The notes under the pieces are model-generated. The model was not told the DNA's origin. It ran no database searches and worked only from the letters and a program-made list of their open reading frames with translations. The translations under genes were made by a program, and so were the position numbers. Below, piece by piece: positions 1 through 64,000 of a DNA stretch of 64,000 nt; the stretch's first letter is position 1; each line of letters starts with the position of its first letter. This DNA is from Macrostomum lignano (Eukaryota): contig NIVC01000713.1 of assembly GCA_002269645.1 (NCBI GenBank), positions 310,001 to 374,000 on the forward strand, in the 5' to 3' direction.

Positions 1-43
1 GGGTTTGGTACCTGGTCCGGTTATTCCGAGCTCGGTCCGCAGT

Positions 44-215
44 CAACAACAACAACAACAACAGCAACAACAACAACAGAAACAACAACAACAACAGAAA
101 CAACAGCAACAACAACAGAAACAACAGAAACAACAACAGAAACAACAGCAGCAACAACAACAACAACAGCAACAACAGCAACAACAATAGCAGAAAGCAC
201 AACAACAGCAACAAC
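44..215. repeat. (CAA/CAG)n microsatellite
   Basis: Direct inspection. Confidence 0.95.
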
Positions 216-232
216 GCCAGTACAGCAGGCTG

Positions 233-552
233 TCACCTGTAATTCCCCGGCCGGTCAATGGCATCCCCAGACTCCTCAGTCTTGCTGCTGCCGCTCAATC
301 CAAAATCGCCCAGATTGAAGCCGGAGCCCCAGAAGCTGTCGTCGGCCCCGTCAGCAGCCGCGCCAGCAGCAGCACAGGCAGCCGATCCCGCAGGCGTCGT
401 AGCAACCGAAGCCGTGGTCTCCGACGAATTGGAAGCCGTGGAGGCGGTGGACAGTCGCTGCGAGCAGACGCTGCCGGCGGTTCGCACGTCGCCAAAGTTC
501 ACCGACTTCAGAGCGGCCGATGCGGATGACGCCTTGCCGGCCGCTGCCGTGC
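233..552 (-). CDS. PR2: Ack-like/PR2 kinase exon 6 (to TGA at 233-235, or donor at AG|GTGACA)
   Basis: Acceptor TTCCATTCCTGCAG|GC (phase 1), open to stop. The six exons total 3588 nt (~1195 aa). The 3' end is ambiguous. Confidence 0.72.
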
Positions 553-620
553 CTGCAGGAATGGAAGATGCTGAAATCTCAATCTCATCCTCTAAAAATG
601 AGAATCTGTCTTTGAATAAC

Positions 621-1500
621 AATCTAAGAATCTCATCAGTCAATCTCAGACTCCTACCAGTCAATTTCAGAATCTCACCAGTCAATCTCAGACTCCTACC
701 AGTCAATCTCAGAATCTCACCAGTCAATCTCAGAATCTCACCAGTCAATCTCAGAATCTCACCAGTCAATCTAAGAATCTCACCAGTCAATCTCAGACTC
801 CTACCAGTCAATTTCAGAATCTCACCAGTCAATCTCAGACTCCTACCAGTCAATCTCAGACTCCTACCAGTCGATCTAAGAATCTCACCAGTCAATCTAA
901 GACTCTCACCAGTCAATCTCAGACGCTCACTAGTCAATCTAAGAATCTCATCAGTAAATCTCATAGTTTCACCATTTAATCTCAGAATCTCACCGGTAAA
1001 TCTCAGAATCTCTCCGGTCAATCTCAGAATTTCACCGATCAATCTTAGAATCTCACTACTTAATCTTAGAATCACATCAGTAAATCTCCGAATCTTACCA
1101 CTCAATCTCAGAATTTCACCACTCAATCTCAGAATTTCACCACTCAATCTCAGAATTTCACCACTCAATCTCAGAATTTCACCACTCAATCTCAGAATTT
1201 CACCACTCAATCTCAGAATTTCACCACTCAATCTCAGAATTTCACCACTCAATCTCAGAATTTCACCACTCAATCTCAGAATTTCACCACTCAATCTCAG
1301 AATTTCACCACTCAATCTCAGAATTTCACCACTCAATCTCAGAATTTCACCACTCAATCTCAGAATTTCACCACTCAATCTCAGAATTTCACCACTCAAT
1401 CTCAGAATCTCATCAGTAAATCTCATAGTTTCACAAGTCAATCTCAGAATCTCCCCAGTCAATCTCAGAATCTCCCCAGTCAATCTCGGAATCTCACCCC
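621..1500. repeat. 21-bp minisatellite (AATCTCAGAATTTCACCACTC) in kinase intron 5
   Basis: About 42 tandem units. Confidence 0.95.
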
Positions 1501-1548
1501 TCTCATTCCCGAGACAGTCATCAGTTAACAATGGGATCAAAACCGCAC

Positions 1549-2583
1549 CTGTGGGCGCCGGGGCCCTGAACACCTGGTTGCCACGCAGAGCTCTCAGCGT
1601 GGTGTGCCCAGTCGCGGCTCCGATTGTAGCGACACCGGCTGGCGGCTCGCCGCCGACACCGCTGGCCACGGTGCTGATGCTGGAGTTGGACGAGGACTGC
1701 AGACCGATAGGGCCGGAGATCAGCAGCGGCTTGGAGATGCCAGCGGCGCCTGCGGCAGAGTCAGCCGATGCCGCAGCAGCAGCCGCCGCCTTCGATCTGC
1801 GACCGGACGCAAAGCTGAGAAACGAACTCCTTGACGACCGTCGGGGACTTCCAGAGGAAGCTGGAGCGGCAGCAGCAGCCGCCGATGTCGCTTCACCTGG
1901 AAGGGTCCTGGCTTTGCTCAAGCCGCTATCGCTGCTGCCCTGCGAGTTCAGGGATTGGTTGCTGCGTTTCTGCTGCTGCTGCTGCTGCTGCTGCTGTTGT
2001 TGTCTCGACGGCGAGTCGTTCAAGGAGCTGACATTCGAAGCTGTCGAGTTGGTGCTGGAATTGGCCGAGCCTGGCCGGTTCAATGACTGATGATGAGCAG
2101 CGGAGGCAGTGAGCTGATGATGCTGCTGCTGCTGCTGCTGATGATGAGGCAGATTCCGGAACTGAGCATGCTGCTCACCGCTGCTGCTGCTGTTGCTGGT
2201 GATGCTGCCGCTGCCGCCGTTCCTCTTGTTGATGCCCTCAGCTGACTGCAGGAGCGAGCTTGGTCCCCGCTCGTCAGTAGGCGTCTCATCGTCGCATCCG
2301 CCGCCGCCTGCGCCCCCGACAACAGAGGACTTTCCGCTGCCCAGATTGAGGCTGAGTAAAGCAGCACTAATTGAATCTGTATCGTCCGTATCATCGCTGC
2401 CATGGTAACCGCCGCTGCCTGAGGCGCCTAACGTAGAATTATTATTGTTACCGTTGCTATGGGAACTAGCGGCCTGACGACAGCTGGTGAGGGTCAAAGT
2501 GTTGCTGCCGCTGTCTGAGTCGCCTCCGCTTAGGGACCAGGATTTGAAGATCTCGTCCATCAGGGAGCTGCCGCCCGTGAGGC
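1549..2583 (-). CDS. PR2: Ack-like/PR2 kinase exon 5 (S/Q/A/G-rich disordered region)
   Basis: Acceptor CCCCACCCCAG|GC (phase 1), open frame of 344 full codons, phase-1 donor GTGCGG at 1548. Confidence 0.8.
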
Positions 2584-2593
2584 CTGGGGTGGG

Positions 2594-3145
2594 GAGGGCG
2601 ATTCTCGAATGTGTGAGGGCGATATTCGAATGTGTGAGGGCGATTCTCGAATGTGTGAGGGCGATTCTCGAATGTGTGAGGGCGATTCTCGAATGTGTGA
2701 GGGCGATTTTCGAATGTGTGAGGGCGATTCTCGAATGTGTGAGGGCGATACTTGAATGTGTGAGGGCGATTCTCGAATGTGTGAGGGCGATTCTCGAATG
2801 TATGAGGGCGATTCTCGAATGCGTGAGGGCGATACTTGAATGTGTGAGGGCGATTCTCGAATGTGAGGGCGATACTTGAATGTGTGAGGGCGATTCTCGA
2901 ATGCGTGAGGGCGATACTTGAATGTGTGAGGGCGATTCTCGAATGTGTGAGGGCGATACTTGAATGTGTGAGGGCGATTCTCGAATCTGTAAGGGCGATA
3001 TTTGAATGTGTGAGGGCGATTCTCGAATGTGTGAGGGCGATACTTGAATGTGTGAGGGCGATTCTCGAATCTGTAAGGGCGATATTTGAATGTGTGAGGG
3101 CGATTCTCCTGCGTGAGGGCGATATTTGAATGTGTCAGGGCGATA
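2594..3145. repeat. 21-bp minisatellite (GAGGGCGATTCTCGAATGTGT) in kinase intron 4
   Basis: Tandem units fill the intron. Confidence 0.95.
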
Positions 3146-3172
3146 CCTAAAATTTACAAGGACAAAATTTAC

Positions 3173-3236
3173 CCAGGCCATCGGTGGAGTCTCTCCCTCC
3201 TGAACTGTCGCCGCTGCCACCGACGCCGCTGCCGCT

Positions 3237-3268
<32 letters not shown>

Positions 3269-3874
3269 TACTCGCCGTGTCGCCACCGAAACCTCCGCCG
3301 AAGTCGCTAAAGTTGAAATCGGCAAACAGGTCGAGCTCGGCCGCGCCAGATGGCCGGCCAGGCCCAGCGGATCTCTCATAGCCGTCCTCCTCGTCTTCCT
3401 CGTCCTCTTCAAGCGCTTCGGCCAGAGCCTCGGACGCCAGAGTGCAGGTGTCCACGCCCAGGCTGAGGCTGGAGCCGAGCTTGCAGTAGCCGGGCTGGTG
3501 CTGCAGGGTGTCCATTGTGCTCACCGAGGTCACGCTGCCTAGCGACATGTTGCTAGGGCTGGGAGTCGAATTATTATTACTACTGTTAGTAGCAGCAGTC
3601 TGCAAATTCAATGCCTTCGTAGCTGGCGGCTGGGACGACGCACGCATCATCATCATCGACGTTGTTGTCGGCGGCGGCGGCGTCGGTTTAGGCGGCGGTG
3701 GCCCGGACGGGCTGAGCGGCAATCCGGAAGCCGACATAAACGACACGTCGCCGAACACGGAACCGTCGTGTCCGACGTGGCCGGTGTGACGAAAATCGTC
3801 CTGCGGGCCGGAGATCATGTCCCGCCGGATGCGCGGCTGGTGCTGCTGGTGATGCTTGGAAGATTGGGCCGCTT
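3173..3874 (-). CDS. PR2: Ack-like/PR2 kinase exon 4 (CRIB motif and low-complexity tail)
   Basis: Acceptor TCTCCACGCAG|AA (phase 1). CRIB ISGPQDDFRHTGHVGHDGSVFGDVSF. Phase-1 donor GTAAAT at 3172. Confidence 0.92.
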
Positions 3875-4759
3875 CTGCGTGGAGAAAACAAAAAATAATT
3901 TTAAAAAAACTTTCCAGCTTACTTATAGTAGACAAAATAGAAAATTTACGGTAAAATGTGCAAAAACCGCTTAATTTTCTCATTGGCCTACTTTAAGCAG
4001 ACTAAAAGCGCTTTTTATCTGCAATAAAGGTGGTAAGTTATTTTTTGCTCTAATTACTTTTTAGAACAATTATATAAAGTTCCGTTACTAAAAGCGGGTA
4101 GTTAGTGGGCAGGTTAGTAGGATTAGTTAACCAAGCAAAAATAACCAATACTTTAGCAGCTTAGACTGCAATTATTAGCGCTGATAAACGATTTACTCGA
4201 TAATTAAGTAGGCATAGTTAGTAGCTGAACACACTGTTAAATATTACATCAAACAGTTAAGCCAAACACAACACTACAAAACGCATAATTAAGGCAGAAT
4301 AAACAGCATAATTAGTGACCAATTATAATGATAAATTGTGTTTTTAAACCAGTTAAAAATATTTATAAACATAATTAAATACTCACTTTTAACTAAGTTA
4401 ACTTTGGCGCTAAATTCCTTAGCATACGAGCTGCCAAGAGTCGCTGCAATATTAATAATTAAAAAGGCTAATTGCTAGCATAAAGAATAGAATGCATATA
4501 TTACTCATTCATAGTAGTAGCAGTAGTAAATAAATTAGGCAAAAAAGCGCATCGCAAAAAATTATAAGAAAACTAATCTAGTTTAAGGCAAATAAATGAA
4601 TTTTATCAGTGAACAGAAAGATAGGTCTCATTGAGATTCTCACGTCTCAGCACAAAACTAATTACAGATGGAGTAAAACATTTCTTTGTTTTGAAGTACA
4701 GAGTTCAGAATCAATAAGTAGGCGATTATTATAAGGCTTTTAGGGTGAATATGAGGTGA

Positions 4760-4965
4760 GGATGAGTATAATTGGTGAAGCTGGGGAGATTATAAAGGGA
4801 CATTGTGAGGGTGAGTATAATTGGTGAAGCTGAGGGAGATTATAGAGGGACATTGTGAGGATGAGTATAATTGGTGAAGCTGAGGGAGATTATAGAGGGA
4901 CATTGTGAGGATGAGTATAATTGGTGATGCTGAGGGAGATTATAAAGGGACATTGTGAGGGTGAA
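4760..4965. repeat. 50-bp tandem repeat, ~4 copies
   Basis: CATTGTGAGG recurs at 4801, 4851 and 4901. Confidence 0.9.
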
Positions 4966-5048
4966 TACGAGGCGATGCTGAGAGAGATGATGGAGCGATT
5001 ATAAAGGCGATAAAGGCGATTGCCCCTCACTCAAAGTACTGAACTCAC

Positions 5049-5851
5049 CTCGTCTCGACACTTTCTTCGATGGCGACGCGGCAGCAGCGGCAGCGGCGGC
5101 GGCAGCCTCCAGCTCGTGCATCACAGGCCGGGTCAGATGCGGCTGGAAGAAGCCGGAGTTGCCGCTCAGGCCGATGCCACGCCAAGGCTCGCCGCCCATC
5201 CGCTTGTCCAGCACAAACAGGGTGTCGCCAGCAGCGAAGTGCAACTGTTCGCGAACTGCCGGCGGGCTGGGGCTCGACTCCAGGGCCACGTGCTTCTCCG
5301 GGATGATCTTGGGCAGGTGGGCGGCGATCTCAGCAAAGGTCGGCCGCCGTTTATAATCGTGATCCCAGCACTTAAGCATCAGGGCGTAGTGAGCAGTCGG
5401 ACAGGCGTCCGGGCGCTCCAGCCGGCCAAGCTGAGGCTCGTCAATGGTCTCAAGAATCTGCTGCCCGGTGAGGCCGGCCCAGGGCTGGAAGCCGTATGAG
5501 AACATCTCCCACAGGGTGACGGCGTAGGCCCACACGTCAGACGCGGAGGTGAATCTCAGGTAATTAATACTCTCAGGTGCGCACCAGGCTATTGGCAGTT
5601 TCAGGTTCACATTGAAATTTGTCTGATAATACTCCTTGCCCAGCTGCAGCGCTCGGCTCATGCCGAAGTCTGAGATCTTCACTCGATCCTTGGTGAACAC
5701 CAAAATGTTTCTGGCCGCCAAGTCGCGATGGATGAGGCGCTGATTCTCCAAGTAGGACATGCCTTCGGCGATCTGCTGGGCGAAGCTGCACAGCGCGCCA
5801 ACGTGAAAACTGCAGCGCAGGGCCGCCTCGCGGACGCATTCGAGTAGGGAT
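5049..5851 (-). CDS. PR2: Ack-like/PR2 kinase exon 3 (kinase C-lobe and SH3)
   Basis: Acceptor CCAG|A completes AGA. Contains HRDLAARN, DFG and YYQTNFNVNLKLPIAWCAPESINYLRFTSASDVW (PR2/Ack-like signature), then an SH3-like segment. Phase-1 donor GTGAGT. Confidence 0.96.
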
Positions 5852-5904
5852 CTGGCGACGGGGGATCGGGATTAGCAGATAAACCCGATGATAAAACCCT
5901 GGCA

Positions 5905-6742
5905 TATCAGAGGTGTTACAGTAGATTAACCTAACAATAACACTCTGGGATATACATGTAGGGGTGTTACAGCAAATTAACCCATCAATAACACCCTGGA
6001 ATACAGGGGTGTTACAGCAGATTAACCTAACAATAACACACTGGGATACAGGGGTGTTACAGTAGATTAACCTAACAATAACACCCTGGGATACAGGGGT
6101 GTTACAGTAGATTAACCGATCAATAACACCCTGGGATATAGAGGTGTTACAGCAGATTAACCCATCAATAACACCCTGGGATACAGGGGTGTTACAGCAG
6201 ATTAACCCAACAATAACACCCTGGGGCTATAGGGGTGTTACAGCAGATTAACCCATCAATAACATCCTGGGGCTATAGGGGTGTTACAGCAGATTAAACC
6301 ATCAATAAATAACACCCTGGGATACAGGGATGTTACAGCAGATTAACCCAACAATAACACCCTGAGATACAGGGGTTTTACATTAGATTTAACTAACAAT
6401 AACACCCTGGGATACAGGGGTGTTACAGCAGATTAACCCAACAATAACACTCTGGGATATACATGTAGGGGTGTTACAGCAAATTAACCCATCAATAACA
6501 CCCTGGGTGTTACAGCAGATTAACCCATCAATAACACCCTGGGATACAGGGGTGTTACAGCAGATTAACCCAACAATAACACCCTGGGATACAGGGCTGT
6601 TACAGTAGATTAACCTAACAATAACACTCTGGGATGTAGGGGTGTTACAGCAAATTAACCGATCAATAACACCCTGGGATATAGAGGTGTTACAGCAGAT
6701 TAACCCATCAATAACACCCTGGCGTAGGGGTGTTACAGCAGA
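5905..6742. repeat. ~45-bp minisatellite (GTGTTACAGCAGATTAACCCATCAATAACACCCTGGGATACAGGG)
   Basis: Tandem diverged units in kinase intron 2. Confidence 0.93.
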
Positions 6743-7354
6743 TGAATCGCTAAGCAAAACGTCACCAACAGCAAAGTCAAATTAAAAAGACTCATAAAAG
6801 TCAAGCGCATTAGTTAATTGCGCACCTGGACCCAGACCCTATTCGTCAAGAATAAAATAATTTGCAACGCCAATCGATCACACAGTCGCACACTGGGGTG
6901 TTGGTGGTAATTTGGACCACCAAACAAGAGACCTCCGGTGCCATAAAATATTCAAAAGTCAGTCTGTTGGATACTTGCTAATAAGCAACATATCCAGCCA
7001 TAAAATAAGCATTACTGAATGTAGCCATTATACATGCATAAGCAATTTACCAGCCATACCCATAGTGTAACCGTTTCAATAATACGAAACCGTATAAACC
7101 ATATATGGTAATGTGCACTTCTAATATAATTGCATATGATTTCTTTTCCTACTTTGCCATTAGTTTAACACTTAGCGATACTGCGAAATAAAGGCAATAC
7201 TGAGCCGGCATCGCAACACTGCGAATTGCTTCGTAACTGAAAGCAATTCATTGCCTGCGCATTCTCTTTAGTTGTTCTTTCTTGTAACAGCTTAAAGCCA
7301 AGCTCTAGGGACACTTTGATGAGGAATGTAAAAGATTACATCTGGCCAAGCAAC

Positions 7355-7962
7355 TGAAACTCTGAGAGGCTGGCCCAGCAACTGAGGATCTGAGAGGCTG
7401 GCCCAGCAACTGAGGATCTTAGAGGCTGGCCCAGCAACTGAGGATCTGAGAGGCTGGCCCAGCAACTGAGGATCTGAGAGGCTGGCCCAGCAACTGACAC
7501 TCTAGGAGGCTGGCCCAGCAACTGAGGATCTGGGAGGCTGGCCCAGCAACTGAGGATCTTAGAGGCTGGCCCAGCAACTGAGGATCTGAGAGGCTGGCCC
7601 AGCAACTGAGGATCTGAGAGGCTGGCCCAGCAACTGACACTCTAGGAGGCTGGCCCAGCAACTGAGGATCTGGGAGGCTGGCCCAGCAACTGAGGATCTT
7701 AGAGGCTGGCCCAGCAACTGAGGATCTGAGAGGCTGGCCCAGCAACTGAGGATCTGAGAGGCTGGCCCAGCAACTGAGGATCTGAGAGGCTGGCCCAGCA
7801 ACTGACACTCTAGGAGGCTGGCCCAGCAACTGAGGATCTGGGAGGCTGGCCCAGCAACTGAGGATCTGGGAGGTTGGCCCAGCAACTGAGGATCTGGGAG
7901 GTTGGCCCAGCAACTGAGGATCTGAGAGGCTGGCCCAGCAACTGAGAATATGAGAGGCTGGC
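7355..7962. repeat. 28-bp minisatellite (GAGGCTGGCCCAGCAACTGAGGATCTGA), copy 1
   Basis: Tandem units ending about 10 nt from the exon-2 donor. Confidence 0.95.
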
Positions 7963-7973
7963 GAACATCTCAC

Positions 7974-8551
7974 CTGAGAGGCGCGAGCTCAGTGACCATC
8001 TGGAACTTGTCCTCCCCAATGGCCAGGCCGTACAGCCGTACAATGTTCCTGTGCTCGATGCCGTGCATGTTGGTGACCTCCTTGAGAAAGTCTGCAGCCT
8101 GGCCGGGCGACAGACGGTCCTTGTCCATGGCCTTCACGGCCACCTGTATCCGCTGGCCCCTGTCGCCGCCGGGACTCCAAATGGCCTGATAGACCCGGCC
8201 GAACTCGCCCTCGCCAAGGACCTTGCCGAGCTCGATCTGGTCTGGCGGAATCAAATAGCTGGTTGAGGGCGGCAGCCGCAGGGCGCCAACCAGGAGGTCC
8301 GGGCCGCCTGCGCCAACTCCGCCGCCGCTTCCCGCTCCACCGCCGCCGGATGCGCCGCAGTCATCCTCGCCTCCTCCACCGCGCCCGGCGCCGCCGCCGC
8401 GCGCAGTCAGCCGTTTGCGCAATCGGCCAACAGCGGACTGGGGGCACTCGCGCAGGAAAAACTTTCTTAGCCGACGCATCTCCGGCTTTGTGAGGCCGAT
8501 GTCGGCCAGGTCTTCATCTTCGACGTATTTTAATTGACTGACGCTGGTCAC
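7974..8551 (-). CDS. PR2: Ack-like/PR2 kinase exon 2 (rest of SAM, kinase N-lobe)
   Basis: Acceptor TTTAACTAG|GTG. Encodes GEGEFG G-loop, VAVK and VTELAPL. Phase-2 donor GTGAGA at 7973. Confidence 0.95.
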
Positions 8552-9105
8552 CTAGTTAAATTGGGCAAAATGTTAAACAGTACTAAGCTCACCGATAATA
8601 TTAAGTTTGTATCGAAAATAAACTTTGTAGAGCTGACTTTGAAATCTACATTCGATCAATCGCCGATATGTAGCGAAGATAACTTTTTATTACACTTTAG
8701 AACTATTTATAAATACTTTTGTTTCTTTATTGCCGATATGTATCGAAAATGAACTTTGTAAGGCACAATACCAAGCACAAGTACCACAAAAAATGTGCAT
8801 CCAGTTTAGCTACACTGATGACTAAATCATTGAAATTGAAGTTAACTTAGCACATTATCAACTTTACAAGTTTACCGATATGTATCAAAATTAAGTTTGC
8901 AGAGCATAAAATAAAATTCCAAAGGGCGTTACTAACTATATAGAGTAAATTGCCGATATGTATTGAAAGTTATTTTATAAAGATTTAAACTTAAATAGGA
9001 AGAAAAGCGAGTGTTTAAAATAGTTTTGACCATATGTATCGAAATTATTAACATAAAATGAAGCAATTAAATGCTTGACCTTCAAACTGTCCAATTCTTT
9101 CTTAC

Positions 9106-9255
9106 CTTCAAAGTATGCGTCATTGATGTATAATAATGATCCAACTCAGCGTCCTTCAAGAATTCGTACAGATCTCTGCAGATGGCTTTGCCTCCGCCGC
9201 CTCCGCCGCCGCTGCCGCCGCCACCCGCCGCCGTGCTACCGCTGGAGCCGGTCAT
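9106..9255 (-). CDS. PR2: Ack-like/PR2-type tyrosine kinase exon 1 (start of SAM domain); alternative in-frame ATG at 9312
   Basis: MTGSSG...DLYEFLKDAELDHYYTSMTHTLK, then phase-0 donor GTAAGA at 9105. Joins exon 2 to give an Ack/PR2-type SAM domain (LYEFL..AEL.HYY....LKVT...QLKYV.DEDL..IGL.KPEMRRLRKFF). Confidence 0.88.
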
Positions 9256-9477
9256 GCCGCTGCGATGACAGTCAATTGTGGAGAAGCAGAGGCCTGACAA
9301 ATTTTGTGGCATACAGAATTACATACAGAATCTGGTTTCTGCTGGGCACTGAAGGCTAAATTTGACTTTAATTATAGGTACAAAATTACTAAAAAAGAAC
9401 AATTAAAAATCAAGTGACAAGAATCATGAAACCTTAAAAACTATTGTCAGACGTATGTATGTGGCATAGACATAAAA

Positions 9478-9888
9478 TACGAGGATCTGGGGTCATGGCT
9501 GACATTCCAACATGAGGATCTGGGGTCATGGCTGACTGCCCAACATGAGGATCTGGGGTCATGGCTGACTCCCCAACATGAGGATCTGGGGTCATGGTTG
9601 ACACCCCAACATGAGGATCTGGGGTCATTGCTGACACCCCATGAGGATCTTGGGTCATTGCTGACACCCCAACATAAGGACTGGGGTCATTGCTGACACC
9701 TCAACATGAGGATCTTGGGTCATTGCTGACACCCCAACATAAGGACTGGGGTCATTGCTGACACCCCAAATGAGGATCTGGGGTCATTGCTGACACCCCA
9801 ACTTAAGGACTGGGGTCATTGCTGACACCCACACATGAAGATCTGGGGTCATTGCTGACACCCACACATGAAGATCTGGGGTCATTGC
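9478..9888. repeat. ~33-bp minisatellite (CATGAGGATCTGGGGTCATGGCTGACACCCCAA)
   Basis: Tandem units. Confidence 0.92.
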
Positions 9889-10244
9889 AGAAGCTGACAA
9901 ATGGATAAAAATCTGGAACTCGAATACACAAGCACAGCCCGAGAAAAACATGCACCAAGCCTACAGGAACAAAATTTCAACTAAATAGAAAAGTTTCCCA
10001 ATCAAAAGAAAGGTCAGACCCAACTTCCAAAAAAGCAAGATCCTTTAGGCGGGATCGCATTTCGCTATTGATTTAGTGGGGGCCTTGTGACCCGAAAAGC
10101 CTAAGGAGTATTGAATGTATAACACATTATTCTATATTTAGCCCACTGTGCACTCCCAACACTTAGCGCTAATGGCAACGGTCATTATTCTATCATAACT
10201 GATTTACGATTTATGAATGTTAATAACCAGACGGAAAGTCTTAC

Positions 10245-10390
10245 GATCAGCTCTAGAAGAATGCAACAACGAATTATAAGAATATTCGAGCTGCATTTGC
10301 GGCGAAAGCTTCTTATTTTGCTGCTTCAGCTGTTGCTGCTGCTGCTGCAGCTCTTGCTGCTTCAATGGCCATTCTCTGCTGCTTTGATAA
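10245..10390 (-). other. Candidate exon upstream of the kinase (possible 5'UTR exon)
   Basis: CAG-rich 146-nt segment between acceptor CCTCGTTTAG and strong donor GTAAGA. No long coding frame. Confidence 0.35.
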
Positions 10391-11235
10391 CTAAACGAGG
10401 TTGAAGTGATCATACTGCAGTGTTTAACATGAAAAATCTTTAGAATCCAATACAAGTTGAAGAGACGGGCGCAGACTAAAAACAGTGCTGGAAGGAGTTT
10501 AATGACCGATGATGGACCAATCCGCCCAAGCCTTAACAACAAAACCCTAAGAATTCTTTCACCGGACGGGGGGGAGAGACGCAGGGTCAGAGAGGGAGCC
10601 AATTGGTCGAGCCGGCTTAGCAAAAAATATAACGAGGATTCAAGCCAAGGAGGTCGTCAAACCAGAACTTGGAATTTCATACACGAGCAATCTACCGTAA
10701 GTTTGGGAGTACTGCATATCGCTTGCCCAAACCTTTGACAAAAAAACATTGCATCTGGCATCCAGGTGTCAGGCCTAAGATTACCAATTAGCAGCAGGAT
10801 TCTGGCCCAAGATTAATCCTAAATAAGCTTAAAATTGAATAAATTCTCCGCACACTAGCATTCGCAGGAGCCCTGTGAGCAACCAACCAGCACTGAAGCA
10901 ATTCAGACGCACCCATACACACACTCACACAGGGTGTACAGCGGCTCTGACTTACTAATCGTCAGGCATGTACAGTCTCTGTGCCTTTGGGGGGTTAGTC
11001 CTCATGGGTGTGAATAATGTGTGTCAGATTCTCATATAGTTCTCATAATAGAGGTGTGACAATTTTCGATTAAGTCTTTGCATAGCTTTTGGCAGCCTAT
11101 TTGGGCCTACGCGCATTGAATTTAATCCAAGATACGTTTGCCAATGCAACGGAGTTTTTGTCTATGGTAGCAAGGCTGGCACAGCGGCATTTGATTTGGT
11201 CCAACAAGCATCAATTTGGTCCAAATGCTCGTGAG

Positions 11236-11640
11236 TCATTGGACAAACTCTTGCCTTCTCGCAACCGTCTGCAGGTTGTTGCGCACCGCTGGAATGTCAG
11301 CGTCTCTACCAACAATTTTCAGTCGCTTTTCCAGAGCTCTGCTGATAGTCGAAATCTGATAACTAATTTGAATTGTTCCTTCAACTTCTGCTGCATTTTC
11401 TGCAATAGCAACAAAGGGTTCGTCTCAACTGCATCGATTAGCAGTTGGATTTGAGGCTCACGAGAAATTTGCCTCGGCGATTGCCACCCTTTCGCAGGCA
11501 ATCTCTGCCGGCAGAGTTTCAACGCGGCTGCTGGATGCCGTAAAGCATCCTTTCTTTTACATTCAGCAACCTTGCAATGTCCTTTGGGTGTTCACCTCTG
11601 TCGAGTGCTTCGATCACAAGCCAATGGCATTCGTTTAACA
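11236..11640 (-). mobile_element. Decayed Tc1/mariner-IS630-type transposase N-terminal fragment
   Basis: Across frameshifts: LVIEALDRGEHPKDIARLLNV (HTH), RKGGNRRGK, LLIDAVETNP..L.KMQQKLKEQF, ISTISRALEKRL, P.VRN.LQTVARRQEFVQ*. No DDE domain or TIRs found. Confidence 0.6.
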
Positions 11641-12599
11641 GCCTAGCATATGGTCCACAATCCATAGGGACCATAATTGTGGCCAAATGGGCTGCAAAAA
11701 GCTTTATTTTAACAAGTTCTGTCAGTGAGGAGTTGACCCTCCAGACTCGGATTTCTAAGTCTCCTTGAACAAGCCAAAGCATTATTCCAGTGCTCGATGA
11801 CTCATGCATGCAGAAACGTATTCACGCCAAGTCAAGTTCGTTTGCCTCGCTGCCTCTCCGTTCCAATTTCAATTACCAACTCTCAGTTTTATTGTTTAGC
11901 CAACTAGAGAGAAAATGGAAGACAAAAAACCCAGAAGTGAAGTGGCAAAAGATTCAGTCAAACAGCTGACTGCGCTTCGAGAAGACAGAGCCTGTTGTAG
12001 CACGGAATGAAATTAATACAAGCCCTGAACGCCCACACGCAAGGGGCGGCCACACTCTGTATAAACGATATATACGCAATATGTTTCAGACCTCTCTGCT
12101 TTATTTTCTCTTTTGCATTATTAACTTTCTATCTATATAGAGCAGAGACAGTCAACTTTTATTGAGGCCCAGTAAGAGGACAAAATCTTGTATAATTAGC
12201 CCAGTCATCTTCATATCTTCCAATTCTGTTAAGCCTTTTTTGCTGGCTCAAACCAGATAAGTAGCTATGCATGTTAGCACTATTAACAAGCCAAGCTTAC
12301 AGAAGAGCCATGCCTGAAACTGGCACTGATTTATTTGCAAACAATAAGATGCTTCGCATTCAAACCATAGTGCGGCCAAATAACATATTTCTAAGAAACG
12401 AAACGAAAGTTGCATGACGCATATAGAAAACCAACGGATCCACGACTTTCTCGCTTTGCTTGCTCAGTTTGAACTATACTAGCTTGCGACGCTTGCGTAT
12501 TTGCGGCATATCTAATCCGCTATTATTACTAAACTACTAATATATATATAAAATTTAAATACAAATGCAAGCTCACACTGGGCCACTACTGCCTAGCCG

Positions 12600-13152
12600 C
12601 CCAAATCCTCAGTTGCTGGGCCAGCCTCCCAGATCCTCAGTTGCTGGGCCAGCCTCCCAGACCCTCAGTTGCTGGGCCAGCCTCCCAGATCCTCAGTTGC
12701 TGGGCCAGCCTCCCAGACCCTCAGTTGCTGGGCCAGCCTCCCAGACCCTCAGTTGCTGGGCCAGCCTCCCACATCCTCAGTTGCTGGGCCAGCCTCTCAG
12801 ACCCTCAGTTGCTGGGCCAGCCTCTCAGATCCTCAGTTGCTGGGCCAGCCTCCCAGATCCTCAGTTGCTGGGCCAGCCTCCCAGACCCTCAGTTGCTGGG
12901 TCAGCCTCCCACACCCTCAGTTGCTGGGCCAGCCTCCCAGACCCTCAGTTGCTAGGCCAGCCTCCCAGATCCTCAGTTGCTGGGTCAGCCTCCCAGATCC
13001 TCAGTTGCTGGGCCAGCCTCTCAGACCCTCAGTTGCTGGGCTAGCCCCCCAGACCCTCAGTTGCTGGGCCAGCCTCCCAGATCCTCAGTTGCTGGGCCAG
13101 CCTCCCAGACCCTCAGTTGCTGGGCCAGCCTCCCAGACCCTCAGTTGCTGGG
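12600..13152. repeat. 28-bp minisatellite, copy 2 (inverted orientation)
   Basis: CCTCAGTTGCTGGGCCAGCCTCCCAGAT units, the reverse complement of the 7355 family. Confidence 0.95.
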
Positions 13153-13644
13153 TCATCGCTATCTTGTCTGTTCCCCAGAGTCAAGCATCACCTGGCTTGC
13201 AAAAGTACCTGATATGATAACGTTAAGTGACCTAATTTTATCGTACTGGGTTTCAGTTGTTTTTTGTTAGAAAGCAAAGAATCAATGAAAGTTAAGATGT
13301 TATAAAAATATGTCACAAGTGACTCTACTATACTCGTATGTTTCTCAGAAAAATCTAATAAGATTTAATTTTCATTTTAAGATTTAAGATCTAATAAGAT
13401 TTTTCAGATAAAGATAAATCGGGCAAAAAGTGTTCAACCGAAACTAAACGCATTAAAATGGATTATTGCGCACCTGCACACATGGTTGCCTACTAACGAG
13501 TTCAAAAAAGCTGCCGAGAAATTGTTACTACCTTTTAGAAAAAAACTTTAACTCGCTCTGCTCGGATATGTTTTCAGAGTAAATTTTGCTGTGTTTAACT
13601 TTTGCTGCAATGTGCGGAGCTAATGTGGGTGGCGGTGACGAAGG

Positions 13645-14533
13645 GACTGACCCAGCAACTGAGGATCTGGGAGGCTGGCCCAGCAACTGAGGATCTGAGA
13701 GGCTGACCCAGCAACTGAGGATCTGAGAGGCTGGCCCAGCAACTGAGAATCTGTGAGGCTGGCCCAGCAACTGAGGATCTGGGAGGCTGGCCCAGCAACT
13801 GAGAATCTGTGAGGCTGGCCCAGAAACTGAGCATCTGGGAGGCTGGCCCAGCAACTGAGGATCTGGGAGGCTGCCCAGCAACTGAGGGTCTGGGAGGCTG
13901 GCCCAGCAACTGAGGGTCTGGGGGGCTGGCCCAGCAACTGAGGATCTGGGAGGCTGGCCCAGCAACTGAGAATCTGTGAGGCTGGCCCAGAAACTGAGCA
14001 TCTGGGAGGCTGGCCCAGCAACTGAGGATCTGGGAGGCTGCCCAGCAACTGAGGATCTGAGAAGCTGGCCCAGCAACTGAGGACCTGGGAGGCTGGCCCA
14101 GCAACTGAGGACCTGGGAGGCTGGCCCAGCAACTGAGGATCTGGGAGGCTGGCCCAGCAACTGAGGATCTGAGAGGCTGGCCCAGCAACTGAGGATCTGG
14201 GAGGCTGGCCCAGCAACTGAGGATCTGGGAGGCTGGCCCAGCAACTGAGGATCAGGGAGGCTGGCCCAGCAACTGAGGATCTGGGAGGTTGGAACAGCAA
14301 CTGAGGATCTGGGAGGTTGGAATAGCAACTGAGGATGTGGGAGGCTGGCCCAGCAACTGAGGATCTGGGAGGCTGGCCCAGCAACTGAGCATCTGATATG
14401 CTGGCCCAGCAGCTAGGGATCTGGGAGACTGGCCCAGCAACTGAGCATCTGGGAGGCTGGCCCAGCAGCTAGGGATCTGGGAGGCTGGACCAGCAACTGA
14501 GCATCCGGTAGGGCAGCCCAGCAACTGAGGATT
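13645..14533. repeat. 28-bp minisatellite, copy 3
   Basis: Same family and orientation as the 7355 array. Confidence 0.95.
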
Positions 14534-14649
14534 TTGCAGTGTCGAAATCGGATTATCAGGGGGTGTAGTGAAATCCTCCTAAACAATAATCCCCATCAGA
14601 CAACCAGCAGATCCCACCAACACGCGCATATCAGTAGAAAAGAACTTTT

Positions 14650-15168
14650 TCACTCTCTCTCTTGCATGCCAAAAGCAGGGCGTGAGTCACATCGTCCCAA
14701 GCCGAACAGAAAATGCCTTAACCTACACATGCAGCGCTGCACAGGCAGAACTACACGAACTGGTTGGTAATGGATATCTAGATCGGCAGTACTAACCACA
14801 CGACCATGCGCGCACGGTCGAGGACTTAAAAAGGCTGATGATGTGTAGGAAATGCGCACGGCTGATATCCGAGCCCCGTTGATCCACTGGGGGGGAGGCA
14901 AGCAAATAGGAATAATATCCCATACTAAACTACACCTTAGATATCCGCAGGGCAGGCTGTAGACTAGGAAATTGAATAGGGTAAGAAGCAAAATGCGGCA
15001 AAAAGAAAAAAACTGGTCATAAGGAGAGGAGAGACGAGGTTGCCCCAGTTTGACCTGCGCCCACGCTGGCTCTAATGATAAGCTCATAATGACTAGATAT
15101 GAAGGCCACGTTCGTGCTTGATCTGATAGCATAGGTACAGATATTAGCACTCTGTTGATTGTTAGTAA
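14650..15168 (-). CDS. Two further candidate exons (15168-15055 and 14963-14650)
   Basis: Acceptors TTATGCTATTTCCAG|TT and long pyrimidine tract...TTCCTAG|TC, both phase 1. 91-nt intron with weak donor GTCAAA. Open frames to stop at 14650. Confidence 0.27.
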   Translation of the reverse strand, partial: LLTINRVLISVPMLSDQARTWPSYLVIMSLSLEPAWAQVKLGQPRLSSPYDQFFSFCRILLLTLFNFLVYSLPCGYLRCSLVWDIIPICLPPPQWINGARISAVRISYTSSAFLSPRPCAHGRVVSTADLDIHYQPVRVVLPVQRCMCRLRHFLFGLGRCDSRPAFGMQERE

Positions 15169-15304
15169 CTGGAAATAGCATAAAACAACTGGACCCATAA
15201 AAAGGCAAACTAGCTAATACGATTATTGCTAATATAGATTGAATTAACATGAGAATGTAGGATAAACGGACAGAATGTCACTAAACAGATATAAACTAAA
15301 CTAA

Positions 15305-16025
<721 letters not shown>

Positions 16026-16197
16026 AAATCCTTCCGGTACTTTAGTAAAATTATATACTACTTATACATAAAAATCGAGCCAGCTTAAAAAATTTCAAAA
16101 ATGTATTTGCAAACCGAACATAAACCTCTCAGGCTACTGACAGTAGTATAAAAAGAATATATACACACAAAACACCCAAAATCATTGCAGAACTCAC

Positions 16198-16325
16198 CCA
16201 ACCGATCAATTTTGTTGCCAATTTCGTTGAGTCTATTACTTGGCTGGCTCGATCTTCGTTTAAAAGCAGTTCGCCACTTTTTACACAGCCTTACTGTCCA
16301 GTCTTGGGAGTTCTTTTGCTTTTTT
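16198..16325 (-). CDS. Candidate exon of the unrecognised gene (KKQKNSQDWTVRLCKKWRTAF...)
   Basis: Acceptor TTTCTGGTTTTTATAAAG| (phase 2), open frame, strong phase-1 donor G|GTGAGT. Confidence 0.33.
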
Positions 16326-16464
16326 CTTTATAAAAACCAGAAACCCTGACGCTGACAAGCCTCTACTGAGGACGGCGAAAGGCGAATTTCTCGGCTGCTA
16401 ATTATCGGATCTGGCATGGGACGAAACTTGCATTGTTACTAATAGTAACGATAGTAAAGCTCAC

Positions 16465-16471
16465 TGCGATC
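16465..16471 (-). CDS. Candidate 7-nt microexon (GATCGCA)
   Basis: TGTTGTTTTGCAG|GATCGCA|GTGAGC. Converts phase 1 to phase 2, as needed between flanking candidate exons. Confidence 0.3.
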
Positions 16472-16689
16472 CTGCAAAACAACACGAGTCTTGAATAGAA
16501 CAGAACAGAACAGTATAGAATAGAATAGAATCTTGAATACTCTGCTTCTCTACTAACAGTAGTGTCTTAAGAACATTTAGGCAACTAATGATTTGTAACA
16601 AAAAAGCTGGACAGACAAATAAATTAACAGAGACCGACTTGACAGACAGGAAGTAGGGCAGAGACGGATAGACAGACAGACATTCGAAG

Positions 16690-16765
16690 GGACGAAGACA
16701 GACAGAGACAAGCAGACAGACACAGAGACAGACAGAGAGAAAGACAGGCACTAAGACTGACAGGC

Positions 16766-16808
<43 letters not shown>

Positions 16809-16960
16809 TCTAGACATTCAAAGACAGACAGAGAACAGACAGACAGACAGACACAGAGACAGACAGACAGAAAGACAGACAGACACACAGACAGACAGAC
16901 AGACAGACAGACAGAGAGACAGACACAAAGACAGACAGACAGACAGACAGACAGACACAC

Positions 16961-17003
<43 letters not shown>

Positions 17004-17028
17004 CAAAGACAGACAGACAGACAGACAG

Positions 17029-17111
<83 letters not shown>

Positions 17112-17142
17112 CACACAGACAGACACACAGACATAAAATCAG
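16690..17142. repeat. (GACA)n/(CA)n microsatellite
   Basis: Direct inspection. Confidence 0.96.
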
Positions 17143-17620
17143 ACACATACAGCCGCCACGGACAAATAGGTAGACAAGGAGAATTCAGGCATAAATGTAC
17201 AAATACACAAATGAACTCGAATGTAATATAAGGACTTTGTTTGAAGGTTAATTTCTGTACCTGTCTAAAGCACAGGTACATATTAATAATAAAACACAAC
17301 CACAACCAGCACTGACGGCAACTCTGCCCATTCCGATGACTCCTGAGATTTGGGGGTTGGCCCTCATGGGTGTGGCTAAGTATATAAATAATAAAAAGTA
17401 AAAGATTTAACAAACGACACACTAAAGGCAATAGTATTACTAATAAATAATGTATTTTCCTAAATCTAACAAGTTCACAAGCAGTACAGAATGACAACGA
17501 TTTACTACTCACAATAAGTAAGAAAACACGCAATGAGGCACTATTGTTACACATACTGCGAGTCAGCTCTGAGCATGAAATTCAAATGAGAAATGCTCCA
17601 GTCTGTGCACCTCAGCTTAC

Positions 17621-18076
17621 TGCCATCAGAATCAACAAAGACTCGCTCCGGTCCGCACTGGCTGAGCCCGTTGAACACAAAGACTCTGCTAGCCCTAACT
17701 GACCAAACAAAAGCAGACGAGGCCACGTCAGGTGACACGGTGTTTGTTCGCTTCTGGCCGCTAATAAATCTCAAGTCGGACAGTTTTAATTGATCCTTAG
17801 GCACCCCGTAGCAACCAAATATTCGCATAGAGACGCCAACTCGAACACAGCGCAACAAGAAACTATTAGACGAGTGCGGTCCCGCGTGCTCAATGCTCAA
17901 ATTGCAGAGATCGATGGCTCGAACTGCAGATTTAGTGGGCAAGCACTGCCTGACCGTGGCCTTCTGACCAATGCTCATTACCGAGTAATTAGCCATCACT
18001 TCGGCTGCGCAGTCTGGGGTCAGACAGGCTGGAGGCGACCCAGGCGATGCAGCCAGGTGTTTGCCAACTGACACAA
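17621..18076 (-). CDS. Candidate exon 3 of the unrecognised gene
   Basis: Lies within a 239-codon non-repetitive ORF. Acceptor CCTAATTATCACAG|TT (phase 1, CTAAT branch-like), phase-1 donor A|GTAAGC. No family recognised. Confidence 0.4.
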
Positions 18077-19083
18077 CTGTGATAATTAGGCGGCGAACTT
18101 CTGTCCGAAAATTCACACCGCAGGTAAGCAGCAGCATGAGTACGCGGCCAGTTTGGCTGAATCGAGTCAAGCGGCCCAAGCGTTGCTCATGTTGCAGTTG
18201 CAGCACTGGCAGGCCAAACAGAGCCTGCTGCCTCCGGCCAATGCCAAGCTGCTGTCTGTGTTGCACTTTTGCTTGCTATGGAATGATGAAACACAAAATA
18301 ATGTTAGGTTTTGTATACTAATCATCATAGATTTTTTTCAAATTCTAAAAAATATTATTTAACAATAAGTCAAATATTTGTATGTTTTAGGTTTCTGTTG
18401 TATTGTGTATTGTGCAGTGTTGGGCATCATTGGTGAAAATCTTACCTTTCTTAATGGCAAAAGCATTGCCTTGCCATTAATTTAACCTTGTCTAACCTTG
18501 TTTGAACTCTTTCTTTTGTTAAGTAACTTAATATAATTATTAATAAGCATTTATCTCTTGATGTTAACATATAATATGTAGGAATTTCACACTTTTTTAA
18601 ATAGACTTTGTAAATAAGAATATTATATAAATATTAGGCTTATAAAAAAGTAATTAATACATTTGCAAGGTCAACATCAGAAACAAAGAGATTAATTAAG
18701 CACTTAATTAGGCAAATAGATTAATTAATGCAAATTATTAATGATTGATAATGAAAAATCTTATTGCTTACTAAAGGATAAATTCCTATTAATGGATTAG
18801 TACCAAAACACTAGTATTTTTGTATATCAACATTAACTTTTGGATTTGAACTTTTAGATATAATCAATCAATATGTTTAAGGATTATATATTAAACTCTG
18901 CCTTATAGTCAACAGCTATATCTTCCAAGTTTTTTAAGGAGAAAATAAATAACAGTTTATGTCATTTAAAATATCTACTTCTAAATAAGTCAAATAATAT
19001 CATAGGCCTATAGCATGCTAGGGTGCCAGTTTTTTTTAATAAATTTTAATTATTTCATACACATGCTTCAGTACAGCCTAGGA

Positions 19084-19227
19084 ATTCACCTAGCCATTTC
19101 TATTGGCAACACACACACACATACACACAAATGTAAATCACTATTGGATAGAATAGTAGTCACGTGACTGCTTTTAGCCAATAGCAACTTACATGTATGT
19201 GTTGCCAATAGAAATGGCTAGGTGAAT
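19084..19227. mobile_element. 144-bp palindromic MITE-like element
   Basis: Perfect 29-bp inverted repeat ATTCACCTAGCCATTTCTATTGGCAACAC at both ends, plus an inner imperfect palindrome around AGTCACGTGACT. Confidence 0.6.
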
Positions 19228-22200
19228 CTCAAAGTTCTGCATGTATGTTTATATTTCTTTTTAACCATGATACATGATTTTTATATAATTAAAAAAATTG
19301 TGCTTTTTTAATTTCATTAGAAATAAATATTCTGTGGCAGGCAAAGCTTCTACTTCCCCATATGTAAACATTCCCCATATACTGTAATGTTTCTCCCTCC
19401 CTATAACCATGGCATGTAGTTGTCAATGTCACTATTTCCCTATATGGATATCCCTTTTACCTTTAGTATATTTTGGGTTTTTTACCATCTATAATATTGT
19501 TTTATTGTTATTATAAATAGGGCTATACTCAATATTAGTAATTACTACCCAATGTATCTCTCTTTTCTAGGAGACTGACAATTGATTGCTACAATTTGAC
19601 TACCACAATTTTATTGCCATCTTTTTTCACTGCTAGATATTTAACAATTTTATTACCAAGCAATTTAACTACAATTTAACAATTTAGTCATTTTTTAAAA
19701 CTACAAACATGAGAAACTTAATAGCTGAAGCTCTTATTAGCATCCTAAGTTTGTCTGAATTGTTTCAAACATTGGGAATGTTCAAACATTCAAACATTTA
19801 GCATTGGAAAGCCAAAAAAATACAATACAAGTTTTTTAATAAACTACTTATAGCATCTCTTTGCAATATACCTTAGCAGTCTCTTAGAAGCCTTGACATG
19901 TCAGCAATTCCCCCCACAAGTCTTAACATATTAACTTCCTCCCTTGACATCTTAACAACCCCCCCTATACTATAAGCCTTGAAATCTTAAAAAATCAATC
20001 AACCTACTAACCCTAACCTTAACCCTATATTTAACAATGAAAGTTATATACAAAGATATTTTGTATAATTAATTAGTCTATTTATAATAGAAGCATAGTT
20101 TTGTTTGTTATTTTTATTTATATAGGCTTTATAAAACTAAATTTATCAAAATGTTTAAACTTAAAAATAGGTTTACTAAAAGGTTAAAGCTAAATATTAT
20201 TATATTTTATAAGTCTAAATCATGTTTGATGCATGCCCTAACAAAAATTTAATAGGGCCTAATTATAAATGTATGCCAAAAAAAAACTTTTAGTGCATGC
20301 CCTAGGCCTACTTATAATTTCAAATCTATACTAGTATTGCAACAATAAATAGCCTTTTTGCACTGTAACAGTAAATGACCTTTTTTATTATATAAAAAAT
20401 CCTTTTTAGAAGATAATTTGATTGCTTTTTTATATTTCTTGCCTATATTATCTTTAGTAGAAAATTGATATGCACAAAACTTTGTTTAAATGCTAATGTT
20501 ACAAGCTTAAAACCAGAAACAAAAGCTTGAAATTTACATTTAAAATAAACTTTTTGAAATAATATTTTTTCACTTATAAGTCAATACTAGGCCTAACTCT
20601 TCCATGTGATTCTATGAAATGTATACCAGGTATGCATTTTTGCATATTATTTTATTTTCTTAGGAGTCCTACATGCCAACTTTTGACATACAAGGCCTAA
20701 TACTAATACATGCCAAAATTTTTGGAAATATACTACATGATCTAGACGACTAGAGTGTAGGCTATATTTTTTATATAATATTGCAATAGTTTTGTAATCC
20801 CTACTATATTTTACATATATTGAACTAAAACTTTTATTTAGTTTATTATAAACAGAAATCTTTCTATACAAAAGGCTATGGATAGGCCCTAGGCCTATTT
20901 AGTCTTTCAAGCATAGTAGGGGGGCCTAGCTAGAACAAATATGATTGCCAAATATTAATAAATTTTGCCTTTGATTTTAAATAGTACTAGCCTAAAGGAG
21001 TATAGGCCTATAAAAGCAGATAAATTACATTTTGCAAGATATAGGCCTTTAGGCACTACTACTAACTATAGTAATAATCTAAATATACTAAATCTCTATT
21101 AAAATTAGGCCCTAATAATACTAATAGATGGGCCTATGCTATCATTGCTATGCAGGCTATGCCTAGTTCTAGTAGTTATTATAGTCACTTATTAAGGTAA
21201 AATTTAAGGTAATGTACAGACTATACTACATGGCATACACGTGTAGCTTGCTAATTTTATTAACGACATAAGAATTAGGATCCAGGCCCACGAAATACAT
21301 AGCAACAGCAACGTGTGCCGTGAGGCGTGAGGCGATGTCGACGGCGAGGTGACTAATATACTTGAGGTTGTGGTCAATTAGAATTAGTCTTATCCAAGAA
21401 AAAAGGCAGTATAACAACTTGCAACTTCTGTGATACAATTGTATTTTATTGCGTGTCAAAATGTGCAGAATTCTTAGCTATGTTTAAGAAATATTTAATT
21501 AATCAAAAAACTAAATTACAATGCCAAATTTTCTAATTTAGGAGAAAAATGTTGTACTTCGATAATATACCAAAGGTTTAGAAAAAATCGCGTCCTTTGA
21601 TACAAAATCCATGAAAATACTTTTATCTTTACTATTGCACCACTGAAATTTTTTATTCTACAGAAATGCAGTGCAGCTCTTGGTCTTAAGATAATGCAGG
21701 ATGAAAATGCAGGGTTCAAATAATCCCCTTATATTATAAACTTTAATGAAGTTTGGATCGAGGCTGGATCAGTTGCCGACGCCCCACCATTTTGCTGGCG
21801 ACCACGGGCGCTATAGTGCTGCGATGTCGTGCAGAGAGATCCGGTGGTGCCGCGGTGTCTGCTGCGCAGTCCCCTCCAGAGATTCCATGAATTCTCTGTC
21901 CTGTCCACTGTTGAGTCCTTTAGCAGGCCTGCGGCGCGGGCGGGGAACGACAGCAGTGGACCGCGCGGGATTTGCCGCCAGGGGCGTGTTAGCCCACCTC
22001 TCTCTGTGCTTAGATGCCACAAGCTGATGCGAGTGGTGACAAGGGCGATATGGGGTTATTTAGTAATACGGGGCCACATTGGGTATGTCACACGGGCATA
22101 TAGCCGTGACCTTCTGTTACCGGGTCCTGATCGATTTGGGCTGCTTCAGCTTCGCGATTTTGCCCTTGATGGGGTACACATCCTCGGGAGGGGTCGTGAC

Positions 22201-22289
22201 GTGCAGGAGCTCTATTTCCTGGGCTCCCGCTCGCCTGTTTACGCTTGGTGGTGTAGGATTTAAAGCTGAAGATTTGGATCCACATCACC

Positions 22290-23056
22290 TACAGTATAGC
22301 TGGTAGAGATAAGGGACATGTCCGAGTAGCGGAGCATCCAGTTATCAGACAGTCCGAGGATTGCCTTGAAATCGTCTCCAACCAGCTTGCAGATAGCCTC
22401 ATGATCCACGACGCCATTTGCCGGAAAGTCTCGCCCAGTAGCAGGCGACGGACGATCGATCCCTGTCCTCGCTCACGGCACTTCAAGCAGGCCCACTGGA
22501 CCATGCAGGAAACTGCAAACACAATCAGGTGCTGGCACCTGCTGCTCGACATCAGCCGCAACACAGCTTCCATCCAGTTGGTTTGGGTGCCGGCACACTG
22601 CGGCATCCCCCTCAATGAGGCGGCAGACCGAGCTGCCGGATTGGCCAGAAGACTGTCTCAAAGTGACGCACCGGTCTCTTTCAGCGCTGCCAAGGCGGCC
22701 ATTCGGCGCGACCGGCGCGCCCTGGAAGGCAGCATCCTCCCAGCGCGCCGGCCGGCTTTCCGTGCGAGAAATCGGCTAGAGCAGACTGTGGTGTGCCAGC
22801 TCAAGGCTGGCGCGTCGATGCTCTGCGCCGAAGACTCCGCCTGGGTTTGACCGACTCCCCTCAATGCCCGGATTGCGGGGAGACTGATGACAGTGAACAC
22901 GCTTTATTCCGCTGCCCCCGTGGAGACGCTCGGCGCATGCCCCTGATCGGCAACGATACCGAGCGCCTCCTACGGGTTCCGGGACTTGGGCTCTCGTTCC
23001 TACGAAGCCTGGGGCGCTGGCCCCCGTCTGTCAGAAGAAGAAGAAGAAGAAGAAGC
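22290..23056 (+). mobile_element. 5'-truncated, decayed LINE 3' end (RNase H + CCHC knuckle + (AAG)n tail)
   Basis: IQLVWVPAHCGIPLNEAADRAA (RNase H of RNase-H-bearing non-LTR elements), CPDCGETDDSEHALFRCP, then an (AGA)n tract at ~23033-23055. Frameshifted. Confidence 0.85.
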
Positions 23057-23334
23057 TCGTGTGTGCGGCACAAAACTGCGACCGCGTCTACACCGCGGTG
23101 CTACCTTATGAGCAAGATCTTTGGTTTCCCTTAGCAGACAAGAGCCGCATGCGACATCTTTTTCCTCCGACCTTCGGGACCTGCCCCCTCGCCGGCTCAC
23201 CGTGCTTACAAAAAATCTTGCTGACAGCTAACGCCATCGCTCTAGTTCAATACCTTCCTGGACGAGACGAAACCACCAATTTCGCTTCGTGACCGTCAGG
23301 TCAGCCAAAAATTTCGCAACCTTGCTCCTTTTGG

Positions 23335-23620
23335 TTGCCCCATCGTCACAACGGATGAAGCCCTCAAACTCATCAAGAGCACCGCTACCTCCAAAGCCAT
23401 AGGATCAGATGGCCTCTGCCCAGTGAAACACCTGAGACCCAAAGAAATTGCATTCCTTTGCATGCTTTTCAATCTCTGCGTCCGCTCCAGCGTCTTTCCG
23501 TCCACCTTGACGTCCGCCAAAGTTTTTTCTGTTGCCGAAAGCCCAGTAGGGACTCCTCTCTCGGTGGCTCATACCGACTCATCTCCATCCTGTCGCTTGT
23601 CATGCTAAAAGAATAATATG
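23335..23620 (+). mobile_element. LINE reverse transcriptase N-terminal fragment
   Basis: TTDEALKLIKSTATSKAIGSDG...KHL...LFNLCVRSSVFP, then shifted KPSRDSSLGGSYRLISILS, matching the KAPGPDG...SYRPISLLS region of non-LTR RTs. Confidence 0.75.
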
Positions 23621-23624
23621 GATT

Positions 23625-23900
23625 ACACATGCCGATCACCGGCCCCAATGGGCAAATGTGCAACCGACAGCCCAGCCGCAGTTATTGCGTGGAGCATCTG
23701 AAGGGTGCGTAGTACGGCTGTTCAGTCCACGGTTTGGTCAGGGGGGGGGGTCGCCACACACAGCTTCAATTACCACAGCTAATGCTGGCACCCATTTTAC
23801 AGCTGGGTGAACTGAAGCAATGCAGCTTTAAATGTCTTACTCCTGGACACAAATTGTTCCGAGTGGGTCGAGATACGAACCCCCGACCTTTCAGTCGTGA
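23625..23900 (-). mobile_element. tRNA-derived SINE with CORE-like central domain (5' truncated)
   Basis: Minus strand AAGGTCGGGGGTTCGTATC (B-box-like), then TGTGTCCAGGAGTAAGACATTTAAAGC..TGCTTCAGTTCACCCAGCTGTAAAATGGGT, resembling CORE/V-type SINE domains. Confidence 0.6.
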
Positions 23901-24726
23901 GAATTCTTCATAGGCACAGACTCGAAAACTCGATTAAATTCACACAAAAATTATACCTAATTAATTTTTAAGAGCTTCCTTTATCTTTGTCACTACTACA
24001 TAGTGTAAGTAGTATATTTTGATACTGAATATTGGCTAGAAAATTCACGAGAGTTAACTAAAAGTCAAAATTGATCAGCTGAATTCGTATTCTTTTAACA
24101 TGCGAGTCAAACTATTCAGCACAATTGTTGGACGCATAAATTATTATCCTAATATATAGCCTCTTGGACCTTGGTCAAAGAAGGTCGATCAAAGCTATTG
24201 TCTCATATTTGTCAAAGTTTGCCTTAGAAGATATACAGCATACATTGTAGCTTGTGTTGTCTCCACACTTGAAAGCCGTTTGCTTCGGGCTTAGCAAAGT
24301 TAGGAAGATTTATTGCCTTCAATAGTCAGCTTGGTGGTGGCGCCATTCCCGCCATACCTTAAAATATAATTTCAATTCTCTCTTGGGGCAGCACCGACTA
24401 TGAGTAATCATGAATAACCAAGCCATTTTTCCGCCCATTGTACTACCAAGGTGGGGGATCCCCTCCCCTGACAATTACTTTTTTGCTGCGCCGGAACGGA
24501 GCAACGCGGGTTCAATCTATTGAAGGTACCGACGGCGTCGGGGTGATAACGGAATGCTTGAGAGACTGGCTGAGGATGTCCAGCAGTTGAGGTTTGCCCA
24601 CTGTCGAGGCTTGATCAGCGAAACTAGAGAAATTCGCATCAGGGTGCAGTCCATAGTCACCTGGTGCCACCTGTTGAAGGTCCAGAAGCTCCGCCTAGGT
24701 GAAGGCCAGTGACCGATGAAGTCAGA

Positions 24727-25393
24727 CATAGGCGTAGGAACATTTCAAAAAGTGGGGGCCAGGTTCAGTGGCGGATTTAGGGGGGGGGGGGGCGCACGCC
24801 CCCGTCGAGTTGAATTTTTTTATATGGAAAATGCACATTATCATGTACCGATTATTTTCAGAATCCGTATTGTCAGCACACTTTTATAAAGCGCCGCAGG
24901 CACTCATTTTAGCGACGCAGGCACTCATTTTAGCGCCGCAGGCACTCATTTTGGCGCTGCAGGCACTCATTTTGGCGCCGCAGGCACTCATTTTAGCGCC
25001 GCAGGCACTCATTTTAGCGCTGCAGGCACTCATTTTGGCGCTGCAGGCGCTCATTTTAGCGCTGCAGGCACTCATTTTGGCGCTGCAGGCACTCATTTTA
25101 GCGCTGCAGGCACTCATTTTGGCGCTGCAGGCACTCATTTTAGCGCCGCAGGCACTCATTTTAGCGCCGCAGGCACTCATTTTAGCGCTGCAGGCACTCA
25201 TTTTGGCGCTGCAGGCGCTATGTTTTGTCACCCTGCAGCAAAATGCATTCATGCAAATCAGCAAAAACCAAAAATAAGCAAGAAGTCTACATTTTACATT
25301 TAAAATGTGGAGGGACCAGATACAATTACTGGCCCCCCATTTTAAAAAGTGGGGGCCATGGCCCCACTGGCCCCCCCCGTTCCAACGCCTATG
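24727..25393. mobile_element. hAT-type MITE (667 bp) with internal 21-bp minisatellite
   Basis: TIRs CATAGGCGTAGGAAC / GTTCCAACGCCTATG (14/15 match), 8-bp TSD AAGTCAGA (24719-24726 and 25394-25401). Confidence 0.88.
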
Positions 25394-26214
25394 AAGTCAG
25401 AACTGATGCAGACACATGTGGTCGACGTGCTGATGAAATTTGGAGGCTTGGCAAGGCCTCCAAATTTGATTGTCGCACAGGGGTGTACTGAATGCACTAG
25501 CGCTTATGGGAAAAACTCGACCTTCTGGCAGAATCGTCGAGTATCTCGACGGTCTGGAGGGCTGGCGACTTGATTCTTGTTTGAGAGGGTGCGAAAAAAA
25601 GTTAGCCCATGTTATTGAATGTCGTGTGTCGCATGCATTGGTCCGTTCTGGTGCAGCGAAAAATCTTTGTAAGACTTCTTGTTTTCGTAAACTTTTCGCT
25701 CAATTATAACGAATTTAAGATATAATTATTATCTCTAGATAGATTGTAGTTCTCTACAAAATAATAATGCGACATTTCGGTTGAATCAGATCAGGATAAA
25801 TACGAGTATTGTTAGTTGCGAAGTTCTGATATACGACCCAGTTTCAAGATGCACGCTAATCAGAGTCCCACATCTGTTGTTAAAAATTTTCTTTGCCAGG
25901 CGTCCTATTTGCACTTTTATTTTTTCCAGTCCATGAGGATCTAGAATTAGGGAAGCTAAAAAAGACACGAGACACGTGTTTTTTGCCATAGTTACAACCA
26001 AGGACTACCGAGTTCGGATCTGTTAAAAAGGGTGTGCATTGCATGCCCTCTACTTGTTTGGCTGGAATTAGAAAATTTACCAGGCATTGACAGTGTTACA
26101 GTAGAACACGCTAGCTCGTAACAGATTGGAGGCAAGAGTGCACTTGTCACCGAGAGACGAGAAAGTACAGAAGCGCAAAAATTCTCTGAGCACAAGTGAA
26201 CACCAGCAAGTCTT

Positions 26215-26925
26215 CTGAGGACAGGCAGACACGAAAAAACCCTCTGAGGACAGGGTGACAGACAGGCAGACACAAACAAACCCTCTGAGGACAGGGTGAC
26301 AGACAGGCAGACACCAACAAACCCTCTGAGGACAGGCAGACACCAACAAACCCTCTGAGGACAGGGTGACAGACAGGCAGACACCAACAAACCCTCTGAT
26401 GACAGGGTGACAGACAGGCAGACACCAACAAACCCTCTGAGGACAGGGTGACAGACAGGCAAACACCAACAAACCCTCTGAGGACAGGCAGACACCAACA
26501 AACCCTCTGAGGACAGGGTGACAGACAGGCAGACACCAACAAACCCTCTGAGGACAGGCAGACACCAACAAACCCTCTGAGGACAGGGTGACAGACAGGC
26601 AGACACCAACAAACCCTCTGAGGACAGGCAGACACCAACAAACCCTCTGAGGACAGGGTGACAGACAGGCAGACACCAACAAACCCTCTGAGGACAGGTG
26701 GACACCAACAAACCCTCTGAGGACAGGCGGACACCAACAAACCCTCTAAGGACAGGTGGACACCAACAAACCCTCTGAGGACAGGCGGACACCAACAAAC
26801 CCTCTAAGGACAGGTGGACACCAACAAACCCTCTGAGGACAGGCAGACACCAACAAACCCTCTGAGGACAGGCAGACACCAACAAACCCTCCAAGGACAG
26901 GTGGACACCAACAAACCCTCTGAGT
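26215..26925. repeat. Compound 29/41-bp minisatellite (ACAGGCAGACACCAACAAACCCTCTGAGG +/- ACAGGGTGACAG)
   Basis: Alternating unit lengths. Confidence 0.92.
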
Positions 26926-27516
26926 TCAGGCAGAAGCACAAATAAAAATAGAAAGCAAATCAATCAATGAGTTAAAAGTTTGTTTTATTCCTTGGTTTGC
27001 AAGCAAGAGTTTTGCTAGAATGAGAAATCGCATTGTTGGCAATATGCAAACAGAAGATCGTGTTAACATTATAATCGATGTGAGACGTTTGACGATAAAA
27101 TGTACCTGTTAATTATCAAACTGGCTGCGTTATTTTACAATGAAACTAATCTGTTAATTATGTAGTTTTAATAATTTGCTCATCAGATGGCGCTCGGTTA
27201 AACAAAGGAATGTGTATTGGGCATGCAAGTACAATTAAAAAAATTATAACACTCGACAATGGGCTGTTGTATACAAGTATGGCATATTGCTATGAATGCA
27301 ATAAAGACAAATCAATGAGAAATATTTATAATTTAGGAAATAATAACATTTTATAACTCTCTTAGTTTCCACATTTTATTGGTACAAGAAATACAAACAA
27401 AAATTTGACAACACATTTTGCGTGTAAAACTTTTGGCGCCAATAATAACTTCAAAATAAAATACGGTCGCGACGAACTGAACTCACTTTAGGGGCCGAAG
27501 TGATACCTTTGACGCC

Positions 27517-28745
27517 TTCTGAAGCTAGATTTTAGCGCCTCCTGAAGCTACAGTTTGGCGCCTTCTGAAGCTACAGTTTGGCGCCTGCTGAAGCTACAGT
27601 TTGGCGCCTCCTGAAGCTACAGTTTGGCGCCTGCTGAAGCTACAGTTTGGCGCCTGCTGAAGCTACAGTTTAGCGCCTCCTGAAGCTACAGTCTAGCGCG
27701 TCCTGAAGCTACAGTTTGGCGCCTGCTGAAGCTACAGTTTAGCGCCTCCTGAAGCTACAGTTTTGCGCCTCCTGAAGCTACAGTTTGGCGCCTCCTGAAG
27801 CTACAGTTTGGCGCCTCCTGAAGCTACAGTTTAGCGCCTCCTGAAGCTACAGTCTAGCGCGTCCTGAAGCTACAGTTTGGCGCCTGCTGAAGCTACAGTT
27901 TGGCGCCTACTGAAGCTACAGTTTGGCGCCTGCTGAAGCTACAGTTTGGCGCCTGCTGAAGCTACAGTTTAGCGCCTCCTGAAGCTAAAATTTGGCGCCT
28001 CCTGAAGTTATAGTTTGGCGCCTCCTGAAGCTATAGTTTAGCGCATGTTGAATCTACAGTTTGGCGCCTCCTGAAGCTACAGTTTAGCGCCTCCTGAAGC
28101 TACAGTTTGGCGCCTCCTGAAGCTACAGTTTGGCGCCTCCTGAAGCTACAGTTTGGCGCCTCCTGAAGCTACAGTTTGGCGCCTCCTAAAGCTACAGTTT
28201 AGCGCCTCCTAAAGCTACAGTTTAGCGCGTCCTGAAGCTACAGTTTAGCGCCTCCTGAAGCTACAGTCTAGCGCCTCCTGAAGCTACAGTTTAGCGCCTC
28301 CTGAAGCTAAAATTTGGCGCCTCCTGAAGTTATAGTTTGGCGCCTGCTGAAGCTACAGTTTGGCCCCTCCTGAAGCTACAGTTTGGCGCCTCCTGAAGCT
28401 ACAGTTTGGCGCCTTCTGAAGCTAAAATTTGGCGCCTCCTGAAGCTATAGTTTAGCGCCTGCTGAATCTACAGTTTAGCGCCTCCTGAAGCTACAGTTTG
28501 GCGCCTCCTGAAGCTACAGTTTGGCACCTGCTGAAGCTACAGTTTGGCGCCTCCTGAAGCTACAGTTTGGCGCCTCCTGAAGCTACAGTTTGGCACCTGC
28601 TGAAGCTACAGTTTGGCGCCTCCTGAAGCTACAGTTTGGCGCCTCCTAAAGCTACAGTTTAGCGCCTCCTGAAGCTACAGTTTAGCGCCTCCTGAAGCTA
28701 CAGTTTGGCGCCTCCTGAAGCTACATTTTAGCGCCTGCTAAAGCC
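27517..28745. repeat. 23-bp minisatellite (CTGAAGCTACAGTTTGGCGCCTC)
   Basis: About 53 units. Confidence 0.96.
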
Positions 28746-28863
28746 TTAGTTCAATCTTTGCAAAAAAAGATCATTTCGGCGTCCATTGAAGCTCATTCTA
28801 TTGACCTGACTAGGTGCAAAAATCGCTATTAAATAAAGAAGTCTAAGAAAAGTCAGTTTTTAC

Positions 28864-29179
28864 CAAAACGCTCAGCGTCGCACTGCAGCGCCAAACGTTT
28901 GGCAGCCAGAAATCTTTGCTGACTCATTTCGTCGAACGGCGCTTGCCGGTTTGGCAGCCTGGGGACCCACCTGGTCTGCTGGGTGAGCTGGGCGATCAGG
29001 GCGGCCGAGCTGTCCGAGCCGGAAGTGGAGGATGGTTTGGCCGGAAGCGGCTGCAGAGATGATGGCGGACTCACCGCCGATGTCTCCAAAGCTCCGCTGC
29101 TGGTGTCCTCGATTCCGGAGTCCTCGCACACCTGCTGGCGGCGGTGCCGATCTCGTACGACTGGCTGGGACGCCTGAAG
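28864..29179 (-). CDS. Unrecognised gene, exon 2
   Basis: Acceptor TCCCGCAG|CTT (phase 0, matches exon 1), 105 codons, phase-1 donor GTAAAA. GC-rich island between repeats. Confidence 0.58.
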
Positions 29180-29685
29180 CTGCGGGATTTTTTTGGCAGA
29201 TTTGATGGTCGGTTTAAGATGTCTAATCTCTAGTTCTAATCTCTCTTGAAGATCTCTCTGTCTCACTATTTACAATCTTTGCTTGATCACAAATATTCTT
29301 ACATAATCCTAGCTAATCTCACCTAAATTATATCTAATCTCACAAAAAATTCCATCTAAACTCACCAAACTCGCATCTAATCTAACAAAATACCATTTAA
29401 TATCACGCAGTCCCGTCTAATATCAGCTAAATCTCATCTAATCTCACAAAAGTTACATCTGCTCAAATAGCACCCCATCCAAACTCATAGATCTTCATCT
29501 AATTTCAAAAAATCAAATCTCATCTTATCTAGTGCTATTTAATCTCACCCAATGCCATCCAATCTCACCCAATGCTGCATCCAATCTCACCCAATGCCAT
29601 CCAATCTCAACAAATACTCTCCAATCTCACATACTGCCATTTTTTTTCCATCTCCCGCTGAGGTCAATCAGAATAGCCGCCTCAC

Positions 29686-30033
29686 CTGATCATAGCAACC
29701 GGAGTCCTCCTTCGCTTCGGCGCGGTTTCCCCGCCGGAAGCCGACCGGAACCAGAACCGGCTGCGGCAGCGGCGAAGTGTCGGTCGTCTTCAGCCGGCGG
29801 TGCCGCTGCTCCGCCGCCAGAGGCAGCAGCCCGCGGCACTTGGGGCATCGTTCCCGCCGTCTCCGGCATCTGGTTGAAGACGAACCTTTGTTGTCGTCGC
29901 TGCCTTTGCTGCTACCACTGCTGGGTTGCTGACTGGGGTCCGGTAGATGCGGGCCATGAGTTTCCTCAGAGTCAGCTGAGCCATTGTTGCCGCGCAGTGA
30001 CAAGCAGGCGCTGAACAGCTTTCGATAGCTCAT
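29686..30033 (-). CDS. Unrecognised gene, exon 1 (low-complexity S/R/P-rich protein)
   Basis: ATG at 30033, 116 codons in GC-rich sequence, strong phase-0 donor CAG|GTGAGG. Confidence 0.58.
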
Positions 30034-30399
30034 GCTTGCTTTGTTAGTCCCGGTTGGTCTTGTGTCAGCGACAGGCAGGGAAGCAGGGAGTTGCTGGTGG
30101 GTGGTGGCCTCTGCTGTGCTCTGCTAATATAGACTGGAGGAGGCCAGTAGCTTTGATCAACTTTCAGCCAATGAGCGCCCGGCCCGCCTGCCATATGCAT
30201 GTGTTATTGCAGTAAGGATTGCCTTTTGAATATCAAACAGTTGCCACGTGGCCTGCGAGCTGCCTGTCTGCATGCAGGCTTGACTTTCAAATGCTCCGAG
30301 CAGACTGGAGAAGGGAAGAGAGGAGAAACAGGAGAGGTGGACAGACAGATATACAGACAGGCAAATAATAGCACTGAAACAGACATCAAATAGACAATG

Positions 30400-31012
<613 letters not shown>

Positions 31013-31469
31013 GTCCCAGAGCCAGCAGCATATCCAAATGCAAATGTCGGCATAGACAGCATATTTGAAGCAATTTATTAAACGGTGCAGCAGTGAAACA
31101 GCATTTAGCAAGCATGGCTGGCACGCAGGGCTCGTGGCATTTCGCTGGTCGATACCGCAGCCTACACTCTAGCGGAGACGAAGCGACTGGCTTTAAGAGC
31201 ATTTTTAGTGACAAAGATCGCGTCCAGATGATAAGCTTCTGACTGTCGAGCCATTTCAATATTTACCACAATATTATCTGCTAGCTAAAGTTAAGTCTGC
31301 ACCCTACACTGTAGAATAAGCATAAGTAAAAAAGCAAAATTATTATCAAGCTGGTACCAATTTGTATCAGAAGGCTGACCTAGCAAGTGCGGCCAACTTA
31401 AACCTGCCACTTCGGATGCGAAATATAGACTAGTAACAAATGAAGCAATCCTAGCCTGTAGTGACGTGT

Positions 31470-32404
31470 AGTCTGTGGACTGTAGTTTGTTGTTTGTAGA
31501 CTGTAGTCTGTAGTTTTTAGTCTGTAAATTTTCTACTATAGTCTGTAATCTATAAACTGTAAATTATAGTCTGTAAACTGTAGACTGTTATCTGTAAACC
31601 ATAGACCACAGTCTGTAAACTGTAGACTGTTATCTGTAAGCCATAGACTACAGTCTGTAAACTGTAGACTGTTATCTGTAAGCCATAGACCACAGTCTGT
31701 AAACTGTAGACTGTTATCTGTAAGCCATAGACCACAGTCTGTAAACTGTAGACTGTTATCTGTAAGCCATAGACTACAGTCTGTAAACTGTAGACTGTTA
31801 TCTGTAAGCCATAGACTACAGTCTGTAAACTGTAGACTGTTATCTGTAAGCCATAGACTACAGTCTGTAAACTGTAGACTGTTATCTGTAAGCCATAGAC
31901 CACAGTCTGTAAACTGTAGACTGTTATCTGTAAGCCATAGACCACAGTCTGTAAACTGTAGACTGTTATCTGTAAGCCATAGACTACAGTCTGTAAACTG
32001 TAGACTGTTATCTGTAAGCCATAGACTACAGTCTGTAAACTGTAGACTGTTATCTGTAAGCCATAGACTACAGTCTGTAAACTGTAGACTGTTATCTGTA
32101 AGCCATAGACCACAGTCTGTAAACTGTAGACTGTTATCTGTAAGCCATAGACCACAGTCTGTAAACTGTAGACTGTTATCTGTAAGCCATAGACTACAGT
32201 CTGTAAACTGTAGACTGTTATCTGTAAACCATAGACTACAGTCTGTAAACCATAGACTACAGTCTGTACACTGTAGACTGTTATCTGTAAACCATAGACT
32301 ACAGTCTGTACACTGTAGACTGTTATCTGTAAGCCATAGACTACAGTCTGTACACTGTAGACTGTTATCTGTAAACCATAGACTACAGTCTGTAAACTGT
32401 AGAC
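31470..32404. repeat. 42-bp minisatellite (GTCTGTAAACTGTAGACTGTTATCTGTAAGCCATAGACTACA)
   Basis: Tandem, highly homogeneous units. Confidence 0.96.
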
Positions 32405-33120
32405 AGTTGTCTGGATTTAAACGTGACTACTGAACGACTTTAACTGCCTAAGAAGCATTGATAGATATTTAGTGCAACTTTTGAAATATACAGAAAACTT
32501 TGAAAAATTAAACAAGAACACAATGACCGCAGCAGGGAAACAGTTTCTGAACATGCCCTTCCAAATATCCTTCACGGCCTCTTCTCTCCCCCAGCAGTGC
32601 TGTGTTTTGAGCAAATGTGCAAACAACTGATCGCCATGCAAAAGCGTGGACAATCCACCAACAGTCTGGCATAGAAACAATTTTATCAACTCTATCCATG
32701 CATATCCATAAAGCTTGAGCATTGGTGGGCCACTCGTGACAACCCCCATTCAGACCCTCTCTGCAGTGCTTATGCAGTCTGTAGTGTCTAGACAGACCAG
32801 GCAGGCAGAGAGGGAGCGGAGGAGCGGAGAGCCAGAACAGAATTGAGTCATATTTGGCAGCGAATTTTGCTGAGCAGTGCCTTGTATGCTGCTGAGTTGG
32901 TCCGCAGCAATATTTCACAGTGTCCAAGCTCAGAAAGACTGAGAGCGCAGGGGCTGGGGGGTCTCCGCGCAAAAACAGCATAGTTCTAACGGCCGCTAAA
33001 AAGTGCAATGTCTCAGTAAGAGAGACTCTTAATTGAGAGAAACTGGACTTTCTGCAAAAATGCTGCTTTTGTTGGCTTAAGTCTGCACTGGCGCAGCATT
33101 TGCCATTGGCAGGCGTGCAA

Positions 33121-33122
33121 GC

Positions 33123-33195
<73 letters not shown>

Positions 33196-33205
33196 GGCAA
33201 ACAGG

Positions 33206-33237
<32 letters not shown>

Positions 33238-33238
33238 C

Positions 33239-33285
<47 letters not shown>

Positions 33286-33286
33286 C

Positions 33287-33375
<89 letters not shown>

Positions 33376-33376
33376 T

Positions 33377-33421
<45 letters not shown>
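33121..33421. repeat. (GACA)n microsatellite
   Basis: Direct inspection. Confidence 0.97.
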
Positions 33422-33422
<1 letters not shown>

Positions 33423-33821
33423 GGTCTCAAAGCCAGCATATTTGAACTCATTTGCACTCGTCAGCCCAGCTCCTCACGCTCCGCCAAACCAGGCTGTCCA
33501 AGGCCACTGACAATCGAGCGATTCAGGCTAAGAGTAAAATGCTTGTCATAAAAGTGCTGTGCCCTTGTTCAGTGCTGCAAACAACACTTCTTCAAAGAAG
33601 CTCGACTTCGGCATTTATAGAAATATTTGCATACTGCATTGTAGCAGTTTTATTGGCACAGCTCTGTAAAATTTGAAGCGTGTTGGTCTCTCTACCTTGA
33701 CTTCTGCTTTTGTCTCGCCTAGCGAAAATCGTGAACTTGCAGAAATGACACATTTAGCTATCCTTGTAAATGTACTTTTTCATTTGAAAGCTTGAATGTA
33801 ATATCTGCTCTCTTCCCTCTC

Positions 33822-35165
33822 TAACAGCCACTCCCTACCCTCTCTAACATTCACTCTCTATTCTCTCTAACACCTATTCTCTATCCTCTGTAACACATAC
33901 TCCCTATCCTCTGTAACACCCACTCTTTACCCTCTCTAACACTCACTCTTTACCCTCTCTAACACCCACTCTCTATCCTTCCTGACACCCACTCTCTACC
34001 CTATCTAACACCCACTCTCTACCCCCTCAAACACCCACTCTCTACCCTCTCTAACACCCACTCTCTACCCTCTCTAACACCCACTCTCTACCCTCTCTAA
34101 CACCCACTCTCTACCCTATCTAACACCCACTCTCTACCCTCTCTAAGACCCACTCTCTACCCTCTATAACACCTACTCTCTACCCTATCTAACACCCACT
34201 CTCTACCCTCTCTAAAATCCACTCTTTACCCTCTCTAACACCCACTCTCTACCCTCTCTAACATCCACTCTCTACACTCCCTGACACCCACTCTCTACCC
34301 TCTCTAACACCCACTCTCTACCCCCTCAAACACCCACTCTCTACCCCCTCAAACACCCACTTTCTACCCCCTCAAACACCCACTCTCTACCCCCTCAAAC
34401 ACCCACTTTCTACCCTCTCTAACACCCACTCTCTACCCTCTCTAACATCCACTCTCTACCCTCCCTGACACCCACTCTCTACCCTATCTAACACCCACTC
34501 TCTACCCTCTCTAACACCCACTCTCTACCCTATCTAACACCCACTCTCTACCCTCTCTAAGACCCACTCTCTACCCTCTCTAAGACCCACTCTCTACCCT
34601 CCCTGACACCCACTCTCTACCCTATCTAACACCCACTCTTTACCCTCTCTAACACCCACTCTCTACCCTCTCTAACATCCACTCTCTACCCTCTCTGACA
34701 CCCACTCTCTACCCTATCTAACACCCACTCTCTACCCTCTCTAACACCCACTCTCTACCCTATCTAACACCCACTCTCTACCCTCTCTAAGACCCACTCT
34801 CTACCCTCTCTAACACCCACTCTCTACCCTATCTAACACCCACTCTCTACCCTCTCTAACACCCACTCTCTACCCTCTCTAACACCCACTCTCTACCCTC
34901 TCTAACACCCACTCTCTACCCTCTCTAACACCCACTCTACCCTATCTAACACCCACTCTCTACCCTCTCTAACACCCACTCTCTACCCTATCTAACACCC
35001 ACTCTCTACCCTATCTAACACCCACTCTCTACCCTATCTAACACCCACTCTCTACCCTCTCTAACACCCACTCTCTACCCTCTCTAACACCCACTCTCTA
35101 CCCTATCTAACACCCACTCTCTACCCTCTCTAACACCCACTCTCTACCCTCTCTAAGACCCACTC
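33822..35165. repeat. 23-bp minisatellite (ACACCCACTCTCTACCCTCTCTA)
   Basis: Tandem units. Confidence 0.96.
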
Positions 35166-35630
35166 TTCTCTCGAACTTTAACAACCACTATCTACAGCCT
35201 CAACATTTCTGCTAAGCTTCGCACTAAGCCTCGCTTTTCTGCAGCTATTTATTCGGACAAATTGCAGTTCGCATCAGACGCGGCATCGCAGCTGCGCGCA
35301 GTGAAAAAAATTTGTTTTGGTGCAAGCGAACCAATTTAGTCTCAATTTCAGGCTCTGCAGACGTCCAGCGTTTATAATCGCCCCTTCATGCGCGCACAAA
35401 GCTGACGCCAGCAGATCCCATATCTGCCCACTGCCTCTCTCTCCGGGCCAGACGAAAAAATAAGATAAGCAGTGCTAATGCACTTTTATTGCTTGTTTAA
35501 GCCGGCTGGAGACAGCTAAACAGACTGTCTGAAGTTTGAAATCGTCTGCAACAGACAGTTTGCCTTGCTTCTACTGCTGACAGAAACTCAAGCAACAATT
35601 TGCTAGTGTGGCTGTGCTGGGCGGTCCTGA

Positions 35631-36308
<678 letters not shown>

Positions 36309-36659
36309 TGAAAGGCTCGTGGTCGTGTTTTATTTTGGCTTAAAAAGCCATCTCGCTTTGAAGCGGACATCTTGTGGGAGCCGCCATTGACTGGCAGCTA
36401 AGTGCAAAGAGATTTCGATCAAGCCTCCCTCGACACGAGGCGCAGACTCGCCAGAAAAGGTATCGTCTGATAGCTTATCGAGTTACCCCATCCGCTGGAT
36501 TATCAAAATAATTTTCTGTCTGGTTGCTACAAGAAAATTGCCCTGGAAAAAAATTGTTTAGGCTGACGAGGATTTAGGAGGATTAGCATTGGGCGTTGCC
36601 TTCATCAATTTTTCGTCCGATGAGCTTTTTAGGCAAATCTCTGTGTACGGAAATTCCTC

Positions 36660-37795
36660 TCACCCTCTCTCTACCTGCCTCTCTCTCTACCTGACTCTCT
36701 CTACCTGACTCTCTCTCTCTACCTGTCTCTCTCTACCTGACTCTCTCTACCTGACTCTCTCTCTCTACCTGTCTCTCTCTACCTGACTCTCTCTCTACCT
36801 GACTCTCTCTACCTGACTCTCTCTCTCTACCTGTCTCTCTCTACCTGACTCTCTCTCTACCTGTCTCTCTCTACCTGACTCTCTCTACCTGTCTCTCTCT
36901 ACCTGACTCTCTCTCTCTACCTGTCTCTCTCTATCTGACTCTCTCTACCTGACACTCTCTCTCTACCTGTCTCTCTCTACCTGACTCTCTCTCTACCTGT
37001 CACTCTCTACCTGACTCTCTCTACCTGACTCTCTCTCTACCTGTCTCTCCCTATCTGACTCTTTCTCTCTACCTGACTCTCTCTACCTGACTCTCTCTAC
37101 CTGACTCTCTCTCTACCTGACTCTCTCTACCTGACTCTCTCTCTACCTGTCTCTCCCTATCTGACTCTTTCTCTCTACCTGACTCTCTCTACCTGTCACT
37201 CTCTACCTGACTCTCTCTACCTGACTCTCTCTCTACCTGTCTCTCCCTATCTGACTCTCTCTCTCTACCTGACTCTCTCTACCTGTCTCTCTCTACCTGA
37301 CTCTCTCTCTACCTGACTCTCTCTACCTGACTCTCTCTCTACCTGATTCTCTCTACCTGACTCTCTCTCTACCTGTCTCTCTCTACCTGACTCTCTCTCT
37401 ACCTGTCACTCTCTACCTGACTCTCTCTACCTGACTCTCTCTCTACCTGACTCTCTCTCTACCTGACTCTCTCTCTACCTGACTCTCTCTCTACCTGACT
37501 CTCTCTACCTGACTCTCTCTCTACCTGACTCTCTCTACCTGACTCTCTCTCTACCTGACTCTCTCTACCTGACTCTCTCTCTCTACCTGTCTCTCTTTAC
37601 CTGACTCTCTCTATCTGAATCTCTCTCTCTCTACCTGTCTCTCTCTACCTGACTCTCTCTCTACCTGTCTCTCTCTATCTGACTCTCTATTTGACTCTCT
37701 CTCTATCTATCTGACTCTCTCTCTCTATCTATCTGACTCTCTCTCTCTTTCTATCTGACTCTCTATTTGACTCTCTCTCTCTCTCTATTTGACTC
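36660..37795. repeat. 14-18-bp CT-rich minisatellite (CTGACTCTCTCTAC)
   Basis: Tandem units with variable CT number. Confidence 0.95.
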
Positions 37796-38574
37796 TCTGC
37801 CAGCATTTACTGTATTCGCGAAACGCATAAATTACGCCGTAAAAGTGCGCAGTTGATTCCCATCTTTTGCTTTGACACTAGAAATTGAAAATCTGATGTC
37901 ATGCGCATACACTGGGGCTTTAGTTGAGGCCGCTATGGAGAAGGACTCGCTGCGGGGCCGGAAGTGCCTCTTCATGCAGCCGAGTTCGGCTCAGCACGGG
38001 ACTGCCCTGTTTCTCTTCCCATGCTTGCCTCCTCTCTCCATAAGCCATAAGCCGGCTGCGGGGGTCCCAGACGTACTTTTACGGGTACGTCAGCCCTGAC
38101 AAATCCTGACACCCCAGACAGCAGCAGACTGCAGTCAGAATTTTTTCTTGGATAATAGCACCTGAAAGAGACGAGGAAGAAACACTGATGAAGAAATGTC
38201 TGATTCCAGATGTCTGTCTGCAGAGGTTGGGAGGTTCTGAAAAATATTGAACTGCGAAAGCAGAAGGCAGACCCAGACTCTGCTTTGCACCTGAGCCTAA
38301 CCGTTAATTGCAGCTTTTAGCCAACCTGTTTCTGTCTGCCTACGAGCGTACAAAGTATGTCAACAGGGAATCTATTTTGGATAAGCCGTGAGATGAGTCT
38401 GTTTTGACTGGCTGCTCCACTGTTGACTTCATTTTTGAGCAGTTCGCGATGTCTGGCTGTGTTTAAGCAACAATGCACTTTTCTGGCTCTTTCAATGCAG
38501 TGCAGAGTGAGCCCCATTAAAAACACGCCAACTCTATGACTCCGCAATGAACTCCGTTACGTTAGCATGACGGT

Positions 38575-39740
38575 TTTAGATCGACCCCTATGACCGGTTT
38601 TAGATCGGCCTTTATGACCTGTTTTAAATCCGCCTTTATGACCTGTTTTAGATCGGCCTCAATGACCGGTTTTAGATCGGCCTTTATGACCTGTTTTAGA
38701 TCAGCCTCTATGACCGGTTTTAGATCGGCCTTTATGACCTGTTTTAGATCAGCCTCTATGACCGGTTTTAGATCGGCCTTTATGACCTGTTTTAGATCGG
38801 CCTCTATGACCGGTTTTAGATCGGCCTCTATGACCGGTTTTAGATCGGCCTCTATGACCAGCTTTAGATCGGCCTTTATGACCGGTTTTAGATCGGCCTT
38901 TATGACCGGTTTTAGATCGGCCTCTATGACCGGTTTTAGATCGGCCTTTATGACCGGTTTTAGATCGGCCTCTATGACCGGTTTTAGATCGGCCTCTATG
39001 ACCGGTTTTAGATCGGCCTTTATGACCGGTTTTAGATCGGCCTTTATGACCGGTTTTAGATCGGCCTTTATGACCGGTTTTAGATCGGCCTTTATGACCG
39101 GTTTTAGATCGGCCTTTATGACCGGTTTTAGATCGGCCTCTATGACCGGTTTTAGATCGGCCTCTATGACCGGTTTTAGATCGGCCTCTATGACCAGCTT
39201 TAGATCGGCCTTTATGACCGGTTTTAGATCGGCCTTTATGACCTGTTTTAGATCGGCCTCTATGACCTGTTTTAGATCGGCCTCTATGACCGGTTTTAGA
39301 TCGGCCTCTATGACCGGTTTTAGGTCGGCCTTTATGACCGGTTTTAGATCGGCCTTTATGACCGGTTTTAGATCGGCCTCTATGACCGGTTTTAGATCGG
39401 CCTCTATGACCGGTTTTAGATCGGCCTCTATGACCAGCTTTAGATCGGCCTTTATGACCGGTTTTAGATCGGCCTTTATGACCTGTTTTAGATCGGCCTC
39501 TATGACCTGTTTTAGATCGGCCTCTATGACCGGTTTTAGATCGGCCTCTATGACCGGTTTTAGGTCGGCCTTTATGACCGGTTTTAGATCGGCCTCTATG
39601 ACCTGTTTTAGATCGGCCTCTATGACCGGTTTTAGATCGGCCTTTATGACCGGCTTAGATCGGCCTTTATGACCGGCTTTTTATCAACCGCTATGGCGGG
39701 TTTTAGATGGATCTCCTTGACCGGTTTTAGATGGATCTCT
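38575..39740. repeat. 24-bp minisatellite (ATGACCGGTTTTAGATCGGCCTTT)
   Basis: Tandem units. Confidence 0.96.
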
Positions 39741-40257
39741 ATGACCTACAACCTGGTGTGGATGATCTGCAGACAGCAGTGCTTGTCATGGTCATTAGTG
39801 GGTCATAAATCTAAATCAATGTACTTTTAAACAGAGGGAGGCAGTGTAGAGGAGGCTGGGTCGTATGACTCTTGACACTGACAGATTCGTGTGTTGGAGT
39901 TCGAAATATGCAGCTACGGTGATAACTAAATAATTTACAATTTGTAATATTCACAGTAAAGTGCAGACTCCACACTATCGTGCTGCATGCAGCCCAGTCC
40001 CCATTGCATTCCTTAGCTTAATAAAGCATTTATTATAAAGCTAGTCATGGGAGCACGGAAACTTCCACTTGACATGCTTGCCATTAATCTTATCGGTTCA
40101 GTCAGCTCCTGTGCGAGTAGGCCCTCGAAACAGTAAATCTAGTGAAGAAATTCGCAGAATACCAGTTAGGATTGATACTGACCATGGTTTAGAGTGCGTT
40201 TATGGCTCTAACTAAAGTGCAATAGTGGTTTAGAAAGTGCATTTTGTAATACATGAA

Positions 40258-41849
<1,592 letters not shown>

Positions 41850-42505
41850 TAACTTTCTTACTTTAAGCTAAAAATCCATCATACTACTGACGCGGTTATC
41901 TACCAGTAGCAACTACGGCATTAAATTCTATAGTAAACTTCAATTAATAACTTTTATGATGTATTTACAACAATTCCGAGCCACTTAACAGCGCATTGAG
42001 TTGGCTTCTGTTTCTTTTTAACATTGAAGGACCGCACACACTTTTATTAACAGACTGCAACAGGCAGAGTGGCTACAGGCAGGTAAGACAGACTCGAAAG
42101 GTAAAAGAAAGAGCACCTGTCGCCATGGTGCCTCGCTCTGCCTCTCCTTCTCCGTTTCAAAATCTTTCTCACAAGTATAGAGCATCAGTTTTACTCTTGC
42201 TCGGATAGAGAGGCAGTCCAGTGTGTACGCAGCATCACTAAGCACAATTGTACACAGACAAGGCCAGCACAGGCTTATAAAATAATGTCTCTATAGTGCT
42301 TCATCTCAAAAACACTGGTCTTCACTCCGTTCTCAGGTGCTTTTTTTCTTCTTGCTCTGCACAAAAGCCCGTTACCGCTATTCGGGCGGTATTATAAGTT
42401 TCGAGCTGTTTCTGTGCTGCATACAGCTTATTAGCAGAGCTAATAATATCGTGTTGCAATCAGAGCTGCACTCAATAGAAGTTTGCACTGCTTTGGTAGG
42501 GAGCC

Positions 42506-42623
42506 ATGGCCTCAACTGAACAGAGAAACGACGGTGGCGGAGGCGGCGGAGGTGGCGGAGGTGGCGGAGGCGGCGCCAATGATGTCAGCAGGCAGAGGAA
42601 ACGTATTGGGCTGCCGCCTGACT
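42506..42623 (+). CDS. Tau/MAP2-like microtubule-associated protein, first coding exon
   Basis: Acceptor TTTGGTAG at 42499, GCCATGG start, poly-Gly, phase-1 donor T|GTGAGT. Confidence 0.75.
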
Positions 42624-42627
42624 GTGA

Positions 42628-43410
42628 GTCAGTGGGGTGGTGGGTGAAGTCAGTGGGGTGGTGGGTGAAGTCAGTGGGGTGGTGGGTGAAGTCAGTGGGG
42701 TGGTGGGTGAAGTCAGTGGGGTGGTGGATGTAGAAGTCAGTGGGGTGGTGGGTGAAGTCAGTGGGGTGGTGGATGTAGAAGTCAGTGGGGTGGTGGGTGA
42801 AGTCAGTGGGGTGGTGGATGTAGAAGTCAGTGGGGTGGTGGGTGAAGTCAGTGGGGTGGTGGATGTAGAAGTCAGTGGGGTGGTGGGTGAAGTCAGTGGG
42901 GTGGTGGGTGAAGTCAGTGGGGTGGTGGGTGAAGCCAGTGGGGTGGTGGGTGAAGTCAGTAGGGTGGCGGGTGAAGCCAGTGGGGTGGTGGGTGAAGTCA
43001 GTGGGGTGGTGGATGTAGAAGTCAGTGGGGTGGTGGGTGAAGCCAGTGGGGTGGTGGGTGAAGTCAGTGGGGTGGTGGATGTAGAAGTCAGTGGGGTGGT
43101 GGATGAAGTCAGTGGGGTGGTGGATGAAGTCAGTGGAGTGGTGGATGAAGTCAGTGGGGTGGTGGGTGAAGTCTGTGGGGTGGTGGGTGAAGCCAGTGGG
43201 ATGGTGGGTGAAGCCAGTGGGGTGGTGGGTAGAAGTCAGTGGTTGGTGGGTGTAAAAGTCAATGGGGTGGTAGGTGAAGTCAATAGGGTGGTGGGTGATA
43301 TCAGTGGGGTGGTGGGTGAAGTCAATGGGGTGGTGGGTGACATCAGTGGGGTGGTGGGTGAAATAAATGGTGTGAAGAGTGAGGTCAATGGGGTGGTGGG
43401 TGAGGTGGTA
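42628..43410. repeat. 21-bp G-rich minisatellite (GTGGTGGGTGAAGTCAGTGGG) in tau-like intron 1
   Basis: Starts immediately after the donor. Confidence 0.95.
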
Positions 43411-43446
43411 TATAACAATTTTAAACTTTTTCCCCCGACACCGCAG

Positions 43447-43512
43447 GGCAAGCTGAACAAGGAAAGGAAATTCCACCAAAGGTCGACACGCTCAATCAGG
43501 AATACAAGCCCA
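43447..43512 (+). CDS. Tau/MAP2-like protein exon 2 (start of repeat 1: PKVDTLNQEYKP)
   Basis: Acceptor CACCGCAG|GG (phase 1), phase-1 donor A|GTAAGT. Confidence 0.82.
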
Positions 43513-43596
43513 GTAAGTGCGCTGATAGAAGATTTATTAACCCCCGCACTTTCCAGACTATTTCAGAGAAAAACCATCTCTCAAAATTATTACTAG

Positions 43597-43709
43597 GCGG
43601 CGGTAACCGAAAGATATTCAAAGAGAAGTTGGACTTTTCCAAGAACGCCAAGCCAAAGGTGGAAACCATGAGTAACAAGGACTACCAACCAGGCGGAGGA
43701 ACCAAGAAG
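43597..43709 (+). CDS. Tau/MAP2-like protein exon 3 (GGNRKIFKEKLDFSKNAKPKVETMSNKDYQPGGGTKK)
   Basis: Acceptor TTATTACTAG|GC, phase-0 donor AAG|GTTCAG. PGGG motif and K..LDFS pattern of tubulin-binding repeats. Confidence 0.85.
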
Positions 43710-44174
43710 GTTCAGTCTTACAGCTTTGTTGTTTTTCAATTGTTTAATACACAAAATCTGTTTTCAGATTAACAGTAGTTGCGTTAACCGTTTGAAGCTC
43801 AACTGAAAGTTTAACAGTTTGCATGGCTAACTAAAGGCACAGAACTATATTTGCAATTCAAAATATTTTTTCTCACTAACAGCCAGCACTAATTATTAAT
43901 CTGCATCAGGTGTTCCAACAGCGGTTCACCTGGAGCGTGACCTCTCGGATCGGGTCGCTTGAGAATTTGCGGCACAGACCAAGCGGAGGCGACAGAAAAG
44001 TGCATGATTAATTAATTAATGAGAGAATTATTCTTTATGACTTCCTCACTTAGCTGAATTTGCAGTGAACAAGATTAGCGCTGCACTTTAGACTTCATGC
44101 ACGTGTGGGTCCGCAGGTTCAGGTGACCTTCTAATTCAGTTAGAATAGTGTTAAGCCCCTCTGTGTAGATAAAC

Positions 44175-44769
<595 letters not shown>

Positions 44770-45249
44770 CTACATCAGACCCGTACATTTACATGCACAA
44801 TGCTAATCTGTTAAGTCAATAAGTAAAATGAAATCTCAGTTTCCTCAGTGAAGCACAACAATCGGAAGAATAGATTAGCAATCCCTACGTGTTCTCAGTT
44901 AGCGCACAACAGTTAGCATGATATTTATATACATGTAAGTACTATACTGCATACACGAGCCACACACGAATTGTCACAGTGCATTTACCACCAAAGACTT
45001 CGGTGGACAAATCTGCCCGCAATCAATACCCGAGAAAATATTAATTACCGGCCAAAAACGCCTAAAGTCAGGGTGAGAATAATTAATATATATATGAATC
45101 ACATCGCTCAGTCGAGTGCAAACAAAGGGCGCTGGTTGTAACACGCCCGATTATTTAGTAAAACAACGGCTATATAATAATTTTTCCGTTTTTAACATGC
45201 AATTTGATTTTTCTATTTTGAATGTCGATTAAAACTACAAGGGTTTAAG

Positions 45250-45745
45250 TAAGGGTAAGGGTATAGGGACAGGGTAAGACTAGGGTAGGGATAGGGTTAG
45301 ACTAGAGTGGGGATAGGGTAAGACTAGGGTAGGGAGGTTAGGGTAGGGAGGTAGTGTTTGGAGGATAGAGTAGGGTAGAGTAGGGAGGGTAGTGTTTGGG
45401 GGAGTAGGCAAGGGTAGGGAAGGTAGGGTAGGGATGGTAGAGTAAGGTAGGGTAGGGAGAGTAGGGTAGGGTAGGGAGGGTAGTGTTGGGGAAAGTAGAA
45501 TAGGCTAGGGTAGGGCGTAGTAGGTAGGGAGGGTAGGGTAGGGCAGGGTAGGTAGGGAAGGTATGGTAGGTAGGGTAGGGAATAGATAAGGTAGGGAAGG
45601 TAGGTAGGGTAGGGAATGTATGGTAGGTAGGGTAAGTAGGGTAGGGCATGGTACATGTACTCGTATGCAGGGAGGGTAGCGTCGGCATGGTAGGTAGGTA
45701 GGGTAGGGTGGGCATGGTAGGTAGTCAGGGTAGGGTAGGGAGGAG
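45250..45745. repeat. Degenerate (GGGTA)n G-rich tract
   Basis: Direct inspection. Confidence 0.85.
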
Positions 45746-46202
45746 GTACATTTACAAGTAGGTTAGGATCGGAATATAAATTTTAATAGACCGAATTAGT
45801 CTATGGCAAAACCCCATGCAGCGCTGTGCGTTCTCCATAGCATAACACGAGTAAAAGTACTAGAGATACGACAAATGCATGCTCCTTAATTTCCGGCCAC
45901 AGGCTCATATCTCAATATGCCGCCTGCCAGCTCATATCGTAGCTTGAATTGCCACGCTAACAGAATATTCGTTGCCCGCGAGGTCGTCTAAAGTACTACA
46001 AAGATATTGTGGTTTTGAAGTTCACCGCGTCCTTTTATACCCAGCGGTCGACTTCAATTCAGCTGGCATCTGCACATTAATCGCTTATAAAAAGCTCACA
46101 TATATATATCTACTATATAGTACTTTTAGTAGCGCTAAAATACCACGCGGCTGGAAATTTTGAAAAGCAAAACTCTGACAGAAATGACACAATTTCTTTT
46201 AG

Positions 46203-46298
46203 ATCTTCAAAGAACGTGTGAATTTCTCGGAGAAGGCCACGCCGAGGTTAAACACGATGGAGAACAAAGACTACGAGCCGAAGCGGAACGAGATTAAG
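46203..46298 (+). CDS. Tau/MAP2-like protein exon 4 (one 32-aa repeat)
   Basis: TTTCTTTTAG|ATC...AAG|GTAATT, phase 0-0. IFKERVNFSEKATPRLNTMENKDYEPKRNEIK aligns to the preceding repeat. Confidence 0.85.
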
Positions 46299-46424
46299 GT
46301 AATTGCAGATCATATTAATGAGTTCAGTTTGGTTAGGTGGTAGGTCACTGGTGCCACCTCTGGCTTAAGTATACTCACAACCATACAAGACGTGACACAT
46401 TGAAAGCGTTCACGAGTATTTTTC

Positions 46425-47335
46425 TGACAGGTGAGCCAGTGGGATGTCAGGTGAGCCAGTGATATGTCAGGTAATACAGTGGTATGTCAGGCGAGTCACT
46501 GGGTCAGGCGAGTCACTGGGTCAGGCGAGTCACTTGGGTCTCAGGTGAGTGTATGTCAGGTAATACAGTGATATGTCAGGTAATACAGTGGTATGTCAGG
46601 CGAGTCACTGGGTCAGGCGAGTCACTTGGGTCTCAGGTGAGTGTATGTCAGGTAATACAGTGGTATGTCAGGTAATACAGTGGTATGTCAGGTAATACAG
46701 TGGTATGTCAGGCGAGTCACTTGGGTCTCAGGTGAGTGTATGTCAGGTAATACAGTGGTATGTCAGGTAATACAGTGGTATGTCAGGTAATACAGTGGTA
46801 TGTCAGGTAATACAGTGGTATGTCAGGTAATACAGTGGTATGTCAGGTAATACAGTGGTATGTCAGGTAATACAGTGGTATGTCAGGTAATACAGTGGTA
46901 TGTCAGGTAATACAGTGGTATGTCAGGTGAGCCAGTGGCATGTCAGGTAATACAGTGGTATGTCAGGTAATACAGTGGTATGTCAGGTAATACAGTGGTA
47001 TGTCAGGTGATACAGTGGTATGTCAGGTGAGCCAGTGGCATGTCAGGTAATACAGTGGTATGTCAGGTGATACAGTGGTATGTCAGGTAATACAGTGGTA
47101 TGTCAGGTGAGCCAGTGGCATGTCAGGTAATACAGTGGTATGTCAGGTGATACAGTGGTATGTCAGGTAATACAGTGGTATGTCAGGTGAGCCAGTGGTA
47201 TGTCAGGTAATACAGTGGTATGTCAGGTGAGCCAGTGGCATGTCAGGTAATACAGTGGTATGTCAGGTGAGCCAGTGATATGTCAGGCGAGCCAGTGGCA
47301 TGTCAGGTGAGCCAGTGGTATGTCAGGCGAGTCAG
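46425..47335. repeat. 20-bp minisatellite (ATGTCAGGTAATACAGTGGT) in tau-like intron 4
   Basis: About 45 units. Confidence 0.95.
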
Positions 47336-47387
47336 TAGGGACCAGGCTCCCAGAAGCTCTCCTGCACATGTCCGGACACCGCCGCAG

Positions 47388-48979
47388 GTGTACCACGAGC
47401 GCCTGCCATGGCTGGAGGTTGAAAGTAACCGACCCAGACTCCAGCTGGTCTCGCAACAGTCTGACGCGATCAAGGACAAGCCTCAGCAGCAGGAGCAGCA
47501 ACCAGCACCAACCAACGGTTCGGAATCGCCGAGACAGCAGCAGCGGACGGCGGCCGCGGGAGCAGCCATGCGGCAGCGGCAGCGAGAATACGACCAGCGG
47601 TACCGAGGCGAGGCAAAAAGCAGCCCCGCAGTAGGGGTGTTCGGGTCGGCCATTTTTTCGGGGTTCGGGGTTCACCCCGAACCCGGTACCCCTACCCCGA
47701 ACCCCGAACCCCGTCCCGAACATTTCTTCCAACCCCGAACCCCGAACCCGGTACCAAAACCCGACCCGACCCCGAACGTAACCCCGAACATTTTCACGCT
47801 TATTTTGGTCAATCATTTTAATAAATTCAGTTTTCAGTTTTCAATTTTTCAGTTTTCAGTTTTGAATTTCAGTTTTAAAATCAGTTTTATACATTGAGAT
47901 GTGCCTTAACAGCTTCAACCACTTAGCCTTGTGGCTTTATTTCCCTTAGCTACTCTACAACTAGGAAAAGAAATATGAAACACTTCTTGCAATGGGATTG
48001 GGATTGAGATGGAAGGAATACCAAGACCCAAGATCTAATAGTAAGATACATGAAAGTTCACAACTAAAATCAGGACCATTTCGTACCTATACTTACAACG
48101 AAATTGCTTTCATAGTAATATTACATCTATGAGCTTATTTAAGCTGCAAAAATAGAGTACAATAAAATTAGATTATACCCTGTAGTGTAGATATCAGTAG
48201 AGATAGAACTAGAGCGATAAAGAGATAGCACAGATAAAACAATGAAACAATGAAACAGGAGAGTTAATCACAAATATATATTTATTTTTACTTTTGACTA
48301 CAGTTAACAGTAAGTCAGTAGTGGTATAACAGAATTGCTATGTAAAAACTAAAGTGACGTCTTTACATAAAATTGTATGCTGATATGAGTAGGTAATCAT
48401 TGTGATAATTGATTATTGGCGACTGATGCGTGGAGAATAATAGTGTATTTATAAATTTTAAGCTTCCTCATCCAATCCAGAAGTTCAGACCATGTTACAC
48501 GTAGCACATGTAAAATTATTACTGAACGTAATTTTTTAAATCATCAACTGCAAGACTGAATGGGTCGAAAAACGACAATCGTTATTTACCAGAAAGTGTA
48601 AATGAATCCATGGTTCTATCTGCTATTTCCGTTTCAAATTGTATGTAAAATATAACTTGAGTTGTACCTGAAACTCAATGCATATCTTTCGCATTGTGGA
48701 TTTTGCATAAGGAGTAAAAAGTGCTTGAAAATACTCTTGAGAATGATAATTGTTCAAAACCCCGAAAACCCCGAAAACCCGGTGGCCAAACCCGACCCGA
48801 ACCCCGAACCCGGTACCCCTACCCCGAACCCCGAACCCGACCCGGAGCACCTACCCCGAACCCCGAACCCGGTACCAAAACCCGACCCGAAACCCGACCC
48901 GACCCCGAACCCCGAACACCCCTACCCCGCAGCGACCAAGCCGCGTCAGCTCGACAACGAAAGAAGCGAGCAAAAGTAG
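47388..48979 (+). CDS. Tau/MAP2-like protein last exon (47388-47631 + 48933-48979), interrupted by hAT element
   Basis: Acceptor CCGCCGCAG|GTG. Removing the element plus one TSD restores ...KSSPAATKPRQLDNERSEQK* in frame. Predicted pre-insertion protein ~227 aa. Confidence 0.75.
47632..48924. mobile_element. Non-autonomous hAT-type DNA transposon (1293 bp)
   Basis: Perfect 14-bp TIR TAGGGGTGTTCGGG / CCCGAACACCCCTA, 8-bp TSD CCCCGCAG (47624-47631 and 48925-48932), subterminal CCCGAA(C) motif arrays at both ends. No transposase ORF recognised. Confidence 0.92.
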
Positions 48980-49079
48980 ATGCCCAGCCGCGACTTTGTG
49001 CGAGTTTGCATGTACTTCTTCAGACTGACGTTTCAAGATTTGTAAAACTTTATTGACATCTTCAGTGATGGGTGTACGA

Positions 49080-50525
49080 GTAGATGTGGCCTTTATTGGC
49101 ATCTAGAGAGGGGTATAGATGTGGCCATTATTGGAATCTAGAGTGGGGTATAGATGCGGCCATTATTGGAATCTAGAGTGGGGTATAGATGTGGTCATTA
49201 TTGGCATCTAGAGAGGGGTATAGATGTGGCCATTATTGGCATCTAGAGTGGGGTATAGATGTGGCCTTTATTGGCATCTAGAGAGGGGTATAGATGTGGC
49301 CATTATTGGAATCTAGAGTGGGGTATAGATGCGGCCATTATTGGCATCTAGAGTGGGGTATAGATGTGGCCTTTATTGGCATCTAGAGAGGGGTATAGAT
49401 GTGGCCATTATTGGCATCTAGAGTGGGGTATAGATGTAGATGTGGCCTTTATTGGCATCTAGAGAGGGGTATAGATGTGGCCATTATTGGCATCTAGAGT
49501 GGGGTATAGATGTGGTCATTATTGGCATCTAGAGAGGGGTATGGATGCGGCCATTATTGGCATCTAGAGTGGGGTATTGATGCGGCCATCATTGGCATCT
49601 AGAGTGGGGTATAGATGTGGCCATTATTGACATCTAGAGTGGGGTATAGATGTGGCCATTATTGGCATCTAGAGTGGGGTATAGATGTGGTCATTATTGG
49701 CATCTAGAGTGGGGTATAGATGTGGCCATTATTGGCATCTAGAGTGGGGTATAGATGTGGTCATTATAGGCATCTAGAGTGGGGTATTGATGCGGCCATC
49801 ATTGGCATCTAGAGTGGGGTATAGATGTGGCCATTATTGACATCTAGAGTGGGGTATAGATGCAGCCATTATTGGCATCTAGAGTGGGGTATTGATGCGG
49901 CCATCATTGGCATCTAGAGTGGGGTATAGATGTGGCCATTATTGGCATCTAGAGAGGGGTATAGATGTGGCCATTATTGGCATCTAGAGTGGGGTATAGA
50001 TGTGGCCATTATTGGCATCTAGAGTGGGGTATAGATGTGGCCATCATTGGCATCTAGAGTGGGGTATAGATGTGGTCATTATTGGCATCTAGAGTGGGGT
50101 ATAGATGTGGCCATTATTGGCATCTAGAGTGGGGTATAGATGTGGTCATTATTGGCATCTAGAGTGGGGTATTGATGCGGCCATCATTGGCATCTAGAGT
50201 GGGGTATAGATGTGGCCATTATTGACATCTAGAGTGGGGTATAGATGCAGCCATTATTGGCATCTAGAGTGGGGTATTGATGCGGCCATCATTGGCATCT
50301 AGAGTGGGGTATAGATGTGGCCATTATTGGCATCTAGAGAGGGGTATAGATGTGGCCATTATTGGCATCTAGAGAGGGGTATAGATGTGGCCATTATTGG
50401 CATCTAGAGTGGGGTATAGATGTGGCCATTATTGGCATCTAGAGTGGGGTATAGATGTGGCCATTATTGGCATCTAGAGTGGGGTATAGATGTGGCCATT
50501 ATTGGCATCTAGAGTGGGGTATAGA
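49080..50525. repeat. 35-bp minisatellite (ATAGATGTGGCCATTATTGGCATCTAGAGTGGGGT) between converging gene ends
   Basis: About 41 units. Confidence 0.96.
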
Positions 50526-51212
50526 CTTGAGCAATGCATCTAACCTCGGAGACCAGCAGAATTTAATTATACCCTCCCAAGCAGCACATACTACTTGATA
50601 CAAACCATTTTGAAGAGAGGAAATAAAATTTAAGACCAGATTCTCCGTCCTAAATACAGATTTTCTATAACTATTTTTTGCAACCTTTATCTTTCAACTA
50701 ATGAGCCTTACCTTGAGGAGAAAGCAAGTGTTAATTTATCGGAACAAAATACATGTAACAATTGTTTCTGTCCAAATAATGCTTTAGACTGCTTAATTTT
50801 CAAGTGATTTATTGCAAATTTACACAGCTCATGGCTTCACACAAAACTTGATTTGGAAGAGCAAAAAGAATATCAAGTCAACTGTTTTGATTCTTATTAT
50901 CAATTTTGATAAGATTAGATTGAAGATGACATTTACAAAGCATACTACTAACGAGGCCGACATGTTGGTTAAGTAGTAACGAAGGAACACGATGCAACCA
51001 AAGAAATGCAACTGAGCTACCTGCGATTCAGTAGTATTAGTAGTAAGGCATTTAGTTGTTTTTTAGTGATTTGAATAAGAAAATAGTTGTATTCTTTACT
51101 TGCCTACTCATTCAGTAGGCAAGTAAGTAGAAGTTTTGCTAAATAATCAGGCTTATATCAGTCGTGACGCAATCAGATTTTAGACAAACAATATACCACA
51201 TTATAGCTCTGT

Positions 51213-51566
51213 TCACACCTTGCTTCTGTGCACCTGCTCGACGCGAATAGCGGTCACGTGACGCATGTACGGCTTGGCCGTGTGCACGCATTCCAGAAAC
51301 ATCACAGCTGGCGGGTGGCTGGCAAACAGAATGGATGCCGGATGAATGAAAGCCGGCTGCGGCAGGCCCTGACACAGGTAGCTGCGATCCTTGCCCCGAG
51401 AAGCTGAGCCAGAACCAGCTCCAGCACTGATGTGACTGCGCTGCAGGGCCGCCGTTGAATGCCGAAACCCGGCCAAGAAAGCTTCCACAATGGGCTCGGG
51501 CCGGTTCTGACAGGATCGAATCTCCAGGCCGAGAGAGCGGCAAAGAGAGCGCAGCTGCTTGCGAAC
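51213..51566 (-). CDS. DHX33: DHX33 exon 6 (OB fold) to TGA
   Basis: TTCCTGCAG|[12 protein letters not shown]...IHPASILF...[16 protein letters not shown]. The six exons give ~752 aa if the frameshift is repaired. Confidence 0.88.
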
Positions 51567-51789
51567 CTGCAGGAAGATGGAGACCGATTTGGAGCTTAAT
51601 TATGGCACAGTTATCAACATAGTGTCTCTTTCATTCTCCTATATACCAAAGTTACACCTGAAAGTCATACCGGAGTGTCACTCCCTCCTCCAAAAGTCAC
51701 ATCAAAGATCTCTGTGTAACCTTAAATTTGCACACTAGAATCACTCCTCATACATTCATACCCAGTCTCCTACACCAAACACACCGAGA

Positions 51790-52285
51790 GAGTCACTTTA
51801 CTCCCAAAGTCACCCCAAAGTCACTCTACTTCTAAAGTCACACCCGAGAGTCCCTCTTCTTCCAAAGTCATATCTGAGAGCCATTCTACTTTCAAAGTCA
51901 CACCGAAAGTCGCTCTACTCCCAAAAAGTCATATGGAGAGTCACTCTACTCCCTAAGTCACACCTGAGAGTCACTCTACTCCCTAAGTCACACCTGAGAG
52001 TCACTCTACTCCCTAAGTCACACCTGAGAGTCACTCTACTCCCTAAGTCACACCTGAGAGTCACTCTACTCCCTAAGTCACACCTGAGAGTCACTCTACT
52101 CCCTAAGTCACACCTGAGAGTCACTCTACTCCCTAAGTCACACATGAGAGTCACTCTACTCTTAAAGTCACACCGAGAGTCACTATACTGTTAAATTCAC
52201 ACCAGAGAGTCACTCTACTTTCAAACTCACACCTGAGAATCACTATACTTCCATAGTCACACCGAGAGTCACTCTCCTCCTAAAA
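51790..52285. repeat. 30-bp minisatellite (GAGAGTCACTCTACTCCCTAAGTCACACCT)
   Basis: Located in DHX33 intron 5. Confidence 0.92.
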
Positions 52286-52340
52286 GTCAAGAACAGAGAG
52301 GCACGCCTTCCTAGCTAGTAGAACAGTTGTTAAGCCACAC

Positions 52341-52568
52341 CTGCAGACAGGTAGTCAAGGCTCTCAGGGAGATAAAATGCCGTTTCAACCATCGCGCCTT
52401 CTCAGCCGGGTCCGTCAGGCCCTGGAACGCGTTGAAGAGGTTCAGCAGGAAGAACAGATCGCCGTGCGAAGATTCGTACGGCTGCCAGGCGGCCTGGGCG
52501 GCTTCCCGGCGATTCGGCGGCACGTAGAACAGATGGTCCACCGATAGGAGGGAGACGATCTTGATTAC
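52341..52568 (-). CDS. DHX33: DHX33 exon 5
   Basis: CCCGCCAG|[25 protein letters not shown]...SSHGDL..LLNLF, phase-0 donor GTGTGG. Confidence 0.9.
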
Positions 52569-52734
52569 CTGGCGGGAGAGGGGTCAATTAACAGTTGGCA
52601 ACTGGAATGATGGTCACTGAGAATCATGGCCGAAATGTGCAACATAATTATCATTTGACTCTTTGAGGTATCAGCAACCTCGTGCAGAAAATTTATCTCA
52701 GCATCTTATATCTCTGAATTCGTTTATCTAACAT

Positions 52735-55700
52735 AGAAATCTCAGCAATCTGACCCCTCCCACCCCAAATCTCAGCAATCTGACCCCTCCCACCCCAAGT
52801 CTCAGCAATCTGACCCCTCCCACCCCAAGTCTCAGCAATCTGACCCCTCCCACCCCAAGTCTCAGCAATCTAACCCCTCCCATCCCAAGTCTCAGCAATC
52901 TGACCCCTCCCATCCCAAGTCTCAGCAATCTGACCCCCCATCCCAAATCTCAGCAATCTGACCCCCTTCAAATCTCAGCAATCTGACCCCTCCCACCCCA
53001 AGTCTCAGCAATCTGACCCCCTTCAAATCACAGCAATCTGACCCCTCCCACCTCAAGTCTCAGCAATCTGACCCCTCCCATCCCAAGTCTCAGCAATCTG
53101 ACCCCCCACCCCAAGTCTCAGCAATCTGACCCCCCCATCAAAAATCTCAGCAATCTGACCCCTCCCACCCCAAGTCTCAGCAATCTGACCCCCCACCCCA
53201 AGTCTCAGCAATCTGACCCCCCCATCCCAAATCTCAGCAATCTGACCCCCTTCAAATCTCAGCAATCTGACCCCTCCCACCCCAAGTCTCAGCAATCTGA
53301 CCCCTCCCACCCCAAGTCTCAGCAATCTGACCCCCTTCAAATCTCAGCAATCTGACCCCTCCCACCTCAAGTCTCAGCAATCTGACCCCTCCCATCCCAA
53401 GTCTCAGCAATCTGACCCCCTTCAAATCTCAGCAATCTGACCCCTCCCACCCCAAGTCTCAGCAATCTAACCCCTCCCACCCCAAGTCTCAGCAATCTGA
53501 CCCCTCCCACCCCAAGTCTCAGCAATCTGACCCCTCCCATCCCAAGTCTCAGCAATCTGACCCCTCCTATCCCAAGTCTCAGCAATCTGACCCCTCCCAT
53601 CCCAAATCTCAGCAATCTGACCCCTCCCATCCCAAGTCTCAGCAATCTGACCCCTCCCATCCCAAGTCTCAGCAATCTGACCCCTCCCATCCCAAGTCTC
53701 AGCAATCTGACCCCTCCCATCCCAAGTCTCAGCAATCTGACCCCCCATCCCAAATCTCAGCAATCTGACCCCCTTCAAATCTCACCAATCTGACCCCCTT
53801 CAAATCTCAGCAATCTGACCCCCTTCAAATCTCAGCAATCTGACCCCTCCCACCCCAAGTCTCAGCAATCTGACCCCTCCCATCCCAAGTCTCAGCAATC
53901 TGACCCCCCATCCCAAGTCTCAGCAATCTGACCCCTCCCATCCCAAATCTCAGCAATCTGACCCCTCCCATCCCAAGTCTCAGCAATCTGACCCCTCCCA
54001 TCCCAAGTCTCAGCAATCTGACCCCTCCCATCCCAAATCTCAGCAATCTGACCCCTCCCATCTCAAGCCTCAGCAATCTGACCCCTCCCATCCCAAATCT
54101 CAGCAATCTGACCCCTCCCATCCCAAGTCTCAGCAATCTGACCCCTCCCATCCCACGTCTCAGCAATCTGACCCCCCACCCCAAGTCTCAGCAATCTGAC
54201 CCCCTATCCCAAATCTCAGCAATCTGACCCCCTTCAAATCTCAGCAATCTGACCCCTCCCACCCCAAGTCTCAGCAATCTGACCCCTCCCATCCCAAGTC
54301 TCAGCAATCTGACCCCCCATCCCAAATCTCAGCAATCTGACTCCCCCATCCCAAATCTCAGCAATCTGACCCCTCCCATCCCAAGTCTCAGCAATCTGAC
54401 CCCTCCCATCCCAAGTCTCAGCAATGTGACCCCCCCACCCCAAATCTCAGCAATCTGACCCCCCCATCCCAAATCTCAGCAATCTGACCCCCTTCAAATC
54501 TCAGCAATCTGACCCCCTTCAAATCTCAGCAATCTGACCCCTCCCACCCCAAGTCTCAGCAATTTAACCCCTCCCATCCCAAGTCTCAGCAATCTGACCC
54601 CTCCCATCCCAAGTCTCAGCAATCTGACCCCTCCCATCCCAAGTCTCAGCAATCTGACCCCTCCTATCCCAAGTCTCAGCAATCTGACCCCTCCCATCCC
54701 AAATCTCAGCAATCTGACCCCTCCCATCCCAAGTCTCAGCAATCTGACCCCTCCCATCCCAAGTCTCAGCAATCTGACCCCTCCCATCCCAAGTCTCAGC
54801 AATCTGACCCCTCCCATCCCAAGTCTCAGCAATCTGACCCCCCATCCCAAATCTCAGCAATCTGACCCCCTTCAAATCTCACCAATCTGACCCCCTTCAA
54901 ATCTCAGCAATCTGACCCCCTTCAAATCTCAGCAATCTGACCCCTCCCACCCCAAGTCTCAGCAATCTGACCCCTCCCATCCCAAGTCTCAGCAATCTGA
55001 CCCCCCATCCCAAGTCTCAGCAATCTGACCCCTCCCATCCCAAATCTCAGCAATCTGACCCCTCCCATCCCAAGTCTCAGCAATCTGACCCCTCCCATCC
55101 CAAGTCTCAGCAATCTGACCCCTCCCATCCCAAATCTCAGCAATCTGACCCCTCCCATCCCAAGCCTCAGCAATCTGACCCCTCCCATCCCAAATCTCAG
55201 CAATCTGACCCCTCCCATCCCAAGTCTCAGCAATCTGACCCCTCCCATCCCACGTCTCAGCAATCTGACCCCCACCCCAAGTCTCAGCAATCTGACCCCC
55301 TATCCCAAATCTCAGCAATCTGACCCCCTTCAAATCTCAGCAATCTGACCCCTCCCACCCCAAGTCTCAGCAATCTGACCCCTCCCATCCCAAGTCTCAG
55401 CAATCTGACCCCCCATCCCAAATCTCAGCAATCTGACTCCCCCATCCCAAATCTCAGCAATCTGACCCCTCCCATCCCAAGTCTCAGCAATCTGACCCCT
55501 CCCATCCCAAGTCTCAGCAATCTGACCCCCCCACCCCAAATCTCAGCAATCTGACCCCCCCCATCCCAAATCTCAGCAATCTGACCCCCTTCAAATCTCA
55601 GCAATCTGACCCCCTTCAAATCTCAGCAATCTGACCCCTCCCACCCCAAGTCTCAGCAATCTGACCCCTCCCATCCCAAGTCTCAGCAATCTGACCCCCA

Positions 55701-57578
55701 TCCCAAGTCTCAGCAATCTGACCCCTCCCATCCCAAATCTCAGCAATCTGACCCCTCCCACCCCAAGTCTCAGCAATCTGACCCCTCCCATCCCAAGTCT
55801 CAGCAATCTGACCCCTCCCATCCCAAGTCTCAGCAATCTGACCCCCCCACCCCAAATCTCAGCAATCTGACCCCCCCATCCCAAATCTCAGCAATCTGAC
55901 CCCCTTCAAATCTCAGCAATCTGACCCCCTTAAAATCTCAGCAATCTGACCCCTCCCACCCCAAGTCTCAGCAATCTGACCCCTCCCATCCCAAATCTCA
56001 GCAATCTGACCCCTCCCATCCCAAGTCTCAGCAATCTGACCCCCCCATCCCAAGTCTCAGAAATCTGACCCCTCCCATCCCAAATCTCAGCAATCTGACT
56101 CCCCCATCCCAAATCTCAGCAATCTGACCCCTCCCATCCCAAGTCTCAGCAATCTGACCCCTCCCATCCCAAGTCTCAGCAATCTGACCCCCCCCCACCC
56201 CAAATCTCAGCAATCTGACCCCCCCATCCCAAATCTCACCAATCTGACCCCCTTCAAATCTCAGCAATCTGACCCCCTTCAAATCTCAGCAATCTGACCC
56301 CTCCCACCCCAAGTCTCAGCAATCTGACCCCTCCCATCCCAAGTCTCAGCAATCTGACCCCCTTCAAATCTCAGCAATCTGACCCCTCCCACCCCAAGTC
56401 TCAGCAATCTAACCCCTCCCACCCCAAGTCTCAGCAATCTGACCCCTCCCACCCCAAGTCTCAGCAATTTAACCCCTCCCATCCCAAGTCTCAGCAATCT
56501 GACCCCTCCCATCCCAAGTCTCAGCAATCTGACCCCTCCCATCCCAAGTCTCAGCAATCTGACCCCTCCTATCCCAAGTCTCAGCAATCTGACCCCTCCC
56601 ATCCCAAATCTCAGCAATCTGACCCCTCCCATCCCAAGTCTCAGCAATCTGACCCCTCCCATCCCAAGTCTCAGCAATCTGACCCCTCCCATCCCAAGTC
56701 TCAGCAATCTGACCCCTCCCATCCCAAGTCTCAGCAATCTGACCCCCCACCCCAAGTCTCAGCAATCTGACCCCTCCCATCCCAAGTCTCAGCAATCTGA
56801 CCCCCTTCAAATCTCAGCAATCTGACCCCCTTCAAATCTCAGCAATCTGACCCCTCCCACCCAAGTCTCAGCAATCTGACCCCTCCCATCCCAAGTCTCA
56901 GCAATCTGACCCCCCATCCCAAGTCTCAGCAATCTGACCCCTCCCATCCCAAATCTCAGCAATCTGACCCCTCCCATCCCAAGTCTCAGCAATCTGACCC
57001 CTCCCATCCCAAGTCTCAGCAATCTGACCCCTCCCATCCCAAATCTCAGCAATCTGACCCCTCCCATCCCAAGTCTCAGCAATCTGACCCCTCCCATCCC
57101 AAATCTCAGCAATCTGACCCCTCCCATCCCAAGTCTCAGCAATCTGACCCCTCCCATCCCAAGTCTCAGCAATCTGACCCCCCACCCCAAGTCTCAGCAA
57201 TCTGACCCCTATCCCAAATCTCAGCAATCTGACCCCCTTCAAATCTCAGCAATCTGACCCCTCCCACCCCAAGTCTCAGCAATCTGACCCCTCCCATCCC
57301 AAGTCTCAGCAATCTGACCCCCCATCCCAAATCTCAGCAATCTGACCCCCTTCAAATCTCAGCAATCTGACCCCCTTCAAATCTCAGCAATCTGACCCCC
57401 TTCAAATCTCAGCAATCTGACCCCCCCCTTATCCCAAGTCTCAGCAATCTGACCCCCCATCCCAAGTCTCAGCAATCTGACCCCTCCCATCCCAAATCTC
57501 AGCAATCTGACCCCTCCCATCCCAAGTCTCAGCAATCTGACCCCTCCCATCCCAAGTCTCAGCAATCTGACCCCCCAT
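52735..57578. repeat. 25-30-bp minisatellite (TCTCAGCAATCTGACCCCTCCCATCCCAAG), 4.8 kb
   Basis: Fills DHX33 intron 4; includes a 1097-bp block duplication. Confidence 0.97.
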
Positions 57579-57595
57579 TCATGCTAGCTAGTTAC

Positions 57596-58149
57596 CTCAG
57601 CCAGACAGCTCAGCTGGGGCTTGGCCGCCTCCAGCAGCACCCGGGCCATTCGCGGCTCCAGCGGCAACGCCAGCATATCCTTGCCAATTGGCGTCAATCT
57701 CCAGCCACTTTTAAGGCTACTACTAACAGTAGTAGTCAGCTCGGCCGCGCCCAGCTGTTTCAGCATGGCCAGACCGGCAGACACGCCAGCTGGCGGCAGT
57801 GGATCTAACAAAGGAAACTCAGCCGGCTGCTTGGCTCCAACGCCCAATAGGCTGAGCAGTGCGGTGCCCAGGCTGGCTCTGAGCAGCTCCGGCACCGGCT
57901 GTTCGGGCATCTGCTCCAGCAGCTCGGCGTTGGTGTACAGCCGGTGGCAGCAGCCGGGGCCTGACGGGCTGCCCGGCCGGCCCGCTGCCAGGCCTGAGCC
58001 TGGCTGATGCGCTCCACCGACAGCCGCTCGATCCAGGAGCCCGCGGCCGAGGCGGGGGCGGAGCGGACCTTGGCGCGGCCGCAGTCCACTACGCAGCGAA
58101 CTCCGGGTATCGTTAGGGAGGACTCGGCCAGGTTGGTTGCTAGGATCAC
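57596..58149 (-). CDS. DHX33: DHX33 exon 4 (motifs V, VI, HA2); contains apparent 1-nt frameshift near 57958
   Basis: [27 protein letters not shown] in one frame and CCHRLYT...[19 protein letters not shown] in another. Exon is 554 nt between two phase-0 sites (555 needed). Confidence 0.88.
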
Positions 58150-58197
58150 CTGGGGCGGGTGGGGGAGAGGAATTTAATACTGGAATGGTAGGATCGG

Positions 58198-59030
58198 AGG
58201 GGCACACAGACAGACAGAAACGCACAGACAGGAAGGCACATACCAGACAGGAAGGCAAACACAGGAAGGCACAGGCAGGAAGGCACATACCAGACAGGAA
58301 GGCAAACACAGGAAGGCACAGGCAGGAAGGCACATACCAGACAGGAAGGCAAACACAGGAAGGCACAGGCAGGAAGGCACAGACGGGAAGGCAGACAGGC
58401 ACAGACAGGAAGGCACAGGCAGGAAGGCACAGACAGGCACAGACAGGAAGGCACAGACAGGAAGGCACAGACAGGAAGGCACAGACTGGAAGGCACAGAC
58501 AGGCACAGACAGGAAGGCACAGACAGGAAGGCAAGGCAGGAAGGCACAGGCAGGAAGGCACAGACAGGCACAGACAGGAAGGCAAGGCAGGAAGGCACAG
58601 GCAGGAAGGCACAGACAGGCACAGACAGGAAGGCACAGACAGGAAGGCACAGACAGGAAGGCACAGACAGGAAGGCACAGACAGGAAGGCACAGACAGGA
58701 AGGCACAGACAGGAAGGCACAGACAGGAAGGCACAGACAGGCACAGACAGGAAGGCACAGACAGGAAGGCACAGACTGGAAGGCACAGGCAGGAAGGCAC
58801 AGGCAGGAAGGCACAGACAGGCACAGACAGGAAGGCACAGACAGGAAGGCACAGACAGGAAGGCACAGACAGGAAGGCACAGACAGGAAGGCACAGACTG
58901 GAAGGCACAGACAGGAAGGCACAGACAGGAAGGCACAGACAGGAAGGCACAGACAGGAAGGCACAGACAGGAAGGCACAGACAGGAAGGCACAGACAGGA
59001 AGGCACAGACAGGAAGGCACAGGCAGACTG
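58198..59030. repeat. 14-bp minisatellite (GCACAGACAGGAAG)
   Basis: Fills DHX33 intron 3. Confidence 0.96.
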
Positions 59031-59048
59031 ATCTACAGCAGCACTCAC

Positions 59049-59350
59049 TTTCCGCGCGGGTCTCTCTGTCTGGTCCAGCGGCGCCAGCGCTTTCAACTGC
59101 AGGCTGGCTGGCAAGGCGGCGTACAGCGGCAGCGGCAGGAGGCCGCCGTTGCCGCGGAGCTCCTGAGAGGCCTGGCGCAGCAGATGCCGCAACTCGGCGA
59201 TGTCATCCTCGCCGGTGAGGAACACGAGAATGTCGTGCGTCGGTTTCAGCGGCCGACTGCGGTGCAGCTGCAGGACGGCCACTAGGGCGGCAGAGACATA
59301 GTCGGAGACTGGACGGTCCACCGACATCAGCTCGATGGGGTACTGGCGGC
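59049..59350 (-). CDS. DHX33: DHX33 exon 3 (RecA2 start)
   Basis: CTTCCCAG|GC, GRQYPIE...[12 protein letters not shown]...PLYAALP, phase-0 donor GTGAGT. Confidence 0.94.
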
Positions 59351-59435
59351 CTGGGAAGGGGGAGGCATTGGAACAAGAAATCTTTAAGTAAGACTCTCAC
59401 GTGAAAAATGTTAAACAAGGAAGAAACGAAATATG

Positions 59436-61070
59436 AGACTACCTTTGTATCTACCGATTGAGCTACCTTTGTATCTACCGATTGAGCTACCTTCGTATCT
59501 ACCGATTGAGCTACCTTTGTATCTACCGATTGAGCTACCTTCGTATCTACCGATTGAGCTACCTTCGTATCTACCGATTGAGCTACCTTCGTATCTACCG
59601 ATTGAGCTACCTTCGTATCTACCGATTGAGCTACCTTCGTATCTACCGATTGAGCTACCTTCGTATCTACCGATTGAGCTACCTTCGTATCTACCGATTG
59701 AGCTACCTTCGTATCTACCGATTGAGCTACCTTCGTATCTACCGATTGAGCTACCTTCGTATCTACCGATTGAGCTACCTTCGTATCTACCGATTGAGCT
59801 ACCTTCGTATCTACCGATTGAGCTACCTTCGTATCTACCGATTGAGCTACCTTTGTATCTACCGATTGAGCTACCTTTGTATCTACCGATTGAGCTACCT
59901 TCGTATCTACCGATTGAGCTACCTTCGTATCTACCGATTGAGCTACCTTCGTATCTACCGATTGAGCTACCTTCGTATCTACCGATTGAGCTACCTTCGT
60001 ATCTACCGATTGAGCTACCTTCGTATCTACCGATTGAGCTACCTTCGTATCTACCGATTGAGCTACCTTCGTATCTACCGATTGAGCTACCTTCGTATCT
60101 ACCGATTGAGCTACCTTCGTATCTACCGATTGAGCTACCTTCGTATCTACCGATTGAGCTACCTTCGTATCTACCGATTGAGCTACCTTCGTATCTACCG
60201 ATTGAGCTACCTTCGTATCTACCGATTGAGCTACCTTTGTATCTACCGATTGAGCTACCTTTGTATCTACCGATTGAGCTACCTTCGTATCTACCGATTG
60301 AGCTACCTTCGTATCTACCGATTGAGCTACCTTTGTATCTACCGATTGAGCTACCTTCGTATCTACCGATTGAGCTACCTTCGTATCTACCGATTGAGCT
60401 ACCTTTGTATCTACCGATTGAGCTACCTTTGTATCTACCGATTGAGCTACCTTTGTATCTACCGATTGAGCTACCTTTGTATCTACCGATTGAGCTACCT
60501 TCGTATCTACCGATTGAGCTACCTTTGTATCTACCGATTGAGCTACCTTTGTATCTACCGATTGAGCTACCTTCGTATCTACCGATTGAGCTACCTTCGT
60601 ATCTACCGATTGAACTACCTTTGTATCTACCGATTGAGCTACCTTCGTATCTACCGATTGAGCTACCTTTGTATCTACCGATTGAGCTACCTTCGTATCT
60701 ACCGATTGAGCTACCTTCGTATCTACCGATTGAGCTACCTTTGTATCTACCGATTGAGCTACCTTCGTATCTACCGATTGAGCTACCTTCGTATCTACCG
60801 ATTGAGCTACCTTCGTATCTACCGATTGAGCTACCTTCGTATCTACCGATTGAGCTACCTTTGTATCTACCGATTGAGCTACCTTCGTATCTACCGATTG
60901 AGCTACCTTTGTATCTACCGATTGAGCTACCTTTGTATCTACCGATTGAGCTACCTTCGTATCTACCGATTGAGCTACCTTCGTATCTACCGATTGAACT
61001 ACCTTTGTATCTACCAATTGTGCTACCAAGATATCTACCATTTGAGCTACCATGCTATCTACTAATTTAT
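59436..61070. repeat. 24-bp minisatellite (GAGCTACCTT[C/T]GTATCTACCGATT)
   Basis: About 67 near-identical units in DHX33 intron 2. Confidence 0.97.
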
Positions 61071-61167
61071 CGACCATGTTATCTACCAATTAAAAACAAT
61101 TGAGCTACCGATAATAACTAAATTAGCTAACAACTAATTAAGCTATCAGAGTGTCGAAAGTCAAGCC

Positions 61168-61462
61168 ACTACAATACCTACTCACAAAGCTACTACAATA
61201 TCTACTCACACGGGCACTACAATATCTACTCACACAGCTACTACAATATCTACTCACAAATCTACTGCAATATCTACTCACAAGGCTACCACAATATCTA
61301 CTCACAAAGCTACTACAATATCTACTCACACAGCTACTACAATATCTACTCACACAGCTACTACAATATCTACTCACAAAGCCACTACAATATCTACTCA
61401 CAAATCTAATACAATATCTACTCACAAAGCTACTACAATATCTACTCACAAAGCTACCAGAA
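61168..61462. repeat. 24-bp minisatellite (TCTACTCACAAAGCTACTACAATA)
   Basis: Second array in DHX33 intron 2. Confidence 0.93.
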
Positions 61463-61498
61463 TACCTCAATACCCACAACAGACAGACAGACACTCAC

Positions 61499-61778
61499 CA
61501 GTAAGATACACCAGCTTGCTACCGGGAAAGAACCTACAGAATGGCTCAGGATCCAAGGTGGCTGACATTACCACCACCCGAAGCTCTGGCCGCTTATGCA
61601 TAGCCAATTTCACAACGCCAAACAGTAAATCCGTGGCCAGACTCCTCTCGTGAGCTTCGTCCAGTACAATGTGAGTGTAGCGAGTCAGCTGCGGATCCAG
61701 CAGGGACTCTCGCAGCAGCATGCCATCGGTCAGGAAAGTCAAAGCAGTGCCGGGCTTAACGCATTCTTCGAATCGGAC
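61499..61778 (-). CDS. DHX33: DHX33 exon 2 (motifs Ib, II DEAH, III SAT)
   Basis: TTCAG|GTC...VRFEE...TDGMLLRE...[16 protein letters not shown]...MSATLD. Phase-1 donor GTGAGT. Confidence 0.95.
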
Positions 61779-61794
61779 CTGAATTTATGGGGTA

Positions 61795-62890
61795 GAGCGG
61801 ATGGCAGCAGGGTAGAGTGGATGGCAGCAGGGGTAGAGTGGATGGGAAAAGGGGTAGAGTGGAAGGGAAGCAGGGGTAGAGTGGAAGGGAAGCAGGGGTA
61901 GAGTGGAAGGGAAGTAGGGGTAGAGTGGAAGGGAAGCAGGGGTAGAGTGGAAGGGAAGCAGGGGTAGAGTGGAAGGGAACAGGGGTAGAGTGGATGGGAA
62001 GCAGGGGTAGAGTGGATGGGAAGTAGGGGTAGAGTGGAAGGGAACAGGGGTAGAGTGGAAGGGTAGCAGGGTAGAGTGGATGGGAAGCAGGGGTAGAGTG
62101 GATGGGAAGTAGGGGTAGAGTGGAAGGGAACAGGGGTAGAGTGGATGGGAAGCAGGGGTAGAGTGGATGGGAAGTAGGGGTAGAGTGGAAGGGTAGCAGG
62201 GTAGAGTGGATGGCAGCAGGGGTAGAGTGGATGGCAGCAGGGGTAGAGTGGAAGGGAAAAGGGGTAGAGTGGATGGGAAGCAGGGGTAGAGTGGATGGGA
62301 AGTAGGGGTAGAGTGGAAGGGAACAGGGGTAGAGTGGAAGGGTAGCAGGGTAGAGTGGATGGCAGCAGGGGTAGAGTGGAAGGGAAAAGGGGTAGAGTGG
62401 ATGAGCAGGGGTAGAGTGGATGGGAAAAGGGGTAGAGTGGAATTGAACAGGGGTAGAGTGGATGAGCAGGGGTAGAGTGGATGGGGTAGAGTGGAATTGA
62501 ACAGGGGTAGAGTGGAATTGAACAGGGGTAGAGTGGATGGAAAGCAGGGGTAGAGTGGAAGGGAAGTAGGGGTAGAGTGGAAGGGAAGTAGGGGTAGGGT
62601 GGAAGGGAAGTAGGGGTAGTGGATGGGAAGTAGGGGTAGAGTGGAAGGGAAGTAGGGGTAGAGTGGAAGGGAACAGGGGTAGAGTGGATGGGAAGCAGGG
62701 GTAGAGTGGAAGGGAACAGGGGTAGAGTGGATGGGAAGTAGGGATAGAGTGGATGGGAAGTAGGGATAGAGTGGATGGGAAGTAGGGATAGAGTGGATGG
62801 GAACAGGGGTGGAGTGGAATTGAACAGGGGTAGAGTGGATGGGAAGCAGGGGTAGAGTAGATGGGAAGCAGGGGTAGAGTGGATGGGTAG
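61795..62890. repeat. ~22-bp purine-rich minisatellite (GGGGTAGAGTGGAAGGGAAGCA)
   Basis: Fills DHX33 intron 1. Confidence 0.96.
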
Positions 62891-62949
62891 AGTGGAGAGC
62901 AGGAAACATCACCTTAGCAAACCAACCACAACCAGTGCATCAAACAAAC

Positions 62950-63489
62950 CTTGTAGCCAACAAAGGAACCAAGCGGCCCATTGTTGGCCTCCAGTGCCAC
63001 TCGCTGAGCCAAACTGATGGCGGCAATGCGCCTCGGCTGAGTGATAGCTACCCGGGTCTGCTTACTGCCCGAGGCTGCTTCTAAAAGAAACTGCGGCACC
63101 TGGGTACTCTTGCCAGATCCGGTGGACGATATCAAAACTAAACACCTGTGCTGCCGGATGCAGGCCAGCAGGTCGCGCCTGTGCTGCCAAATTGGCAAAC
63201 TGCGCCTCTCTTCTAGAAGAGGGTTGTTATCGGCAATACTACTAGCGCTAGTAGTAGTTAATGGATTCGTATCCGCGGTCATGTCAGCAGCAGCAGGACG
63301 AGTTTGATGATGTTGTTTCTGCCATTTCATCTTCCTTAATAACATCTTTTGCTGTTTGCGATGCTTTGCTTTGCTTTGATTTTGTACAGAATGCTGTTGC
63401 TGCTGCCGCAGATCTTGCTTCTTCTGTTGCTTGTGACCGTGACCGTGACGGTGCTTGTGCTTTGGCTTGTGCTTGCCGCCTTTGCTCAT
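62950..63489 (-). CDS. DHX33: DEAH-box RNA helicase DHX33, exon 1 (upstream in-frame ATG at 63540 possible)
   Basis: Basic K/H/Q-rich N-terminus, then RRSLPIW, motif [32 protein letters not shown]. Phase-0 donor GTTTGT. Confidence 0.9.
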
Positions 63490-63594
63490 TGCTGTGTTAG
63501 CTTTCTGCCATGAACAGAAATTATGGACATGAAATGCCATGAGAGGGCGATTCTCAAGGGGCCGTAACAAACTCGACTTTAATACTTTGAACTT

Positions 63595-64000
63595 AAAGAA
63601 ATAGGGCTATTCTCAATGAGATTCGAGACCAACTGATGAGATTGAGGGCGATTCTCAATGGGATTGATGGCTATTCTCAATGGGATTCGAGACTAACTGA
63701 TGAGATTGATGGCGATTCTCAATGGGATTGATGGCTATTCTCAATGGGATTCGAGACTAACTGATAAGATTGAGGGCTATTCTCAATGGGATTCGAGACT
63801 AACTGATAAGATTGAGGGCTATTCTCAATGAGATTCGAGACTAACTGATAAGATTGAGGGCTATTCTCAATGGGATTCGAGACTAACTGATAAGATTGAG
63901 GGCTATTCTCAATGAGATTCGAGACTAACTGATGAGATTGAGGGCTATTCTCAATGAGATTCGAGACTAACTGATAAGATTGAGGGCTATTCTCAATGAG
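63595..64000. repeat. ~42-bp minisatellite (CTATTCTCAATGAGATTCGAGACTAACTGATAAGATTGAGGG), runs off window
   Basis: Immediately upstream of the DHX33 start. Confidence 0.93.

Follow-up and report, generated by a model that had tools for sequence, protein, structure and literature searches.

The last coding exon of a tau-like gene of Macrostomum lignano is interrupted by a transposable element at positions 47632-48924 of the window (the whole 64-kb stretch of DNA analysed in this work). In our assessment, a non-autonomous hAT element probably inserted here very recently and in the ordinary way, at the 3' end of the coding sequence in a gene copy that is redundant; only the C-terminal tail of the encoded protein would have been altered, and no functional intron gained. 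Seen in this way, the locus neatly illustrates how a transposon has entered the coding end of a gene a very short time ago, and the insertion probably survives owing to spare gene copies. The original prediction had described a hAT-type element with its TSD and TIR that interrupts the final coding exon of a tau-like gene, and each of these features was found at the position given there.

The tau/MAP-like gene and the inserted element

Judging by its deduced exons, the gene at 42506-48979 encodes a tau/MAP-like microtubule-binding repeat protein. The gene model, built from the DNA with GT-AG junctions, consists of the following parts:

42506-42623, plus strand: exon 1
43447-43512, plus strand: exon 2
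43597-43709, plus strand: exon 3
43910-43999, plus strand: exon 4
46203-46298, plus strand: exon 5
47388-47631, plus strand: last coding exon (exon 6), part 5' of the insertion (VYHERLPW...GEAKSSPA)
48933-48979, plus strand: last coding exon (exon 6), part 3' of the insertion, encoding (A)TKPRQLDNERSEQK, with the TAG stop codon at 48977-48979
50622: first AATAAA downstream of the native stop codon, located after a 35-bp tandem array

When the element and one copy of the TSD are removed, the six exons, separated by five GT-AG introns, form a single ORF of 257 aa with the C-terminal end ...SSPAATKPRQLDNERSEQK (also written as ...GEAKSSPAATKPRQLDNERSEQK). The fragment assembled from the exons matches the Pfam family PF00418 (Tau and MAP tubulin-binding repeat) over two stretches (E = 3.5e-20, 72 bits at a gathering cut-off of 27), and its homologues carry PF00418 as well. 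Apart from this score above the gathering cut-off, the likeness to Tau, MAP2 and MAP4 lies in the repeats of ~31 residues ending in P(G/S)GG (e.g., VTSRIGSLENLRHRPSGGDRK), while the protein differs from them in being very short, in possessing an N-terminal glycine run and a Q-rich tail, and in its last 15 residues, which are common only to Macrostomum paralogues. The insertion point falls in a GCG (alanine) codon, the first of these last 15, about 15-16 codons before the stop and 3' of every repeat.

Tandem arrays largely occupy the introns and the flanking DNA of the gene: 36 copies of a 21-bp unit in intron 1 (42627-43403), (AGAC)n together with a degenerate TAGGG-like array in intron 4 (44177-44769 and 45281-45740), 40 copies of a 20/40-bp unit in intron 5 (46437-47327), 399 copies of (AGAT)n upstream of the gene (40257-41847), and, on its 3' side, 41 copies of a very regular 35-bp unit (49081-50525), which begin ~100 bp past the stop codon. 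Since the first downstream AATAAA appears only at the far side of the latter array, the 3' UTR may hold a 1.4-kb minisatellite.

The borders of the element were established from its TIR and TSD by reading the sequence of 47300-49300 and were checked by script. They delimit an element of 1293 bp with the TIR pair TAGGGGTGTTCGGG...CCCGAACACCCCTA and the following anatomy:

47624-47631, plus strand: left TSD copy, 8 bp, CCCCGCAG, identical to the right copy at 8/8 positions
47632-48924, unstranded: non-autonomous hAT-like element (TIR, TSD, stop codons in all six frames, AT-rich core)
47632-47645, plus strand: left TIR, TAGGGGTGTTCGGG, 14 bp, perfect
47632-47790, plus strand: left subterminal region, GC 0.63, a 42-nt G-rich arm with 3 TTCGGG followed by a C-rich stretch with 8 CCCGAA
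48745-48924, plus strand: right subterminal region, GC 0.64, with 11 CCCGAA hexamers, supplying the C-rich tract before the candidate splice acceptor
48911-48924, minus strand: right TIR, exact reverse complement of the left TIR (14/14)
48925-48932, plus strand: right TSD copy, CCCCGCAG, the final AG of which (48931-48932) is the candidate acceptor

As the element came with one additional 8-bp copy of the TSD, the insertion added 1301 nt to the exon. The combination of a perfect inverted repeat (14 bp or longer) with perfect 8-bp direct repeats on either side is encountered at this single site in the whole 64-kb window and in none of 200 composition-preserving block shuffles, and the element still remained the only such site in the window when the inverted repeat was relaxed to 10 bp (mean of 0.025 in the shuffles); thus, the signature is not a product of chance.

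By its anatomy, which combines an 8-bp TSD, a short TIR starting with TAGGG, subterminal hexamers and an unrelated filler core, the sequence at 47632-48924 is classified here as a non-autonomous hAT element. The termini of hAT elements follow the consensus YARNG, which the perfect TIR fits, and their target preference is nTnnnnAn, with which CCCCGCAG agrees in the A at position 7 and disagrees in the C at position 2, a single site being no test of a preference. Both the 8-bp TSD, present on the two flanks, and the length of the TIR correspond to the hallmarks of hAT elements, i.e., 8-bp TSDs and TIRs of 10-25 bp (PMC3942097). Short repeats are concentrated within ~200 bp of each end: 19 of the 21 CCCGAA copies of the window, as well as 3 of its 7 copies of TTCGGG, lie within the terminal 160-180 bp of the element, and by analogy these hexamers are inferred to be putative transposase-binding sites. 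The core is AT-rich (GC 0.31), and the element is devoid of coding capacity, as each of the six frames contains 19-30 stop codons. Inspection by eye of the window ORFs of at least 130 aa revealed no transposase, and no Rfam family scored above threshold anywhere in the window.

The closest model is provided by the maize Ac/Ds system, which is characterized by 8-bp TSDs, an 11-bp TIR printed as TAGGGATGAAA and hexamer motifs in the subterminal ~200 bp at either end (PMC3260210). The flatworm element shares with it the length of the TSD, the short TIR beginning with TAGGG (its first 8 bases, TAGGGGTG, differ from TAGGGATG of Ac by one mismatch) and the hexamer repeats packed into the terminal ~200 bp; like Ds, it is non-autonomous, about 1 kb in size and filled with an unrelated core. 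Unlike Ac/Ds, it resides in a flatworm instead of a plant, and its subterminal hexamer is CCCGAA and not AAACGG.

The two ends of the element are not plain inverted copies of each other: at the left, the inverted 42-nt G-rich arm is followed by a C-rich stretch (within 47632-47790) that matches the right end (48795-48910) in direct orientation at 84% identity. In addition, GGTACCCCTACCCCGAA, which mimics the right terminus together with the first bases of the TSD, recurs inside the element at ~47683 and ~48810, and the related GCACCTACCCCGAA is located at ~48845. The directly repeated ends and the recurring GGTACCCCTACCCCGAA may be a vestige of termini that were duplicated or nested.

Empty-site copies of the gene

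The best protein matches to the gene are five UniProt models of M. lignano itself, which are near-identical to the window exon by exon, the translated 5' leader included. Four of the five read across the insertion site, each in its own frame, with the residues PAAT in P0001, PQRPS in P0003, PAAD in P0007 and SQRT in P0002, whereas the fifth, P0009, is so noisy near the site that no call can be made. All four readings require contiguous DNA of the form ...CCCCGCAG|CGACC with the G kept; hence, copies of the gene lacking the element exist. As GT-AG excision at the element borders would lose this G, the empty-site models are not products of such excision. The tail of P0003 (...QRPSRVSSTTKEASKS) was considered as possible evidence for splicing with a -1 shift and rejected, as the Q codon (CAG CGA), and with it the G, is retained there; its frame shift is explained instead by an extra C in the upstream CCCC run, which is typical of indel-ridden models. 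In general, the M. lignano models hop between frames, which is consistent with an indel-rich early assembly. A look-up for transcript or locus evidence returned no record for the window ORF 47280-47897 or for P0001.

The UniProt names of P0001, P0003 and P0009 ('Methylcytosine dioxygenase TET', 'Microtubule-binding protein TANGLED' and 'Transmembrane protein') do not fit these proteins: all three are models of this one small tau-like gene that hop between frames, and several of them run through intronic or UTR sequence.

Redundant copies of the gene are to be expected, given that duplicated blocks with identities of 95% or more add up to 180 Mb in the M. lignano assembly (PMC5730564). In accordance with the biology of hAT elements, a transposase supplied by another element would have recognized the 14-bp TIRs and the CCCGAA subterminal hexamers, and a staggered 8-bp cut at CCCCGCAG would have given rise to the TSD. 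The insertion was presumably tolerated owing to the near-identical empty-site copies in the partly duplicated genome.

Predicted transcripts, candidate splice sites and introners

The possible fates of a transcript of the interrupted gene were computed in silico from the following features:

47631-48932, plus strand: candidate intron GCA|GTAGGG...CCCCTACCCCGCAG|CG, 1302 nt, one base longer than the insertion
47820-47825, plus strand: AATAAA within the element, 5' of the read-through stop codon; another at 48161
47895-47897, plus strand: read-through stop codon
48933-48949, plus strand: exon stretch with the downstream AGs 48939-48940 and 48948-48949

The candidate GT is composed of the last G of the left TSD and the first T of the element. 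Removal of 47631-48932 would delete one G and shift the frame by -1, resulting in a new tail of 31 aa (RPSRVSSTTKEASKSRCPAATLCEFACTSSD), a protein of 273 aa in total and a stop codon at 49026-49028. Combination of GT47631 with AG48940 or AG48949 would restore the frame with the loss of 3 aa (254 aa) or 6 aa (251 aa), respectively, and read-through would add a proline-rich tail of 88 aa derived from the element (330 aa in total). The region of microtubule-binding repeats is intact in every computed outcome. On all these points the original prediction proved accurate: the 1301-nt insertion and the 1302-nt interval, the lost G with the 31-aa tail, the restoration of the frame at the downstream AGs, the 88-aa read-through product with its stop at 47897 and the retention of the repeats were each reproduced.

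For an ordinary insertion, which we regard as the best explanation, the default transcript would enter the element, and the last 15 residues would be swapped for the 88-aa proline-rich tail; alternatively, the transcript would end early at the AATAAA inside the element. Whichever end is used, the microtubule-binding repeats would stay whole. The GT...AG at the borders would then be a by-product of a terminus starting with TA placed beside a TSD that happens to end in AG, although it may allow some cryptic splicing by analogy with maize Ds1. By our own reasoning, a border GT/AG of this kind is expected for about 1/16 of random targets of a TA-ended element, and it is therefore no sign of adaptation to splicing.

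Cryptic splicing of a fraction of the transcripts, that is, a proto-intron in which GT47631 or the GTs at 47637, 47663, 47670 and 47686 are joined to AG48932, AG48940 or AG48949 with a mixture of frameshifted and in-frame tails as in Ds1, is a possible but rather doubtful alternative. The candidate sites are within the range of the native sites of the gene, the donors of which are ACT|GTGAGT, CCA|GTAAGT, AAG|GTTCAG, AAA|GTGCAT and AAG|GTAATT: A at position -1, as in the candidate GCA|GTAGGG, occurs in two of these five (CCA|GTAAGT and AAA|GTGCAT), and two native acceptors share with the TSD the ending CCGCAG. The interval of 1302 nt is typical for the introns of the species, which average 1.1-1.4 kb (PMC5730564). 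Furthermore, the ends of the element can base-pair with each other (-62 kcal/mol, a prediction), which would bring the donor and the acceptor together. Native-like sites, an intron-like length and pairing ends, taken together with the availability of several in-frame donor/acceptor pairs, make cryptic splicing plausible. Its precedent is Ds1, a hAT element that, as far as the work of Wessler (1991) is described in PMC5432752, is alternatively spliced from an exon through three donors and two acceptors, all situated no more than ~35 bp from its ends. The flatworm element resembles Ds1 and Ds in exons in its exonic position and in the GT/AG motifs at or near its ends, which form candidate cryptic splice sites. 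It differs from Ds1, in which the sites come from inside the element, in that the donor G and the acceptor AG are contributed by the TSD, and splicing was demonstrated for Ds1, while the sites of the flatworm element are candidates.

Against a proto-intron speaks that its best-placed pair of sites is out of frame. The in-frame alternatives rely on exon AGs that have no pyrimidine tract of their own or on weak donors, and folding of the RNA of 47600-47800 is predicted to engage the candidate donor in the base pairs of a hairpin of -73 kcal/mol (z = -3.4). Finally, GTs competing with the candidate donor are found nearby at 47637, 47639, 47645, 47663, 47670 and 47686, and two of these contexts, GGG|GTTCGG and GGG|GTTCAC, are similar to AAG|GTTCAG among the native donors; such an abundance of cryptic GTs argues against one clean intron. 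The 'near-perfect new intron' of the original prediction is thus not upheld, being out of frame at its best pair, hidden at the donor in a predicted hairpin and based on a GT/AG pair expected for about 1/16 of random targets. If the element were spliced after all, it would offer the rare sight, in an animal, of an intron in the act of arising.

A further-reaching possibility is that a hAT-derived family systematically seeds spliceable introns in Macrostomum genes, the present copy with its AG-ending TSD being a near miss, or an alternatively spliced copy, caught soon after insertion; we consider this very unlikely. Such a family would belong to the introners, known from the MITE-like elements of Micromonas and Aureococcus and from wider surveys (bioRxiv 2022.06.06.494994, PMC12130899, review PMC11282704), with which the element shares the non-autonomous TIR organization and a splice site built from the TSD and the element. 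TIR DNA transposons, for the most part non-autonomous, account for about 82% of the classified introner families (PMC12130899), and some families borrow the 5' or the 3' splice site from the TSD (bioRxiv 2022.06.06.494994). Certain described families change the length of the mRNA by a few bases or codons, as exemplified by one with an 8-bp TSD which lengthens the mRNA by 12 nt (bioRxiv 2022.06.06.494994). Added to this is the C-rich right end of the element, which could act as a pyrimidine tract.

The rest of the case for an intron-seeding family is one of logic. The original prediction held that a TSD ending in AG is by itself enough to make any insertion of such an element spliceable. It was right in that GT and AG do arise at the borders, and wrong in detail, since an AG-ending TSD invariably makes the GT...AG interval exceed the insertion by one base, and the frame is shifted (-1) in every case. 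By construction, exact excision needs a TSD ending in AGG, which yields AG|G·TAGGGG on the left and ...CCCCTA·NNNNNAG|G on the right; the interval then amounts to 1 + L + 7 = L + 8 nt (where L is the length of the element), so that the original mRNA is restored at a proto-splice site, with the much stronger donor AG|GTAGGG. Neither the window nor the collections searched yielded an AGG-TSD copy realizing such exact excision. The AGG-target rule would supply a concrete genome-wide prediction on whether hAT elements seed introns in flatworms.

The evidence on the family itself points the other way. Introners are defined by many near-identical, actually spliced and mostly frame-preserving copies, unlike the single copy dealt with here, the obvious GT-AG pair of which would cause a -1 frameshift. 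Frame-preserving excision is the one defining feature of introners that was tested, and the element lacks it for GT47631/AG48932 (1302 nt removed versus 1301 nt inserted); on this feature, its membership in the introner class fails. The search for further copies with the TIR, suggested by the original prediction for the genome, was run on the 64-kb window, which contains at least three genes, and both BLASTN of the element and the TIR search with up to 2 mismatches returned self-matches only. Six matches to TAGGGGTG at 5959-6725 were rejected as TIR copies, being part of an unrelated ~46-bp minisatellite. Peptides derived from the element (six-frame translation of the left end) were compared with the protein collection, in which none of 8000 word-sharing candidates scored. 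Of two scans of metagenome DNA for the element, the first found nothing, and the second returned 119 loci, all single matches, largely from gut, soil and marine-type contigs; as none of them (0/119) has an inverted partner with a TSD, they are regarded as chance matches. Introners are, moreover, rare in animals, where they were detected in two groups only among 835 animal and plant genomes (bioRxiv 2022.06.06.494994), and our literature search yielded no description of introners or of hAT or MITE families in Macrostomum.

With no further copy in the window or in the collections searched, the claim of an intron generator at the level of a family rests on one insertion. The generation of introns by transposable elements through TSD-derived sites is of an already known kind, as Ds1 and the introners originating from TIR transposons have been described, some of the latter with sites borrowed from the TSD; the 'undescribed hAT-derived intron generator' of the original prediction is therefore not supported, and the case as it stands adds nothing beyond the splicing of Ds1 and the introner surveys.

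That the element was misplaced into the exon during assembly, which could be imagined in a very repeat-rich genome known as hard to assemble (PMC5730564) and would agree with the empty site of the homologous models, is extremely improbable, since the TIRs are perfect and bordered on each side by a faithful 8-bp copy of the exon sequence, which indicates real transposition and not mis-joining.

Other loci in the window

Exons of a TNK/ACK-type tyrosine kinase are located at 4999-8551 on the minus strand, with the SAM_TNK domain and the N-lobe of the kinase at 7970-8551 and the C-lobe at 4999-5760 (Pfam E = 9e-52). The ~46-bp minisatellite mentioned above occupies 5880-6740 in the kinase intron between the two lobes and shares AGGGGTGTTAC with the TIR of the transposon, apparently by coincidence.

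An ORF at 22401-22850 on the plus strand contains VWVPAHCGIPLNEAADRAA and shows a weak match to RNase H (PF00075, 24.3 bits at a cut-off of 25.8); it is probably a remnant of a retroelement. On the minus strand, the ORFs at 62914-63570 and 58146-59327, broken up by long cysteine/leucine-rich tandem repeats, gave no Pfam match as fragments. They contain a helicase-like GSGKST Walker A motif and VFLTGEDDI, and, by reading of the motifs alone, they are reminiscent of a DEAH-box helicase.
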